Shown: positions 1 to 64,000 of the stretch, piece after piece
Numbering within the stretch: the stretch's first letter is position 1
How the letters are laid out: each line of letters starts with the position of its first letter
Assembly (NCBI GenBank): GCA_965262115.1
Contig: OZ253496.1
Span: forward strand, 576,001 to 640,000
Length of the DNA: 64,000 nucleotides
Direction: 5' to 3'
Source of the DNA: Nitrospinales bacterium
Lineage (GTDB): Bacteria > Nitrospinota > Nitrospinia > Nitrospinales > VA-1
Notes under the pieces: generated by a model
The model's database searches: none
Told to the model about the DNA's origin: nothing
The model's input: the letters and a program-made list of their open reading frames with translations, nothing else
Translations under genes and position numbers: made by a program

Positions 1-543
1 AGTCTATTATTTTATTTTTGCTAATTTTTACCTTTTGACCTTCAATTTTTTATTCTGCTCAGCGATTTCACTGAGGTGGTTTGATTTCACACATAACCTC
101 TATCGGCTGCTTATATTCAAGCTCAAACCCCAAGAGACCATCACCACATCCTATTTTGCTGTTTGTCAGGGTTTCCGGGAAAGTGACGGTTTCGGGCTGT
201 CCCCGGTTTATACCGATGAGGGACATTGGCACTGGAAAATAACCGAGTGGTCTTTAAAGGGGTGTTTCGCGAGGAAACCTTCACCCATACCACCCGTGTA
301 GAGAGGAAAAGTTCCGAAAAATAAAAAATTTTTCCAAACAGAACAGCCTTAAAAAAGCAAAAGTGTTGTTAATCACCCTGAAGAAAAAAATTTATCCATT
401 CAAAAGCCGCCACGACCGCGACAAAATTTTCAAACAATTGGTGAGGCAATCCCAACCCTCCTGAAATCGTTAATTCCCTCTATTGAATGATTCCATAATA
501 GAAGATAGAATAAAGAAACCTCCAAAAGCAGAGATTCCCTTTC

Positions 544-1455
544 ATGGCCCAACCTACAACCCGAAATTATTACAAGATTCTCGGCATCACCCAGAAAACT
601 TCCAAAGCAGATATCAAAAAACGATATCGGGAGCTGGCAAAAAAATACCACCCCGACACCAATGCGGGAAGCAAAAAAGCCGAAGACAAATTTAAGCTCA
701 TCTCCGAGGCCTATGAAACACTCAGTAACGCTAAAAAAAGGAAAGAGTACGATCGCCAGAGGGCCTATCAGAAAAAAACTCCGCGTCGGCCCCAGGGCCA
801 ACCCAATTGGAATGCTCCTCCCGGCGGATTCGGAAGGGAACCGGGTGGCAGCCAGCAGGGGTTTGAAGAACCTTTCGCCCAGGAACCGGAGCCGATTGAT
901 CCGGATATGCCGACCAGTGGGTTTGACCTGCAGTTCATGGTCGATGTCCCTCTCCCTGTCGCAGCATTGGGAGGAACTATTCATTACTCTTATGAGAAAT
1001 ATGTGCAATGCGAAGAATGTGAAGGAACCGGAACCCAGGGAAGTGATGAATGCGCGGAATGCCAGGGCAAACAACTGGTCGTCCGCTCTGTTACCTTGGA
1101 CGTAAAAATTCCTCCAGGCGTGGCCGACCAATACACTCTTGCCATCATCAAGGAAGGCGGGGCAGGCAGAAATGGAGGCCCTCCCGGAGACCTGTTTTTA
1201 AAAGTCTGCATACAGCCCCACCCAAAATTCAAACGGATCAAGAACGATATCATCCATGAAGTGACCATCCATTCCAAGTTGGCGGAAGAAGGCGGATCAC
1301 TTGAGGTTGAAACACTGAATGCCACCACAACCATTCAAGTAGAAGAAGAAACCCTGGTTGGAGAAGAATTACGCGTACCCGGAGAAGGCGCAGCCATAAA
1401 CTGGGGAAAAAAGCGGGGCGACCTCATTATCAAATTTAATATTGAGGAAAATTGA
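544..1455 (+). CDS. DnaJ-class chaperone (J domain, reduced Zn finger, DnaJ C-terminal domain)
   Basis: YYKILG...KYHPD...FKLISEAYETLS J domain; CEECEGTG and CAECQG; VKIPPGV...GPPGDL C-terminal domain. Confidence 0.9.
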   Translation: MAQPTTRNYYKILGITQKTSKADIKKRYRELAKKYHPDTNAGSKKAEDKFKLISEAYETLSNAKKRKEYDRQRAYQKKTPRRPQGQPNWNAPPGGFGREPGGSQQGFEEPFAQEPEPIDPDMPTSGFDLQFMVDVPLPVAALGGTIHYSYEKYVQCEECEGTGTQGSDECAECQGKQLVVRSVTLDVKIPPGVADQYTLAIIKEGGAGRNGGPPGDLFLKVCIQPHPKFKRIKNDIIHEVTIHSKLAEEGGSLEVETLNATTTIQVEEETLVGEELRVPGEGAAINWGKKRGDLIIKFNIEEN

Positions 1456-1457
1456 GC

Positions 1458-1724
1458 ATGAAGTTTATTTTATTCATGACCGGTTTCGCTTTGGCTCTCA
1501 TAGTAATCCTCTGGCTGATTTTTCGATCCGGAAAATCTCGCCCTTCCAAAAAACTCAAATCGCGGACGAAAAAAATTGCGCAACGGAAAAAAGGCAATAG
1601 AACTTTAAAGCCTGAACCGATCTCGCCAACAGGCGAACAACTGCGTGATAACGCTACGAAATTACTGAAAAAGAATCCGGAAGTGGTCAGCCAGGTGATA
1701 CGACAATGGCTACGCGATAAATAA
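1458..1724 (+). CDS. Small membrane-anchored protein with FliF C-terminal-like motif
   Basis: GAGGA RBS then ATG at 1458; N-terminal TM helix, basic linker, C-terminal KNPEVVSQVIRQWL. Confidence 0.7.
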   Translation: MKFILFMTGFALALIVILWLIFRSGKSRPSKKLKSRTKKIAQRKKGNRTLKPEPISPTGEQLRDNATKLLKKNPEVVSQVIRQWLRDK

Positions 1725-1727
1725 GGT

Positions 1728-2495
1728 TTAACCCTTGTGGGCCTTCACCTCTGCCGCATGAGCTTTATCCCTTTTAAGCATTGCGGCTCTTTCCTCTGAT
1801 GAAAATTCTCTTTTGGGAGTGGGTTTGGGGGTTCCTTCGGAAGCCTTGGGTGCAGCCGCAACGGGTGCCGCTGGCGCCGCATCGGCCGAAGCTTCTGCCG
1901 GTTTTTCACTGATTGCTTCTGCATTTGGGGCAGGTTCAGCCGCTCCTGCCTTAGCAGGCGGAGCCTCTCCCTCTTTACGGATCAACCGCATTGAAGACCA
2001 GACTTCTGCGGTGGGATAAGCCGTGTCGAGCCCTATCTTCAAATCCATGCGGATAATTTTTTCATCGGAACACTCGGTGATCCAGGTATTGGACGCGCCA
2101 CCGGGCGCAAATATTCCGTCAACAGGATAGTTTGTTCCGTTTTTATCGACCAGAGATTTGACACCGGTCTTATCGAAAAGTGTCAAGGCCTCGGCCTTAT
2201 TGGGAATCCGCCAATTATCGTAGCCACCAAACTTGTCTTTATTCGTGTTGACCCAGTCTACATATTCTCGATGATCTTGCCAGGTATAAAACTTTTTCAC
2301 ATCCAGCCAGGTATCGGTCTTCTTCCACATAAAACCGGTATTGGGATCGGTGATGGTTCCATCATCGTTATCGACAAGGGGTTCTCCTACCGGACCCGCC
2401 TTTTTTGCCGCCTCGGCTTTTTTGGCGGCGGCAAGTTTGGCCTTTTCAGTGGGCGATAAAGCTGCGGCTTCTGAAGAAGGGGGGGTCTCTGACAT
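1728..2495 (-). CDS. DUF1566 (Lcl C-terminal-like) domain protein
   Basis: DNDDGTITDPNTGFMW and GGYDNWRIPN motifs; Ala/Pro-rich tail. Confidence 0.8.
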   Translation of the reverse strand: MSETPPSSEAAALSPTEKAKLAAAKKAEAAKKAGPVGEPLVDNDDGTITDPNTGFMWKKTDTWLDVKKFYTWQDHREYVDWVNTNKDKFGGYDNWRIPNKAEALTLFDKTGVKSLVDKNGTNYPVDGIFAPGGASNTWITECSDEKIIRMDLKIGLDTAYPTAEVWSSMRLIRKEGEAPPAKAGAAEPAPNAEAISEKPAEASADAAPAAPVAAAPKASEGTPKPTPKREFSSEERAAMLKRDKAHAAEVKAHKG

Positions 2496-2497
2496 GC

Positions 2498-2779
2498 TTA
2501 ACCTTTGTGAACCGTAGAAGATTCAATCTCTTCTAAAATATCATTCAAATCTTTTCCCGTGTCGGTGATATCTTTCAATATCTCACCCAGCCTGGATGCA
2601 GAACAGGCATCTAACCGAGAGTGAAAATCCACTCTGTAGTCAGCGGCATTTTTACGGATCCAATCCACAGCGACCTGCTCCTGAGTCTCACAACTCATAT
2701 TAGCGCATTTTTTATCCAGCAGGTTCGTCTGGGATAACCGTATGATTTCACAAATCAAATCTTCTTTGATCCGGCTCAT
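2498..2779 (-). CDS. Hypothetical protein
   Basis: 93-aa ATG ORF ending 2 nt before the next co-oriented gene. Confidence 0.65.
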   Translation of the reverse strand: MSRIKEDLICEIIRLSQTNLLDKKCANMSCETQEQVAVDWIRKNAADYRVDFHSRLDACSASRLGEILKDITDTGKDLNDILEEIESSTVHKG

Positions 2780-3026
2780 ACTAAAATTTTAACACAAAAT
2801 ATGACGGTAAATTAGCCCTTTGGCTGTAAAAAGGGGCCACTCTATAACGGTTTTTCAGGCTTGTCAACGTGATATTTCTGTAACCATATATATCTTTGAT
2901 ACTTATAGAGTTATCGCTATTTTTCCGGCATGGACTGGCAATATTTCCCGGACACGGTTTTATCGCCTCGTTCCACAAACATGATGCCCTTTTAACGGGG
3001 CAATGGGAGCCTACAACCTGCCCTGC

Positions 3027-3839
3027 TCAGCTCGAGGATCGAGGGTCAAAAACCTCGCGCAAGCTATCCCCTAAAAAATTGAACGAAAGGATGGTTAAGA
3101 AGATTGCCAAAGAGGGAAACAAAATAAGGTGCGGATAAAACTTGATCGCCGTCCAGCCATCGTTGGCCAAGGTCCCCCAACTGCTGAATGGAGGAGCTAT
3201 TCCCAACCCGATAAAACTCAATGTCGACTCGGCTAAAATCGCCATAGGTATGCGAAAACTCAAAGTCACCACCAGAATACCGAGGATGTTAGGAAGAATT
3301 TCCCGCACCAGTATCCTTGCAGGGCTTGCGCCCAGTGCACGGGCCGCCATCACGTAAGGAAACTCTTTGATCCTGAGGACCTCTCCGCGCACCAGCCTGG
3401 CAACCGTGACCCAACTCACCAACGTCAACGCAACAAAAACCCCCGCCACTCCCCGCCCCATCAAAACGGTGATGAGAATAATCATCAACAAGTCGGGCAA
3501 AGCGAAAACCACATCCACCAGCCGCATCATCAGGTTGTCGGTCCTGCCGCCGATATAAGCCGAAATGGCTCCATAGACCGTTCCGATCAGCAAGGCGAAC
3601 AAAGTGGTAAACACACCGATAAACAGTGACACCCGCGCTCCATAAATCATGCGCGAAAGAAGATCGCGACCCAGACGGTCGGTGCCCATCCAATGCTCCA
3701 GACTGGGAAAAGCCAGAGTCTGCAACGTGTCCTGCGTTTCATAGGAATACGGAGCCACCCATGGGGCCAACACCGCAATCGCGGAAACAGTCAGCAGGAA
3801 ACCAGCACTCAATTTAGAAGTCAGGGAATATTTATTCAT
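3027..3839 (-). CDS. oppC: Oligopeptide/dipeptide ABC transporter permease (OppC/DppC)
   Basis: HWMGTDRLGRDLLSR, EAA-loop-like YVMAARALGA, ESTLSFIGLG. Confidence 0.9.
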   Translation of the reverse strand: MNKYSLTSKLSAGFLLTVSAIAVLAPWVAPYSYETQDTLQTLAFPSLEHWMGTDRLGRDLLSRMIYGARVSLFIGVFTTLFALLIGTVYGAISAYIGGRTDNLMMRLVDVVFALPDLLMIILITVLMGRGVAGVFVALTLVSWVTVARLVRGEVLRIKEFPYVMAARALGASPARILVREILPNILGILVVTLSFRIPMAILAESTLSFIGLGIAPPFSSWGTLANDGWTAIKFYPHLILFPSLAIFLTILSFNFLGDSLREVFDPRSSS

Positions 3840-3843
3840 GCAT

Positions 3844-4761
3844 TTATTTCAAAGTTACTCTCGGGTCCAGCCAGCCGTAAATCATATCGACCACCAAATT
3901 GGCGACCACAATCAGCACCGCGTAAACCAGCGTCACTCCCATGATTAACGGATAATCCCGGTTGGTCACAGCGGTGATGAAGAACCGTCCCATCCCTGGA
4001 ATGGAAAAAATAAATTCAATCACAAATGACCCGGTGATCAGTCCGGCGGTCAAAGGACCCATCACCGAAACAATGGGATAGATGGAGTTGATCAAAACAT
4101 GTTTGAACATGATCACTGGCTCCGTCAGGCCCTTGGCCCGTGCAGTGCGGATATAGTCGGAAGATAAAACATCCAGCATCGTGGTGCGGGTCAGCCGGGC
4201 GACATAGCCGGCAAAACCGGCCCCCAAGGCAAATGCCGGTAAAATCATGTGGCGGGGTCCTTCCCACAAGGCAGGCGGGAGCCAGTGCCAGTGATGCGAA
4301 AAAACCCATACGGAGATTGCCCCCAGCACAAAACTGGGCACAGAAATTCCCATCGCCGCCAAAAGCAGGACAGACCGGTCCAGCGCAGAGTTTTGCCAGT
4401 ATGCCGAGATCATCCCGGCAGGCACCCCCAACCCCAAAACAACCAGAACCGCGCAGAGTCCTAAAGTAAAAGAAACCGGAAACGTGTCCCGGATGATATC
4501 CGAAACATCGCGCCCCAGATATTTATAAGACGGCCCCAGATCGCCCTGCAACAATTGCTTCATGTATAGAAGATATTGCAGTGGAACAGGCTTATCGAGA
4601 TGATACTTGGCTTCTATATTGGCGATGATTTCCGGAGGAAGAATTTTTTCCGAATCGAACGGTCCGCCTGGAACCACATGCATAATGAGAAAGGTGAGCG
4701 TCGCAACCGTGATCAGAACAGGTACTCCTAATAAAATCCGCCTGAGAACAAATCGCAACAT
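3844..4761 (-). CDS. oppB: Oligopeptide/dipeptide ABC transporter permease (OppB/DppB)
   Basis: PGGPF, GDLGPS, DYIRTARAKGL, RDYPLIMG, LDPRV. Confidence 0.92.
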   Translation of the reverse strand: MLRFVLRRILLGVPVLITVATLTFLIMHVVPGGPFDSEKILPPEIIANIEAKYHLDKPVPLQYLLYMKQLLQGDLGPSYKYLGRDVSDIIRDTFPVSFTLGLCAVLVVLGLGVPAGMISAYWQNSALDRSVLLLAAMGISVPSFVLGAISVWVFSHHWHWLPPALWEGPRHMILPAFALGAGFAGYVARLTRTTMLDVLSSDYIRTARAKGLTEPVIMFKHVLINSIYPIVSVMGPLTAGLITGSFVIEFIFSIPGMGRFFITAVTNRDYPLIMGVTLVYAVLIVVANLVVDMIYGWLDPRVTLK

Positions 4762-4871
4762 AAGATTATTTTACCATACACCAAGGCGGAGCGAGAAAAG
4801 GACGGTAGCAAGAGGTTTCAACCGAGATAACCTGTTGTTTGTCAGATAGGTCAATGCAAGCTGGCAGCATA

Positions 4872-4910
4872 TTATGACCCATCATCAGTCTTCATGCTCC
4901 GAAGGGGTAC
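4872..4910 (+). repeat. Dispersed ~40-bp element, copy 1
   Basis: ttatgacccatcatcagtcttcatgctccgaaggggtac; near-identical to the copy at 46246. Confidence 0.85.
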
Positions 4911-4994
4911 GCCTGAGGGGGGGGGAATAATTTCCTTCCAAACCTGGCCGGTAGGATATAATACAAGGCCGTTTATTTTTTTACCGGAAGCTTC

Positions 4995-6815
4995 ATGAAC
5001 TACCATTCATTAAGAGAATTCATAGACCGGTTGGAGTTTGAGGGAGAACTCCTGCGGATCAAAGAACACGTTTCTCCCATTCTCGAAATCGCGGAAATCA
5101 CCGACCGGGTCTCCAAACAACCCAATGGTGGAAAAGCCCTGCTGTTCGAAAATGTTGAAGGCAGTTCCATGCCGGTGCTGATCAATGCCTTTGGCAGTGC
5201 GAAACGCATGAACATGGCGCTGGGTGTCCATAACATTGAGGACATCCCCAGAAGAATCGAACGCTATATAAAGATTCCGCCTCCCACAACTCTATTGGAA
5301 AAAGCAAAGCTTTTGCCCATGCTTTTGCAGGCGGCGCAGTTTCCGCCCAAACTCTTGCGCACGGCTCATCCTCCCTGCCAGCAAGTCGTCCATATGAATG
5401 ACGATATCGATCTGGGAATGATTCCGATTCTGCAGTGCTGGCCCCAAGACGCGGGGCGGTTCATCACCTTTCCCATTGTTATCAACCGCAGTGCCGACAA
5501 AAAAATCAGGAATGTCGGACTCTACCGCATGCAGGTGTATGACAAAAAAACCACCGCCATGCACTGGCATATCCATAAGGACGGTGCCCATTTTTTCCAT
5601 GAATATAAAAAACAGAATAAGATAATGGAAGTCGCGGTTGCCCTCGGCGCCGACCCGGCATCCTGCTATTCCGCTTCCGCTCCCCTGCCCTATGGCATTG
5701 ACGAGTTTCTCCTCGCCGGTTTTATCCGCAAGCAAAGCGTACCGTTGGTGAAATGCAAAACGGTTGATCTGGAAGTTCCGGCCAATGCAGAAATTGTTCT
5801 GGAAGGATTCATCGACCCCTCGGAAATGCGGCTGGAAGGTCCGTTCGGCGACCACACCGGCTATTACTCGCAGGATGGGGATTACCCGGTCCTGCATCTC
5901 ACTGCTATCACGCACCGCAAAGACCCTGTTTATCTGACCACCATCGTGGGCAAACCTCCTCAGGAGGATTTTTATCTGGGCCGGGCCACCGAGCGCATCT
6001 TTCTGCCTCTGCTAAAAACCCAGCTTCCTGAAATCGTGGATATGGATATGCCGGTGGAGGGAGTCTTTCACAATTGCGTCATTGTTTCTCTCGACAAGCG
6101 TTACCCCATGCAGTCCCGACGGCTGATGAGCGCTCTATGGGGACTAGGCCAAATGAGTTTTGTCAAAACCATTGTCACCGTTGATGCCGAGGTCAATGTT
6201 CATGACTATGAAGAGGTGGCAAACCTTTTACTCGGCAAGGTGGATTTTCAAACAGACCTGTTTTTCTCTGAAGGAATTCTCGATGTACTCAACCATGCTT
6301 CCGACCAGACGCTATACGGCTCGAAGCTGGGCATAGATATTACCACGAAAATTGAAGGCGAGCCGGGTTACGGCAAAGAGGCCCATGCCCTCCCCCAAAC
6401 CCACACGCTTCCAACACCTGAACAAGTGATGGAAGCATTTCAGGAGCTTAAAGCCTGCCGGATTTTAGAACTTCAAGCCCCCGTTCTGCTAGTGGCTCTC
6501 GATAAAACCGCTCCCAATCAGGGTGAGGAGTTCATCGATTCGTTTCTCGATCATCCTGACTTTTCTGCTATTGAAATTGTCATCGTGCTGGAAGGCCATG
6601 TCGATGTCGAAAACCTCTCTGCCGCAATGTGGAAGTTTTTCAACAACCTGGATCCAAAACGGGACTTTCATTTTCAGGAGGAACGGCTGGGCATTGATGT
6701 GACGCAAAAGTTCCCCGAAGAAGGTTATCAACAACACTGGCCGGACGAGATTGAAATGACTTCGGAGATTAAAACCATGGTCGATCAAAAATGGAACGAC
6801 CTGTTTAAGGAATAA
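4995..6815 (+). CDS. UbiD-family decarboxylase, menaquinone (futalosine pathway, MqnL-like) type
   Basis: [36 protein letters not shown]; extended C-terminus with a second DPKRD/GIDVT segment. Confidence 0.85.
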
Positions 6816-6831
6816 TTGGTACTCCGACATA

Positions 6832-9657
6832 ATGGCACTGGAACACATCACCATAAAAGGCGCAAGGGAACACAACCTTAAAAACCTCAATCTCACTCTG
6901 CCACGGGAAAAACTTGTGGTAATAACGGGGCTAAGCGGTTCAGGAAAGTCGTCCCTCGCATTTGATACCATTTATGCCGAGGGCCAACGCCGATACGTCG
7001 AATCCCTTTCTGCCTACGCGCGGCAGTTTCTCCAATTGATGGAAAAACCCGATGTGGACTCCATTGACGGACTCTCCCCCGCCATCTCTATCGAGCAGAA
7101 AACGTCAAGCAAAAATCCCCGCTCCACCGTTGGCACGGTGACGGAAATTTACGACTATCTGCGCCTGCTCTACGCCAGAGTCGGCAAGGTTTCCTGTTAC
7201 GCTTGCGGACGGCAAATCACTTCACAAACCGTGCAACATATTGTTGACCAGGTTCAGGCTATCCATATCGGCAAGAAAGTGATGATTCTTTCCCCTGTAG
7301 CCCGGAACAAAAAGGGAGAATTTAAAAGAGAAATTCTGGATATGAAACGGAACGGATTCGTGCGCGCACGGATCAACGGGGAAGTTCGCTCTCTGGAAGA
7401 GGAAATTGTTCTCAACAAAAAATTCAAGCATACTCTGGAAACAGTGGTGGACAGGCTAGTCATTAAGGAAAAAATGGGCAAACGGCTGGCCGACTCGGTC
7501 GAAACCGCACTCAATCATGGAGAGGGCTCCCTGGTCGTTGCAATTCTTGAGGATGACAAGGAATCTCAGGAATTGTTGTTCAGCGAAAAATTCGCCTGCA
7601 GTTATTGTAACATCAGTTATCCGGAACTGGAACCGCGCCTGTTCTCCTTCAACAATCCGCAGGGAGCCTGCGCTCAATGTGATGGTCTGGGAATCAAAAT
7701 GGTGATCGACCATGAACTGGTCGTTCCGGATCCTAAGCTTTCTATCCGTGATGGAGCTTTGAAACCCTGGGAAAAACGCAGTTCCATCTATTTCCACCAA
7801 ATGCTGGATACGATTTCCAGTCACTTCAAGTTCAAACTCAGCACCGCATTTGAGAAACTTCCTAAAAAGATTCGCGATATTCTGTTATTCGGCTCCGGTG
7901 ATGAACCGATAAAATATTATTTTGAAAAAGACGACAAAAAAAAATTCTATACCGACACCTTCGATGGAGTGATTCCAGACCTGGCGAGGCGTTACCGGGA
8001 AACTGATTCCACCTCCAGCCGCGAAGAGATTGCGCGCTACATGCGTCCCCTTTCCTGCCAAGCCTGCGGCGGCGACCGGTTACGGAAAGAAGCCGTCTCG
8101 GTAAAGATCGCCAACCTGAATATCGTAGAACTCACGGCATTCTCCATCGGTCGGGCCTATCAATTTTTTCAGGCGTTGAAGTTAAGCCGGCAGGAACACA
8201 ATATCGCCCGCAGGATCGTCAAGGAAATTAAGGAGCGGTTGGGGTTCCTCACCAATGTCGGGTTGGAATATCTTTCTCTCGACCGTTCCTCAGCCACCCT
8301 GTCGGGAGGAGAAGGTCAGCGTATCCGTCTCGCCACCCAGATCGGCTCCAGTTTAATGGGAGTTCTATACGTCCTCGATGAGCCCAGCATTGGACTGCAC
8401 CAGAGAGACAATGACCGTCTGCTCAACACCCTTGTCCGCCTGCGTGATCTTGGTAACACCGTCATCGTCGTCGAGCATGATGAGGCTACCATCCGGGCCG
8501 CCGACTATGTTGTGGACCTCGGACCTGGCGCGGGGGTTCATGGCGGTGAAACTATTTTTGCTGGCACACCAAAAGCCCTGCTGAAATCGAAAGACTCCCT
8601 GACAGGACAATATCTATCGGGGAGGAAAAAGATTCCACTGCCCAAAAACCGGCGCAAGGGCAGTGGCAAAATACTTGAGATTCAAGGAGCCCAGGAAAAT
8701 AACCTGAAAGAAATATCGGTAAAAATTCCTCTCGGTTGTTTTGTCTGCGTCACCGGAGTGTCCGGTTCGGGCAAGAGCACGCTCACCATTGATATTTTAT
8801 ATAAGGCTCTGGCCCGACATTTTTGGAACTCGCTGGACAAGCCCGGAGAGTTTAAAAAAATCCAGGGCATTCAATGGCTCGACAAAGTCATCGATATTGA
8901 TCAATCGCCAATAGGCAGAACGCCCAGGTCCAATCCCGCCACCTATACCGGCGTGTTCACCCTTGTGCGCGAATTGTTCAGCCAGGTTCCCGAGTCCCGC
9001 GCCCGTGGCTACAAACCGGGCCGGTTCAGCTTTAATGTTAAAGGGGGACGATGCGAAGCCTGCCAGGGCGATGGGGTCATTAAAGTGGAGATGCATTTTC
9101 TCCCCGATGTGTTCGTCACCTGCGAGGTTTGCCAGGGCAAACGCTTCAACCGCGAAACCATGGAAATTTTTTATAAAGGAAAAAATGTTGCCGATGTGCT
9201 GAATATGACTTCGGAAGAAGCCAAGGAGTTTTTCACCAACATTCCTCCCATTAAAACCAAACTGCAAACCATCACCGATGTCGGGCTCGATTACATCCGC
9301 CTCGGCCAGCAGGCCACCACATTATCCGGCGGCGAGGCTCAGAGGGTAAAGTTGTCCAAGGAGTTGAGCAAGCGCAGTACCGGCAGAACCCTGTACATTC
9401 TGGATGAGCCGACAACAGGACTACATTTTGCAGACATTGAGCATTTGCTGAAGGTTCTCAACAAACTGGTCGATGCCGGCAATACGGTTATCATTATTGA
9501 GCACAATATGGATGTGATCAAAACCGCCGATCATATCATCGACCTCGGCCCTGAAGGTGGCGACGGAGGAGGCCAAGTGCTTGCCGAAGGCCCGCCGGAA
9601 AAAGTCGCAAAAGTTAAAGCTTCTTACACCGGGAAATATTTAAAGGAATACCTTTAA
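6832..9657 (+). CDS. uvrA: Excinuclease ABC subunit A
   Basis: [23 protein letters not shown], two ABC cassettes with LSGGE, Zn fingers; 941 aa. Confidence 0.99.
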
Positions 9658-9663
9658 TATTTT

Positions 9664-10131
9664 CTAGGGCTTGATATACAAATAACCCTGTTCCTGCAAA
9701 TCAGCGATACGTTTGACTGCCACAGGATGTTCCGTCGGAATAAAACCCGGCTCCAGAGAATCAAGCGGTTTCCCGAACAACTTCATCGAAACCTGACACA
9801 TTTCAGGTTGCACCCCTTTGGCAATGATCATGGCCAGTTTCTTTTTCAAAACCGGGTCGATGGTTTCTTTATCGAAAAGTTTCAGGGCCGGGCCGTGTAC
9901 CACCACTTTTATATCTATCTTGTCCGGTCCGCCTTCGGCTTCTATATGCTTGCTGATCAAGGCCATCGCATATTTTGCCACACCCACATCCGTACCATCG
10001 ATATGATACAAAACTTTGAGCCTGCCATTTTCATCACGATTATTCGCACCCTCTACCGTGGAACACAAAATAAATAAGCCCGCGAATATTGCGATAAACT
10101 GAAAAATCCAACCCCTTTGTATATTGGTCAT
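9664..10131 (-). CDS. DsrE-family protein with signal peptide/TM
   Basis: KVLYHI, KVVVHGPAL, MCQVS, LQEQGYLYIKP. Confidence 0.8.
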   Translation of the reverse strand: MTNIQRGWIFQFIAIFAGLFILCSTVEGANNRDENGRLKVLYHIDGTDVGVAKYAMALISKHIEAEGGPDKIDIKVVVHGPALKLFDKETIDPVLKKKLAMIIAKGVQPEMCQVSMKLFGKPLDSLEPGFIPTEHPVAVKRIADLQEQGYLYIKP

Positions 10132-10239
10132 GAAACCCTCCCACTGTGAATTATTGATAGTACCTAGTCTATCACTTCGAGAAATCCTCGGGGGGGTATA
10201 AAATGTAGGAATTGAGATTGGTAGGAGAGGGGTAAGCTA

Positions 10240-12059
<1,820 letters not shown>

Positions 12060-12096
12060 TCATTCGCCTCCACTAATTTCAGTATTTTTCACACCA

Positions 12097-12963
12097 TCAA
12101 CCCTTGAGGGCTTCGGCGCCATTTACAATTTCTATCAATTCTTTGGTAATGTATGCCTGCCGGGCTTGATTATAAGTCAACGTCAAGTCGCCGATCATTT
12201 CACCGGCATTGCGGGTGGCATTGTCCATCGCTGTCATACGGGCTCCGTGCTCACTGGCACTGGACTCCAGAAACGCGCGGTACACCTCAACCGTCATATA
12301 ACGCTTCAGCAGTTGATCCAGAATCGTTTCTTCATCCGGCTCATAGATGTAATCCACGACAAACGTATCGTCTTTTTTCTCCACCTTTTCGGGGATAACA
12401 GGGAGCAATTGTTCAACCACGACCTCCTGTTGCATCACCGACTTAAATTCGTTGTAAATCATGAAAACTCTATCGACTTTTTTTTCGGCAAACAAAGTGG
12501 CAAGGTTCTCACCAATTTCCTTGGCTTTCAGGTAGTCAAAGCCTTTCGTCCATCCAATGATATCCTGCCTGATCTCGACCGGGCGATTCCGAAAAATATC
12601 ATTGCCCTTTTTACCGGCAACGATCAGGGAGTTTTCATTCTGCGCATTATCTTTGAGGTATTGGGCCGTTTTGCGGATGATGCTACCGTTGAAACCGCCA
12701 CACAAACCTTTGTCCGAAGTGATGATGAGGAGCAAAGTTCGGTCCCCTTCCCGTACATCCAGCAAGGGATGAAAATCATGATTACATCGCGCCGCCAAAT
12801 GATTGAGAACATCCATCATCTTAATCGCGTAAGGCCGGGCCTCAAGAATGGCTAGCTGAGCCTTGCGCAATTTCGATGCCGCAACCAACTTCATGGCTTT
12901 GGTGATTTGCTGTGTATTTTTTACGCTTTGGATGCGTCTTTTAATATCTTTTAAATTAGGCAT
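12097..12963 (-). CDS. atpG: ATP synthase F1 gamma subunit
   Basis: ITKAMKLVAASK, SDKGLCGGFN, RQAYITKELIEI. Confidence 0.99.
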   Translation of the reverse strand: MPNLKDIKRRIQSVKNTQQITKAMKLVAASKLRKAQLAILEARPYAIKMMDVLNHLAARCNHDFHPLLDVREGDRTLLLIITSDKGLCGGFNGSIIRKTAQYLKDNAQNENSLIVAGKKGNDIFRNRPVEIRQDIIGWTKGFDYLKAKEIGENLATLFAEKKVDRVFMIYNEFKSVMQQEVVVEQLLPVIPEKVEKKDDTFVVDYIYEPDEETILDQLLKRYMTVEVYRAFLESSASEHGARMTAMDNATRNAGEMIGDLTLTYNQARQAYITKELIEIVNGAEALKG

Positions 12964-12966
12964 GGA

Positions 12967-14475
12967 TCAGTTTTTGAATAGGCCTTTAAATTCTTCGATA
13001 GCGGCTTGCAACTGGCTTTCGCTGTCGTCATCGAGTTTCTTGGCTTCTGTAATTTTATCAATCAATGCCTGGTGTTTGTCTTCCATAAAATTGAGCAGGC
13101 CGCTTTCAAATTTCTGGATATCGGCGACAGGGATATCGTCCACCAGACCCCGCACACCCGCGAAGAGGGAAATGATCTGCTGAACCACGCTCAAAGGTTT
13201 ATACTGACCCTGCTTGAGCAATTCCACCAACCGTTCGCCACGATGGAGCTGGGCCTGGGTTGCAGCATCCAGGTCACTGCCGAACTGCGCGAAGGCCGCC
13301 ATTTCGCGGTATTGCGCAAGGTCCAAACGTAAACTCCCCGCAACTTGTTTCATTCCCTTAATTTGTGCCGCACCGCCAACCCGGGATACTGAAAGCCCAA
13401 CGTTGATCGCGGGGCGTACTCCGGAATAAAACAGGTCGGTTTCCAGAAAAATCTGTCCATCCGTAATGGATATCACGTTGGTTGGAATGTATGCGGAAAC
13501 ATCACCCGCCTGGGTTTCGATGATCGGCAGAGCCGTCATGGAACCTGCTCCCAACTCGTCACTGACTTTCGCCGATCGCTCCAGCAATCGAGAATGCAGA
13601 AAGAAAACGTCACCCGGATAAGCCTCGCGCCCCGGAGGTCGTCTTAACAAAAGAGACACCTGTCTGTAGGCCGCCGCCTGTTTACTCAGATCGTCATAAA
13701 CGATCAGGCAATGTTGTCCATTATCACGAAAATATTCACCCATGGCGCATCCGGCATAAGGCGCGGTAAACTGCATCGGTGCCGGGTCACTGGCCGAAGC
13801 CGAAACAACGATGGTGTACTCCATCGCACCATGTTGCTCGAGCGTTTTAACCACTCGCGCAACGGTGGACCGTTTTTGGCCTATCGCTACGTAAATGCAG
13901 AACATGTTCTGCCCTTTTTGATTGATGATCGCATCAATGGCAACGGCGGTTTTGCCCGTTTGCCGGTCACCGATGATCAGTTCCCTCTGCCCACGGCCAA
14001 TAGGAATCATGCCATCGATAGCCTTGATCCCCGTCTGCATGGGTTCATGTACTGATTTCCGGTCAATAACGCCGGGCGCAATTCTTTCAACCGGGCCGAA
14101 TTTTTCTGTTTTGATCGGCCCCTTACCGTCAATGGGATGACCTATGCCATCTACAACCCTGCCGACCAATTCAGGGCCAATGGGAACTTCCATGATGCGC
14201 CCGGTCCGCTTGACCTCATCGCCTTCTTTAATATTATCGTCCCGGCCAAGCAGAACCGCCCCGACATTATCTTCTTCAAGGTTCAAGACCATGCCTGCGA
14301 GACCGCCGGGGAATTCCAAAAGCTCGCCGGACATGGCGTTTCCCAGGCCGTAAATACGCGCGATTCCATCCCCTACCGAAATCACCCGTCCGGTTTCTTT
14401 GAGCTCGATCCCTTCTTCAAAGCCTTCAATCTGCTTTTGAATCAAGGAACTGATTTCATCGGCTCGTAAATTCAC
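12967..14475 (-). CDS. atpA: ATP synthase F1 alpha subunit
   Basis: [31 protein letters not shown]. Confidence 0.99.
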
Positions 14476-15027
14476 TTAGGCTACCTCCTCATTTTCTATT
14501 GTTCGTTTCAACATTTCCAAGCGGTTGCGAATGGTGTCATCCGCCACCTGGTCCCCGATGCGCAACATGACGCCGCCAATCAGCGACTCATCCACCTCGG
14601 TGTCGATCAAAATGGTTTTTCCTAAAATCTTATTCAGTGCGGCTTTCAACCAGTCGATGTTCTCATTGGTCAACGGATAGGCAGAAACGATATGGACTCG
14701 TATTCGGTTCAATCGGCGGTCCACCGCTTTTTCAAAGTATTCGACAATTTTCGCCAAATACAGCATCTTACCGCGCTCATTGAGCAAAACCAGCATATTG
14801 GATACATCGTCTGCTACCTGAAGCCGACTGCATATATCCCGAACCACGGTTTTTTTCTTTTCCGTAGCTATGGAAGGGTGCTTAAAAAAACGCGGCAACT
14901 GTTTTTCAGTATTCATGGCGTCTTCAAAGGACTGCAAATTTCCTAGGGCCTTTTCCAGCGCACCCGTGTCCGAAATACCCCCGGACAGCGCCTCGGCATA
15001 TCTTTTTCCAATCTGATTTTCCAGCAT
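14476..15027 (-). CDS. atpH: ATP synthase F1 delta subunit
   Basis: KRYAEAL, VDESLIGG; operon position. Confidence 0.95.
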   Translation of the reverse strand: MLENQIGKRYAEALSGGISDTGALEKALGNLQSFEDAMNTEKQLPRFFKHPSIATEKKKTVVRDICSRLQVADDVSNMLVLLNERGKMLYLAKIVEYFEKAVDRRLNRIRVHIVSAYPLTNENIDWLKAALNKILGKTILIDTEVDESLIGGVMLRIGDQVADDTIRNRLEMLKRTIENEEVA

Positions 15028-15049
15028 CGTTCAGCCTTAAATATGGGCG

Positions 15050-15577
15050 TCAATTATTCTGACGTTTTTCCAGTTCCGCAATCACCTGCTCAATGGACTC
15101 ATCCACAAGCTTTTTCTTATCTTCCTCACCCAGAACCTTTTTCAAAAACTTCTCTGTCGAGGCAATCGTCAAAGCCGCTGTGTAACTGCGGATTTCCTGA
15201 AGAAGCTTGTTGCGCAAGCTTAGAATTTCCTGCTCTGCATCTTTTTGAACCTGCCGGACTTTTGCTTCGGTTTCCTGAAGACTTTTTTCCTGATTCTTCT
15301 TGGCCTCATCATGGGCCAACTGCACAATCGTCTCGGCCTTGTCATGCGCGGCATTCAACGTTTCTTCCAGCTCCTTTTTGATTTGCTGCGCATCGTTTTT
15401 CAGCTTCTCGGAGTCTTTAATATCATCGCGGATTTTTTTATCGCGCATTTCCAGGGCTTCGAGAATAGGAGGAAAGGCGAATTTCTTGAGGATAAAAAAC
15501 AAAAGCCAGAAGGAAACCAGCGACCAGAAAATCAGCGAACCAAAAACAGAAACCTGTTCAAATTGAGGCATATCCAA
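15050..15577 (-). CDS. atpF: ATP synthase F0 subunit b
   Basis: MPQF, N-terminal TM, KFAFPPI then coiled coil. Confidence 0.93.
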   Translation of the reverse strand: MDMPQFEQVSVFGSLIFWSLVSFWLLFFILKKFAFPPILEALEMRDKKIRDDIKDSEKLKNDAQQIKKELEETLNAAHDKAETIVQLAHDEAKKNQEKSLQETEAKVRQVQKDAEQEILSLRNKLLQEIRSYTAALTIASTEKFLKKVLGEEDKKKLVDESIEQVIAELEKRQNN

Positions 15578-15629
15578 TCCTTAAAAAAAGTTCATCCAAC
15601 AGGGAAGTGGCACCCAGCCACCACCCTTT

Positions 15630-15851
15630 TCACGGCATGATGATAAAGGCAATAACCAACGCATACAGCGCGATCGCCTCTACTAGCGCAAAACCGATCC
15701 AGCAATATTTGGCAACCCGCGCCTCACAATTAGGCTGGCGCCCAACCGTCTCGATGGTTTTCGCGAAAATATAGGCGATCCCCAAGGCGGCCCCAAAAAA
15801 ACCGGCGGCACACAATCCCATTCCAATTAATGCAGCAGCTTCTGAACCCAT
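15630..15851 (-). CDS. atpE: ATP synthase F0 subunit c
   Basis: Two TM helices, RQP loop, GFALVEAIALY. Confidence 0.97.
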   Translation of the reverse strand: MGSEAAALIGMGLCAAGFFGAALGIAYIFAKTIETVGRQPNCEARVAKYCWIGFALVEAIALYALVIAFIIMP

Positions 15852-15887
15852 TCTTCCCTCCTACGAAAAGTTTGTGACAAAAAAATA

Positions 15888-16619
15888 TTAATGCAACTTG
15901 ACCACATCGCCAATGTAAACACAAGTGAGCGTTGTGAAAATATAAGCTTGAATAAACGCAATGGCGATTTCCAATCCGTTAATAATAATCGTGAATCCAA
16001 AAGGCATCCAGCCCACCCACAGTGGCGACGTCATAGCAAGCCCGAACAACACTGCAAGAATAGTATGCCCTGCCGTCATATTGGCGAACAACCGAACCGC
16101 AAGCGAAATAGGACGCGCCAGCATACTGACAAGTTCAATGGGAACCATTAAAGGAATCATGATCTTGGGAACCCCCGGCGGCACAAGAATGCCAAAAAAA
16201 CCCAAGCCATGTTTGCTAAATCCGATCACCAGAGTCATGATAAAAATGCCGCAGGCAAACGCCCCGGTCACCACCACCTGGCTGGTGATTGTGTAAGAGC
16301 CCGGCACCAGCCCGATCAGGTTGCAGGCCAGAATAAATAGAAACAGGGTGGCAATAAACGGAACATATTTTTTGCCCTCTTCTTCGCCGATAAACTCAAA
16401 GACCAGGTTGCGTATGAATTCCAGGACAATTTCCAGAATGCTCTGCAGTTTTCCCGGTATGGGAGAAACCCCCCGCTTCACTACCAGCATGAAGCTTCCG
16501 GCAACGATGGCTAACCCCACCCACATCGCCACCACCGCGTTGTTGATGGAAAGATCCAGCCCCCCTATATGGATAGGAATAATATTGTGAACTTCAAAAT
16601 GATGTAACGGACTTTCCAT
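15888..16619 (-). CDS. atpB: ATP synthase F0 subunit a
   Basis: RPISLAVRLFANMTAGH, FIQAYIF. Confidence 0.98.
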   Translation of the reverse strand: MESPLHHFEVHNIIPIHIGGLDLSINNAVVAMWVGLAIVAGSFMLVVKRGVSPIPGKLQSILEIVLEFIRNLVFEFIGEEEGKKYVPFIATLFLFILACNLIGLVPGSYTITSQVVVTGAFACGIFIMTLVIGFSKHGLGFFGILVPPGVPKIMIPLMVPIELVSMLARPISLAVRLFANMTAGHTILAVLFGLAMTSPLWVGWMPFGFTIIINGLEIAIAFIQAYIFTTLTCVYIGDVVKLH

Positions 16620-16637
16620 AGTTCAGTCTAATCCAAA

Positions 16638-16880
16638 TCAGGAATTGTTATTATTATCGTCATCGTCTTCCATATCCAACAACATCGCCGCCCGATAAAC
16701 GTTCAAACACCCTGCGGCCCCTCCCACTATAACCCCGACTGCCAAACCCCAAGGCCGTGTGCCGAAAAATCGATCCAAGCCATGACCTAGCAAAGCGCCT
16801 ATTAACGTGGCTACCGTCAGTTCAGTTCCCAATCTGAACGCTATCTGCATACCTTGACGGAGACCGTTGTTTTTACTCAT
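16638..16880 (-). CDS. AtpZ/AtpI-family membrane protein
   Basis: Two TM segments with GxxLDRxFGTxPW; first gene of the atp operon. Confidence 0.88.
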   Translation of the reverse strand: MSKNNGLRQGMQIAFRLGTELTVATLIGALLGHGLDRFFGTRPWGLAVGVIVGGAAGCLNVYRAAMLLDMEDDDDNNNNS

Positions 16881-17124
16881 TAATTTAACGCTCGGGAGGA
16901 ACCGTGTGGCAGGAAATCGGGCCCATCGTACCTCAACGGTCCAAGGTTGTCCAAAAAAATATTTTCACGGCCAAACCCACCTAAACACTTGAAAATCCGC
17001 CCTGAATGCTAGCAAATCAGGCATCAAACCAGGAGCAGGACGCATTCTTTTCATCACCAGTGCGCCTTGAAGGCCCGGCTCCTGTTCACAACTGAATTTT
17101 AAAATGGGTTTTTTAACACTTAAT

Positions 17125-17451
17125 TTAATAAGGAAGGGTTCCGTATTCGGTTTCATATGCCTCAATGGGAATCATCTCAATCGCATCCCAGGGGCAACCT
17201 TCTAAGAAAGTATCCATTGGACCTTTACTGATACACTTTTTACAACCAATGCACAGCAAAGGATCTACATAGACAAGGTTAAAAGCCGGAGCATGTTCAT
17301 TTTCCACCTCATACATACAATTGTCGACCGGACACTCGGTGATGCAGATGGGTGACCCAGCGCAACCGGTACAGGCCTCGTTGATAACGGCCATTAGTTT
17401 AGGTTTTCGTTTTCTCTGTACGTTTCGCTTGGCTTTTTCTTTGGTGGCCAT
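17125..17451 (-). CDS. 2x[4Fe-4S] ferredoxin-like protein
   Basis: CTGC...C...CP and CIGCKKC...CPWDAI. Confidence 0.9.
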   Translation of the reverse strand: MATKEKAKRNVQRKRKPKLMAVINEACTGCAGSPICITECPVDNCMYEVENEHAPAFNLVYVDPLLCIGCKKCISKGPMDTFLEGCPWDAIEMIPIEAYETEYGTLPY

Positions 17452-17574
17452 GAATCTATCCTATCAGTTCAATGGGGTATTCCAAACAATTGTAACAAAA
17501 CCGTCGGGGATTATAACCCCAATCTATCCATCATTTCAATATTTTCAGGGACCAAGAATGAGAAAAAATTAAAG

Positions 17575-17760
17575 GGGTCCTGTAGCCTTCCACCCGGTTA
17601 TGCGGTCGGATCAGGGATATCTGTAGCAAAACCTTAGACCCTTTTTGATTTACACCCAAGAGCCGCTGTATTAAGATAAAGGTGGATTCGCGATAAGTTC
17701 AACTCCTTAAAGGAGTTGTGGCTATTCCGCTTTTCTATACCGGGCTGTAAACCGGATTTT
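17575..17760. ncRNA. Candidate structured ncRNA (6S RNA-like long hairpin)
   Basis: ~185-nt intergenic stretch; ends pair (cccggttat/ataccggg, gcgg/ccgc, tgtagcc/ggctgta); internal caactcc-ttaaa-ggagttg hairpin; strand unresolved. Confidence 0.45.
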
Positions 17761-17828
17761 CAAACAAGAAACCCTTCCCTGTACTTCTTTCCGTTGTTGG
17801 AAGAATAGGTGAATCCAGTGTTTTTGCC

Positions 17829-18842
17829 ATGTCATTCAAATCGATTCTGGGCCAGTCACAGCCTAAAAAAATACTGACCAACGCACTCCAAAACAGCAGT
17901 GTCGCCCACGCCTACCTGTTTTATGGACCAGAGAGCGTCGGCAAAAAAAAGTTAGCCATTGCCTTGGCCAAAGCTCTCAACTGCAAAGGGGCAGACTCAT
18001 TGGATGCTTGCGATGAGTGCGAATCCTGCCGGAAAATTGAGCGCGGTATCCATCCTGATTTTTTCTATCTCGAACCGGTCAAAAGCACCCCAACCTCTCG
18101 CGAAGCAGTCATTAAAATAGAAGCGATTCGCGAACTGCAAAAAAAACTGGCCTACCTACCGTATGAGGGGAAAACAAAAGTTGTGGTGATCGATTCTGCT
18201 GAACTCATGAACCCGCAAGCCATGAACTCCTTTTTAAAGACGTTGGAAGAACCGCCCTCTTCCACCGTGCTGTTACTGATCTCTTCCAATCCCAACAGGA
18301 TGTTGCCGACTCTGCTTTCGAGGTGTCAGGGAATCCAGTTTCACCGCCTCGCTTCCTCAGATATCCGGACGATCATCCAATCCCAGCCTCAGGAGGAAGG
18401 AAAGCCGTGGACAGAATCAGAACTTGATTTTCGTGTTCAACGGTCACAGGGAAGCGTGGACCGGGCTCTGGCTGAAGACATCGACGAAATAGAAAATTTA
18501 AGAGAACAATTGCTGGAAGTTCTGGAAAAAGTGTCTTTCGACCGCATGGATATTGTGTTCGCCTTTGCCAAAGCCTGGGCAAGAAATACCGAACAGCCCG
18601 TGTTGAACGAATTATTGGGTTTGATTCGCGACCTGGCTCTTTATCGTTCAGGTTGCGCTCAATCTGATATCCAAAACGGAGATTTATCCGCTAAAATGAT
18701 ACCGATTGCTCAAACCCGCAGTCTCAAAGCCTGGCTCGATCGATTCACCGCCGTGCGTAATACCCAGATCGCTTTGTCTGGCAACGCCAATGCCCAGTTG
18801 TTTCTTGAAAACATGCTCATCGAATTTTGTGAGGCCGCATAA
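17829..18842 (+). CDS. holB: DNA polymerase III delta' subunit
   Basis: HAYLFYGPESVGK, Cys4 Zn module, HPDF, LKTLEEPP, SRC. Confidence 0.95.
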   Translation: MSFKSILGQSQPKKILTNALQNSSVAHAYLFYGPESVGKKKLAIALAKALNCKGADSLDACDECESCRKIERGIHPDFFYLEPVKSTPTSREAVIKIEAIRELQKKLAYLPYEGKTKVVVIDSAELMNPQAMNSFLKTLEEPPSSTVLLLISSNPNRMLPTLLSRCQGIQFHRLASSDIRTIIQSQPQEEGKPWTESELDFRVQRSQGSVDRALAEDIDEIENLREQLLEVLEKVSFDRMDIVFAFAKAWARNTEQPVLNELLGLIRDLALYRSGCAQSDIQNGDLSAKMIPIAQTRSLKAWLDRFTAVRNTQIALSGNANAQLFLENMLIEFCEAA

Positions 18843-18847
18843 AACTT

Positions 18848-19735
18848 ATGAATACCGTTGTTGAAGAAAAATCCCAAAATCCTTCTGCGAAGGAACCACC
18901 CAAGTTTGTGATCGGGGTACGAATCCTCGAGCAGATTAAATCGGGACAATATAATCCGGCTGACTTAAAGCTGAAGGTCGGGATGACGGTGATGGTCAAC
19001 ACTCACCAGGGTTTGAAAATGGGGGTGGTGGCCTCAAACAAAGTCCTTAATTTTAAAAAGAACAGTCAGGAGAGCCGGGTATTGCGCATCGCCAATGACA
19101 ACGATTTCCAGGCGGAAAATCGGCGGCATCAAGTCGAGGGAAAAGCCAAAACCCTGTGCGGCGACAAAATTATAGAACTGAAACTGCCGATGAACCTTAG
19201 CCGGGTGGTGCACCAGCCGCATATGAACAAAACAATTTTTTTCTTCACCGCCGAAGGTCGGGTGGACTTTCGCCAATTGATCCGCGACCTGGCTTCCAAC
19301 CTGCGCCACCGCATTGAGATGAAACAAGTGGGAGTGCGTGACGAGGCCAAGGTCATAGGAGGCTATGGGGTGTGTGGAGAAACACTTTGCTGTTCCACCT
19401 GGCTTCCTGACTTCACACCCGTGACCATAAAAATGGCCAAAAATCAGGGGATGGCGCTCAACCCCAGCAAAATTTCCGGCGTATGTGGACGGCTCATGTG
19501 TTGCCTGCAATATGAGCACGACAACTACAAAGCCCTCATCAAAAACCTGCCCCGGGTAAACAGCCATATCCAAACTCCGGACGGCCCTGGTCGAGTGCTT
19601 AAAAATGAAATTCTGGAACAGCGTGTCGTGGTTCTGCTGGAAGATGAAAGTATAATGACCTATCCTATCGGTGAACTACCAAAACCTCAAGATTCTCAGA
19701 AACCTCAAAGCTCTCAAATTCCTCAAAAACCCTGA
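18848..19735 (+). CDS. ricT: PSP1-domain protein (RicT/YaaT)
   Basis: FTAEGRVDFR, CGETLCC, ISGVCGRLMCCLQYE; holB-yaaT-metG synteny. Confidence 0.9.
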   Translation: MNTVVEEKSQNPSAKEPPKFVIGVRILEQIKSGQYNPADLKLKVGMTVMVNTHQGLKMGVVASNKVLNFKKNSQESRVLRIANDNDFQAENRRHQVEGKAKTLCGDKIIELKLPMNLSRVVHQPHMNKTIFFFTAEGRVDFRQLIRDLASNLRHRIEMKQVGVRDEAKVIGGYGVCGETLCCSTWLPDFTPVTIKMAKNQGMALNPSKISGVCGRLMCCLQYEHDNYKALIKNLPRVNSHIQTPDGPGRVLKNEILEQRVVVLLEDESIMTYPIGELPKPQDSQKPQSSQIPQKP

Positions 19736-19752
19736 AGCTGAAAAACCATTCC

Positions 19753-21669
19753 ATGCCACAAGACAAGTTTTATATCACCACCCCAATTTATTATGTGAAC
19801 GATGTTCCGCATATCGGCCATGCCTACACAACCATCGCGGCGGATGTGGTGGCCCGTTACAAACGTCTGGAAGGTTATGAAGTCTTTTTCCTGACCGGCA
19901 CCGATGAGCATGGACAAAAAGTCCAGCAGGCCGCCAATGACCTGAGTGTGAGTCCAAAGGAGCATGTCGACAAAATGCATCAGCGGTTCAAAGAACTCTG
20001 GGTGCGGCTTAATATTTCCAACAGCGATTTCATCCGCACCACCGAAGAGCGGCACAAGAAATTAGTCCGCAACATTCTTCAGGAACTCCACTCCAAGGAT
20101 GAAATTTACCGGGACAGCTATGAAGGTTGGTATTGCACACCCTGCGAACGGTTCTGGACCGAGAAAGACCTCGCACAAGGCAACTGCCCGGAATGCCAAC
20201 GCAAGGTGGAAAAGATTAAAGAACATAATTATTTTTTTCGCATGGGAAAATATCAGGAATGGTTGATTGATCGAATTAAGAACGACCCGCATTTCATTCT
20301 TCCCGCTTCCCGAAGAAATGAAGTGCTCGGTTTTCTCGATAAACCGCTCGAAGATTTATGCATATCAAGGCCCAAATCCCGGCTGCCCTGGGGTATCCCC
20401 CTGCCCTTCGACGAGGAATACGTCACCTATGTCTGGTTCGATGCACTGATCAACTACATCTCCATCCATGGTTCACTGGACAATATCAAAGCATCCGGAT
20501 TCTGGCCCGCCGATCACAATATGGTGGGCAAAGATATTCTCACCACCCATGCAGTGTACTGGTCCACCATGCTGAAAGCCATCGGACTGGAGCCACCAAA
20601 AAATATTTTCGCGCATGGCTGGTGGACAGTGAACGGACAAAAAATGTCCAAGTCATTACAGAATGTTGTGGAGCCCAATCAGTTGATCGAGCAGTTCGGG
20701 GTCGATGTCATCCGCTATTTTCTTCTTCGCGAAGTTCCTTTCGGACTGGATGGCGACTTCTCGCACAAAGCCCTCATAGGCAGGCTCAACAGCGATCTGG
20801 CCAACAACCTCGGCAATTTACTGAATCGAACCGTCAATATGATGAAAAAATATTGTGGTGGAGTCGTCCCCACTCCGGCTACAGCCGGTCCGGAAGACGA
20901 ACCCTTAACCACCAAAGCCGGAGAAGTCATTGCTGAAGTGCGCAAACTTTATGGCGAACTGGCTTACAATAAAATCCTGCAAAAAATCTGGGAGCTGGTG
21001 GATACCACTAATCAATACATCGATAAAACCGGGCCCTGGAATTTAGCCAAAACTGATGAGGGCAAAGAACGGCTAAAAACAGTGATGTATAACTCGGCAG
21101 AATCGCTTCGAGTGCTGGGAGTTTTATTGAATCCCTTTATGCCAACGAGCACCGAGGCCTTGATGAAACAACTGGGTGCAGAGACTTCGATTGAAGATCA
21201 AGGCATGAGATCCATCAACGAATGGGGTGGACTGAAACCGGAAAGTCAAACACAAAAGGCCAAGCAATTATTCCCAAGAATTGAAGACAAACAGGCAGAA
21301 AAGATTCTTGCTGAACTTGCCGCACCAAAAAAAGATAATAAAGACAGCCAGATCACCATCGACGAGTTCATGAAAGTGGAACTGAAAACGGGTAAAATTC
21401 TCGAAGCAGAGAAAGTTAAAAAATCCAAAAAACTCATTCAACTTAAAGTCGATATCGGCACCGAGACCCGACAGGTACTCGTCGGCATTGCCGAAAGTTA
21501 TGAACCGGAAGACCTCGTTGGCCGAACAGTGATCATCGTTGCCAACTTGAAGCCGGCCAAACTCATGGGCATCGAGTCGCAGGGCATGGTGCTGGCAGCA
21601 AGCAATGACGGAAAAATCCTGCTGGCCGGATTCGACCAGGAACCAGGACAAGGAATCCAGGTAAGATGA
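19753..21669 (+). CDS. metG: Methionine--tRNA ligase with C-terminal tRNA-binding domain
   Basis: HIGH, KMSKS, YVWFDAL, ANLKP...SQGM. Confidence 0.99.
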   Translation: MPQDKFYITTPIYYVNDVPHIGHAYTTIAADVVARYKRLEGYEVFFLTGTDEHGQKVQQAANDLSVSPKEHVDKMHQRFKELWVRLNISNSDFIRTTEERHKKLVRNILQELHSKDEIYRDSYEGWYCTPCERFWTEKDLAQGNCPECQRKVEKIKEHNYFFRMGKYQEWLIDRIKNDPHFILPASRRNEVLGFLDKPLEDLCISRPKSRLPWGIPLPFDEEYVTYVWFDALINYISIHGSLDNIKASGFWPADHNMVGKDILTTHAVYWSTMLKAIGLEPPKNIFAHGWWTVNGQKMSKSLQNVVEPNQLIEQFGVDVIRYFLLREVPFGLDGDFSHKALIGRLNSDLANNLGNLLNRTVNMMKKYCGGVVPTPATAGPEDEPLTTKAGEVIAEVRKLYGELAYNKILQKIWELVDTTNQYIDKTGPWNLAKTDEGKERLKTVMYNSAESLRVLGVLLNPFMPTSTEALMKQLGAETSIEDQGMRSINEWGGLKPESQTQKAKQLFPRIEDKQAEKILAELAAPKKDNKDSQITIDEFMKVELKTGKILEAEKVKKSKKLIQLKVDIGTETRQVLVGIAESYEPEDLVGRTVIIVANLKPAKLMGIESQGMVLAASNDGKILLAGFDQEPGQGIQVR

Positions 21670-23057
21670 TTATTGACACCCACGCACATATTGATGTTGC
21701 CGATTTCGACGAAGATCGCGAAGCGGTGATCGAACGCGCCCGCGAAAACGGTGTTCAATACATGCTCAATATCGGTTGCGATGTCGAAAGCAGTTACCGC
21801 TCCATGGAACTGTCGGAGCAGTATGATTTCATTTACGCCACTGCTGGCGTCCACCCGCACGATGTTAAATCCATCGATGCAGACACCTACGCCCACTTGC
21901 GACAACTGTTGCTTCACCCTAAAGTCATCGCTTTAGGCGAGATCGGACTCGACTTCTTCAAAAACTATTCCCCGCAGGATCAACAGCGCACCCATTTCCG
22001 CAAACAGATCCAGCTTGCCCGAGAAATGAACAAGCCCATCATCATACACAGCCGGGACGCCAAAGAAGATATCATCGCTATCCTCTCGGAGTTTTACCCG
22101 AAGGACCCGACCGCGCTTTCGGGAATCTTTCACTGCTTTTCCGGAGATCAGGAACTGGCCGACAAAGCCTTGGAAATGGGATTTTATATCTCCTTTTCCG
22201 GTTCGGTAACTTTTAAAAAAGCCGAAGTCCTACGGGAGGTGGCAAAGACCGTTCCGGCAGACCGGCTGTTCGCCGAAACCGATTGCCCTTACCTGACTCC
22301 CGTTCCTCATCGAGGCAAACGCAACGAACCGGCCTACGTGAACTTCACCGCCGAAAAACTTGCGGAAATTCGCGGACTGAAAATTGAAGATGTACAACGC
22401 ACCATGGCTCTCAACTTCTTCGAACTGTTCGGAATTGGGGAAAACGCCAAAACCGGAACGGTGTCTTATAAAATCCGCAACTCGCTTTACTTGAACCTGA
22501 CGCAACGGTGCACAGCGGATTGCGTGTTCTGCACCCGTCTGACCAAGCCAGTCGTCCAAGGTCATAATCTGGCACTGGATCGGGAACCAACCGCGAAAGA
22601 AGTCTGGGATTCCATCGACGATGTTAAAAATTATGACGAGATCGTTTTCTGCGGGTTTGGAGAGCCAACATTGAGACTAGATGTTATCAAGGAGGTGGCG
22701 CAAAAAATAAAAGACGCCGGAGGGCGTGTACGGCTCAACACTAATGGTCACGGCAACGTCATCAACAAGCGCAATATTCTTCCTGAACTGTCAGGGCTGA
22801 TCGATGAAGTTTCCGTGAGCCTCAACACCGATACTTCTGAGGCCTACGACGAAATCTGCCAGCCTCTACCCATGTTCCGAAACGGCATCTACGACAAGAT
22901 TAAAGAATTCATCGCCGAAGCAAAAAAGCATATTCCCGAAGTGCAGGCCACCATCGTCACGCACCAGAAGAATGTGAACGAAGCCCAATGCGAAACCATC
23001 GTCAATGAGGAATTCGGAGTAAAATACCGACCTCGAAGATACAATATAGTAGGTTAA
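21666..23057 (+). CDS. tatD: TatD-family nuclease fused to a radical SAM domain
   Basis: DTHAH, GEIGLD, ETDCPY in the N-terminal part; CTADCVFC and FCGFGEP in the C-terminal part. Confidence 0.92.
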   Translation: MIIDTHAHIDVADFDEDREAVIERARENGVQYMLNIGCDVESSYRSMELSEQYDFIYATAGVHPHDVKSIDADTYAHLRQLLLHPKVIALGEIGLDFFKNYSPQDQQRTHFRKQIQLAREMNKPIIIHSRDAKEDIIAILSEFYPKDPTALSGIFHCFSGDQELADKALEMGFYISFSGSVTFKKAEVLREVAKTVPADRLFAETDCPYLTPVPHRGKRNEPAYVNFTAEKLAEIRGLKIEDVQRTMALNFFELFGIGENAKTGTVSYKIRNSLYLNLTQRCTADCVFCTRLTKPVVQGHNLALDREPTAKEVWDSIDDVKNYDEIVFCGFGEPTLRLDVIKEVAQKIKDAGGRVRLNTNGHGNVINKRNILPELSGLIDEVSVSLNTDTSEAYDEICQPLPMFRNGIYDKIKEFIAEAKKHIPEVQATIVTHQKNVNEAQCETIVNEEFGVKYRPRRYNIVG

Positions 23058-23120
23058 GCGGCGAACCGCCGCAGGTAAATAGCAATAACTTATCTTGTGT
23101 ACAAGGAAATATCTCGGCTG

Positions 23121-23561
23121 ATGGAGAACGCTGAAAGTCCTACAATCAATCAAAATACTCACCCCCCGCGAGGCGGGGTTGGTTGGGTTTAGCTGGGTGC
23201 GGGTTTGGCCGGGTTGAGCGTTATGCTCGGCGCATTTGGTGCGCATTCTTTAAAAGCCCAACTGACTGAAAAAAAACTCGCCACCTTTCACACTGCAACT
23301 GACTACCTCGGCTACCATGCTCTGGCATTGATCGCCATTGGCATCCTGATGCTGGTTCTTGATAACGAGATTCGCGCAAAACTGAAACGGTCGGCTCGCT
23401 GGATCAGCAGCGGCATTGTCTTATTCAGTGGCAGCCTTTATGGGCTCGCCTTTGAAGGCCCCCGTTTTTTGGGACCCCTCACTCCTCTGGGTGGACTCTG
23501 CTTCATGATCGGCTGGTTCACGTTGGCTTACAGTCTTTTTAAATATTCCCGTACTAAATAA
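23121..23561 (+). CDS. DUF423 (YgdD/TMEM256) membrane protein with an in-frame TAG at 23190, or a shorter start at 23205
   Basis: GAFGAH, FSGSLY, TPLGGLCFMIGW; upstream in-frame ATG 23121 is separated from the rest by a single TAG. Confidence 0.8.
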
Positions 23562-23591
23562 AAAAGGCTCGGGTTCACCCCGAGCCTTTTT
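23560..23591. terminator. Bidirectional intrinsic terminator
   Basis: aaaaaa-ggctcggg-ttcac-cccgagcc-ttttt between convergent genes. Confidence 0.9.
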
Positions 23592-23619
23592 AACAACTTT
23601 ACCTATATAAAAAGAAATG

Positions 23620-24087
23620 TTAATGGCAACTACCCATACCCCTTTTCCCTAGGTATTTTTGGTGGTAATCTTCCGCGATGTAATATTCCGGAGCCAGGGT
23701 GATTTCCGTAACGATGGCTGACCCGAAGCGCCCGGATTGATCGGCCTTCTCTTTGGATGCTTTGGCCGATGCTTCCTGTTCCGGTGAATGATAAAAAATA
23801 GCCGAACGGTATTGAGTGCCTCTGTCCGGTCCCTGCCTATTTAAAGTCGTCGGATCATGACACCCCCAAAACACATCGAGCAGTGCGTCAAAAGAAACAC
23901 TGGACGGGTCATACTCCACTTGCACCACTTCGGCGTGCATGGTCTGCCCGGTGCAAACATCTTCATAGGTGGGCTTCAAAGTTGTCCCACCGGTATAGCC
24001 CACCGAAGTAGCTTTAACGCCTTTGGTTTTTTGAAAAGCAAGTTCCACTCCCCAAAAACATCCGGCACCAAAAGTAGCAACTGCCAT
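23620..24087 (-). CDS. msrA: Peptide-methionine (S)-S-oxide reductase
   Basis: GCFWG, RQGPDRGTQYRS, AEDYHQKY. Confidence 0.97.
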   Translation of the reverse strand: MAVATFGAGCFWGVELAFQKTKGVKATSVGYTGGTTLKPTYEDVCTGQTMHAEVVQVEYDPSSVSFDALLDVFWGCHDPTTLNRQGPDRGTQYRSAIFYHSPEQEASAKASKEKADQSGRFGSAIVTEITLAPEYYIAEDYHQKYLGKRGMGSCH

Positions 24088-24096
24088 ATCGTCCTC

Positions 24097-24375
24097 CTAA
24101 ATGCGGCTGGTGATTTCGATCAGGTGATACCCGAACGAAGTTTGAACGGGACCATGCACGGCTCCCACTTCTTCATTGAACACAACCGTGTCAAATTCCG
24201 TAACCATCTGGCCGGGACCGAAGGAACCGAGGCTGCCGCCCTCTTTTCCGGAAGGACATTCGGAATGCTCCTTAGCCATTTCGCCAAAGTCTGCTCCTTC
24301 CTCAATTTTCTTTTTCAAATCCTTACAGACTTCCTCAGATTTGACCAATATATGTCGAGATGTTGCCTGGGTCAT
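24097..24375 (-). CDS. ppiC: Parvulin-type peptidyl-prolyl isomerase
   Basis: RHILV, HSECPS..GGSLG, GPVQTSFGYHLI; 92 aa. Confidence 0.93.
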   Translation of the reverse strand: MTQATSRHILVKSEEVCKDLKKKIEEGADFGEMAKEHSECPSGKEGGSLGSFGPGQMVTEFDTVVFNEEVGAVHGPVQTSFGYHLIEITSRI

Positions 24376-24388
24376 AAAAACATCCTTT

Positions 24389-25204
24389 CTATTTTTGATT
24401 ATAAATTCTGTAATAATAGCCCAACAAAATCAGGACCATAAACGCTAAAGCTGTAAAATGCTGCATGTATTTCGCGGAATACCAAGTGGGAGAGAAACGC
24501 ACCGTGCCGTTAATCTCCCCGGAATAATGCTTCAACATTTCTCCGTATTCTATCATCAAGCGGACGGGAAAACGATCCTGTCCCTGATCTCCCCGCCGAA
24601 AAACACGGACTTCAAAATTCTTTTCTTCACCTCCGTACAGGGTAAAACCCATCGTTCCCGAAAAATCCTCGGTTTCTATGCCGGGAGGCAGTAAAAGCAT
24701 CATTCTTATATTTTTAAGCGATTGAGAACGGTTCTGAAGAAACACCTTCAAGATGGAGGAGTCCGAATCGGTCGCCGATTCCATACTTCCCTCCACTTTG
24801 GGCACCACAGGCTCCTTGAAAAAAAAGGAGTCTGTGGCCAGAACCGATTGTCGGGTCCCGCTATTCGGATGCGTCCAATATTCCACCATGGCAGTCAGGG
24901 GATACCGACCCACCCGCATGACAGGGGGATGTTTGTCATTTTCAAGTATGACGCTCTGCCCCGGATCCAGACGCATGATCTTCGACATCATTGACATCGA
25001 GTGGTGGAAATGGAACATCGGGTGGATATGATAAACCGGTTGGGAACCGGCATTCTTCAGAGTCAACGCCAGCTTTACGTTTCCGGCATCATCAACCTGA
25101 CTCTGAATGGAAACCTCCAGCGGCTGTGCATGGGCATATCTAATCGGCATCACCCCAGCTAAAACAGCAAGAAGGATTATCGAAAGCTTTAGATAATAGG
25201 CCAT
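24389..25204 (-). CDS. Exported hypothetical protein with C-terminal membrane anchor
   Basis: Signal peptide (..AHA|Q) from ATG 25204, beta-rich body, C-terminal TM. Confidence 0.7.
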   Translation of the reverse strand: MAYYLKLSIILLAVLAGVMPIRYAHAQPLEVSIQSQVDDAGNVKLALTLKNAGSQPVYHIHPMFHFHHSMSMMSKIMRLDPGQSVILENDKHPPVMRVGRYPLTAMVEYWTHPNSGTRQSVLATDSFFFKEPVVPKVEGSMESATDSDSSILKVFLQNRSQSLKNIRMMLLLPPGIETEDFSGTMGFTLYGGEEKNFEVRVFRRGDQGQDRFPVRLMIEYGEMLKHYSGEINGTVRFSPTWYSAKYMQHFTALAFMVLILLGYYYRIYNQK

Positions 25205-25306
25205 GGAATCTATTTTAGCATCGCAAGGACTCAATATAAACTCGGACTTAGCCTGCAAATATTGTTATCATCAGGATAACCGTCGAATAACATCAGGAGA
25301 ACTCTT

Positions 25307-26053
25307 ATGGATTTTCTATTGATCCCGTTAGTATTGCTCGCCCTGCTGGTTTTCAGCATGTTCAAGGTTTTGCGTGAATACGAAAGAGGAGTGATTTTTC
25401 TGTTCGGAAGATTCTGGAAAGTCAAAGGTCCGGGAATCATCATTGTCGTGCCTGGAGTCCAGAAAATGGTCAAGGTCAGCTTGCGCACCGTGGTCATGGA
25501 TGTTCCGCCTCAGGACATCATCACCAAGGACAATGTGACGGTAAAGGTCAACGCGGTGATTTATTTCCGTGTTGTCGATCCCCAAAAAGCCATTATCGAA
25601 GTAGAAGATTTTCTTTACGCAACTTCCCAACTCTCTCAAACGACTTTGCGAAGTATTTTGGGCCAGAGCTCGCTGGATGATCTGTTGTCCAATCGGGAAG
25701 AGATCAACGCCCATCTGCAACAAGTCATTGATGAGCAAACCGAGCCATGGGGAGTTAAAGTCGCCAATGTAGAAGTCAAAAATGTCGACCTGCCGCAAGA
25801 GATGCAACGTGCCCTGGCGAAACAGGCAGAAGCCGAGCGCGAGAGGCGGGCTAAAGTCATCAACGCCCAGGGTGAGTTTGAAGCGGCGCAGAAAACCTGT
25901 GATGCCGCAGACCTGATCGGCGCGCACCCCCCTGCCCTACAATTGCGCTTTTTTCAGACTTTGCTGGATCTTTCTTCAAATGAGGGGACGCATACTTATC
26001 TCCCCATTCCGCTTGAGCTGTTCGATTCCCTGCGCAATAAAGGGAAAGAGTGA
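25307..26053 (+). CDS. SPFH/slipin (stomatin-like) protein
   Basis: [35 protein letters not shown]. Confidence 0.95.
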
Positions 26054-26628
26054 CAATAAAGCTTGAAGGAAACTGGGATAAAGGCTTTGCCTATGATGTC
26101 CACACGCTTGATAGCGTTTACTTAGGACCTGATCAATTTGGGCACGATCAATTTAAGAATACCCGAAGTGAAATGGGCAAATTGGTCTTTAGGCTTAAAT
26201 ATAAAAACGATAAATCCACCACCAATAAAATTGTTGATTTACTTGGCAAATACAAAGGTATTGAAAAATTTGATGCCATAATCCCCTCTACTTCCTCAAA
26301 GAAAGACAGGCCATACCAACCCGTTGATGAAATTGCCCTTGAGTTAGGAAAACGAATGGGTGTTAATGTCTTAATTGGGTTTCTTGAAAAAAGTGACGAA
26401 AGCAAAGAACTTAAGGATATTACAGGCGTGGATGAGCGCATTCAGGAGCTTAAAAAGGTCACCTTCATTTCTTCCGAAAAAGATATTTCTGGCCAAAAAG
26501 TGCTATTATTAGATGATTTGTTTAGATCGGGAGCCACCCTGTCGGTATCGACCGACCTACTATACAAACAAGCCAAAGTAAGTAACGTGAGTGTCCTTAC
26601 AATGACGAAAACCAAGAGCAACCGATGA
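26050..26628 (+). CDS. ComF-like phosphoribosyltransferase-domain protein
   Basis: [23 protein letters not shown]-binding loop [17 protein letters not shown] start overlaps the upstream stop. Confidence 0.85.
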
Positions 26629-27188
26629 CAACGGTATTTTTATCGGGTTCGCGGCAGTTGAACCGACTAAATGACACGATAAAAGCTCGGATCAATAATA
26701 TGGTCGAGCAAAGTTTCCTCGTTCTTTTGGGTGACGCAAACGGCGCGGACAAAGCAATGCAGCAATACCTCGCCGATACTCATTACTCGAATGTTAAGGT
26801 TTTTTGTTCAGGGGAAACTTGCCGGAACAATATTGGCGATTGGGCTGTCACGCAGGTCTCCGTAGGTAGCAAGCTGAAAGGGCGCGATTTCTATACTGCG
26901 AAAGACAAAAAAATGTCCTCAAAAGCAGATTACGGACTTGTTTTATGGGATGGCAAAAGTGCAGGCGCAATCAACAATGTATTTGAGCTTCTAAAACATG
27001 GCAAACAAGTTGTTGTATATTTCTCGCCTGAAAAAGAGTTTCACAATATTTCGCATCTGAATGATGCAAAAGCTTTGCTTAAAAAATGCGACCCTACCAC
27101 CCTTAACTTAATTAGCAAAAAAATCCGGTTGCCTAGCGCTATTGCGGACATCCAAAATGCCGCACAGGGAAACCTGACACTATCTTAA
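26625..27188 (+). CDS. SLOG-superfamily (DprA/Smf-related) protein
   Basis: VFLSGSR, GDANGAD, KDKKM...ADYGLVLWDGKSAG; ATGA overlap with the PRTase gene. Confidence 0.7.
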   Translation: MTTVFLSGSRQLNRLNDTIKARINNMVEQSFLVLLGDANGADKAMQQYLADTHYSNVKVFCSGETCRNNIGDWAVTQVSVGSKLKGRDFYTAKDKKMSSKADYGLVLWDGKSAGAINNVFELLKHGKQVVVYFSPEKEFHNISHLNDAKALLKKCDPTTLNLISKKIRLPSAIADIQNAAQGNLTLS

Positions 27189-27245
27189 TTTGGGTTAGTT
27201 GCGGTAGCAACCATTTACATGTGCAGTCGACCCCTCGGCTAAAGC

Positions 27246-27551
27246 CTATTTACCATTAAAACGGGTATTGATATATACTGCGACCCCCTCAATGGGAACC
27301 TCTACCGAGGAGTTACCGCTTCTAACATAGAACTTTTTCGATTTAACCCCGCCCTTATCCGCAACCTCCAAATACTGCGGCTCCAGTCCTTTTTTAATCT
27401 GTATGTGACAAATTTCATTTTCATCGACTTCGGGAAAACTAACAGTAATATTATTAGTAGCAAAGTTTACCCCAAAACTTGTCTTTATCAAATCCCTTAG
27501 GTGAAGTTCAAACTCGTCCTTGCTCCCATCCAAACTAGCATAGTCATAGTC
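27246..27551 (-). pseudogene. 3' remnant of a Schlafen/AlbA_2-domain gene truncated by IS3
   Basis: DEFELHLR...FYVRSGNSS...YINTRF; the frame stays open up to the IS end with no start of its own. Confidence 0.7.
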
Positions 27552-27616
27552 TGATCTTCCCCTGAATTGGTGGACACATAGAAAAGTGTGGATAATACAC
27601 TTTTGGAGGTGTTTTT

Positions 27617-27951
27617 ATGGGAACCAAACGCAGGAGTTTCAGTAAAGAATTCAAGTTAGAAGCGGTTCGATTGGTTATTGAAGTAGGCGATAGCATTGCC
27701 CGGGTGTCCCGGGATCTGGGAATCCGTTCTGCCCTTCTGGGTCGCTGGAAACAGGAGTATGAGGAGGATCAGGGGAATGCGTTTCCCGGCAAAGGACAGC
27801 TTAAGCCGGGAGATGAGTTGCAGCAGTTGCGGCGAGAAAACGCTCGCCTTCGTATGGAGCGGGACATATTAAAAAAGGCGGCAGTTATCTTTGTGATGTC
27901 CTCTTCATTTGTCTTCATGCCACGAAGGGGTACTCGAAGGGTTCCCAATGA
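27617..27951 (+). pseudogene. IS3 OrfA, disrupted near its end by a 41-bp insert
   Basis: FSKEFKLEAV...ERDILKKA; removing 27893-27933 restores ...IFSKGSQ* with an ATGA overlap to orfB. Confidence 0.8.
27893..27933 (+). repeat. Dispersed ~41-bp element, copy 2 (inside IS3)
   Basis: gtgatgtcctcttcatttgtcttcatgccacgaaggggtac. Confidence 0.8.
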
Positions 27952-28811
27952 GATATCGGTTTATACGGGATCATCGAGAAGCATTTCCGGTAAGCCCGAT
28001 GTGCCGGGTTCTGGAAGTGGGACGAAGTGGGTTCTATGCCTGGCTGAGCCGCCCCGAGAGCCTGAGGAGCCGTGAGAAGCAGCGATGGGTTGATGAGATC
28101 AAAACCGTTTATAAGAAGAGTCGCCAGACTTATGGCAGTCCCAGAATTCATGAGGACTTGAAAGACAAGGGATATGCCATTGGCAGGCATCGTATTGCCT
28201 GTCTTATGCGCGAGCATGGAATCGTTGCCAAGCACAAAAGAAAGTTCAGGGTGACAACCGATTCCAAACATAATCACCCGGTGGCAAAAAACAAACTGCA
28301 ACGGCGGTTTAATGTTGCTGAGCCCGGTCAATGCTGGGTTTCGGATATCACCTATATCCCGACTCAAGAGGGCTGGTTATACCTTGCGGTGACGCTGGAT
28401 TTATTCCACCGTAAAGTTATTGGTTGGGCCATGGATCGTTGGATAACCCGTTGGTTGGTAATGAGAGCTTTAAATATGGCAATGAAGAACGGCGGCATGA
28501 AACCGGGATTGATTCACCATTCTGACCGGGGGGTTCAATATGCCTGCAACGATTTTCAAGCCTTGCTCAATGTTCATGGGATAGAGTGCAGTATGAGCCG
28601 GAAGGGCGATTGCTGGGATAACGCCGTGGCGGAGAGTTTTTTCCATACTCTCAAAGTGGAACTCATTCATAACCGGAACTACAAAACCCGTCAGCAAGCA
28701 AAGAAGGATATTTTTGAATATATCGAAGTGTTTTATAATCGGCAACGCCGTCACTAATATCTCGGCTATCTCAGCCCTGCCGAATTCGAGAAACAGGCCT
28801 ATGCCTCTTAA
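27948..28811 (+). pseudogene. IS3 OrfB DDE transposase with a premature TAA at 28755
   Basis: [41 protein letters not shown] continues after the stop. Confidence 0.88.
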
Positions 28812-28842
28812 CTAACTGTCCACTAAAACAGGGGAAGATCAC

Positions 28843-29178
28843 TCATATTTATATGAACTAAAAGAATTAGGGGAGTTAAACAATAATGGTATTCCTCGAA
28901 TGATTAAAGGATATTTCCTGGAGATGGCTTGTGTTATCTATGAAATGAATAGGATTTTGGAGCATGGGGGAAGATTTATCATGGTAAATGACAATGTAAG
29001 GTATGCGGGAATCCCTGTTTCTGTCGATTTAATTTTATCTAATTTTGCAGAGCAATGCGGTTTCGTTGTTGAGGAAATAATGGTGCTGCCAACTGGCAAA
29101 GGGAATAGTAGTCAACAAATGGGGTCCCATGGACGAACCCCTCTTCGTAAATGTGTTTATGTCTGGAGAAAAAATTAA
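28843..29178 (+). pseudogene. 3' remnant of a DNA methyltransferase (M.AvaI/M.BsoBI-like), 5' part lost at the IS3 end
   Basis: LNNNGIPRMIKGYF, VNDNVRYAG, KGNSSQQMG, RKCVYVWRK; frame open to the IS boundary. Confidence 0.8.
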
Positions 29179-30127
29179 TTGTCTCAATCTTATTTGACTC
29201 ATATTACCGAATCTAGCCAATTGGTAACAACTTATGAAGAGACCCGAGCTGGCTTTGTACAAATGGCCCTCGAAAAAAATCGTAAAGCTATTCCGTATAT
29301 TGAGGAAGCTAGAGCATTGAAGGCAGATGTTTTAACTGCTCAAAAACCTATGGATTTAATAAATATTGAAAAAATAGCTCCAGCATTATTAACAGCCTCT
29401 GGGTTATCCGACAAAGCACTTAATCATTTACAAGAAGAAGATAAAAAAAGCGCAATTAAAGGTTTAATTGATGAATTCTTAGAACCAGCGGGAGATAATT
29501 TTGTAGATGAACTTATATATAGGTTTCTATTAATAAAAGGTGATAGCCTGGGCGGAAGAATGAGAAACTTGGCTGGAGCAATTGCCGAAACTAAACTAAA
29601 ACGAGCCATAATTGCTTCGTTTAATCTTTATAATATTAGTTTTAAAGCACTTCATGCGCCTTCAAAAAAATGGATCTCTGGGGAAAAAGCTTGCTGATGA
29701 TGTTGATAGCATATCTGGTTTTTCATGGAAAATTGACGATAAAGATAGGATTCTAGTTTTTAATAAGACCGTTCCGTTAGTTCGAAATAATATTGATGTT
29801 TGCATCTTAGAATCAACACCGAAGTCAATCAACAAAGACTTCAAAAATCCGAAAAAATATATCATGTTGGGAGAATTAAAAGGTGGTATTGATCCTGCTG
29901 GTGCAGATGAGCATTGGAAAACAGCAAGAACAGCTATCACAAGGATATCTGATTCGTTTAAAAAACAAGATTTTTCACCCAAAACTTTTTTTATTGGTGC
30001 TGCTATAGAAAATAGAATGGCAGAGGAAATATGGGGCCTTTTGGAAAATAAACAATTAACCAATGCGGGAAACCTAACTGATTCTAATCATGTTGCCTCT
30101 ATTTGCAATTGGATGGCTATGGTTTAG
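29179..30127 (+). pseudogene. Type II restriction endonuclease, AvaI/BsoBI family, frameshifted at ~29680-29688
   Basis: TTYEETRAGF..ALEKN, GDSLGGRMRN, GELKGGIDPAGADEHWKTA; split across two frames at ggggaaaaa. Confidence 0.88.
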
Positions 30128-30135
30128 GATCTAAT

Positions 30136-30161
30136 AAATTTAGGATCATGACCCTAAATTT
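30136..30161. terminator. AT-rich inverted repeat after the endonuclease gene
   Basis: aaatttagg-atcatgac-cctaaattt. Confidence 0.4.
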
Positions 30162-30247
30162 AAAATCGTTTTTAAAATCTAATTTTTTAACTAATTGAAA
30201 TAAAAAAATGCGCTCTAATAAACCCAGAGGCTACAGTTTGAATGACT

Positions 30248-30976
30248 TGGACTGGTAACGAAAAGCGTTTACAAGTTTAGCTTTTTCAAAGAGGAAGAGC
30301 CATGGTTTCTCGGTTAAGACAAGTTTGCCAGGAACTTGTTTAACTTAAAGGAGAGACCAATGACTCAAGACCAATACGTTATCAGAAGAAAGCTGAATAT
30401 CCTGGAACTCGGTGAGACGCTGGGCAATATATCGGAAGCATGCCGGGTGTGTCCCGGCAACATCATTACGACATTAAGTCTGCTGTCGAGGAAGACGGTG
30501 TGGAGGGGCTCATCGAAAAGTCCCGGAAGGTTCCACGGATAGGTAATAGAGTGGCCCCGGAAATTGAGCAGAGGGTTTTAGATTACGCGCTGGAGTTTCC
30601 CACCCTGGCCAGGACACCTGTTATATCGGATACATTGACGAAAGTGCGGCACCCGCAAACTAACGGATCGGTCGAACGGCTGAACCAGATCGTTCAAAAC
30701 GAGTTCTATAAAGTCGCCTTCCGCAAAAAGATATACAAATCCATTGAGGAAATCCAGGCCGACCTTGATATTTTCATGGATGACTACAATAACGTGAGAA
30801 CCAATCAGGGGAAACATTGTCAAGGCAGAACGCCCAGGCATACCTTCCACGATGGAAGGACTCTTTATCAACAATACGTTTTTGAAAACTCGGAGGAGGA
30901 AAATCAAGCCGCTTAAAATCGTGTAGAATGTTCTTGGCCGGGAGACCGACTGTCAACGCAAATCGTTACTACCGCA
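30248..30976 (+). mobile_element. IS481-family remnant with internal deletions
   Basis: Imperfect IRs tggactggtaacgaaaagcgtttaca / tgtcaacgcaaatcgttactaccgca; fragments LGNISEAC, GQDTCYIGYI, HPQTNGSVER, GRTP. Confidence 0.85.
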
Positions 30977-30985
30977 GTTAATCCC

Positions 30986-31429
30986 TTAAAAGGTGTCTCG
31001 ACTAACCCCTCGGTCACGCCCTCTTCCACCTGGAGTGCGGCCCAAGGAGGTGGTGAAGACATCTCCCTGCTGAACCAGACCGTCATGCTTGGTCCGAATG
31101 GTTCCAATGCGGTTTTCTCTGATCTCTTTCGCCGCTTCTTCAATCAGGTCCTCTTCTTTTTTAGCGGCTTTCTTTACCTCTTTATTGGGCTCAGTGGCCC
31201 CTTTATCCTCGGTGCTTTCGCTTGTCCCTTCTGCAGCTACGGGTGCCTCAGCGGCTTCAGTAGCGGACTCTGTTTCCAGTTCTTCGGCTTCGGCCTCTTT
31301 CATGGAGCTTTTAAAGTTTTTGATACTTCTTCCAAATGCCGAACCAATCTCCGGGAGCTTTCCGGCTCCAAAAATGATCATGATAATGACCATGATTACC
31401 ATTAACTCTGGAAAACCTATTCCCATCAT
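30986..31429 (-). CDS. tatA: Twin-arginine translocase TatA/TatE family subunit with a long C-terminal tail
   Basis: GIGFPEL...[22 protein letters not shown]. Confidence 0.9.
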
Positions 31430-31578
31430 AAGCTTTTTCTCCTTTTGGCTGATCTAACTTGGAAACCAGTCTAGCAAAATAACCGCTGAATTGACAGGAA
31501 TTTAGTACCCCTGCACTAATCCTGCTTCTTATCTAAATACCCGTCTTTAAAAACTCACCCTAACCTTAAAAACAAAAT

Positions 31579-31603
31579 GGGAACCCGGAAATACCGGGTT
31601 CCC
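31579..31603 (-). terminator. Intrinsic terminator
   Basis: gggaacccgg-aaata-ccgggttccc, with an A-rich flank giving a U tail on the minus strand. Confidence 0.75.
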
Positions 31604-31633
31604 GAATCGAAAGTACTTCAAGCTGCCTTACAG

Positions 31634-31990
31634 CTAGCGCAAATGCCCATTTAAAATGGGAGAATCGAGAATGGCTTTATTTCCCTTGGCGTGTTTTTTT
31701 GCTGCTTTAAAATGCATGGTCGCCGCACCATGATCACCCAGTTTATCCAAAGATACCGCTTCATTAAAATGTGTTTCCGCTAGAGAACCATCTTCCGCAC
31801 TGGCTTCCTGGAAATGTTTCAACGCTCCCTTAATATTGCCTTCATTCCAATTCTTAATTCCAGCTTTGTTGTGCATATCAGCACCTGGATTAGATCCGGC
31901 CGGAAGCGACATAGGCCCTTCAGCGGCAAAAGCTGTGAGAGGCGCAGAAATCAGAAACAAGGCAAATACAACTGAAAATATAGTTCGCAT
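31634..31990 (-). CDS. Secreted TPR-like protein
   Basis: Signal peptide (AFA|A); TPR-like ALKHFQEA...AETHFNEAVSL. Confidence 0.75.
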   Translation of the reverse strand: MRTIFSVVFALFLISAPLTAFAAEGPMSLPAGSNPGADMHNKAGIKNWNEGNIKGALKHFQEASAEDGSLAETHFNEAVSLDKLGDHGAATMHFKAAKKHAKGNKAILDSPILNGHLR

Positions 31991-32107
31991 ATCAAAACTC
32001 CCTTAATTTTAAGTTTCCAATCACTTCAAAAAATACTGAGTCAGGTATAACTTAATTTAGCACATTTATCGATCCGAATTAAATCGCATAATTTATTATT
32101 GTTATAT

Positions 32108-32136
32108 TTGACACGACCGGTCAATAATCTTATGAT
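32108..32136 (+). promoter_or_regulatory. Sigma70-type promoter overlapped by an inverted repeat
   Basis: TTGACA-17 nt-TATGAT; TTGAC-N7-GTCAA palindrome. Confidence 0.6.
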
Positions 32137-32190
32137 AAACTGATTATAGTAAAGCATTGTATTTAATGATTTTTTTCGCCTGAATTTTTT

Positions 32191-32685
32191 ATGTCCGAAG
32201 AACAAATTATTGATTTAAACAAGCTGGTTTCTGACAAAATGGAAAGAGTGGTTGCAGATGTCAACCTAGCCTTGGAAAACAAAAAACTGGGCGATGATGA
32301 AATCATTCGCCTGGCAGAAATGGAAATTCTAGCCGAAGTGACCCATCTGGACCTTGGGGAAAACAATATCAGCGACAAAGGCTTAGCAGTGCTTTGCCAA
32401 TCCCCTTACACAAAAAACCTGAAATCACTAAATTTGAAATCCAATAATATAACGGAAGCGGGAGCCCAGTCTTTAGCCCAGGCCGACAATCTGGTCAAAC
32501 TGGAACAATTAATTTTAAAATTCAACCGCATAGGCGAACAGGGTGCACAATACCTGGCTAAATCAGAAACCCTTGTAAACCTGACCACATTGGACCTTTT
32601 TCGCAACCGGATTGGAGAAGTTGGTTCCAAAGCCATCAAATCCTCAAAAAATTTTAGGCGAGTGAGCCGTCTCAGGCTTGACTGA
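32191..32685 (+). CDS. Leucine-rich repeat protein (RI-like)
   Basis: Repeats LDLGENNISDKG, LNLKSNNITEAG, LILKFNRIGEQG, LDLFRNRIGEVG at 28-aa spacing. Confidence 0.88.
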   Translation: MSEEQIIDLNKLVSDKMERVVADVNLALENKKLGDDEIIRLAEMEILAEVTHLDLGENNISDKGLAVLCQSPYTKNLKSLNLKSNNITEAGAQSLAQADNLVKLEQLILKFNRIGEQGAQYLAKSETLVNLTTLDLFRNRIGEVGSKAIKSSKNFRRVSRLRLD

Positions 32686-32693
32686 ATTATAAA

Positions 32694-33116
32694 ATGGATC
32701 TATCAAGAGCCTATCCACGCAGTCCAAAATAAAAAATGGCCGGGCTGGTGCAATTAGCACGAATGGTCGATAAAGCCCGGTCCTTTAAAGAAAACCGGAT
32801 CGCGGACTATATTTACCCCTGCCCACTCGACAAAATTATCCTCAATTTCCTGCGCATCGACTCTGACGTATTTGCCACAAAGGCCATGGATTGTGGAGAT
32901 GACGAAATCAGCAAATGGTCCAAAGAAACATTAAAAAACAAAAAAGCCGCAGAGTTCGATTTCATCAATGATCAGATTCTTGAGCGAAGACCTGACTCTG
33001 AGGATCGACTAAAATATTTTTATGAAACCCGTGACAAGATTGATCCCTCGAGAACAGACGTGAACACCTGGGTCGACCTTCTGGACCTTGAAGAAGGCCA
33101 CTTGCCACCAAAATAA
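32694..33116 (+). CDS. DUF5069-family protein with an in-frame TAA at 32730 (possible pseudogene)
   Basis: MDLSRAYPRSPK*KMAGLVQLARMVDKAR...YIYPCPLD...LDLEEG. Confidence 0.75.
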
Positions 33117-33191
33117 TTTTTTTCTACACTTTTAGCTCATGCAACGACCACCCGTTTTTACCAGCCTGTTCCCCGCTTGACGTTATAACGA

Positions 33192-35585
33192 TTGACCATG
33201 AAAAAATCACTGAAAAATCAGAAGCCCACTAGACCAAAAAAGAAAAAAGAACGTTCCAGGTTCGGAAAAATTTTCTTTATCACGTTTTATTCCATCACCC
33301 TTTTTTGTTTGGTCGCAGGCTTTGTCGGAGCAGGCTTTATATATTTCCACTATTCTCAGGACCTTCCCGATGTCCGTGAACTAAAAAATTATCACCCCAG
33401 CACCATCACCCAGATTTATTCCGATGGGAATGAAAAAATCGCCGAGTTTTATATAGAAAAACGTATCATGATCCCGCTTGAGAATATTCCCCTGGCCTTG
33501 AAGCAGGCCTCTCTAGCGGTTGAGGACTCTAACTTCTACTATCACTTTGGCATTGACCCTAAAGCTATTTTCAGGGCTTTTATCACAAATCTGAAGGCCG
33601 GCCATGTGGTGGAAGGTGGAAGCACCATCACCCAGCAATTGTCCAAAACACTGTTTTTATCCAGCGAACGTACATTACCCCGAAAAATCAAGGAAGCTAT
33701 TCTAGCTGTCAGGCTGGAACTGGTTTTCACTAAGGATGAGATACTTGAAATGTATCTCAACCAGATTTATTACGGCCATGGCAGTTATGGTGTGGAAGCT
33801 GCCGCCCACACCTATTTTGGCAAAGGTGTTGCCGATCTAACCATAGCGGAATGCGCCCTGATTGCCAGTCTGCCAAAAGCCCCCAATCACTACTCGCCCT
33901 ATAAAGACCCGGAGCGTGGTCGAAAAAGAAGAAACCATACTATCCGCCGAATGGCCTACCTCTCCTTCATCACCAGGGAAGAAAAAAAACAGGCCCTGAA
34001 TGAAGAGCTTCATTTGGGTGAAGTCACCACCATGCTCAACAGGGCTCCTTATTTTGTGGAACATATACGGCAATTTCTTGAAGGGAAATATGGTAGCACC
34101 AAACTTTATCGCGGCGGTTTAAAAGTTTATACGACTCTCGATATTAATTTACAGGAATCCGCTCAGAGAGCTATCAAAGAAAATTTAAGAATCGCAGACA
34201 AACGATATGGATATCGAGGCCCGTTAGGCACCCTGTATTTATCCAAAGGAGAATCGGCCATCCAGGAAACTCTTATCAAAATGAACCAATTTGAAGAGGG
34301 TGAAAGCATCACAGAAGGCAAAATTATCAAAGGTGTTGTTTGGTCGGTGGGTGAAAAACAGGTAGAGGTTCTTTTAGGGCTCGATTTTGGAATCATTAAT
34401 ATTCTCGATATGAATTGGGCACGGCCTCCCAACACCCAGCTCGATGGAAGGTGGGAAAAAATCAGAAGTCCGAGCCAGGCTCTTGCTCCGGGAGATTTGA
34501 TTTTAGTAAAACCACTCAGGATTAAAAATGGAGGCTGGTCGCTGGCTCTTGAGCAAGAGCCGGATGTGGAAGGCAGTCTGGTAAGCCTGGATCCTAAAAC
34601 CGGCCATTTGAAGGCAATGGTCGGAGGTTATAACTTCTCCAAGAGCCAGTTTAACCGGGCCGTACAAGCCATTCGACAACCCGGCTCCGCCTTCAAACCC
34701 ATCATTTATGCCGCAGCCATCAAAGAAGGTTTTTCCCCTGCCAGCATCATCATAGACTCGCCGATAATATTTAAAGAAAAGGAAAATGCTTTTGACGAAT
34801 GGAAACCGGTGAATTTCGAACAAAAATTTTATGGACCAACATCACTGAGAACCGCCCTCACCCACTCCCGCAATGTGGTGACGGTCAAACTCATGCAAAA
34901 TATTGGAATAAAGGGAACCATCAGGCTGGCAAAGAGTATGGGAATATCGAGCAACCTGGAACCCAACCTGTCCATTTCTCTGGGATCATCGGGTTTAACA
35001 CTTTTCCAACTCACTTCTGCCTATTCGGCATTTGCCAATAACGGAACCCTGATCAAACCCAACGCAATCAGAAATATTAAAAACCGTAAAGGAGAAATTA
35101 TATACACTTCCACCCCCGAAATCACCCAGCCGATTGCGCCAGGTGTCGCTTATACCATCACAAGTTTATTGCAAAGTGTTGTAGAACATGGAACCGGTAA
35201 AAAAGTTAGAGTGCTTAATCGACCTGTAGCAGGAAAAACAGGCACCACCAATAATTGCGTAGATGCCTGGTTCATGGGCTACACACCCGATTTGGTAACC
35301 GGGGTTTGGGTCGGTAAGGACAAAGATGAATCTTTAGGAAGAAATGAAACGGGATCTCGCACTGCCATACCCATCTGGCTACAATTCATGCAGGAGGCTC
35401 TTGTCAATAAGCCCATCACTAATTTCCAAGCTCCAAGGGATATTCAGTATTTAAGAATCCTGCCGGAAGCAGGAGAGCCAGCTTCGTTCGACGAGCCCGG
35501 CTCCAGGTTCGAAATTTTCTTACAGGATCACCTCCCAGACAATGAGGAACCTTTCCTGGAAGATTCTTTTGAAGACACCTTTTGA
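33192..35585 (+). CDS. mrcA: Penicillin-binding protein 1A
   Basis: EDSNF, GGSTITQQL, RKIKE, SAFK, SRN, KTG. Confidence 0.96.
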   Translation: MTMKKSLKNQKPTRPKKKKERSRFGKIFFITFYSITLFCLVAGFVGAGFIYFHYSQDLPDVRELKNYHPSTITQIYSDGNEKIAEFYIEKRIMIPLENIPLALKQASLAVEDSNFYYHFGIDPKAIFRAFITNLKAGHVVEGGSTITQQLSKTLFLSSERTLPRKIKEAILAVRLELVFTKDEILEMYLNQIYYGHGSYGVEAAAHTYFGKGVADLTIAECALIASLPKAPNHYSPYKDPERGRKRRNHTIRRMAYLSFITREEKKQALNEELHLGEVTTMLNRAPYFVEHIRQFLEGKYGSTKLYRGGLKVYTTLDINLQESAQRAIKENLRIADKRYGYRGPLGTLYLSKGESAIQETLIKMNQFEEGESITEGKIIKGVVWSVGEKQVEVLLGLDFGIINILDMNWARPPNTQLDGRWEKIRSPSQALAPGDLILVKPLRIKNGGWSLALEQEPDVEGSLVSLDPKTGHLKAMVGGYNFSKSQFNRAVQAIRQPGSAFKPIIYAAAIKEGFSPASIIIDSPIIFKEKENAFDEWKPVNFEQKFYGPTSLRTALTHSRNVVTVKLMQNIGIKGTIRLAKSMGISSNLEPNLSISLGSSGLTLFQLTSAYSAFANNGTLIKPNAIRNIKNRKGEIIYTSTPEITQPIAPGVAYTITSLLQSVVEHGTGKKVRVLNRPVAGKTGTTNNCVDAWFMGYTPDLVTGVWVGKDKDESLGRNETGSRTAIPIWLQFMQEALVNKPITNFQAPRDIQYLRILPEAGEPASFDEPGSRFEIFLQDHLPDNEEPFLEDSFEDTF

Positions 35586-35597
35586 TTTATTTGGCTG

Positions 35598-37607
35598 CTA
35601 GTTTTGCTGAACAATTTTTTTTCTTTTTACCGTCAACGCAAAAATATTTTTCTCAGAATCTCCGGATGGAAGCAAGGTGGTCTTTCCTGTAACACCAGGA
35701 AAGTTTATAATGGTTTTTAAGCTTTCCTTAAGTTTAATTCGGTTATCCACACCTGCAAGAATATTTTTTATGACTATGTTTGCCGCATCAAAAGCCTGGG
35801 CCGACAAGTAGGTCGGCTCTTCACCAAAATTGGTTTTAAAATCCTCAACAAATTTTCTGACCTCTATCTGGTGAGAATCGGGATAGTAACCATCAACGAA
35901 ATAAACCGTCTTCAAATACTTCCCCCCTATCTTGACCAGTTCGGGAGAGTTCCAGCCATTTGCTCCCAGCAAGGTAATATTATTGACATTATAAAAAGCC
36001 AATTGTGGAATAATCAGACCCACTTTATCGTAGACCCCGGGAATAAAAATCGCGTCATAACTCAACTCCAGCGACACGTTCAATTTTTCGATATCATTCT
36101 CCGACCAATGCCCCATATCAAGTATGGGCCGAGATAAAACAGATGCATTACTGAAGTCCTGCGTCACACCCTCGCCCAGCAATAATTCGCGGACAATCTT
36201 CTCCAAGGCATCATCTTCGACACCTCCTAGTTCCAAAATCTGTTTTTTAAAATCGTTTTGGGTGCGTTCATATCCAGCAACCGCAACCACCTCTCCACCC
36301 AAGGACTTCACTTCATTGATGAAAATATCTTTCAATTCCAATCCAAAAGGTTCGAAAGGATGAAGAACAGCAAATCTTCTCAACTGGAGAGTGTTGACAG
36401 AATACCGCGCCAGGAATTTAGCCTGAATCTCCCGAGTCAAGGCATTACGGAATATAAATGGATTCATATCCACCAACCCCTGAGTTGAGGCTGTGGGTGA
36501 AAATATGGGGATTCGATAATGCCGGGCAACCTCACCAGCAACTTTAACCTCATCGCTTAACAAGGGTCCAATGATACCCACAACATTAGGCAGCCCAGAC
36601 AATTCAGCTATAATTTCATTCATCGGCAACTGGTGGCCCGAATCCCTCACTTCCAGCGCCAGTTTTTCACGAGCCTGGAAAGGAAGCTGATTCACTGCTA
36701 ACTGAATTCCCTGCAGAACCCTTTGCCCGGTCAGCGCAAGTTTGCCGGTCAAGGGAAGAACCACGCCTATTTTAATTTTAGACCCTGTATCTGCCTTAAT
36801 CTGGTTTAACCAATTCTCCACTTCAGCTTTACGAGAATGCGTGGGAAAAGTTGCAATGAACTTTTCAAGGCTTGCCATGTAGCTGGCAATATCCCTGACC
36901 TCTCGGAAAGAAGATATTTTTCTCAATAATAAAAGGTCTACCGGAAAACCGTTGCCTAACTTCTGAATCAATGCTGAGACCTGGGCTATCCCAAGTTTTT
37001 CGTTAATCAGGTTTTCGGCCACCTCGACTGCGTGTTTACGAATATCTTTGTTCTCAATTTGACCATGGACTTGTTTCAACTTGGTAAAAGCTTTTTCATA
37101 ATCCATTCGGCCGCCATTAATCCTGGCCAAGTAAACCATAATCTCCCATTTACGCTTTTTATCTGGAGATGATCGTAAAACTATTTTAAACAAGGATTCC
37201 GCCTGATCATAATTCGCTAATTCATAATGGCAGAGGGCCATGTTGAATCTCGCTGAATTTGCGAAAAGAGAATTCGAAAAACTCTGCAAAAGAATTTGAT
37301 AAAAACGGATGGCCGTGGAATAAGAACGACTTGACTGATCTATGCGACCGAGACGAAATAACGCCTGATGGCTTCTTTTTCCCGATGGATTTTGCGATAA
37401 ATAGTCATGATAAGGTAGCTTGGCACCGAGAAAATCTCCCGAATGAAACAGGTACTCGGCCTGCAAGAAAGGATCTCCCTGCAAATCAGGCATGTTCTGC
37501 TTTATTTTACCATTTCCTGAAGCATCTTCTTCAGGTCCAGCATAGGCCAGCCCGAAAATGCTGAGCAGACAAAGCAAAATAAAATAAATTCTAACTGTTC
37601 TTATCAA
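35598..37607 (-). CDS. TPR + periplasmic-binding-fold protein (LpoA-like PBP activator)
   Basis: N-terminal TPRs; IGVVLPLTG, IIGPLLS, PQLAFY, GVTGKT; convergent with PBP1A. Confidence 0.75.
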   Translation of the reverse strand: MIRTVRIYFILLCLLSIFGLAYAGPEEDASGNGKIKQNMPDLQGDPFLQAEYLFHSGDFLGAKLPYHDYLSQNPSGKRSHQALFRLGRIDQSSRSYSTAIRFYQILLQSFSNSLFANSARFNMALCHYELANYDQAESLFKIVLRSSPDKKRKWEIMVYLARINGGRMDYEKAFTKLKQVHGQIENKDIRKHAVEVAENLINEKLGIAQVSALIQKLGNGFPVDLLLLRKISSFREVRDIASYMASLEKFIATFPTHSRKAEVENWLNQIKADTGSKIKIGVVLPLTGKLALTGQRVLQGIQLAVNQLPFQAREKLALEVRDSGHQLPMNEIIAELSGLPNVVGIIGPLLSDEVKVAGEVARHYRIPIFSPTASTQGLVDMNPFIFRNALTREIQAKFLARYSVNTLQLRRFAVLHPFEPFGLELKDIFINEVKSLGGEVVAVAGYERTQNDFKKQILELGGVEDDALEKIVRELLLGEGVTQDFSNASVLSRPILDMGHWSENDIEKLNVSLELSYDAIFIPGVYDKVGLIIPQLAFYNVNNITLLGANGWNSPELVKIGGKYLKTVYFVDGYYPDSHQIEVRKFVEDFKTNFGEEPTYLSAQAFDAANIVIKNILAGVDNRIKLKESLKTIINFPGVTGKTTLLPSGDSEKNIFALTVKRKKIVQQN

Positions 37608-37625
37608 TCGATTTTCGAATTCCTA

Positions 37626-39017
37626 TTAATCATCATTTTTTGATTTATCTTTTAATTTGTGCTTTCCAATCCGATACCTCATTGAGCGAAAACTGAGATT
37701 CAATTTTTCCGCCGCCTTGTTAATAATGCCATCAGAACGCATCAAGGCATTGGCTATCATTTTCATTTCGATTTGATCCAGAGTTTTTTCCAGATCAATA
37801 TCAGTCTGGTCGAGCCCCGGAACCTGTATTTTATCTGGAGATGGTTGCCCTAGTAGTTCATCCGGCAAGCTGGTTTTGCGAATCCTTTCCGCTGTTTCCA
37901 GAACCACTGCCCTCTCAATAATATTTTCCAGTTCTCTCACATTTCCCGGCCATGGATACCATTCAAAAACTCTCAAGGCATCCGAATCTATTCCTTGAAT
38001 ATAGGTTTTATTGTGCCTAGCATTGTACTTATTGATAAAAAATTCAACCAAATCTGGAATATCCTCCTTGCGTTCTCTTAAAGGAGGAAGATGACTAGGA
38101 ATGACATTTAACCGGTAATACAAATCTTCACGGAAGGATTTCTTCTCCACTAAACCCGAAAGGTTGCTATTGGTCGCCGCAATGATTCTCAAGTCCACAG
38201 GAATAGACTTGGTGCCCCCCAATCGCATGATTTCATGCTCCTGCAGAACACGCAGCAGTTTGACCTGGGTCGACAAAGGAGCCTCGCCCACTTCATCAAA
38301 AAAGAATGAACCCTTATTGGCAGATTCCATCAACCCCAATTTCAGGGAATCGGCACTGGTGAACGCTCCTTTTTCATGCCCGAACAATTCACTTTCAAGA
38401 ATGTTTTCCGGCATGGCTCCACAATTGATGGAGACAAAGGGATAATTTTTTCTATTGCCATTAAAGTGGATGGCTTTCGCGATAAGCTCTTTGCCTGTAC
38501 CACTTTCACCGGTGATCAATACGGTTGCTTTGCTCTGGGCAACCTTTTCCACCAGATCAAAGATTTTCTGTATCGAACTGGACTTTCCTATGACATTTAA
38601 AATCTGAAAACGGTCATTCAATGCGGTTTTTAAAAACCGGTTTTCCGTAGAAAGTTTTCGCTTTTCTAAAGCGTTCTTGACGATCAGATGAATATCTTCG
38701 ATTTTGAATGGCTTGGAAATATAATCGTAGGCACCCTTTTTCATGGCGGTCACAGCTGTTTCTGCAGAAGCATAAGCCGTCATCATCACAACTGGGGTGT
38801 CGGGCAGGGCATTCCGGGCCGCATCCAAAACATCTATACCATTGGAGCGCCCCATGCGGATATCGGTCAGAACCAGATCAAAATTATTTTCACGAATCAG
38901 CTTGATGGCTTTTTCGACACTGGGAGCGGTTACAACCTGATAACCTTCCTCTTCAAGCATAATGACCAGGAAGTCCCGCAAGCTTTTTTCATCGTCCGCA
39001 ACCAGAATGGAACTCAT
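37626..39017 (-). CDS. Sigma54-dependent response regulator (NtrC/PilR family)
   Basis: Receiver domain, GESGTGKE, GAFTSA, WPGNVREL, Fis-type HTH. Confidence 0.95.
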   Translation of the reverse strand: MSSILVADDEKSLRDFLVIMLEEEGYQVVTAPSVEKAIKLIRENNFDLVLTDIRMGRSNGIDVLDAARNALPDTPVVMMTAYASAETAVTAMKKGAYDYISKPFKIEDIHLIVKNALEKRKLSTENRFLKTALNDRFQILNVIGKSSSIQKIFDLVEKVAQSKATVLITGESGTGKELIAKAIHFNGNRKNYPFVSINCGAMPENILESELFGHEKGAFTSADSLKLGLMESANKGSFFFDEVGEAPLSTQVKLLRVLQEHEIMRLGGTKSIPVDLRIIAATNSNLSGLVEKKSFREDLYYRLNVIPSHLPPLRERKEDIPDLVEFFINKYNARHNKTYIQGIDSDALRVFEWYPWPGNVRELENIIERAVVLETAERIRKTSLPDELLGQPSPDKIQVPGLDQTDIDLEKTLDQIEMKMIANALMRSDGIINKAAEKLNLSFRSMRYRIGKHKLKDKSKNDD

Positions 39018-39106
39018 ACTAAGATTTTATCGCCATTCTTACCTGTAAATCAATAAAGGTTCATGAAAACTTTTGCGAAATAAAGACTAGCCTGGGATGA
39101 GCCACA

Positions 39107-40312
39107 TCAACGATTAAAGGTCTCCGCATAGAGCTTTAAACGCAGGGCGTTGAGTTTTATGAATCCTTCCGCATCATCCTGGCTGTAACCATGACTCTCT
39201 TCGAAACTGGCAATATTCTGGTTGTACAGCGATTTTTCAGCCTTTCGGCCTATGACAATGCAGTTGCCCTTATACAGTTTCAGTCTGACTTCGCCAGTAA
39301 CATTGGCCTGAGCATGGTCCATGGTTTGCTGGAGTAGCTCCCTTTCGGGAGAAAACCAGAAACCGTTATAGATCATCTTGGCATAGGAGGGGATCAAAGA
39401 ATCACGGAGAAAAGCGACTTCCCGGTCCAAGGTGACAGATTCAACTGCCCGATGAGCTTCATGCAGAATCGTTCCACCCGGGGTTTCATAGACCCCGCGT
39501 GACTTCATCCCGACAAAGCGGTTCTCCACAATATCAATACGACCTATTCCGTTTTCCCCACCATGCTGGTTTAGACGCTCCAGCAAAAATGCCGGGCTCA
39601 TTTTCTCTCCGTTTATGGCAACAGGATTTCCCCGCTCGTAAGCAATCTCTATGGTAGTGGGCTTATCAGGGGCCGCTTCAGGGGTCACTGACAACAAAAA
39701 CATATCATCATGCGGCTCATACCACGGATCTTCCAACACCCCTCCCTCATAGCTAATATGAAACAAATTACGATCCGTGCTATAGGGCTTGGCCTTGGTG
39801 ACAGGAACGGAAATCTCGTGCGTCACTGCATAATCGATCAATGCCGTCCTGGAGTTAAGATCCCATTCACGCCAGGGGGAAATAATCTTTATTTCGGGAT
39901 TGAGCGTGTGGTAAGCCAGCTCAAAACGAACCTGGTCATTGCCTTTACCCGTCGAACCATGCGACACCCCATCTGCCCCTTCCAGGTTGGCAATTCGTAT
40001 CTGCTCTTTGGAAATCAAAGGCCGGGCAATAGAGGTTCCCAAAAGATAATTGTGTTCATAAAACGCATTGGCCCGAAGCATGGGAAAGACAAAATCTCTG
40101 ATAAATTCTTCCCGCAGGTCTTCGATATAAACCTTGCTGGCCCCGGTTGCCAGGGCCTTCTCCCTGACCGGTTCCAATTCCTGGCCCTGCCCCACATCAG
40201 CAGCAAAAGCGATGATTTCGCAATCATATTTTTCCTTAAGCCATTTGATAATAACGGAGGTATCCAGTCCACCTGAGTAGGCCAATACAATTTTCTTAAA
40301 TTTAGTTACCAT
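39107..40312 (-). CDS. argG: Argininosuccinate synthase
   Basis: [30 protein letters not shown]. Confidence 0.98.
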
Positions 40313-40375
40313 AACTGCTTTCTTTTCCAGGTTAAATAATTCCGCTAGTAATCCTGAATTCAAACAATGATCAAT

Positions 40376-41308
40376 TCACGAAACAAGGGCATATTGGGCA
40401 GCCCCCAGCAAAGGGGCAAATTCATCCATCACCACTTTCACAGGGGTCTCCAAAAGATACTTTTCGAACCTGCCCTTGGAAAGAAACGCCTTCATAAATT
40501 CCCCTTCTTGTAACAAGGGTACGATCTTCGGAGCAATACCTCCGCCAAGATAAACCCCGCCATCCGATAAATATTGCAACGCTAAATTTCCGGCCAAGGC
40601 TCCATACAGGGAAATAAATAGTTTTATAGTTTTCTCACAAACCGGAGAAGTTTTTGCGAGGGCTCTTTCAACGATAGTAGCAGGAGAATCGACAACCTCA
40701 TGTTCCACCGTCTTGAAAAATCCATAAATATCCAACAAGCCGGACCCTGATAATACGCGCTCTATGCTGACCCTGGAATATTTTTTTTGCAGAAAAAATA
40801 AAAGCTCCGCTTCCAATTCATTCCGGGGAGAAAAATCACAATGTCCTCCCTCGGAATCCATAACAATATATTTGCCATTTTTCTCAGGCACCAGGAAGGC
40901 CTGCCCCAAACCCGTGCCAGCTGAAACCACCGATATTCTTGCTTCACTTACAGGGGTTCCGGCTTGAATGACCTCAAAGGATTCAGAACCCAATAAAGGA
41001 ATCGCATATGCCATCGCGGCCAAATCGTTGATCAACCAGACCGCATCCACGCCTAAGTTTTCCCTTAAGCGCTCTGCCTCAACCTGCCAGGAAAGGTTGG
41101 TCAACCGGCATTTTTCGTCAATGACACGACCGGCTACGCCAAAGCAGGATTTCTCAACCTTTGAATCGTTGTTCTTTAAAAAATCGTCCAGTACCTTCTC
41201 AATACTGGAAAAGTCCCGGCTCTCATAACGCTTTTCCGTTATCCGTGTTCTGCCATCAAAAAGAGCCAGGTTGACCTTGGTTCCCCCGATATCCCCCGCC
41301 AGTATCAT
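40376..41308 (-). CDS. glk: Glucokinase
   Basis: LAGDIGGT, INDL, GTGLG, SEGGH, GGGI, KGRF. Confidence 0.95.
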   Translation of the reverse strand: MILAGDIGGTKVNLALFDGRTRITEKRYESRDFSSIEKVLDDFLKNNDSKVEKSCFGVAGRVIDEKCRLTNLSWQVEAERLRENLGVDAVWLINDLAAMAYAIPLLGSESFEVIQAGTPVSEARISVVSAGTGLGQAFLVPEKNGKYIVMDSEGGHCDFSPRNELEAELLFFLQKKYSRVSIERVLSGSGLLDIYGFFKTVEHEVVDSPATIVERALAKTSPVCEKTIKLFISLYGALAGNLALQYLSDGGVYLGGGIAPKIVPLLQEGEFMKAFLSKGRFEKYLLETPVKVVMDEFAPLLGAAQYALVS

Positions 41309-42549
41309 CTGAGAAACGAACGGATGCGCTCGTCCAGCGCATTCTGGTCTTTGGTAAAAGACTGTAACGCCGATTGCGTCATCAAGTCATCCAGCGCAAC
41401 GGATTCGGGCCAAACCGACAAGTCAGGAATTTTTCCATGATCCTGGATTTTCTTTAAATCGTCATCGCTGAAAGGATGAAACAGGTTGACTCCTCGATCA
41501 CGCGCAATTCCAGCCAGTTCCTTTCCCTGCATGGAATCCAGTTCCGGTGTGTCAATCAGAGCATTCACAAAATCTTTGAACTCGTCAGACAGTTGCCAAA
41601 GCTCTGGAAAACGCTTTGCAAGGGCGTGTTGCGGATCAATCCCCGGTTCAATAGGATCATTAATATGAGACTCCACCTGCTCAAAGGATTTCCCGGATTC
41701 CTGAAACTCTTTCATAGCCTTGGGAGGAATGGTCAACACATCCAGTCCGGCCAGAAAAGCCACCTGTTCGCCGTTTCTTATACTGGCGGCAATCAATCGT
41801 GATCCCACATCTTTGTGCTTATCCCGCACTGACCGCAACGCCTGTTGGGTCGCCAACGTCACTTTTTCCCCCACCAGTTCTCCCGTTCCGGCTTTATGGT
41901 CCATCACCAATTGATTCAACCTGCCAAAAAATACGTTCACAAAATCAGGATTGGCTAAACGCGCTGCCAGATAATTTTGTCGGACCGAAAACCCCAAAGT
42001 AAAATTAATGGGAACTCCTTCCTGTCTTAAAGTGCGAACCGCCAGATACCCTTCAGGTGTCAGGGGCACTTTAACAGTAAAATATTGTGGGCAAACCTTG
42101 TAATATCGGCTACCAAAATGAAGGGTGCGCTCTATATTCCGGGACACGACCGGGTGCAATTCGACACTGACTTTCACCTTGAAAGCTTGGACCAGACGCA
42201 GGGCAATCTTGCAATTGATCACAAAACCCACCTCCAAAATCATTTCCTCTTCAGACAACTCCAACCCTTCCTGCTGAATTTTTTGGATGGTGTCTTCAAT
42301 GACCTTATCCATAATCCCACTTTGCACCACTTGGTTTGCCAAGGTGTTATTGGTGGTCAAAGCCGTGAGTTCGTTTTTCCATATCTCTTGGGCTTTCTCC
42401 AACTCGCCTGTGTCGATCCAAACCTCACTGCCAAGGGCTTTCAATCTGGCTAATAAAGGATCAGATTCGCTCCGGGGTGACTCCCCTTCAATCTTTTCAA
42501 AAGCCAGCCCATGCAGAACCTCTTCCAGCTTTTGGCTCACAGTATCCAT
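41305..42549 (-). CDS. Transaldolase-family protein
   Basis: WIDT, TTNNT, VKVPLTPEG, NFTLGFS, AASIR. Confidence 0.85.
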   Translation of the reverse strand: MDTVSQKLEEVLHGLAFEKIEGESPRSESDPLLARLKALGSEVWIDTGELEKAQEIWKNELTALTTNNTLANQVVQSGIMDKVIEDTIQKIQQEGLELSEEEMILEVGFVINCKIALRLVQAFKVKVSVELHPVVSRNIERTLHFGSRYYKVCPQYFTVKVPLTPEGYLAVRTLRQEGVPINFTLGFSVRQNYLAARLANPDFVNVFFGRLNQLVMDHKAGTGELVGEKVTLATQQALRSVRDKHKDVGSRLIAASIRNGEQVAFLAGLDVLTIPPKAMKEFQESGKSFEQVESHINDPIEPGIDPQHALAKRFPELWQLSDEFKDFVNALIDTPELDSMQGKELAGIARDRGVNLFHPFSDDDLKKIQDHGKIPDLSVWPESVALDDLMTQSALQSFTKDQNALDERIRSFLR

Positions 42550-42624
42550 ATGTAGTTATCCTTTCTAAAAAAAGAGACCCTCACACAATTTAGCTGACAT
42601 CGAAAGAAGCAATATTACCCCTTC

Positions 42625-42670
42625 TACCCCTTCGGGGCATGAAAGCTAATGAAGAGGGCATAACAGGGGC
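42625..42670 (-). repeat. Dispersed element, copy 3 (inverted)
   Basis: Reverse complement gcccctgttatgccctcttcattagctttcatgccccgaaggggta; adjacent 9-bp tandem duplication taccccttc. Confidence 0.8.
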
Positions 42671-42716
42671 ACGAACACTATGGTTAAATATCACGCGCTC
42701 TTTGCCAAAGGTCTCT

Positions 42717-44018
42717 CTAAAACCCGGGTTTCCCCAAAAGCTTGAACATATTTTTCTTATAAAACTCAACACCCGGCTGATCAAAAGGATTCACTCCATT
42801 CAGATAGCCGGTCATTGCCACCGCCCTTTCAAAAAAATAAAAAACCTGGCCCAAAGAGTATGGCGAACGATCTTTAATTTTAAGGGTCATGTTGGGAACG
42901 CCTCCCTCCTTATGAGCACTTGCCGTTCCTAGCCATGCTTTCTCATTAACCGTATCGAGCGTTTCACCAGCGAGGTAGTTTAAACCGTCCGCATCATTTT
43001 TAAAAGTGGGTATTTTCAGCTGCCGCCGGGAGGACTCGAGAATTAAAAAAGTCTCAAAAATATTGCGATTGCCCTCTTGAATCCATTGACCCATGGAATG
43101 AAGGTCGGAGGTAAACTCCACCGACGAGGGGAAAATCCCTTTCAGATCCTTGCCCTCGCTTTCACCAGCCAATTGTTTCCACCAATCCGCAAGATAATGA
43201 AAAGCGGGTTGGAAAGTTGCAAGAATTTCAGTGGTTTTTCCCTTCTGGTAGAGCAACTGACGCATCACAGCATAATAGTAAGCATCGTTTTGATCCAGAG
43301 AGGGCTTGGAATATAATTTTTCACCCTGACGGGCTCCCTCCATCAATTCCTTAATATTGATCCCCGCCACCGCCATAGGAAAAAGTCCCACGGGTGTTAA
43401 TACAGAATACCGGCCTCCCACATCATCCGGAATCACAAAAGTCTTATACCCTAATTCATCGGCAAGACTTTTAAGAGCTCCCCGGCTGGAATCGGTGGTG
43501 ACGACTATCCGATCCCGGGCTCCGTCAGCCCCATATTTATTTTCCATCATCTGCTTTAGCAGGCGGAAGGCAACAGCCGGTTCGGTGGTGGTGCCCGACT
43601 TGGAGATCACGTTGAGACAAACATCCTGGCTCTCTATCAGGTCGAAAAGGTCGGCATGGTAATCGGAACTGATATTCTGTCCGGCAAAATATATTTCCGG
43701 CCTGCCCTGTTTGCCAACCTGATTGGAAAAAGAAGAGTTCAGGTAGGAAATCCCGGCCCGGGCTCCCAGATAAGACCCACCGATACCCACAACGATAAAA
43801 ACATCACATGAATTGCGGATGGCGTCTGCTGCGGATTCAATCTCTGCCAAACTAGAAAAACTGGAAGGCAAGCGCAACCAGCCTAGATAGTCTGCCCCCT
43901 TACCATACCCTGCCTCCAATCCGTCATGGCACAGGTTAACTTGCGGCTGGAGGCCATTGACCTCCAGGTCGGAAACCAAGGACCTAAGGTTTTCACAATC
44001 AAGAGAAAGGTTTGACAT
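42717..44018 (-). CDS. pgi: Glucose-6-phosphate isomerase
   Basis: GIGGSYLG, SKSGTT, VGGRYS, ESEGK, FDQPGVEFYK. Confidence 0.97.
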   Translation of the reverse strand: MSNLSLDCENLRSLVSDLEVNGLQPQVNLCHDGLEAGYGKGADYLGWLRLPSSFSSLAEIESAADAIRNSCDVFIVVGIGGSYLGARAGISYLNSSFSNQVGKQGRPEIYFAGQNISSDYHADLFDLIESQDVCLNVISKSGTTTEPAVAFRLLKQMMENKYGADGARDRIVVTTDSSRGALKSLADELGYKTFVIPDDVGGRYSVLTPVGLFPMAVAGINIKELMEGARQGEKLYSKPSLDQNDAYYYAVMRQLLYQKGKTTEILATFQPAFHYLADWWKQLAGESEGKDLKGIFPSSVEFTSDLHSMGQWIQEGNRNIFETFLILESSRRQLKIPTFKNDADGLNYLAGETLDTVNEKAWLGTASAHKEGGVPNMTLKIKDRSPYSLGQVFYFFERAVAMTGYLNGVNPFDQPGVEFYKKNMFKLLGKPGF

Positions 44019-44039
44019 GCTGGATGTATGAAACCCTGT

Positions 44040-44621
44040 TTATCTTTCCAGTTTACTGAACTTGGACCCTTCCAAGGTCAAATTATACATCAGACCTTTC
44101 TGGCCAAATATAAACGCCACAATAGGATCCTCAACATTGATGGTGTCCAGAGAATCCCCCATACCCAGAGAGATCAATGCCACAGATCCATCCACTCCGG
44201 CCTTCCAGCCATCGCTGTTTCTAAACTGCTTTAAAGCACTCTCTGTGGTAAATACCAAAACGATGGATTTTGCCTGGGCACCCAGTTGAAACCCTATCGA
44301 AGCCGCCATAGTACTGTAATAATCGGCAGTTTTACCGCCAATTCGCAAAGCCCCTTCGCCATATTCTCCGCCAATGCCAATTCCTATTTTTATGACCTGC
44401 GGAAAAACAAGTACGCCTTTGGCTTTTTTTATAAAGCTGTCAGCGCCTGGAATTTCCTTATTAAAACGCTCCAGGGTGACATCCACACTCATATCTATTT
44501 CCTTGGCGGTTTCCGAAAAGGCCATGCTGGCGGAACACATTAAAATCAGGCCTACCAAAACCCATTGAGTGAAATTAAGAGCTATTGCCTGTCGCATTTG
44601 CGAAAAATCTTTATGAATCAT
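44040..44621 (-). CDS. Ysc84/SYLF lipid-binding domain protein
   Basis: AKGVLVFP, GGEYGEG, SIGFQLG, GLMYNLTLEGSK. Confidence 0.88.
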   Translation of the reverse strand: MIHKDFSQMRQAIALNFTQWVLVGLILMCSASMAFSETAKEIDMSVDVTLERFNKEIPGADSFIKKAKGVLVFPQVIKIGIGIGGEYGEGALRIGGKTADYYSTMAASIGFQLGAQAKSIVLVFTTESALKQFRNSDGWKAGVDGSVALISLGMGDSLDTINVEDPIVAFIFGQKGLMYNLTLEGSKFSKLER

Positions 44622-44864
44622 TTGTAGCTACCTTTCAAATCAGGATTCCTGAAAACGACTTCTGCCCCGCATACCTTGATAATTAAATGGACCGGTCATT
44701 TTGCTTAAAATCAAGGCAAATGGGACCCTAAGAAACATAATTAAAAAAATAATCTACTAATTGAAAAATAAATACTAATCAGATTCACAATTTAAACACC
44801 TGATAGATTAACAGATTCTATTAATATAAATTTTTTGATTAGACACATAAACACTTACCTTTTA

Positions 44865-45068
44865 ATGGGGGTGCCACATGTTCTACGAAACGAGAATTTA
44901 GATGCTTTCGGAAATGTTAAACAGACCCTCTCTCCCCAGGAGCTGCGCAACCGGCACTGGATGATGTTTCAACGATCAGAAGAAAGTCTGAGTATCTACC
45001 CGAAGAAGAGTTCTTCCAAGCCGGTAAGAAAAAAGAGGAGCGCAGGCTTATTGATCAACCATCATTAA
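44865..45068 (+). CDS. Small hypothetical protein
   Basis: 67-aa ATG ORF after an AT-rich intergenic stretch; no motif recognised. Confidence 0.35.
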   Translation: MGVPHVLRNENLDAFGNVKQTLSPQELRNRHWMMFQRSEESLSIYPKKSSSKPVRKKRSAGLLINHH

Positions 45069-45186
45069 TAAGCCAGACAGTTATAAGCTTATACCAGACT
45101 TTCTGATGGATCAATCCTCAGCGAATAGTCCCAGTGCTCAATGACCTTTTCAAGGATTTTTCGAATTCGCTCCGTATTCAAAGATC

Positions 45187-46140
45187 CTACCTCGTCAATC
45201 CCTTTTCGGCGAGCCAGCGCTCAGCCTCCAAAGATGCAGCACAACCGGTACCTGCAGCGGTGACGGCCTGCCTGTATTTATGGTCATGCACATCACCAGC
45301 GGCAAAGACGCCTTCTATATTGGTTTCCTGGGTTCCCAGTTTCAGGTTGATGTAACCTGCATCGTCCAGATCTAACTGCCCGTTGAAGATGGACGTGTTG
45401 GGCGTGTGACCGATGGCATAAAAAAGACCTGCGACTTCCATCTCTCGCACCTCATGAGTCTTGACATTTTTCAGACGAGCCCCGGTCAAATAATCCTCGC
45501 CGATGGCGTCTTCGAGCACTGTGTCCCAGAGGATTTCCAGTTTGGGATGTTTAAGAGCTCTCTCCTGCATGATCTTGGAAGCTCTGAGTTGGTCGCGCCG
45601 GTGCACCAGATAAACCACCGAACCGAACTTGGCCAGATAGGTGGCTTCTTCTACCGCCGTGTCCCCTCCCCCGATAACCATCAGCGGCTGGCTGCGGAAC
45701 ATGGGAAGTGCACCATCACAAACAGCACAGGCCGACATGCCGTTGTTCCACATTTTTTCTTCATTGGGAACACCCATCCTTTTTGCTGTCGCGCCGGTGG
45801 AAATGATCACCGAATGAGCTTTCACTTCACGGTTCTCGGATTTCAAAACAAAAGGCCGTTTACTGAAATCGGCCGAGATCACATCTTCCTGAACCATTTC
45901 GGTACCGAAACGCTCGGACTGCTTGCGGAACAACTGCATCAGTTCCGGCCCTTCGACTCCTTCGGGAAATCCGGGATAGTTTTCGACATCCGTGGTGGTG
46001 GTCAACTGTCCCCCTGCGGACCCCCCCATGACATAACCTTCAAACATAAAAGGGCTGAGATTAGCCCTGGCGGAATAAATTGCGGCGGTATGCCCGGCAG
46101 GCCCCGAACCGACGATGACAACATTCTTAATATCCGACAT
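45187..46140 (-). CDS. trxB: Thioredoxin-disulfide reductase
   Basis: GSGPAG, GGQLTTT, CAVC, GGGDTA, AAGDV; RBS before ATG 46140. Confidence 0.97.
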   Translation of the reverse strand: MSDIKNVVIVGSGPAGHTAAIYSARANLSPFMFEGYVMGGSAGGQLTTTTDVENYPGFPEGVEGPELMQLFRKQSERFGTEMVQEDVISADFSKRPFVLKSENREVKAHSVIISTGATAKRMGVPNEEKMWNNGMSACAVCDGALPMFRSQPLMVIGGGDTAVEEATYLAKFGSVVYLVHRRDQLRASKIMQERALKHPKLEILWDTVLEDAIGEDYLTGARLKNVKTHEVREMEVAGLFYAIGHTPNTSIFNGQLDLDDAGYINLKLGTQETNIEGVFAAGDVHDHKYRQAVTAAGTGCAASLEAERWLAEKGLTR

Positions 46141-46245
46141 AACTCCCTTTCTACCGGGCCATGCCCGGTGAGAATATAGCAACGACCCGTTGAGCCGCCA
46201 AAACTCTTTGTTCGCCTGAAACAGTTATTTCTTATTGGCCCCATG

Positions 46246-46284
46246 TTATGATCCCTCATCAGTCTTCATGCCCCGAAGGGGTAC
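46246..46284 (+). repeat. Dispersed element, copy 4
   Basis: ttatgatccctcatcagtcttcatgccccgaaggggtac; overlaps the 3' end of the FGE-family gene. Confidence 0.85.
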
Positions 46285-46981
46285 CCCGAGTGGGCTTGAC
46301 ACAGCGAAATCCAACATCACTGTATCTCAACTCGGGATCTTTTTTGACCCGATCAGAGGTTCTTAAAAAATGGCTGGGAGAGCTCCACGACCCACCCCGC
46401 ACCACTTTGTTTTTTTCGGACCCTTCACTGTACCAGCTCAAAGTCCATTCATTGGCATTGCCCATCATATCGTAGAGACCGTAAGAATTGGCTTCAAACT
46501 TACCAATTTTTTCTGGAGCACCCGTTCCATAAGGTTGGTCATAATGGGCACCACCCAGTCTTTTGCCTTCGGCCGCCGCCTCCCATTGCGCCTCGGTCGG
46601 GAGATTTCCTCCACGCCAGGAACAATAGGTTCTGGCGTCTTCCCAGTTCACAAACAACGCCGGTTGGCGGGGTTTATTAAAGTCTTGTGGGCGGTCCTCA
46701 TGCAATACCGATGGTTCGCAAATTCCGGCAATGAAGCATTCCCGGTAATCGGCATTAGTGACCTCATATTTATCGATCCAGAAACCATCGAGTTTCACCT
46801 TGTGGGGAACCTCATCGCTACACCAGTCGGCGTTACCCTGCTCTTCTTCGCAATAAAGACTCCCTAAATTGTATTCACCGGCCGGAATCAAAGCCTGCAT
46901 AGCCACAGACTCCACTTCAACGGGGGAATGCGCCATGAAAACGATCAGAAACAAAACCCGTTTAAAATGGGGAAAGATCAT
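46259..46981 (-). CDS. Formylglycine-generating enzyme (SUMF1/FGE-sulfatase) family protein
   Basis: [37 protein letters not shown]. Confidence 0.9.
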
Positions 46982-48309
46982 ACTTCTATTTTATCCAAAA
47001 TCGCTTTTCTAACCTGTTCATAGTCTGCATCCAGTTCGATCGGGGAGAAGGCGTGCTCCGACTGAATTCCCTTCAATTGATCCGTGTGGTATTTGAAAAG
47101 AAAGTCGGTGAACTTCAATCCGTTCGCGGTGGAGATCACCACTACCTTATCCTTTTTCTTAATTTCCCCACGCTGAGCCAGTTTCTCAAGAACGGCGAGA
47201 GCCACCCCGGTATGCGGACAACAGAGCAGTCCTGTTTTATTGGCCTTACCCACTGCATAAGCCAACTCACTTTCGGTCGCCTCTTCGACGATACCATCAA
47301 AAGCCTGGAGAGCACGAATGGCTTTTTTATAACTGACCGGATCTCCAATCTGAATGGCACTTGCCAGGGTCGTTTTCGCCTGGACAGACTCAAATGATTC
47401 GAATCCTTTTATATAGCTGCGGTAAAGAGGATCGGCCTGTTGTGCCTGGGCACAAACCAGACGCGGGAGCTTATCAATCAGCCCCAAGTCATGGAACATC
47501 TGGAATCCTTTGCCGATAGCGCTGACATTCCCCAGATTGCCACCGGGGACGATTACAAAATCTGGCACTTCCCAGTTGAACTGCTGAACCAACTCGAAAC
47601 TGATGGTTTTTTGGCCTTCGATTCTCAGGGAATTCATTGAGTTTGCCAAATATATATCGTTTTTCTGGCAAACCTCCTGAACCAGTTTCATGCATCCGTC
47701 AAAATCAGTATCCAAAGACAAAGTGAGCACACCGTGCGTGATGGGTTGAATCAACTGTGTCAACGAGACTTTATTTTTGGGTAAGAAAACAATGGCAGGA
47801 ATTCCGGCTACGGCGCAATAAGCGGCCAGCGCGGCCGAGGTATCTCCGGTTGAGGCACAGGCCACCGCCTTGATATTTTTCCCGGAAGAAATCATTTGCT
47901 TGACCATGGAGACTAGCACGGTCATCCCCAAATCCTTGAAGGATCCCGTATGCGCCATGCCGCACTGTTTGACCCATAGATCATCGAGGCCAATTTGTTG
48001 GCCCAACCGTTCGGCCCAAAACAGGTTAGTGCCCCCTTCATAAGTGGAGACAATATTTTTGTCTTCCACATTCGGGCACACCAGTTCCATTTTGCCCCAT
48101 ACGGAACTGCCATAAGGCCATTCATTGCGCCGATACCGGCTCTCAAGCAGGGTTCTCCACTCTTCAGGAGATCGTTTTTTTAGCTGCTCCATATCGTGTT
48201 GCACTTCCAGAAGTTCATCACACTCCCTGCAACGATAGATGATGTCGGTCAGTTCGTACCGGCTTTGGCAATCCAGGTTGATGCATTGAAACCAGGCTTT
48301 AAATCCCAT
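46978..48309 (-). CDS. thrC: Threonine synthase
   Basis: [33 protein letters not shown]; next to hom. Confidence 0.95.
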
Positions 48310-48311
48310 TA

Positions 48312-49619
48312 TTACCTTTCCACACGAATCAAGTTAGACTTTTCACACACCACATCCAGTTCTTCTATTTCCTTTAAAGCAGACTGAATATTTTTCTCAC
48401 TGGCTTTGTGACACATCATCACCAGTGGCACCCCTTCGCCACGGTCTCCCCGTCCCCTCTGGATCATGGACTCAATGCTGATGGAATGTTTGCCCAGTAT
48501 CCCGGATATTTTTGAAAGCACGCCTGGATGATCCAGCACACTAAAGCGCAGAAAATATTTAGACTCGATTTCACTGATATTCTTCAGAGGGATGCTTTTG
48601 ATCTCTCCACTCTGGAAAGACCCAACAGGTAATCTTTCTCCCACACCCGAGAGGATGTTGCGGGCAATTTCGACGACATCGCCCACCACCGCACTGCCAG
48701 TAGGCAGAGCACCTGCCCCATGACCAATCAGTACATTTTCATCCATCATATCATCACAGACGCGAATGGCGTTTAACACTCCGTTGACATTGGCCATCGG
48801 GTGCGTAATTGGAATCATGGCTGGATGGACACGAATATCAATCTTCTCGCCATCGTATTTGGATATGGCAAGCAGTTTGATACGGTAGCCAAATTCCCGT
48901 GCGCATTCGATGTCTTCCGGGGTGATGCCTGAAATACCGGAAACTGTTATATCGTCAAACGATACAGGGGTCCCGTAAGCCAGACGAGTCAATACCGCTA
49001 TCTTGTGGGCAGAATCGATGCCTTCAATATCAAAAGTCGGGTCCGCTTCAGCGAAACCTTTTTCCTGTGCTTCTTTCAAGGCGGTGTTGAAGTCGAAATT
49101 CTCATCCGACATTTTACTGAGAATATAATTTGCGGTGCCATTGACGATGCCTTCAATGGTCTGAATACGGTTGGCAACGAACGCCTCCCGAATCGACCGA
49201 ATTATAGGAATGGCCCCTCCTATAGAAGCTTCGAATCCAATCGACAGGCCTTTTTCAGTAACCGCTGAAAATATTTCGTCTCCATGCTTGGCCAGCAAAG
49301 CTTTGTTAGCCGTCACCACATGTTTTCCTTGACCAATGGCCTGTAGAAGAAATTTTTTGGCAGGTTCGTATCCGCCAATCAATTCGATAACTACCTCAAT
49401 ATCAGGGTGATTGATCACCTCATCAGCAGAAGTCGTCAACACATTGGAGGCCAGTTTGACACCTCGGTCTGTAGTGATATCCAGATCCGCGACTTTAATC
49501 AGCTGCACCCCGGCTCCCAACCTTTTCTTTATAATTTCGCTGTTTTGCGTGAGGATTTTAGCCACGCCGGCACCTATGGTACCAAAACCGATCATGCCCA
49601 CCTTTACCGTTTTCATCAT
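48312..49619 (-). CDS. hom: Homoserine dehydrogenase with ACT domain
   Basis: GFGTIG, VTANK, NGTANY, AEADP, DHPGVL. Confidence 0.97.
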
Positions 49620-49625
49620 CTTCCC

Positions 49626-50792
49626 TTAAAAAATCTCTTTAATTCCCCGGACCGCCTGCCTGATCCTGTGTTCGTTTTCGACCAGCGAGAAACGCACAAA
49701 ATGGTCCCCGCCCTCTCCAAATCCGATGCCGGGTGCAACCGCCACCTTGGCCTTTTCCAGCAACATCTTGGAAAACTCCAAGGATCCCATTTTCTTGAAG
49801 CGGTCCGGAATCTCCGCCCAGACCATCATCGTTGCTTTCGGCGGTGTCACTTCCCAGCCAATTCGATTCAACGACTCGCACAAGACATCTCGTCGGCTTC
49901 GGTATCTTTCCCGAATTTCTTCTACACAGTCACGCGGACCATTCAGAGCCACCGTGGCCGCGATCTGGATTGGCTGAAACATGCCATAATCCTGATAACT
50001 TTTGATACGCGCCAGGGCATGAATAATTTCAGCATTTCCTACCGCAAAACCAACCCGCCACCCGGGCATATTATAACTTTTTGACAAGCTAAAAAACTCT
50101 ATTCCCACCTCTTTTGCTCCTTTAACTTGCATAAAACTGGGCGCCCGATAACCGTCAAAAACAATGTCCCCATAAGCAAAATCGTGGATCACAATCAGGT
50201 CATGTTCTTTGGCAAAATCCACCACTTTATCAAAAAAATCTATACCCACCACTTGGGTCGTGGGGTTATGCGGGAAATTGATGACCATCACCTTGGGTCT
50301 GAGCCAATTGCTCTTGAAGGCGTCGAGCAGGGCATCAAAGAAATCTATTTCGGCGCTAAGCGGCACATGAATGACATCACCGTTGGCCAAAATGAACGCG
50401 TAAGTATGAATGGGATAAGTCGGCGTTGGCACCAGAACTGAGTCACCAGGAGTGGTGATCGCCAGTGCCAGGTGAGCAATGCCTTCTTTCGAGCCAATCG
50501 TTGCAATGGCCTCGGAATCCGGGTCCAGGTCCACACCATGATTACGCTTGTACCAGTCGGTGATAGCGAGACGTAGCTTGTATATGCCCTTGGATACGGA
50601 ATAGCGGTGATTGCTTTCCTTATTCGCGGCTTCCGTTAATTTATCAACAATATGCTTTGGGGTTGGCATATCAGGATTTCCCAAGCCAAAGTCGATAATA
50701 TCCTCCCCGCGTCGACGGGCATCATACTTGAGCTCGTTGACGATCCCCAAAACATAGGGAGGAAGGCGCTGAATTCTGGAAAATTCTCTCAT
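49626..50792 (-). CDS. alaC: Class I/II PLP aminotransferase (AlaC-like)
   Basis: [40 protein letters not shown]; alaC-hom-thrC order. Confidence 0.8.
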
Positions 50793-51238
50793 GGCTTCAA
50801 AATGTTATAGGTGGCAGTGGCCGATCACGTCCCGATGATTGATAACCGGGAATAGGAATCTTAAACATTAATGGTGCCCTTAAAATAAGACAGGCCAAAC
50901 CGCAAAAAAAATCCGGGTCAGTCAGGGTTTGTAAGGAGGCAACCTGTTAATTTCCAAGGGAATCCGACCGAATGCCCACGTAACATAACATAATTTGCAA
51001 AACCCGGCAAACCTAAAGCCCTGAGTGGGAAGCCGCTTTTCCCCACCGAGGAATCCATTAATTCTTTTTTCTTGATTCTGGCCTTTTACAGGGAGTAGTA
51101 TTTGCCCTTGAGATGGTCGACAATCATCTTGTTGGTTCCCGCTTGCAGGTTTCTTTCCAGATTGAGCCGGGGATGGTGGACAAAATCCACTCCCGGTGAT
51201 CTTCCGGGCTTAGCCAGATCATCTTCCTCCAATTGCAA

Positions 51239-52045
51239 ATGGAATTTTTTCAAATAATTTTATTGAGCATTATTCAGGGACTCACTGAGTTTCTGCCTAT
51301 TTCCAGTTCCGGACATTTGATATTGGCTCCTCTAATCTTCAATTTTGAAGATCAGGGCCTTGCTCTGGATGCCATTTTGCATTTAGGCACCCTTCTGGCA
51401 ATCATAATCTTCTTCCGCAAAGAACTGATAGATTTAGCCAAGGGATTGTTTGACCGTCAGGGCTCTCCAGAAACTCACCACCTTGCATGGTGCATTATCA
51501 TTGCTTCGTTCCCGGCTGGGCTGATAGGACTGTTTGGCGGAGGATGGATTGAAACCAACCTGAGGAGTCCTACTTTTGTCGGGTACAATCTTTTATTCTG
51601 GTCCCTCATATTCCTGGTGGCAGACCGGTACGGCTCAAAAAGCGCCAACCCCAATACAGAATTAAACCGGTTGAGCCTGAGGCAAATTTTATTTATCGGG
51701 TGCGCCCAGGCCATTGCCCTGTTGCCGGGAACCTCGCGGTCTGGCATCACCATCGCCGCAGGACTCTTCAGCAACCTCTCGCACACTTCAGCAACCCGGT
51801 TTTCTTTTCTCTTGGGAACTCCAATTATTTTTGCAGCAGGCATGCACAAGCTGATGCAGTTTTTTACGCACCCGGTTGCAGAACAAGCCTATTCCAACCT
51901 TCATCTTGCAATAGGAATGGGGATAAGCTTTCTGGTTGGTTTGCTGGCTATTCAGCTTCTTCTCAAGATCGTTGCGAGAGTGGGTCTTTTACCCTTTATC
52001 ATATATAGAGTGATTCTCGCGGGCGGGATTCTTTTCTATTATTGA
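51239..52045 (+). CDS. uppP: Undecaprenyl-diphosphate phosphatase
   Basis: QGLTEFLPISSSGH, PGTSRSG, RFSFLL. Confidence 0.96.
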   Translation: MEFFQIILLSIIQGLTEFLPISSSGHLILAPLIFNFEDQGLALDAILHLGTLLAIIIFFRKELIDLAKGLFDRQGSPETHHLAWCIIIASFPAGLIGLFGGGWIETNLRSPTFVGYNLLFWSLIFLVADRYGSKSANPNTELNRLSLRQILFIGCAQAIALLPGTSRSGITIAAGLFSNLSHTSATRFSFLLGTPIIFAAGMHKLMQFFTHPVAEQAYSNLHLAIGMGISFLVGLLAIQLLLKIVARVGLLPFIIYRVILAGGILFYY

Positions 52046-52060
52046 AAAGGTGATGGCAAT

Positions 52061-52091
52061 AAAAAAGCCGACCTGTAAAACAGGCCGGCTT
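52061..52091 (-). terminator. Intrinsic terminator between convergent genes
   Basis: aaaaaa-gccgacctg-taaaa-caggccggc-tt. Confidence 0.8.
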
Positions 52092-52111
52092 AGTAATAAA
52101 ACTAGAAAGAA

Positions 52112-52540
52112 TTAACCACAGGTTACAATAAGATCAGTTGTACCGTTATTGGTGATTCTAACTTCGCCATTGATGTCTGAAATGGAATCGCCACGGCTGA
52201 AGTTATTTTGCCTAACTAATGTTACTGATTTTCTCCCCATGCTATGCTTGCTGCCCATTTTCACTTGGGCATTACCTGCAGCTCCACCACCGTTCGTGGG
52301 AAAACTCATATTCGCATTCGGGGCCAAGCTTATAGCACTCGTGATATGAGTTGAAGAAAACCAGACCGAAGCATTTGCTTCACCCCGATCTTCAGCTCCG
52401 CCACCCCCAGCTTCAATTTTGATGGATTTAGCGTCGGTGCATTTAGTCATCGCGCCCACCGACAACATTCCTGCAAATGCAGAACTGGCGAGACAGAAAG
52501 ACGCAATGGTTACAACTAAAACAATAGCGAGTTTTTTCAT
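52112..52540 (-). CDS. Secreted hypothetical protein
   Basis: MKK signal peptide (AFA|G), strong RBS, two Cys in the mature part, own terminator. Confidence 0.75.
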   Translation of the reverse strand: MKKLAIVLVVTIASFCLASSAFAGMLSVGAMTKCTDAKSIKIEAGGGGAEDRGEANASVWFSSTHITSAISLAPNANMSFPTNGGGAAGNAQVKMGSKHSMGRKSVTLVRQNNFSRGDSISDINGEVRITNNGTTDLIVTCG

Positions 52541-52763
52541 GATAAATTCTCCCTTACCCTAGTTAACAAACATTCACCTACTAATATTCTAAACGAGGCA
52601 AATTCCAGGGAATTAGCCCCCTCCCATTAGAACTAAAAGTAATTTCTCAAAGAACATTTCAGCACCTTAGCTCCTAGCGACTGGAGTGGTTTTCGGCGCT
52701 TTTCCCAAAACTGACAAGTAGGAAATATCCTACTTCAAGAAGCCCGGTCTCGGATTTAGACAA

Positions 52764-52791
52764 AGTATACTTATGCGCTAAAACATGTCAA
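52764..52791 (-). promoter_or_regulatory. Sigma70-type promoter
   Basis: TTGACA-16 nt-TATACT on the minus strand. Confidence 0.55.
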
Positions 52792-52972
52792 CATTTATTT
52801 CCAGTACGGGATGAAACTACTTTATATACAACAAGTTATATGAATGCTCCTGACCACCCTCAAACAACCCACAACAGAGACTCAGAACATCCGATAATGT
52901 ATTAAGTATTTATCTTACAACTTGTAAGGGATTTAATCTTATATCTGGACACATATTTCCACTATCCGCCCA

Positions 52973-54334
52973 TCAACCTTGTCGGCTTTCATCGGCAAGC
53001 ACCGCTCCTGAAGGCAGGACTAAAGTCTTTTTCAATCCTTGCAAATGAACCTTACCTTTGAGGCAAGCTGCTCCTTCAAATCGAACATCGCCATCTATCT
53101 TCAGTTCCTCCAAATCTACAAGTCCTGGAATGATAGAAAAAGCGTTTTGAAAATTTTCTATATCTTGCAGGAAGTCCCCCAGCTCTATTAGGGGTAATGG
53201 ATGGGACTTTCGGTCTCTAATTAACTTTCCATTGCTCAAGCTAAAAATGTTGGAACGGACCAACAGCAAATCATCCGTCTTTTTAACTGGCAAAAAACGC
53301 TCACGCGAAACAGTGAGACCTACCGCCCCCTCAAAGCATTCCAAACCCGAACCGATAGCTGTTTCAAGTTGAACAACAGGAATTTCTCCAACATTTTTCC
53401 GGTTCACCATCACACTTAATTCCAGAGGGCCTTTTTTTAGCCTGTTTTTCAGAGCCACCAGGTTTATCCAGATATTATTGGTATTAAAAACCTTGAATTT
53501 TTTCTGGTCACAAAACTCATCGACCTTATCATCGGGAACGCGGGCAATCTCCAACAACTTAAGCTTTCCATTCTGCTGATAAAGAGTACCGCCCTTAACA
53601 TCCGCTGGGGTTTTAGCTGTCATTTCCATTAAGAAAGGGATGTTGAATTCATCCATATAATTCAGGATGACAGGGTCCACAACCGCGCCGAGATTATCGG
53701 CATTGGAAATAAAAAGAATTTCCCTGCCCGCATCTATCAGCTTTTGTAAAATTCCCTGTTGCCAGACACATTGATAAAAGTCTCCATGCCCGGTAGGATA
53801 GTACGCCTGATCTCCCCACTTAGCAGGGGTGAGCGGACTCAGGCCATCTGAATGCAGGCGGGGAAATTTGTTTTGTTGAAAGCCTATTATTTCCGAAGAA
53901 AACCTCAAGGCACTCAAATGGTTCTGGGTTTCCTCATGCGTGTAGAAACTGTTCATCAAGAGGAGAGGGATTTTTTGATCCCAGTCCTGATTCAGGCTCT
54001 CGGTTTGTTCTAATATCAAATCCAGAAAGGATTTACTATCCCGCACCTCAACCAGAGACTTTGGTCCCACACAGCCCATGCTGGTACCCATGCCACCATT
54101 GAGCTTGCCCACAACAAGCTTTGATAATTGGCGCGCGGTCTGGGAATGTTCCGGGGAAGGCAGACTTGAAAAATCCAACAGGTTGCTGGAGTCGGGGGTC
54201 ATTATGGAACTCCAGTCCTGAACCTTAGACGGTCCATGGCGGAACTGGGCGATCATTTCCCAATAATTGCTTAATTGAGAACTTTCAAGTAATTTGCCCA
54301 ACTCATTCCATAAAGAATCTTCACTGTCTAACAT
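52973..54334 (-). CDS. UTP--glucose-1-phosphate uridylyltransferase, eukaryote-like UDPGP family
   Basis: KLNGGMGTSMGCVGPKS, LMNSF, GHGD, SNADNLG, DVKGG, FNTNN, QLETA, RFLPVK. Confidence 0.93.
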   Translation of the reverse strand: MLDSEDSLWNELGKLLESSQLSNYWEMIAQFRHGPSKVQDWSSIMTPDSSNLLDFSSLPSPEHSQTARQLSKLVVGKLNGGMGTSMGCVGPKSLVEVRDSKSFLDLILEQTESLNQDWDQKIPLLLMNSFYTHEETQNHLSALRFSSEIIGFQQNKFPRLHSDGLSPLTPAKWGDQAYYPTGHGDFYQCVWQQGILQKLIDAGREILFISNADNLGAVVDPVILNYMDEFNIPFLMEMTAKTPADVKGGTLYQQNGKLKLLEIARVPDDKVDEFCDQKKFKVFNTNNIWINLVALKNRLKKGPLELSVMVNRKNVGEIPVVQLETAIGSGLECFEGAVGLTVSRERFLPVKKTDDLLLVRSNIFSLSNGKLIRDRKSHPLPLIELGDFLQDIENFQNAFSIIPGLVDLEELKIDGDVRFEGAACLKGKVHLQGLKKTLVLPSGAVLADESRQG

Positions 54335-54417
54335 ACTGGAATCCTAAAGCTGTTTTTTCGTGATAAACTTGCAAGGACTTGCTGCTTTTTTGCAAGTTGC
54401 TTTTAAAAGGCTTGTCC

Positions 54418-55017
54418 ATGCTGGTATTTAAAAAAAATATCCACAACACCTCTCACTCCCATCATCCTGAAAATGAGGCCCAGCAAAACCTGGATCCTTT
54501 TGCTTTTATTTTCAGGTCGCTGACCACCGACCGAGAAATCTTTTACGGACTACAACAGCTTCCTCAAGCAGAAGGTCGGGATCGCTTCAAGACTTTATTC
54601 CCTCATGTATCCAGATTTGGGTCCATTTCGCTGATCAACAGTTTCTCCCGGTCGCTCCTGGAAGGGCTGATCGACAAAAACCAGTGGCACTCCATGAATG
54701 CATATCATATGACATATCTGTTCGACAGCCTGCATGGTACTTTTGAGGACTACAGCTACTCGGAACCGGCGCAAAGGAAAGAAATATTTCCCGAGCTTCA
54801 CGGAGATGCTATTAATTTTGATCATTTCCTGGAAAATTATTTTTTTGGGACCGCATTTTTAATGGATGCCGAACGATTCAACAATATGCCGCCGGAAGAA
54901 AAGAAAGACCTGAAACTCACCGATCCCTGCCTGTTCGGGGTGATCAACAGGCTGATCCCTACTGAAGAAGAAGTTGTGCTTAAAAAAAGCCCGCAAACTC
55001 CCTACTCCCCTGAATAA
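54418..55017 (+). CDS. Hypothetical protein, paralog of 55755-56363
   Basis: MLVFKKNI, MNAYH, NYFF, PCLFGVIN shared with the paralog. Confidence 0.8.
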   Translation: MLVFKKNIHNTSHSHHPENEAQQNLDPFAFIFRSLTTDREIFYGLQQLPQAEGRDRFKTLFPHVSRFGSISLINSFSRSLLEGLIDKNQWHSMNAYHMTYLFDSLHGTFEDYSYSEPAQRKEIFPELHGDAINFDHFLENYFFGTAFLMDAERFNNMPPEEKKDLKLTDPCLFGVINRLIPTEEEVVLKKSPQTPYSPE

Positions 55018-55040
55018 AAACCCTGCCGATAAGAAATGCG

Positions 55041-55622
55041 CTATTTCCCTAACTCCTCTTCCAGTTTCTGGATCAGAAGGCTGGAGTCCGGTGTCACCTC
55101 ACTCAAAAAACTGGCCACGGGCATTCCATTTTTACCAATCAGAAATTTATGGAAATTCCATTGCGCTTCATTTTTTCCTGGCACCCACTTTCCTTTTAAC
55201 CGGTATAATACCCATTTTACCAGCCCAAATATTTGCGACCGAAATCCCTCACCGCCTTGATTCTTCATGCCACAGTCATATAAATATTGGTAAAGATCAA
55301 GTTTTTGCGGACCCAGAACAGACACCTTACTGAAAAGATCAAACGTTACGTTAAAATTTTTCTGGCAAAAATTTTTGATCTCCTCGTCGGATCCGGGTTC
55401 CTGCACGCCAAAGTCATTAGAAGGAAAGGCCAGAATACTCAATCCCTGATCTCGGTATTGCTCATAGAGTTTTTGGAGCCCCGAATATTGAGGAGTGAAT
55501 CCACAATCCGAAGCCACATTGACAATCAGCAAAACCCTCCCCTGATATTTACTAAGCCCGGACACCCTCCCGGCAATGGATCGAGCTTCAAAGTCATAGA
55601 TGTTTTTATCTAAAAAGTTCAT
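55041..55622 (-). CDS. Glutathione peroxidase family protein (Cys type)
   Basis: NVASDCGFTPQY, FPSNDFG.QEPG, WNFHKFL. Confidence 0.95.
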   Translation of the reverse strand: MNFLDKNIYDFEARSIAGRVSGLSKYQGRVLLIVNVASDCGFTPQYSGLQKLYEQYRDQGLSILAFPSNDFGVQEPGSDEEIKNFCQKNFNVTFDLFSKVSVLGPQKLDLYQYLYDCGMKNQGGEGFRSQIFGLVKWVLYRLKGKWVPGKNEAQWNFHKFLIGKNGMPVASFLSEVTPDSSLLIQKLEEELGK

Positions 55623-55754
55623 ATTCCAAACTTGGGTTTAGAAACCGAATTGGGTCCTGCAGTTCAGGTATAATATAGGGTGGTGAGAGCCGTAGAAATA
55701 GGGCTCCTTTAAATATAGCAGATTACTGAAAAAACCAAATAGCAAATTCGTCAA

Positions 55755-56363
55755 ATGCTCGTTTTCAAAAACAATATTTATGACACCTCGTCCCCTGGCA
55801 AACTGATTCCTTGCCCCGACTCAGACTACAATTCCTGTTTCGATCCCCGCCATTTTGTTGAAGTGGCACTCAATCAGGAAGAAGATGTCCTGTCATTCAT
55901 TGAACACCAGCCTCAAATGTACTGGAAAGAGGATTTCAAACAGTTTTATCCCCACGCAGGAAGAATCAATTCTTTGCACTCGCTTAAAGAGATCCTGAGA
56001 ATATTGCGGCTCGGATTAATCCAGGCCGCATGCTGGCAGCATATGAATACTTACCATTTTTGTTTTTTGTATGATGTGTTGGTGCGCTTTTCTTTTGACT
56101 ACAACCATGACAGTTTGCAGGAGAAGTCATCACACCTTCCTGAGTTGAAGGGCAAGCCTGTATATCTTGGAAATTTTGTCAGCAACTATTTCTTCAATAA
56201 ATCATTCCTGGTCGACCCCGAGCATTTTAATTCGCTTAAATCGGAGGATAAAGTCGTGTACGACTGCCCCTGCCTGTTTGGTGTGGTCAATGGCCTCATC
56301 CCGACACGGGAAGAAATGGCCCTTAAAGAATCCCAAAATTATCCTTACACGGTTTTTGTGTAA
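55755..56363 (+). CDS. Hypothetical protein, paralog of 54418-55017
   Basis: MLVFKNNI, MNTYH, NYFF, PCLFGVVN. Confidence 0.8.
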   Translation: MLVFKNNIYDTSSPGKLIPCPDSDYNSCFDPRHFVEVALNQEEDVLSFIEHQPQMYWKEDFKQFYPHAGRINSLHSLKEILRILRLGLIQAACWQHMNTYHFCFLYDVLVRFSFDYNHDSLQEKSSHLPELKGKPVYLGNFVSNYFFNKSFLVDPEHFNSLKSEDKVVYDCPCLFGVVNGLIPTREEMALKESQNYPYTVFV

Positions 56364-56500
56364 ATATATTCATACCCCTCTATTGAGGGGGATAGCTTGA
56401 ACTAGCAACCTCCAGCTAATCTAAAGAAAATCAGATCAAGTTTTAGATGGCCTTGTCGTCTGCAGGAGAAACCCATTGCTCCTTATCGCCCCAGTACAAG

Positions 56501-56529
56501 TTGACACCTGTCATGTTGCATATTACAAT
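56501..56529 (+). promoter_or_regulatory. higBA promoter with putative operator
   Basis: TTGACA-17 nt-TACAAT; imperfect palindrome tgtcatgttgcatattaca spanning the spacer. Confidence 0.7.
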
Positions 56530-56534
56530 ACCAA

Positions 56535-56813
56535 ATGATTGAGAACTTCAGACACAAGGGTTTAAAAAAGCTCTACGAAAAAGGTGACAAAAGCCGATTG
56601 AGGCCGGACATTGCAAGCAAGGCAGAGCTTTATTTGTCGGTTCTTGACAGTGCTGAAACACTGAAGGAACTGGATATTATAGGATTCAGTTTTCACCCTC
56701 TTGCAGGCAACATGCGGGGTTTTTACAGTGTTTTTGTCTCGAGAAACCATCGAATTGTCTTCCGATTTGAAGATGGGAAAGCTTTTGATATTGATTTAGT
56801 GGATTACCATTAG
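56535..56813 (+). CDS. higB: HigB (RelE/ParE-family) toxin
   Basis: MIENFRHKGLK, HPLAGN, NHRIVFRF, DYH end; toxin-first order. Confidence 0.92.
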   Translation: MIENFRHKGLKKLYEKGDKSRLRPDIASKAELYLSVLDSAETLKELDIIGFSFHPLAGNMRGFYSVFVSRNHRIVFRFEDGKAFDIDLVDYH

Positions 56814-56824
56814 GAGAAATTATT

Positions 56825-57118
56825 TTGGCAATGAAAAACCCTGTTCATCCGGGAAAAATGATAAAGCATTGCGTAGAATCTTCGGGATTGAATGTTACAG
56901 AAGCCGCAAAAGGCTTGGGTGTTACCCGGCAAACACTCTCGCGGGTGATCAATGGAAAAACCTCCTTATCAGCAGAAATGGCTATTCGCGCATCCAAGGC
57001 TTTCGGTAGCACACCAGAACATTGGCTTAGAATGCAAATAGCTTATGACATGGCCCGGATGCGCGATAAGGCGGCGGGAATAAAAGTCAAACGTTTCGCT
57101 TCTGCCACCGTTGCCTGA
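56825..57118 (+). CDS. higA: HigA antitoxin (XRE HTH)
   Basis: PVHPG, AAKGLGVTRQTLSRVING, WLRMQ. Confidence 0.93.
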   Translation: MAMKNPVHPGKMIKHCVESSGLNVTEAAKGLGVTRQTLSRVINGKTSLSAEMAIRASKAFGSTPEHWLRMQIAYDMARMRDKAAGIKVKRFASATVA

Positions 57119-57191
57119 CAGAATTTACCACAAGCCATTTCCAATGTTGCAGGGTCGGTAAACGGGTACGCCAAGAGTACAACTTGCTAAA

Positions 57192-57850
57192 TCATTCAAT
57201 GCTCACTTTGCCATCCAGAAAAGCATTTGCACATTCATAGTGCCAGTTGGTTTTTGTTCGAGTGGGATAACATTTTGGCGTAAATCCGGCAGGTAATTCT
57301 GGACGAATAGCAGAATTATAAAATACAGTTTTCCGACACTTTATATTTTCCATTAAAGAACAGAAAAGAGAAATATAGTCCCTCCCTCCAAAAAAAACAA
57401 CATCTTCGTTCGGATCGTCAGGCATCATGCAAAAATCTTCGTATTGGTCTCTTTTCTTCCAGCGCTTATAAGGCTTGGCACTTAGGGAAAACGTAATATC
57501 ATATTTTGGTGTCAGAAAATCAGATTTGATCAATCCCCACCCCGCCGAGAGAATATATATTTGGTCTGTTCCAAGCTTGTTAACAAGTCTCTCATAAATG
57601 GGGTTTATATAGACCTTATATGCTTGGTAGAAACTTAATGCATTACCTTTTTCTTGGGCGTTGTATTCCCAAAGCAGTTCTCTCCAAGACTTTCCATGCC
57701 CGGATGGGTCATCAGGCCGGACATAAACCTGATTGCAGTCAAAAGGAGCTCTTTCAGGGTTTGCTACAAAAATAACAGGTTTCCATCCTTTGACAGGAAG
57801 GAGCCCATTTCGAGGCACTTTTTTGCGGCACATTGCATAACAATCTTCAT
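57192..57850 (-). pseudogene. DUF6884/YaaA-like protein, frameshifted at ~57780
   Basis: ATG 57850 gives MKIVMQCAAKK...KDG; a second frame continues KPVIFVANP...YILSAGWGL...FFGGRDY. Confidence 0.65.
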
Positions 57851-58545
57851 CAGGGCTTTTCCGTCTCAGACACAAGAAATTCCAGCTTGTCGAGAAAAGC
57901 TGGATCATAATCTTCATCAACATGGTTCTGGTTCCATAAGCATGAATTCCCGACCCGCTCGCGATTACATTTCTAGCCCAGCCAATTTTGAGAAGGAGGA
58001 TCGAGAGATTGCTTGTTCTGATTACTGAGTAAGGCAATAGAATTCCTTTCAATGTATCCGCGCAGACTATCAGGACCGGAATCATCTTTGATAGCAAGCC
58101 AGAGGAAAGACATGTTGCCAATAACCTGGCTGACTTCCTTTTCCAATGGCTGTTCAGTTTTTTTGGTAGCATGCTTGGCGATACCCCAGCTTGGGAATTT
58201 ATAGCCGTTTTTTTCTACCAAAGCTATGCCGACAAGTAGCCTAAATATAGATATTCTATGATTTCCGCCACCTGTTTTTGCCGTACCTTTGTGCTGTGAT
58301 AAGCGGTTCCACAATTTGGTACGCGAACCCGTTTTGAGGGCATGGGTTCCAACCCGGACAATTCGCAAACCTTCTCCGGTGTCCTCTCTAATTTCGCCGG
58401 GTTCCTTAAAAAAATAAACTCCTCTTTCCGACCATTCCATGCGCCCATGATAATCGGCCAATTTGCGCTCCCCTCCAATATTTTTTTTAAGCTGCTCCAG
58501 GATAGAATAAAACCTGCGCAAGTCTTTTATTCTCTTATTCGACAT
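57850..58545 (-). pseudogene. GIY-YIG-like nuclease with an in-frame TAG at 57973-57975
   Basis: GVYFF...IVRVGTH...RLSQH...IERN; after the TAG the frame continues LWNQNHV...EKP*, ending in a TGATG overlap with the next gene. Confidence 0.65.
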
Positions 58546-58646
58546 ATTCCAATGATTCTTACGATAGTATTTCAACAAAATGTTAATCTAGGATAACATT
58601 GATTAAAGTAAAAATTTATTAGCTTTGCAGTATAAGGAGGACTTCG

Positions 58647-60191
58647 TTGCGCCCAGTCGTTACAGCAAAACAGATGCAGGCTATCGATCAGCAGGCGATT
58701 GATGGATTTGCCATTCCCGGTATCACCCTCATGGAAAACGCCGGGATTGGAGTTGTTCAGGAATTGCAAAAGCGTTTTCCCGATCTGCCTCAAAAAAAGG
58801 TATTCATATTTTGCGGCAAGGGTAATAACGGAGGGGATGGCTTTGTCATTGCCCGGCATTTAAGTAACCTGGGGTCCAAAGTTACCGTCCTGTTATCCGG
58901 AAAATGGTCGGAGCTGAAAGGAGATGCTGCAATCAACGCCAACTCTGCCAAAAATATCGGAATTCAGGTTGATGAACTAGACTCTGCACATTTGAACCGC
59001 CACGATCATAAACTGCGCCATTGCGATATCATCATAGATGCCGTGTTCGGGACCGGACTGAATAAACCCGCCTCAGGCTTCATGGAAAAAGTCATCGATA
59101 AAATCAACCGGTTCGAAAAGTTTGTGGTCTCGGTGGATATCAATTCCGGGGTGGACTCCGATAGCGGCCAGTTGATGGGGCCGCATGTCAAATCTGACCT
59201 GACCCTTGCCCTCGCCTGCTACAAGCAAAGCCATTTGCTCCACCCGTCAGCCGGGGTCATGAAAGAAATCCAGCTCATTGATATTGGAATCCCGGCACAA
59301 GCCTGTGAAAGTCAGAATATTCAGGTCCATCAGTCGGAAGAGGAGGACATAAAATCTTATTTCCAAAAACGCCACCCCAATTCCCACAAAGGCGATTATG
59401 GTCATGTTCTGGTGCTTGCCGGGTCGAGAGGCAAAAGCGGTGCCGCAGGGTTGACGGCTCTCGCTGTTCTACGGGCCGGAGCCGGTTTATGCACACTCGC
59501 GCTTCCCGGCTCCAGCCAGAAGGCGGTTTATCCTATGGAAGTGATGACCATCCCACTACCTGAAACTACCAGCGGCACATTATCCTTGAAGGCAAAAGAA
59601 TCCATTCTGAATCTTCTCGAGGGTAAGGCAGCGTTAGCTGTAGGACCAGGAATCTCCACCGATCCGGAAACGGTTGCTTTGATCGGTGAGACACTGCCGC
59701 AGATTCAGTGCCCACTAGTGCTGGATGCGGATGCTCTAAACGCGTTATCGTTGCATAAGGATTGGCTGGGAAAGTTGAAACCCGAAACCGTTCTCACCCC
59801 ACATCCGAAAGAAATGTCCCGTTTAACCGGAGTGCCAACTGAAGAAATTCAAAGAAATCGCATTGCCACAGCGTCTAAATTTGCCCGCGATCATTCCTTG
59901 ACCCTGATCTTAAAAGGTTCTCCAAGCCTGATTGCATTGGCCGATGGATCACTGGTTATCAATCCCACAGGCAATGCCGGCATGGCAACCGGTGGGTCGG
60001 GAGACGTTTTAACCGGAATCATTGCAGGGTTAATGGCTCAGGGTTTTTCCACCGCACAGGCTTCCGTTGCGGGAGCTTATATACACGGCGAGGCAGGAGA
60101 TTATTTTGCCAAAAGTGAAAGCCAAACCACTTTGATCGCGGGAGATTTATTAAGATGCCTGCCGGAAACCCTGAAATGCATACTTCCCTGA
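58647..60191 (+). CDS. nnr: Bifunctional NAD(P)HX epimerase/dehydratase
   Basis: LMENAG, GKGNNGGDG, DAVFGTG, HKGDYG, TPHPKE, GGSGDVL. Confidence 0.95.
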   Translation: MRPVVTAKQMQAIDQQAIDGFAIPGITLMENAGIGVVQELQKRFPDLPQKKVFIFCGKGNNGGDGFVIARHLSNLGSKVTVLLSGKWSELKGDAAINANSAKNIGIQVDELDSAHLNRHDHKLRHCDIIIDAVFGTGLNKPASGFMEKVIDKINRFEKFVVSVDINSGVDSDSGQLMGPHVKSDLTLALACYKQSHLLHPSAGVMKEIQLIDIGIPAQACESQNIQVHQSEEEDIKSYFQKRHPNSHKGDYGHVLVLAGSRGKSGAAGLTALAVLRAGAGLCTLALPGSSQKAVYPMEVMTIPLPETTSGTLSLKAKESILNLLEGKAALAVGPGISTDPETVALIGETLPQIQCPLVLDADALNALSLHKDWLGKLKPETVLTPHPKEMSRLTGVPTEEIQRNRIATASKFARDHSLTLILKGSPSLIALADGSLVINPTGNAGMATGGSGDVLTGIIAGLMAQGFSTAQASVAGAYIHGEAGDYFAKSESQTTLIAGDLLRCLPETLKCILP

Positions 60192-60199
60192 TATGAAAA

Positions 60200-60682
60200 A
60201 TGAAAAAAATATCCCACAGTCCTGAAGAAACTTTACAACTGGGAAAATCTCTCGGCAGTTCATTGATCGCCGGAGACATTGTTCTTCTATTTGGGGACCT
60301 CGGCGCAGGCAAAACCCACCTGACCCAGGGAATCTGTTACGGTTTGGAACTGCACAAGGATTCCTATATTCGCAGTCCAACATTCACACTGATCAACGAA
60401 TACCTGGGCCGCCTTCCTATTTACCATATCGATCTATACCGGATCGAGAACCAGGAAGAAATCTATTCTCTGGGCCTTGAGGAAATTTTATTTAACCAGG
60501 GAGTGACCGTCATTGAATGGGCAGAAAAACTACGCTTGCCCAAAAACCCTGAAAATCTCATCCTGAACATTCAAGATCGAATAGAAATTAATATAAAAAT
60601 TATCAGCGACTCCGAACGTGAATTCACCTTCCATTCGTTTTTCCCGGAACCCCGATCCCTCCCTATTTTTACTTTACTTTAA
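60200..60682 (+). CDS. tsaE: t6A37 biosynthesis ATPase
   Basis: GDLGAGKT, SPTF, HIDLYR, IEW. Confidence 0.96.
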   Translation: MKKISHSPEETLQLGKSLGSSLIAGDIVLLFGDLGAGKTHLTQGICYGLELHKDSYIRSPTFTLINEYLGRLPIYHIDLYRIENQEEIYSLGLEEILFNQGVTVIEWAEKLRLPKNPENLILNIQDRIEINIKIISDSEREFTFHSFFPEPRSLPIFTLL

Positions 60683-60709
60683 AGACCCCCTATGTCATGA
60701 TTGGATTTA

Positions 60710-60725
60710 TGGTATGCCATTTGCA
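60710..60725 (+). promoter_or_regulatory. Putative sigma54 -24/-12 site
   Basis: TGGTATG-CCAT-TTGCA with exact GG-N10-GC spacing. Confidence 0.55.
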
Positions 60726-60759
60726 TAAATTTTTAATGTATTATAAATTAAACATTTAA

Positions 60760-61185
60760 ATGATTAATACGGTCAGGAGAGCTTTACTATTAGTGGCCTT
60801 CAGCGTAATAGGAATGGCAGGTTTTTACTTTTTCAAAACCCTGGGTAATTCTGTTGAAATGGAGAACATCAAAATCAAGGTGATGGAAAAAGGAGTCGAT
60901 GTCGAAATTGAGAATTTCAAGATAATCCACGAAAATAAAGGGGTTAAGGAGTGGGAACTCAAAGCAGATTTAGCGCAAATCGACAATCGGAAAAATTTAA
61001 CAAAGTTACAGAATGTGGAAATGATTCTCCACAAGGGAGAAAACAGGCAATACATCATTTCTGCTGATTTTGGTATCTATAAAAGCAAAACCGATGATGT
61101 GAGTCTGGACGGCAATGTAAAGCTTGTGAGCTCCGCAGAAGGATTAAAGCAAAGGCTCAGCATCAACTCCGAGAAAAGCAACTAA
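60760..61185 (+). CDS. lptC: LPS export protein LptC
   Basis: N-terminal TM, WELKA..A, LDGNV; precedes lptA-lptB. Confidence 0.8.
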   Translation: MINTVRRALLLVAFSVIGMAGFYFFKTLGNSVEMENIKIKVMEKGVDVEIENFKIIHENKGVKEWELKADLAQIDNRKNLTKLQNVEMILHKGENRQYIISADFGIYKSKTDDVSLDGNVKLVSSAEGLKQRLSINSEKSN

Positions 61186-61201
61186 AAACAAATGGAACAG
61201 A

Positions 61202-61765
61202 ATGAAGAATAAAAGCTTAGAAACCGGACTTATTTTTCTTGTCACCTGGGTATTGATGGCTATACCTAGCGTGGCTCAAAGCCAGAGCTCGCAAAAATCC
61301 AAGCAGGACAAGGAGCCTATAGAAATCACCTCCGACCGAATGCGGTCTGAAGATGGGGGGGTGAAAATCATATTTTCCGGGAATGTCGTGAGTTACAAGG
61401 GTGACTTGAAAATCACTTCTGACATCATGGAGGTCTACAATTCTCCAGATAAAAAAGAAACAGATGAGATTGTAGCCATCGGCAATGTTTTTATTACCCA
61501 GGGGGGGAAAAGAGCTTCGGGAGACCGGGCAGTTTTTTTGGATAAATTGCAAAAAATTATTTTAACGGGTACTCCCAAGGCCACTGCATGGGAAGATGGA
61601 AATATGATTGAAGGTCGGGAAATGATTTTACTTTTGGATAAAGACCGGTTTGTAGTCAATGAAAGAGTACGCATGAAGATTTATCCAAAAGATAAAGAAA
61701 CCAAGAAAACCCCGAAAAAAAAATCTAAGCTAAACAATAAAAACCAACTTTCCTCTCCCAAATAA
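61202..61765 (+). CDS. lptA: LPS transport periplasmic protein LptA
   Basis: Signal peptide, PIEITSD, FSGNV, AIGNV, LTGTP. Confidence 0.88.
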
Positions 61766-61770
61766 AAAAA

Positions 61771-62493
61771 GTGGCTGGCCTGAGAACTGAAAACCTTGTC
61801 AAGGCATACCGGACTCGAAAAGTAGTCAACAATGTAAGTATTGAAGTCAATCAAGGCGAAATTGTCGGCCTCCTGGGTCCAAATGGTGCCGGAAAAACCA
61901 CTACTTTTTACATGGTTGTGGGGCTGACTCGCCCGGATAACGGTAAAGTTTTATTAAACGAGGAAGATGTCACCTGTTTTCCCATGCACCAGCGCGCCAA
62001 AAAAGGGGTGAGTTATTTGCCGCAGGAGCCTTCGGTGTTCAGAAAATTGACAGTGGAAGAGAATATCATCGCGGTACTGGAATCTCAGAAGCTCTCAAGT
62101 TTTGACCGCAAAAAAAAGGCCCGTGCGCTGCTTCGGGAACTCAACATCCTCCATATAAAAGACTCCAAAGCTTATTCGCTTTCAGGTGGAGAACGAAGAC
62201 GGGTGGAGATCAGTCGAGCTTTGGCAACGTCTCCAGTGTTTATTCTCCTGGACGAACCCTTTGCCGGCATCGACCCTATCGCTGTGGAGGATATTCAATC
62301 CATAATATCGCAGTTGAAAAAAAAGGGTATTGGAGTTTTGATCACCGATCACAATGTGCGGGAAACTTTAAGCATTACTGATCGTGCCTACATTATCAAC
62401 GAGGGCAAAATCATCGCGTCAGGCAAACCGATGGATGTTGCCCATGATGAAAAAGTGAAACAGATTTATCTGGGCAACCAGTTTTCATTCTGA
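61771..62493 (+). CDS. lptB: LPS export ABC ATP-binding protein
   Basis: [36 protein letters not shown]. Confidence 0.97.
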
Positions 62494-62510
62494 GCCGGGA
62501 GTAAACATAT

Positions 62511-63941
62511 ATGGCAATGGAAATGAAAATGAGTTTGAACCTGAAGATGACCCAGAAGCTGGTCATGACCCCCATGCTTCAACAGGCCATCAAGCTCCTG
62601 CCATTGGCACGCCTGGAACTCGCCCAATTGGTAAGACAGGAAATTATAGAAAATCCAATCCTGGAAGAATTACTTGAAGATGAAAACGAGCAAGAAGATA
62701 GCCAGGAAGAAGAACGACCGACTGAAGAATCCACCACCTCCGACACGGAACAGGATACGAGCTCTCAGGATCAGGAAATCGACTGGGATAATTATTTCCA
62801 AGACAACATTGATCGGGGGATGTCGATCGAAAGCTATGCCGAAAAACCTTCTATTGAGGCCACCTACAAAAAAGAAGCTACTTTGGCAGACCACCTCATG
62901 TGGCAACTGGATTTGTCCGTCGACTCTGAAGAGGATAAGTTTATTGGCTCCTGCATTATCGGCAACATTCAGAACGATGGGTACCTTTGCGCGGACCTGC
63001 CGGAAATTGTTGGCATCAGCCAATCCGATGAAGAAAGTGTACTGAGGGTTTTAAAAATCATACAAACCTTTGAACCCACTGGGGTTGCCGCCCGGTCCTT
63101 GAAAGAATGCCTGATGATTCAGGCCCATGCCCTTTCAGATAAAAACCCCTATGTCGAAGTGCTTATTGAAAATTATCTCGAGCGGCTTGAGGACAGGTTC
63201 CTGCAAAAGGTTGCCTCTGAATTAAAGATTGATTTAGAAGAAGTTTTAGGAGCCTTGAAAATCATCAAGGGTTTTTGTCCGAAACCAGGGCTTTTATTCA
63301 GTTCCGAGGGGGTCGATTATGTGATTCCAGACCTTGTGGTAGTAAAAACGGATAAGGGTTACGATGTGGCCTTGAACGATGAGGGGGTACCCAACCTGAG
63401 GATCAGCTCTTATTATCACAACCTATTAAAAACCACTAAGGAAGGACAAACCAAAGAATACCTGGAAGACAAATACCGATCTGCTTCATGGCTGATTAAA
63501 AGCATCGACCAGAGAAGACAAACCATCTACAAAGTTGGAAAAAGTATCGTAAAACTGCAAAAGAATTTTTTGGACGACGGCTTATCCTATTTACAACCCA
63601 TGGTTCTAAAAGATGTGGCTAAGGATATTGAAATGCATGAATCGACGGTAAGCAGAATTACCACTAACAAATATATAGATACACCGCAGGGAGTTTTTGA
63701 GCTGAAATTCTTTTTCCATAGCGGCATCAAGTCCTATATGGGAAGCTCCATATCCTCCATCCGTGTAAAAAACATGATCAAAGAAATTATCATTGAAGAA
63801 GACAAAAATAATCCATTGACAGATGACCAAATGGTGGAGGCATTAATGAGAAAAAATGCTAAAATAGCCAGGAGGACAATCACCAAATACCGAAAAGAGC
63901 TGAATATTCCACCTGCGAGCAAGAGAAAAAAGTTGTTTTAA
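62511..63941 (+). CDS. rpoN: RNA polymerase sigma-54 factor
   Basis: LQQAIKLL, HESTVSR, RpoN box ARRTITKYR. Confidence 0.98.
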   Translation: MAMEMKMSLNLKMTQKLVMTPMLQQAIKLLPLARLELAQLVRQEIIENPILEELLEDENEQEDSQEEERPTEESTTSDTEQDTSSQDQEIDWDNYFQDNIDRGMSIESYAEKPSIEATYKKEATLADHLMWQLDLSVDSEEDKFIGSCIIGNIQNDGYLCADLPEIVGISQSDEESVLRVLKIIQTFEPTGVAARSLKECLMIQAHALSDKNPYVEVLIENYLERLEDRFLQKVASELKIDLEEVLGALKIIKGFCPKPGLLFSSEGVDYVIPDLVVVKTDKGYDVALNDEGVPNLRISSYYHNLLKTTKEGQTKEYLEDKYRSASWLIKSIDQRRQTIYKVGKSIVKLQKNFLDDGLSYLQPMVLKDVAKDIEMHESTVSRITTNKYIDTPQGVFELKFFFHSGIKSYMGSSISSIRVKNMIKEIIIEEDKNNPLTDDQMVEALMRKNAKIARRTITKYRKELNIPPASKRKKLF

Positions 63942-64000
63942 TTTCCCCTGCATTTTAGTAATTTATGCACCTTTAGCGTGCTTTAATCATCATAAGCTGT

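Follow-up and report, generated by a model that had tools for sequence, protein, structure and literature searches.

The closest described counterpart of the locus analysed here is PDC-M57, a phage-defence candidate named in PADLOC that joins the families M57A (PDLC04712) and M57B (PDLC04713/04714). According to the main text of the preprint by Payne et al., 145 such predicted candidates (PDCs) were added to PADLOC and are defined by their embedding in BREX, DISARM or type I restriction-modification (RM) systems; the same text reports a loose link to defence islands for PDC candidates in general (bioRxiv 10.1101/2024.01.29.577857). The name 'PDC-M57' was not found in the searchable main texts of the literature; the M57 annotation probably stands in the preprint supplements. 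The main texts of PMC12988326 and PMC12881386 do not contain 'M57', and the eight candidates tested in a study later than the preprint, as far as its main text goes, do not include PDC-M57 (PMC12881386). Literature searches returned no mention of DUF7662, DUF7669, GIY_YIG_3 or PF26468; YaaA appears together with GIY-YIG only in an unrelated review and, in the available text of PMC8632793, comes up in connection with a cassette of queuosine genes close to defence systems. The original prediction, made on this DNA from its letters alone, knew of no experimental description of the pair; none was found in the literature, nor was an activity measurement for any family member.

Three other described groups lie close by. 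CMoRE / PD-T4-3 is a type IV enzyme (PDB 9u75) that combines a GIY-YIG cutter with a separate modified-base sensor module, an arrangement also proposed below for the present pair, and that cuts 5hmC/5ghmC DNA according to the part of the report consulted (PMC12923530). It is a single chain with an unrelated sensor fold, whereas the present pair consists of two genes and its nuclease has an arginine where the YIG tyrosine would be. YaaA (DUF328, PF03883), DUF6884/YfjM (PF21818) and DpdC have in common with gene 2 of the pair the 'cantaloupe' fold, and with its homologues the CxxxK and LSAxxG motifs, the combination of these motifs with a YaaA fold being the definition of DUF6884 in the text seen of PMC11701544; gene 2 differs from them in its greater length, in an insertion that follows CxxxK, in a C-terminal NWHY motif and in its tie to a nuclease. 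Finally, the intact gene pair adjoining the locus at 56535-57118 is an ordinary HigBA type II toxin-antitoxin (TA) system, which differs from the nuclease pair in lying on the opposite strand, having its own promoter-like site and being inherited separately.

The window, i.e. the whole stretch of 64,000 nucleotides under analysis, contains two overlapping genes (gene 1 and gene 2, Table 1) that belong to the same two adjoining families as PDC-M57. By sequence comparison, this pair is a long-partner variant of that named candidate, present as a decaying copy, and not a new system. The original prediction described an uncharacterised system and itself counted a match to an already named one against this claim; such a match having been found, the system can no longer be called unnamed. 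Compared with PDC-M57, the partner in the window is of a longer subfamily (217-219 aa), which matches the M57A model (138 positions) in its core only, the nuclease precedes the partner, whereas on a Deinococcus plasmid the short DUF6884 comes first, and both genes are broken (TAG at codon 191, frameshift at 57780-57782).

Anatomy and decay of the locus

Table 1. Features of the locus and of its chromosomal site (window coordinates)
Feature	Position	Strand	Remarks
Conserved hypothetical gene	55755-56363	+	Flank of the variable site
Variable site	56364..58645		About 2.28 kb here; between the conserved hypothetical gene and nnr/yjeF
higB toxin gene	56535..56813	+	Intact; PF05015, E 8e-18
higA antitoxin gene	56825..57118	+	Intact; convergent with the pair; TIGR02607, E 1.9e-25
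Gene 2, DUF6884/YaaA-fold long (217-219 aa) partner pseudogene	57192..57850	-	CxxxK, LSAGWG, GGxxY and NWHY motifs
Frameshift in gene 2	57780..57782	-	One base, in an A run, after about codon 23
TGATGA stop/start overlap	57847..57852	-	Gene 1 stop joined to gene 2 ATG
Gene 1, GIY_YIG_3 (PF26468) / PDC-M57B-type nuclease pseudogene	57850..58545	-	231 codons
Premature TAG in gene 1	57973..57975	-	Codon 191
nnr/yjeF	58647-60191		Other flank of the variable site

Gene 1 is read on the minus strand from an ATG at 58545 through 190 codons to the TAG (57975-57973), beyond which a further 40 codons lead to a TGA (57852-57850), exactly as expected of the gene of about 231 aa that had been proposed by reading through one TAG. 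This TGA overlaps the ATG of gene 2 in the sequence TGATG (57852-57848), as had also been noticed. A further in-frame TGA follows at 57849-57847, so that the ATGA overlap usual in the family (51/68 homologous junctions) is present at the window junction too; such a stop/start overlap suggests translational coupling of the two genes. Gene 2 starts with MKIVMQCAAKK at 57850 and changes frame within the A3 run at 57782-57780, where a break near 57780 had been foreseen, and its second frame, open up to a stop at 57194-57192, contains LSAGWG, GGRDY and TNWHY. The list of open reading frames had been said to misparse the locus: its pieces, at 57973-58578 (201 aa) and 57192-58172 (326 aa), are indeed mis-started or truncated, but the locus is not altogether missed. 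The frames are not due to chance, since homologues are numerous at E<=0.001 (5745 for gene 1, 889 for the gene 2 piece); the closest intact ones are 77% (gene 1) and 74% (gene 2) identical.

If the two lesions were assembly errors or recoded signals, the locus would be functional in this organism, a reading to which we give hardly any credence. The frameshift does sit within an A run, and an in-frame A-AAA-AAG at 57824-57818 of gene 2 could permit a -1 slip into the long frame at a low level. Against these points, the public contigs X1 (depth 283) and X2, which come from one study, possibly the source of this genome, carry both lesions with 0 differences, and contig X4 from a second study, which does not span the TAG, confirms the frameshift with 0 differences. 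Programmed frameshifting in gene 2 was rejected because the slippery heptamer occurs in just 2/71 homologous gene starts. Recoding of the TAG was likewise rejected: TAG terminates 253 of the 1111 open reading frames of >=300 aa in the source genome, no CUA anticodon is found among the 46 tRNAs listed for it, and the residue at the homologous position varies (H 56, R 29, Q 8 and others; n=119), so that the codon is a nonsense lesion at an ordinary stop. Gene 2 further deviates at 9 of 80 conserved columns, compared with 2.1 +/- 1.7 in the 119 homologues on which these same columns were defined, none of which equals 9. Gene 1 has 5 deviations of this kind compared with 2.7 +/- 1.7, a number equalled by 17/119 homologues and thus no significant excess. 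Moreover, the pair was lost via different lesions in sister lineages. The lesions thus look real, and the contigs, the use of TAG, the rarity of the heptamer and the excess changes in gene 2 lead us to read both genes as pseudogenes, the copy of the pair in the window being predicted to be inactive.

As originally proposed, the pair and higBA occupy an accessory insertion between core genes, at a variable site (56364-58645) that in relatives is almost empty or holds something else. In 14 of the 22 congeners both flanks lie on one contig, and 11 such sites were fetched. The gap is of about 100-150 bp, by coordinates alone, in three congeners; most of the 11 fetched sites hold 3-methyladenine glycosylase, glyoxalase-like, WYL or unassigned genes. 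The glycosylase of G019 has a Pfam match at E 1.7e-83, and glycosylase-like frames or remnants occur at the same site in G012, G014, G016, G003 and G007. In G015 and G011 the site holds a gene of 375-381 aa without a Pfam match at 1e-5 (L107:220-1362, L108:203-1327), which we take to resemble DNA alkylation repair proteins; together with the glycosylase, it indicates that the site often holds DNA-damage genes.

That the TA pair is part of the module is not borne out by the congeners: G022 has higBA at the same site without the nuclease pair, and G007 has a broken pair at another location without higBA, so that higBA is best regarded as a fellow passenger. G013 combines higBA with a remnant of the nuclease pair bearing two large deletions; its higB is frameshifted as well (L113), and the whole insertion is therefore decaying there. 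Run X5, whose joints are nearly those of G013, is probably the same lineage, and a low-depth X1 contig lacks the whole variable site. All three copies of the pair found in the genus (window, G007, G013) are broken, which means that the pair is repeatedly decaying there. Terminal repeats and a target duplication were looked for at the cassette ends and none was found, and promoter and terminator counts at the cassette equal those of shuffled sequences. The window locus is best explained as a mobile cassette of two genes, here in a broken copy.

Other features of this region were recorded in passing. The same genome carries a second stretch (G000:C1:2647647-2647892) that is 67% identical to the higB-higA junction region. 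The hypothetical genes at 54379-55017 and 55755-56363, both on the plus strand, lie on either side of a glutathione peroxidase gene; they are paralogous (36% identity over 201 aa) and have no significant Pfam or NCBIfam match, and the second of them has DNA matches in most congeners. The gene at 52112-52540 (minus strand) encodes 142 aa that begin like a signal peptide, and it has no Pfam match.

The nuclease and its YaaA-fold partner

Gene 1 matches PDC-M57B over positions 3-236 of the 238-position model (E 1e-81, 272 bits), as do its intact homologues (E 1e-79 to 1e-87), and scores 0.98 in the Atlas to GIY_YIG_3 clusters. PF26468 (GIY_YIG_3) is carried by 120/120 gene 1 homologues among the matches listed, in agreement with the GIY-YIG-type nuclease first suggested; the copy of Pfam searched, from which PF26468 is absent, and NCBIfam gave no significant family. 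The fold was examined on the model of an intact homologue with 77% identity (P0004, pLDDT 84.5). In a wide structure search, three of its top four matches were GIY-YIG nucleases, all with weak scores, the best being T4 EndoII (Z 4.5, rmsd 4.0, 108 aligned); weaker matches were UvrC (Z 3.6), PD-T4-3 (Z 3.6, rmsd 2.8, 82 aligned), I-TevI (3.0) and Eco29kI (2.9), and ranks 6, 7, 19 and 21 were also GIY-YIG nucleases. The rank 2 match, a plant Grx N-terminal domain, is presumably a GIY-YIG nuclease too. Foldseek gave no match for the model, alignment of the family with the N-terminus of E. coli UvrC by hhalign was not significant (probability 0.1), and a PDB sequence search with the gene 1 profile returned nothing significant. 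The GIY-YIG fold of gene 1 is putative.

In homologue numbering, Y44, R81, H85, E169 and N208 are conserved at 98-100%, and R64 at 97-100%, in alignments of 119 near and 121 long sequences. These six residues would form the GIY-YIG active site, with an arginine (R64) replacing the YIG tyrosine. From the window copy the TAG removes, in that copy's own numbering, the invariant W204-N205, N205 being the last of these six residues, plus the near-invariant H208. A nuclease activity is predicted for the family of gene 1.

Family assignment is less direct for gene 2. Its piece scores 28.8 bits (E 1.6e-6) with DUF6884 (PF21818), below the Pfam gathering score of 30, and the intact homologue P0124 has no match at E 1e-8. 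The match to PDC-M57A is weak (E 2.4e-8) and covers positions 19-117 of the 138-position model; the gene 2 family meets the same core at E 2e-8 to 5e-7, and of three intact single-domain homologues two pass 1e-5 on this model and one misses. A weak match to the DpdC profile is found as well (E 7.5e-5 in the window, 1e-6 in homologues). The model of the 74% identical homologue (pLDDT 91.6) has YaaA as its best structural match by two methods (Z 7.9, rmsd 5.0, 164 aligned; Foldseek E 6.6e-4), in line with the partner originally proposed, and by this modelling gene 2 has the YaaA/DUF6884 fold. CxxxK is present in 111/119 homologues and LSAxxG in 118/119. Gene 2 belongs to a distinct subfamily of 217-219 aa (379 clusters at E 1e-30) that retains CxxxK, LSAxxG and GGxxY and adds the C-terminal NWHY; the PDC-M57A model as it stands may under-call this variant with its long partner.

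Coupling, distribution and neighbourhood of the pair

A first genome scan with a single-protein query found no relative, but a scan of GTDB with an alignment did: at least 562 of 601 candidate stretches were confirmed, and the best 80 loci were analysed. In 60 of these an intact partner lies directly downstream of the nuclease; in the other 20 the partner is broken, partial or cut by the contig (10), is missing (8), or the locus ends at a contig edge (2). Downstream of the nuclease in two of the eight partnerless loci, and apparently in G069, a gene combining a winged helix with a YaaA-like part is found instead. In 12/80 loci the nuclease frame is intact although the partner is broken, partial or absent and no substitute was found, which suggests that the nuclease is tolerated on its own.

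Co-occurrence and fusion, which had been suggested as checks, both came out in favour of a coupling of nuclease and partner. Among the 120 long nuclease homologues listed (of 281), 85 contain, in the same chain, a domain of DUF6884, of YaaA or of the long subfamily, and the nuclease is fused to the partner in 5 of the best 150 partner representatives. Partners are also fused to the small accessory domains DUF7662 and Swt1-HEPN, and a single partner carries the N-terminal domain of ScoMcrA, a type IV enzyme (E 8e-14). PF26345, presumably this same ScoMcrA N-terminal domain, is carried by 4/120 of the long nucleases listed. Two small accessory domains recur on partners (P0244, P0246, P0250, P0260, P0263, P0268, P0278, P0301 and P0321; P0262 and P0269) without a Pfam match or, searched with P0268 and P0269, a PDB match; they are possibly additional DNA-reader modules. 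Other fusions of GIY_YIG_3 among the 120 long forms listed involve a Mur ligase (six: P0408, P0414, P0418, P0423, P0424, P0426), a nitrilase (P0399) and a NERD-kinase (P0410).

No conserved third gene was found beside the pair in the 80 loci, be it a methyltransferase (methylases being occasional neighbours only), a repair gene or, among the conserved neighbours, a dpdA/TGT-like gene. In Dehalococcoidia, a 131-aa PaREP1-like gene, sometimes duplicated, follows the pair (L012, L020, L029, L035, L049, L051, L055, L065, L071). Distribution is patchy, with PDC-M57B matches in 5/120 genomes of the phylum. Ten plasmid records contain the nuclease: nine are haloarchaeal, where it adjoins HNH genes, and one is from Deinococcus, where a short DUF6884 precedes it. 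A search of a phage collection gave no match. The genetically tractable archaeon Haloferax volcanii also matches PDC-M57B and is a possible native test host.

The neighbourhood was assessed on 62 non-redundant loci, 18/80 being omitted as syntenic repeats, with genes called heuristically and classified by hand. A recognisable defence gene lies within 8 kb in about 20/62 loci, including type I RM, Eco57I- and MmeI-type RM, GmrSD, Avs2, McrB-N, AbiE and several PDCs; roughly a third of the 62 loci have housekeeping neighbours alone, and some others are in mobile elements. Defence, TA or mobile genes make up 47 of the 212 proteins within two genes on either side, versus 22 of the 145 genes more than 4.5 kb away in the same loci (Fisher p 0.10, not significant; CcrM-like methylase and AddA-like helicase omitted from the far count), a comparison made within loci. 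The link to defence islands that had been anticipated is therefore present but loose.

Possible function of intact relatives

We favour modification-dependent restriction as the function of intact relatives, with a probability of roughly 0.55: once bound to DNA, the YaaA-fold partner would detect an unusual base in it and so license the GIY-YIG protein to cut the DNA thus flagged, presumably that of phages. This reading is consistent with the absence of a conserved methyltransferase beside the pair, the single-chain fusions of nuclease and partner, the fusion to the ScoMcrA N-terminal domain, the patchy spread and turnover, the embedding in RM-type systems and the fold, and it has a precedent in CMoRE, as far as the available text describes it (PMC12923530). 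The weak structural scores of gene 1 and the non-significant near-versus-far comparison speak against it. In the part of the preprint seen, DpdC is a base-modifying enzyme that converts preQ0 to ADG in DNA (bioRxiv 10.1101/2025.10.09.681413); its sharing of the fold suggests 7-deazaguanine as one possible target. Partners are of several types (short DUF6884, long subfamily, winged-helix YaaA-like). A bolder version, tentative and rather unlikely as a whole, would make GIY_YIG_3 and these partners, then interchangeable, an uncharacterised type IV class, in which the partners would be DpdC-derived base-flipping readers of 7-deazaguanine-like phage bases and partner swap would change specificity.

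The main rival, itself doubtful, is DNA repair by a mobile module: an abasic site, a ribonucleotide or an alkylated or oxidised base would be located by the YaaA-fold protein, and the GIY-YIG protein, like UvrC, would nick next to this lesion. The experimental data on DUF6884 found in the literature do point to DNA lesions, B. subtilis YfjM (DUF6884) showing enrichment with probes that carry an abasic site or an RNA base (PMC10220248, Table 1, the part consulted), and in the text seen of PMC11701544 YfjM is modelled flipping a base and YaaA has a role in oxidative stress. The top structural matches include UvrC, a 3-methyladenine glycosylase gene occupies the same chromosomal site in several relatives and many loci lie amid housekeeping genes. 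A pair so rare and patchy in its phylum, with 3/3 copies broken in the genus, would nevertheless be unusual for a repair function; the fusion to a type IV restriction enzyme domain, the cataloguing of PDCs, in the preprint's main text, from their embedding in defence systems, and the lack of a repair gene conserved as neighbour in the 80 loci also argue against repair. Less probable still is a unit for abortive infection or of the toxin-antitoxin kind, with a toxic nuclease that the YaaA-fold protein would restrain until infection. Two small overlapping genes would suit such a unit, and TA neighbours are many (higBA here; AbiE, BrnTA, HicB, PIN, RES, ParD, SocA and Fic elsewhere), but the loci where an intact nuclease lacks an intact partner are hard to reconcile with a toxin, and the frequent fusions of the long forms fit a reader and cutter better than a labile antitoxin.

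The copy in the window adds little by itself, while the family, which is widespread, matters moderately. Should the family restrict modified DNA by way of a YaaA-fold sensor, an obscure fold would acquire a function, and a new reagent for the detection of modified bases might follow.
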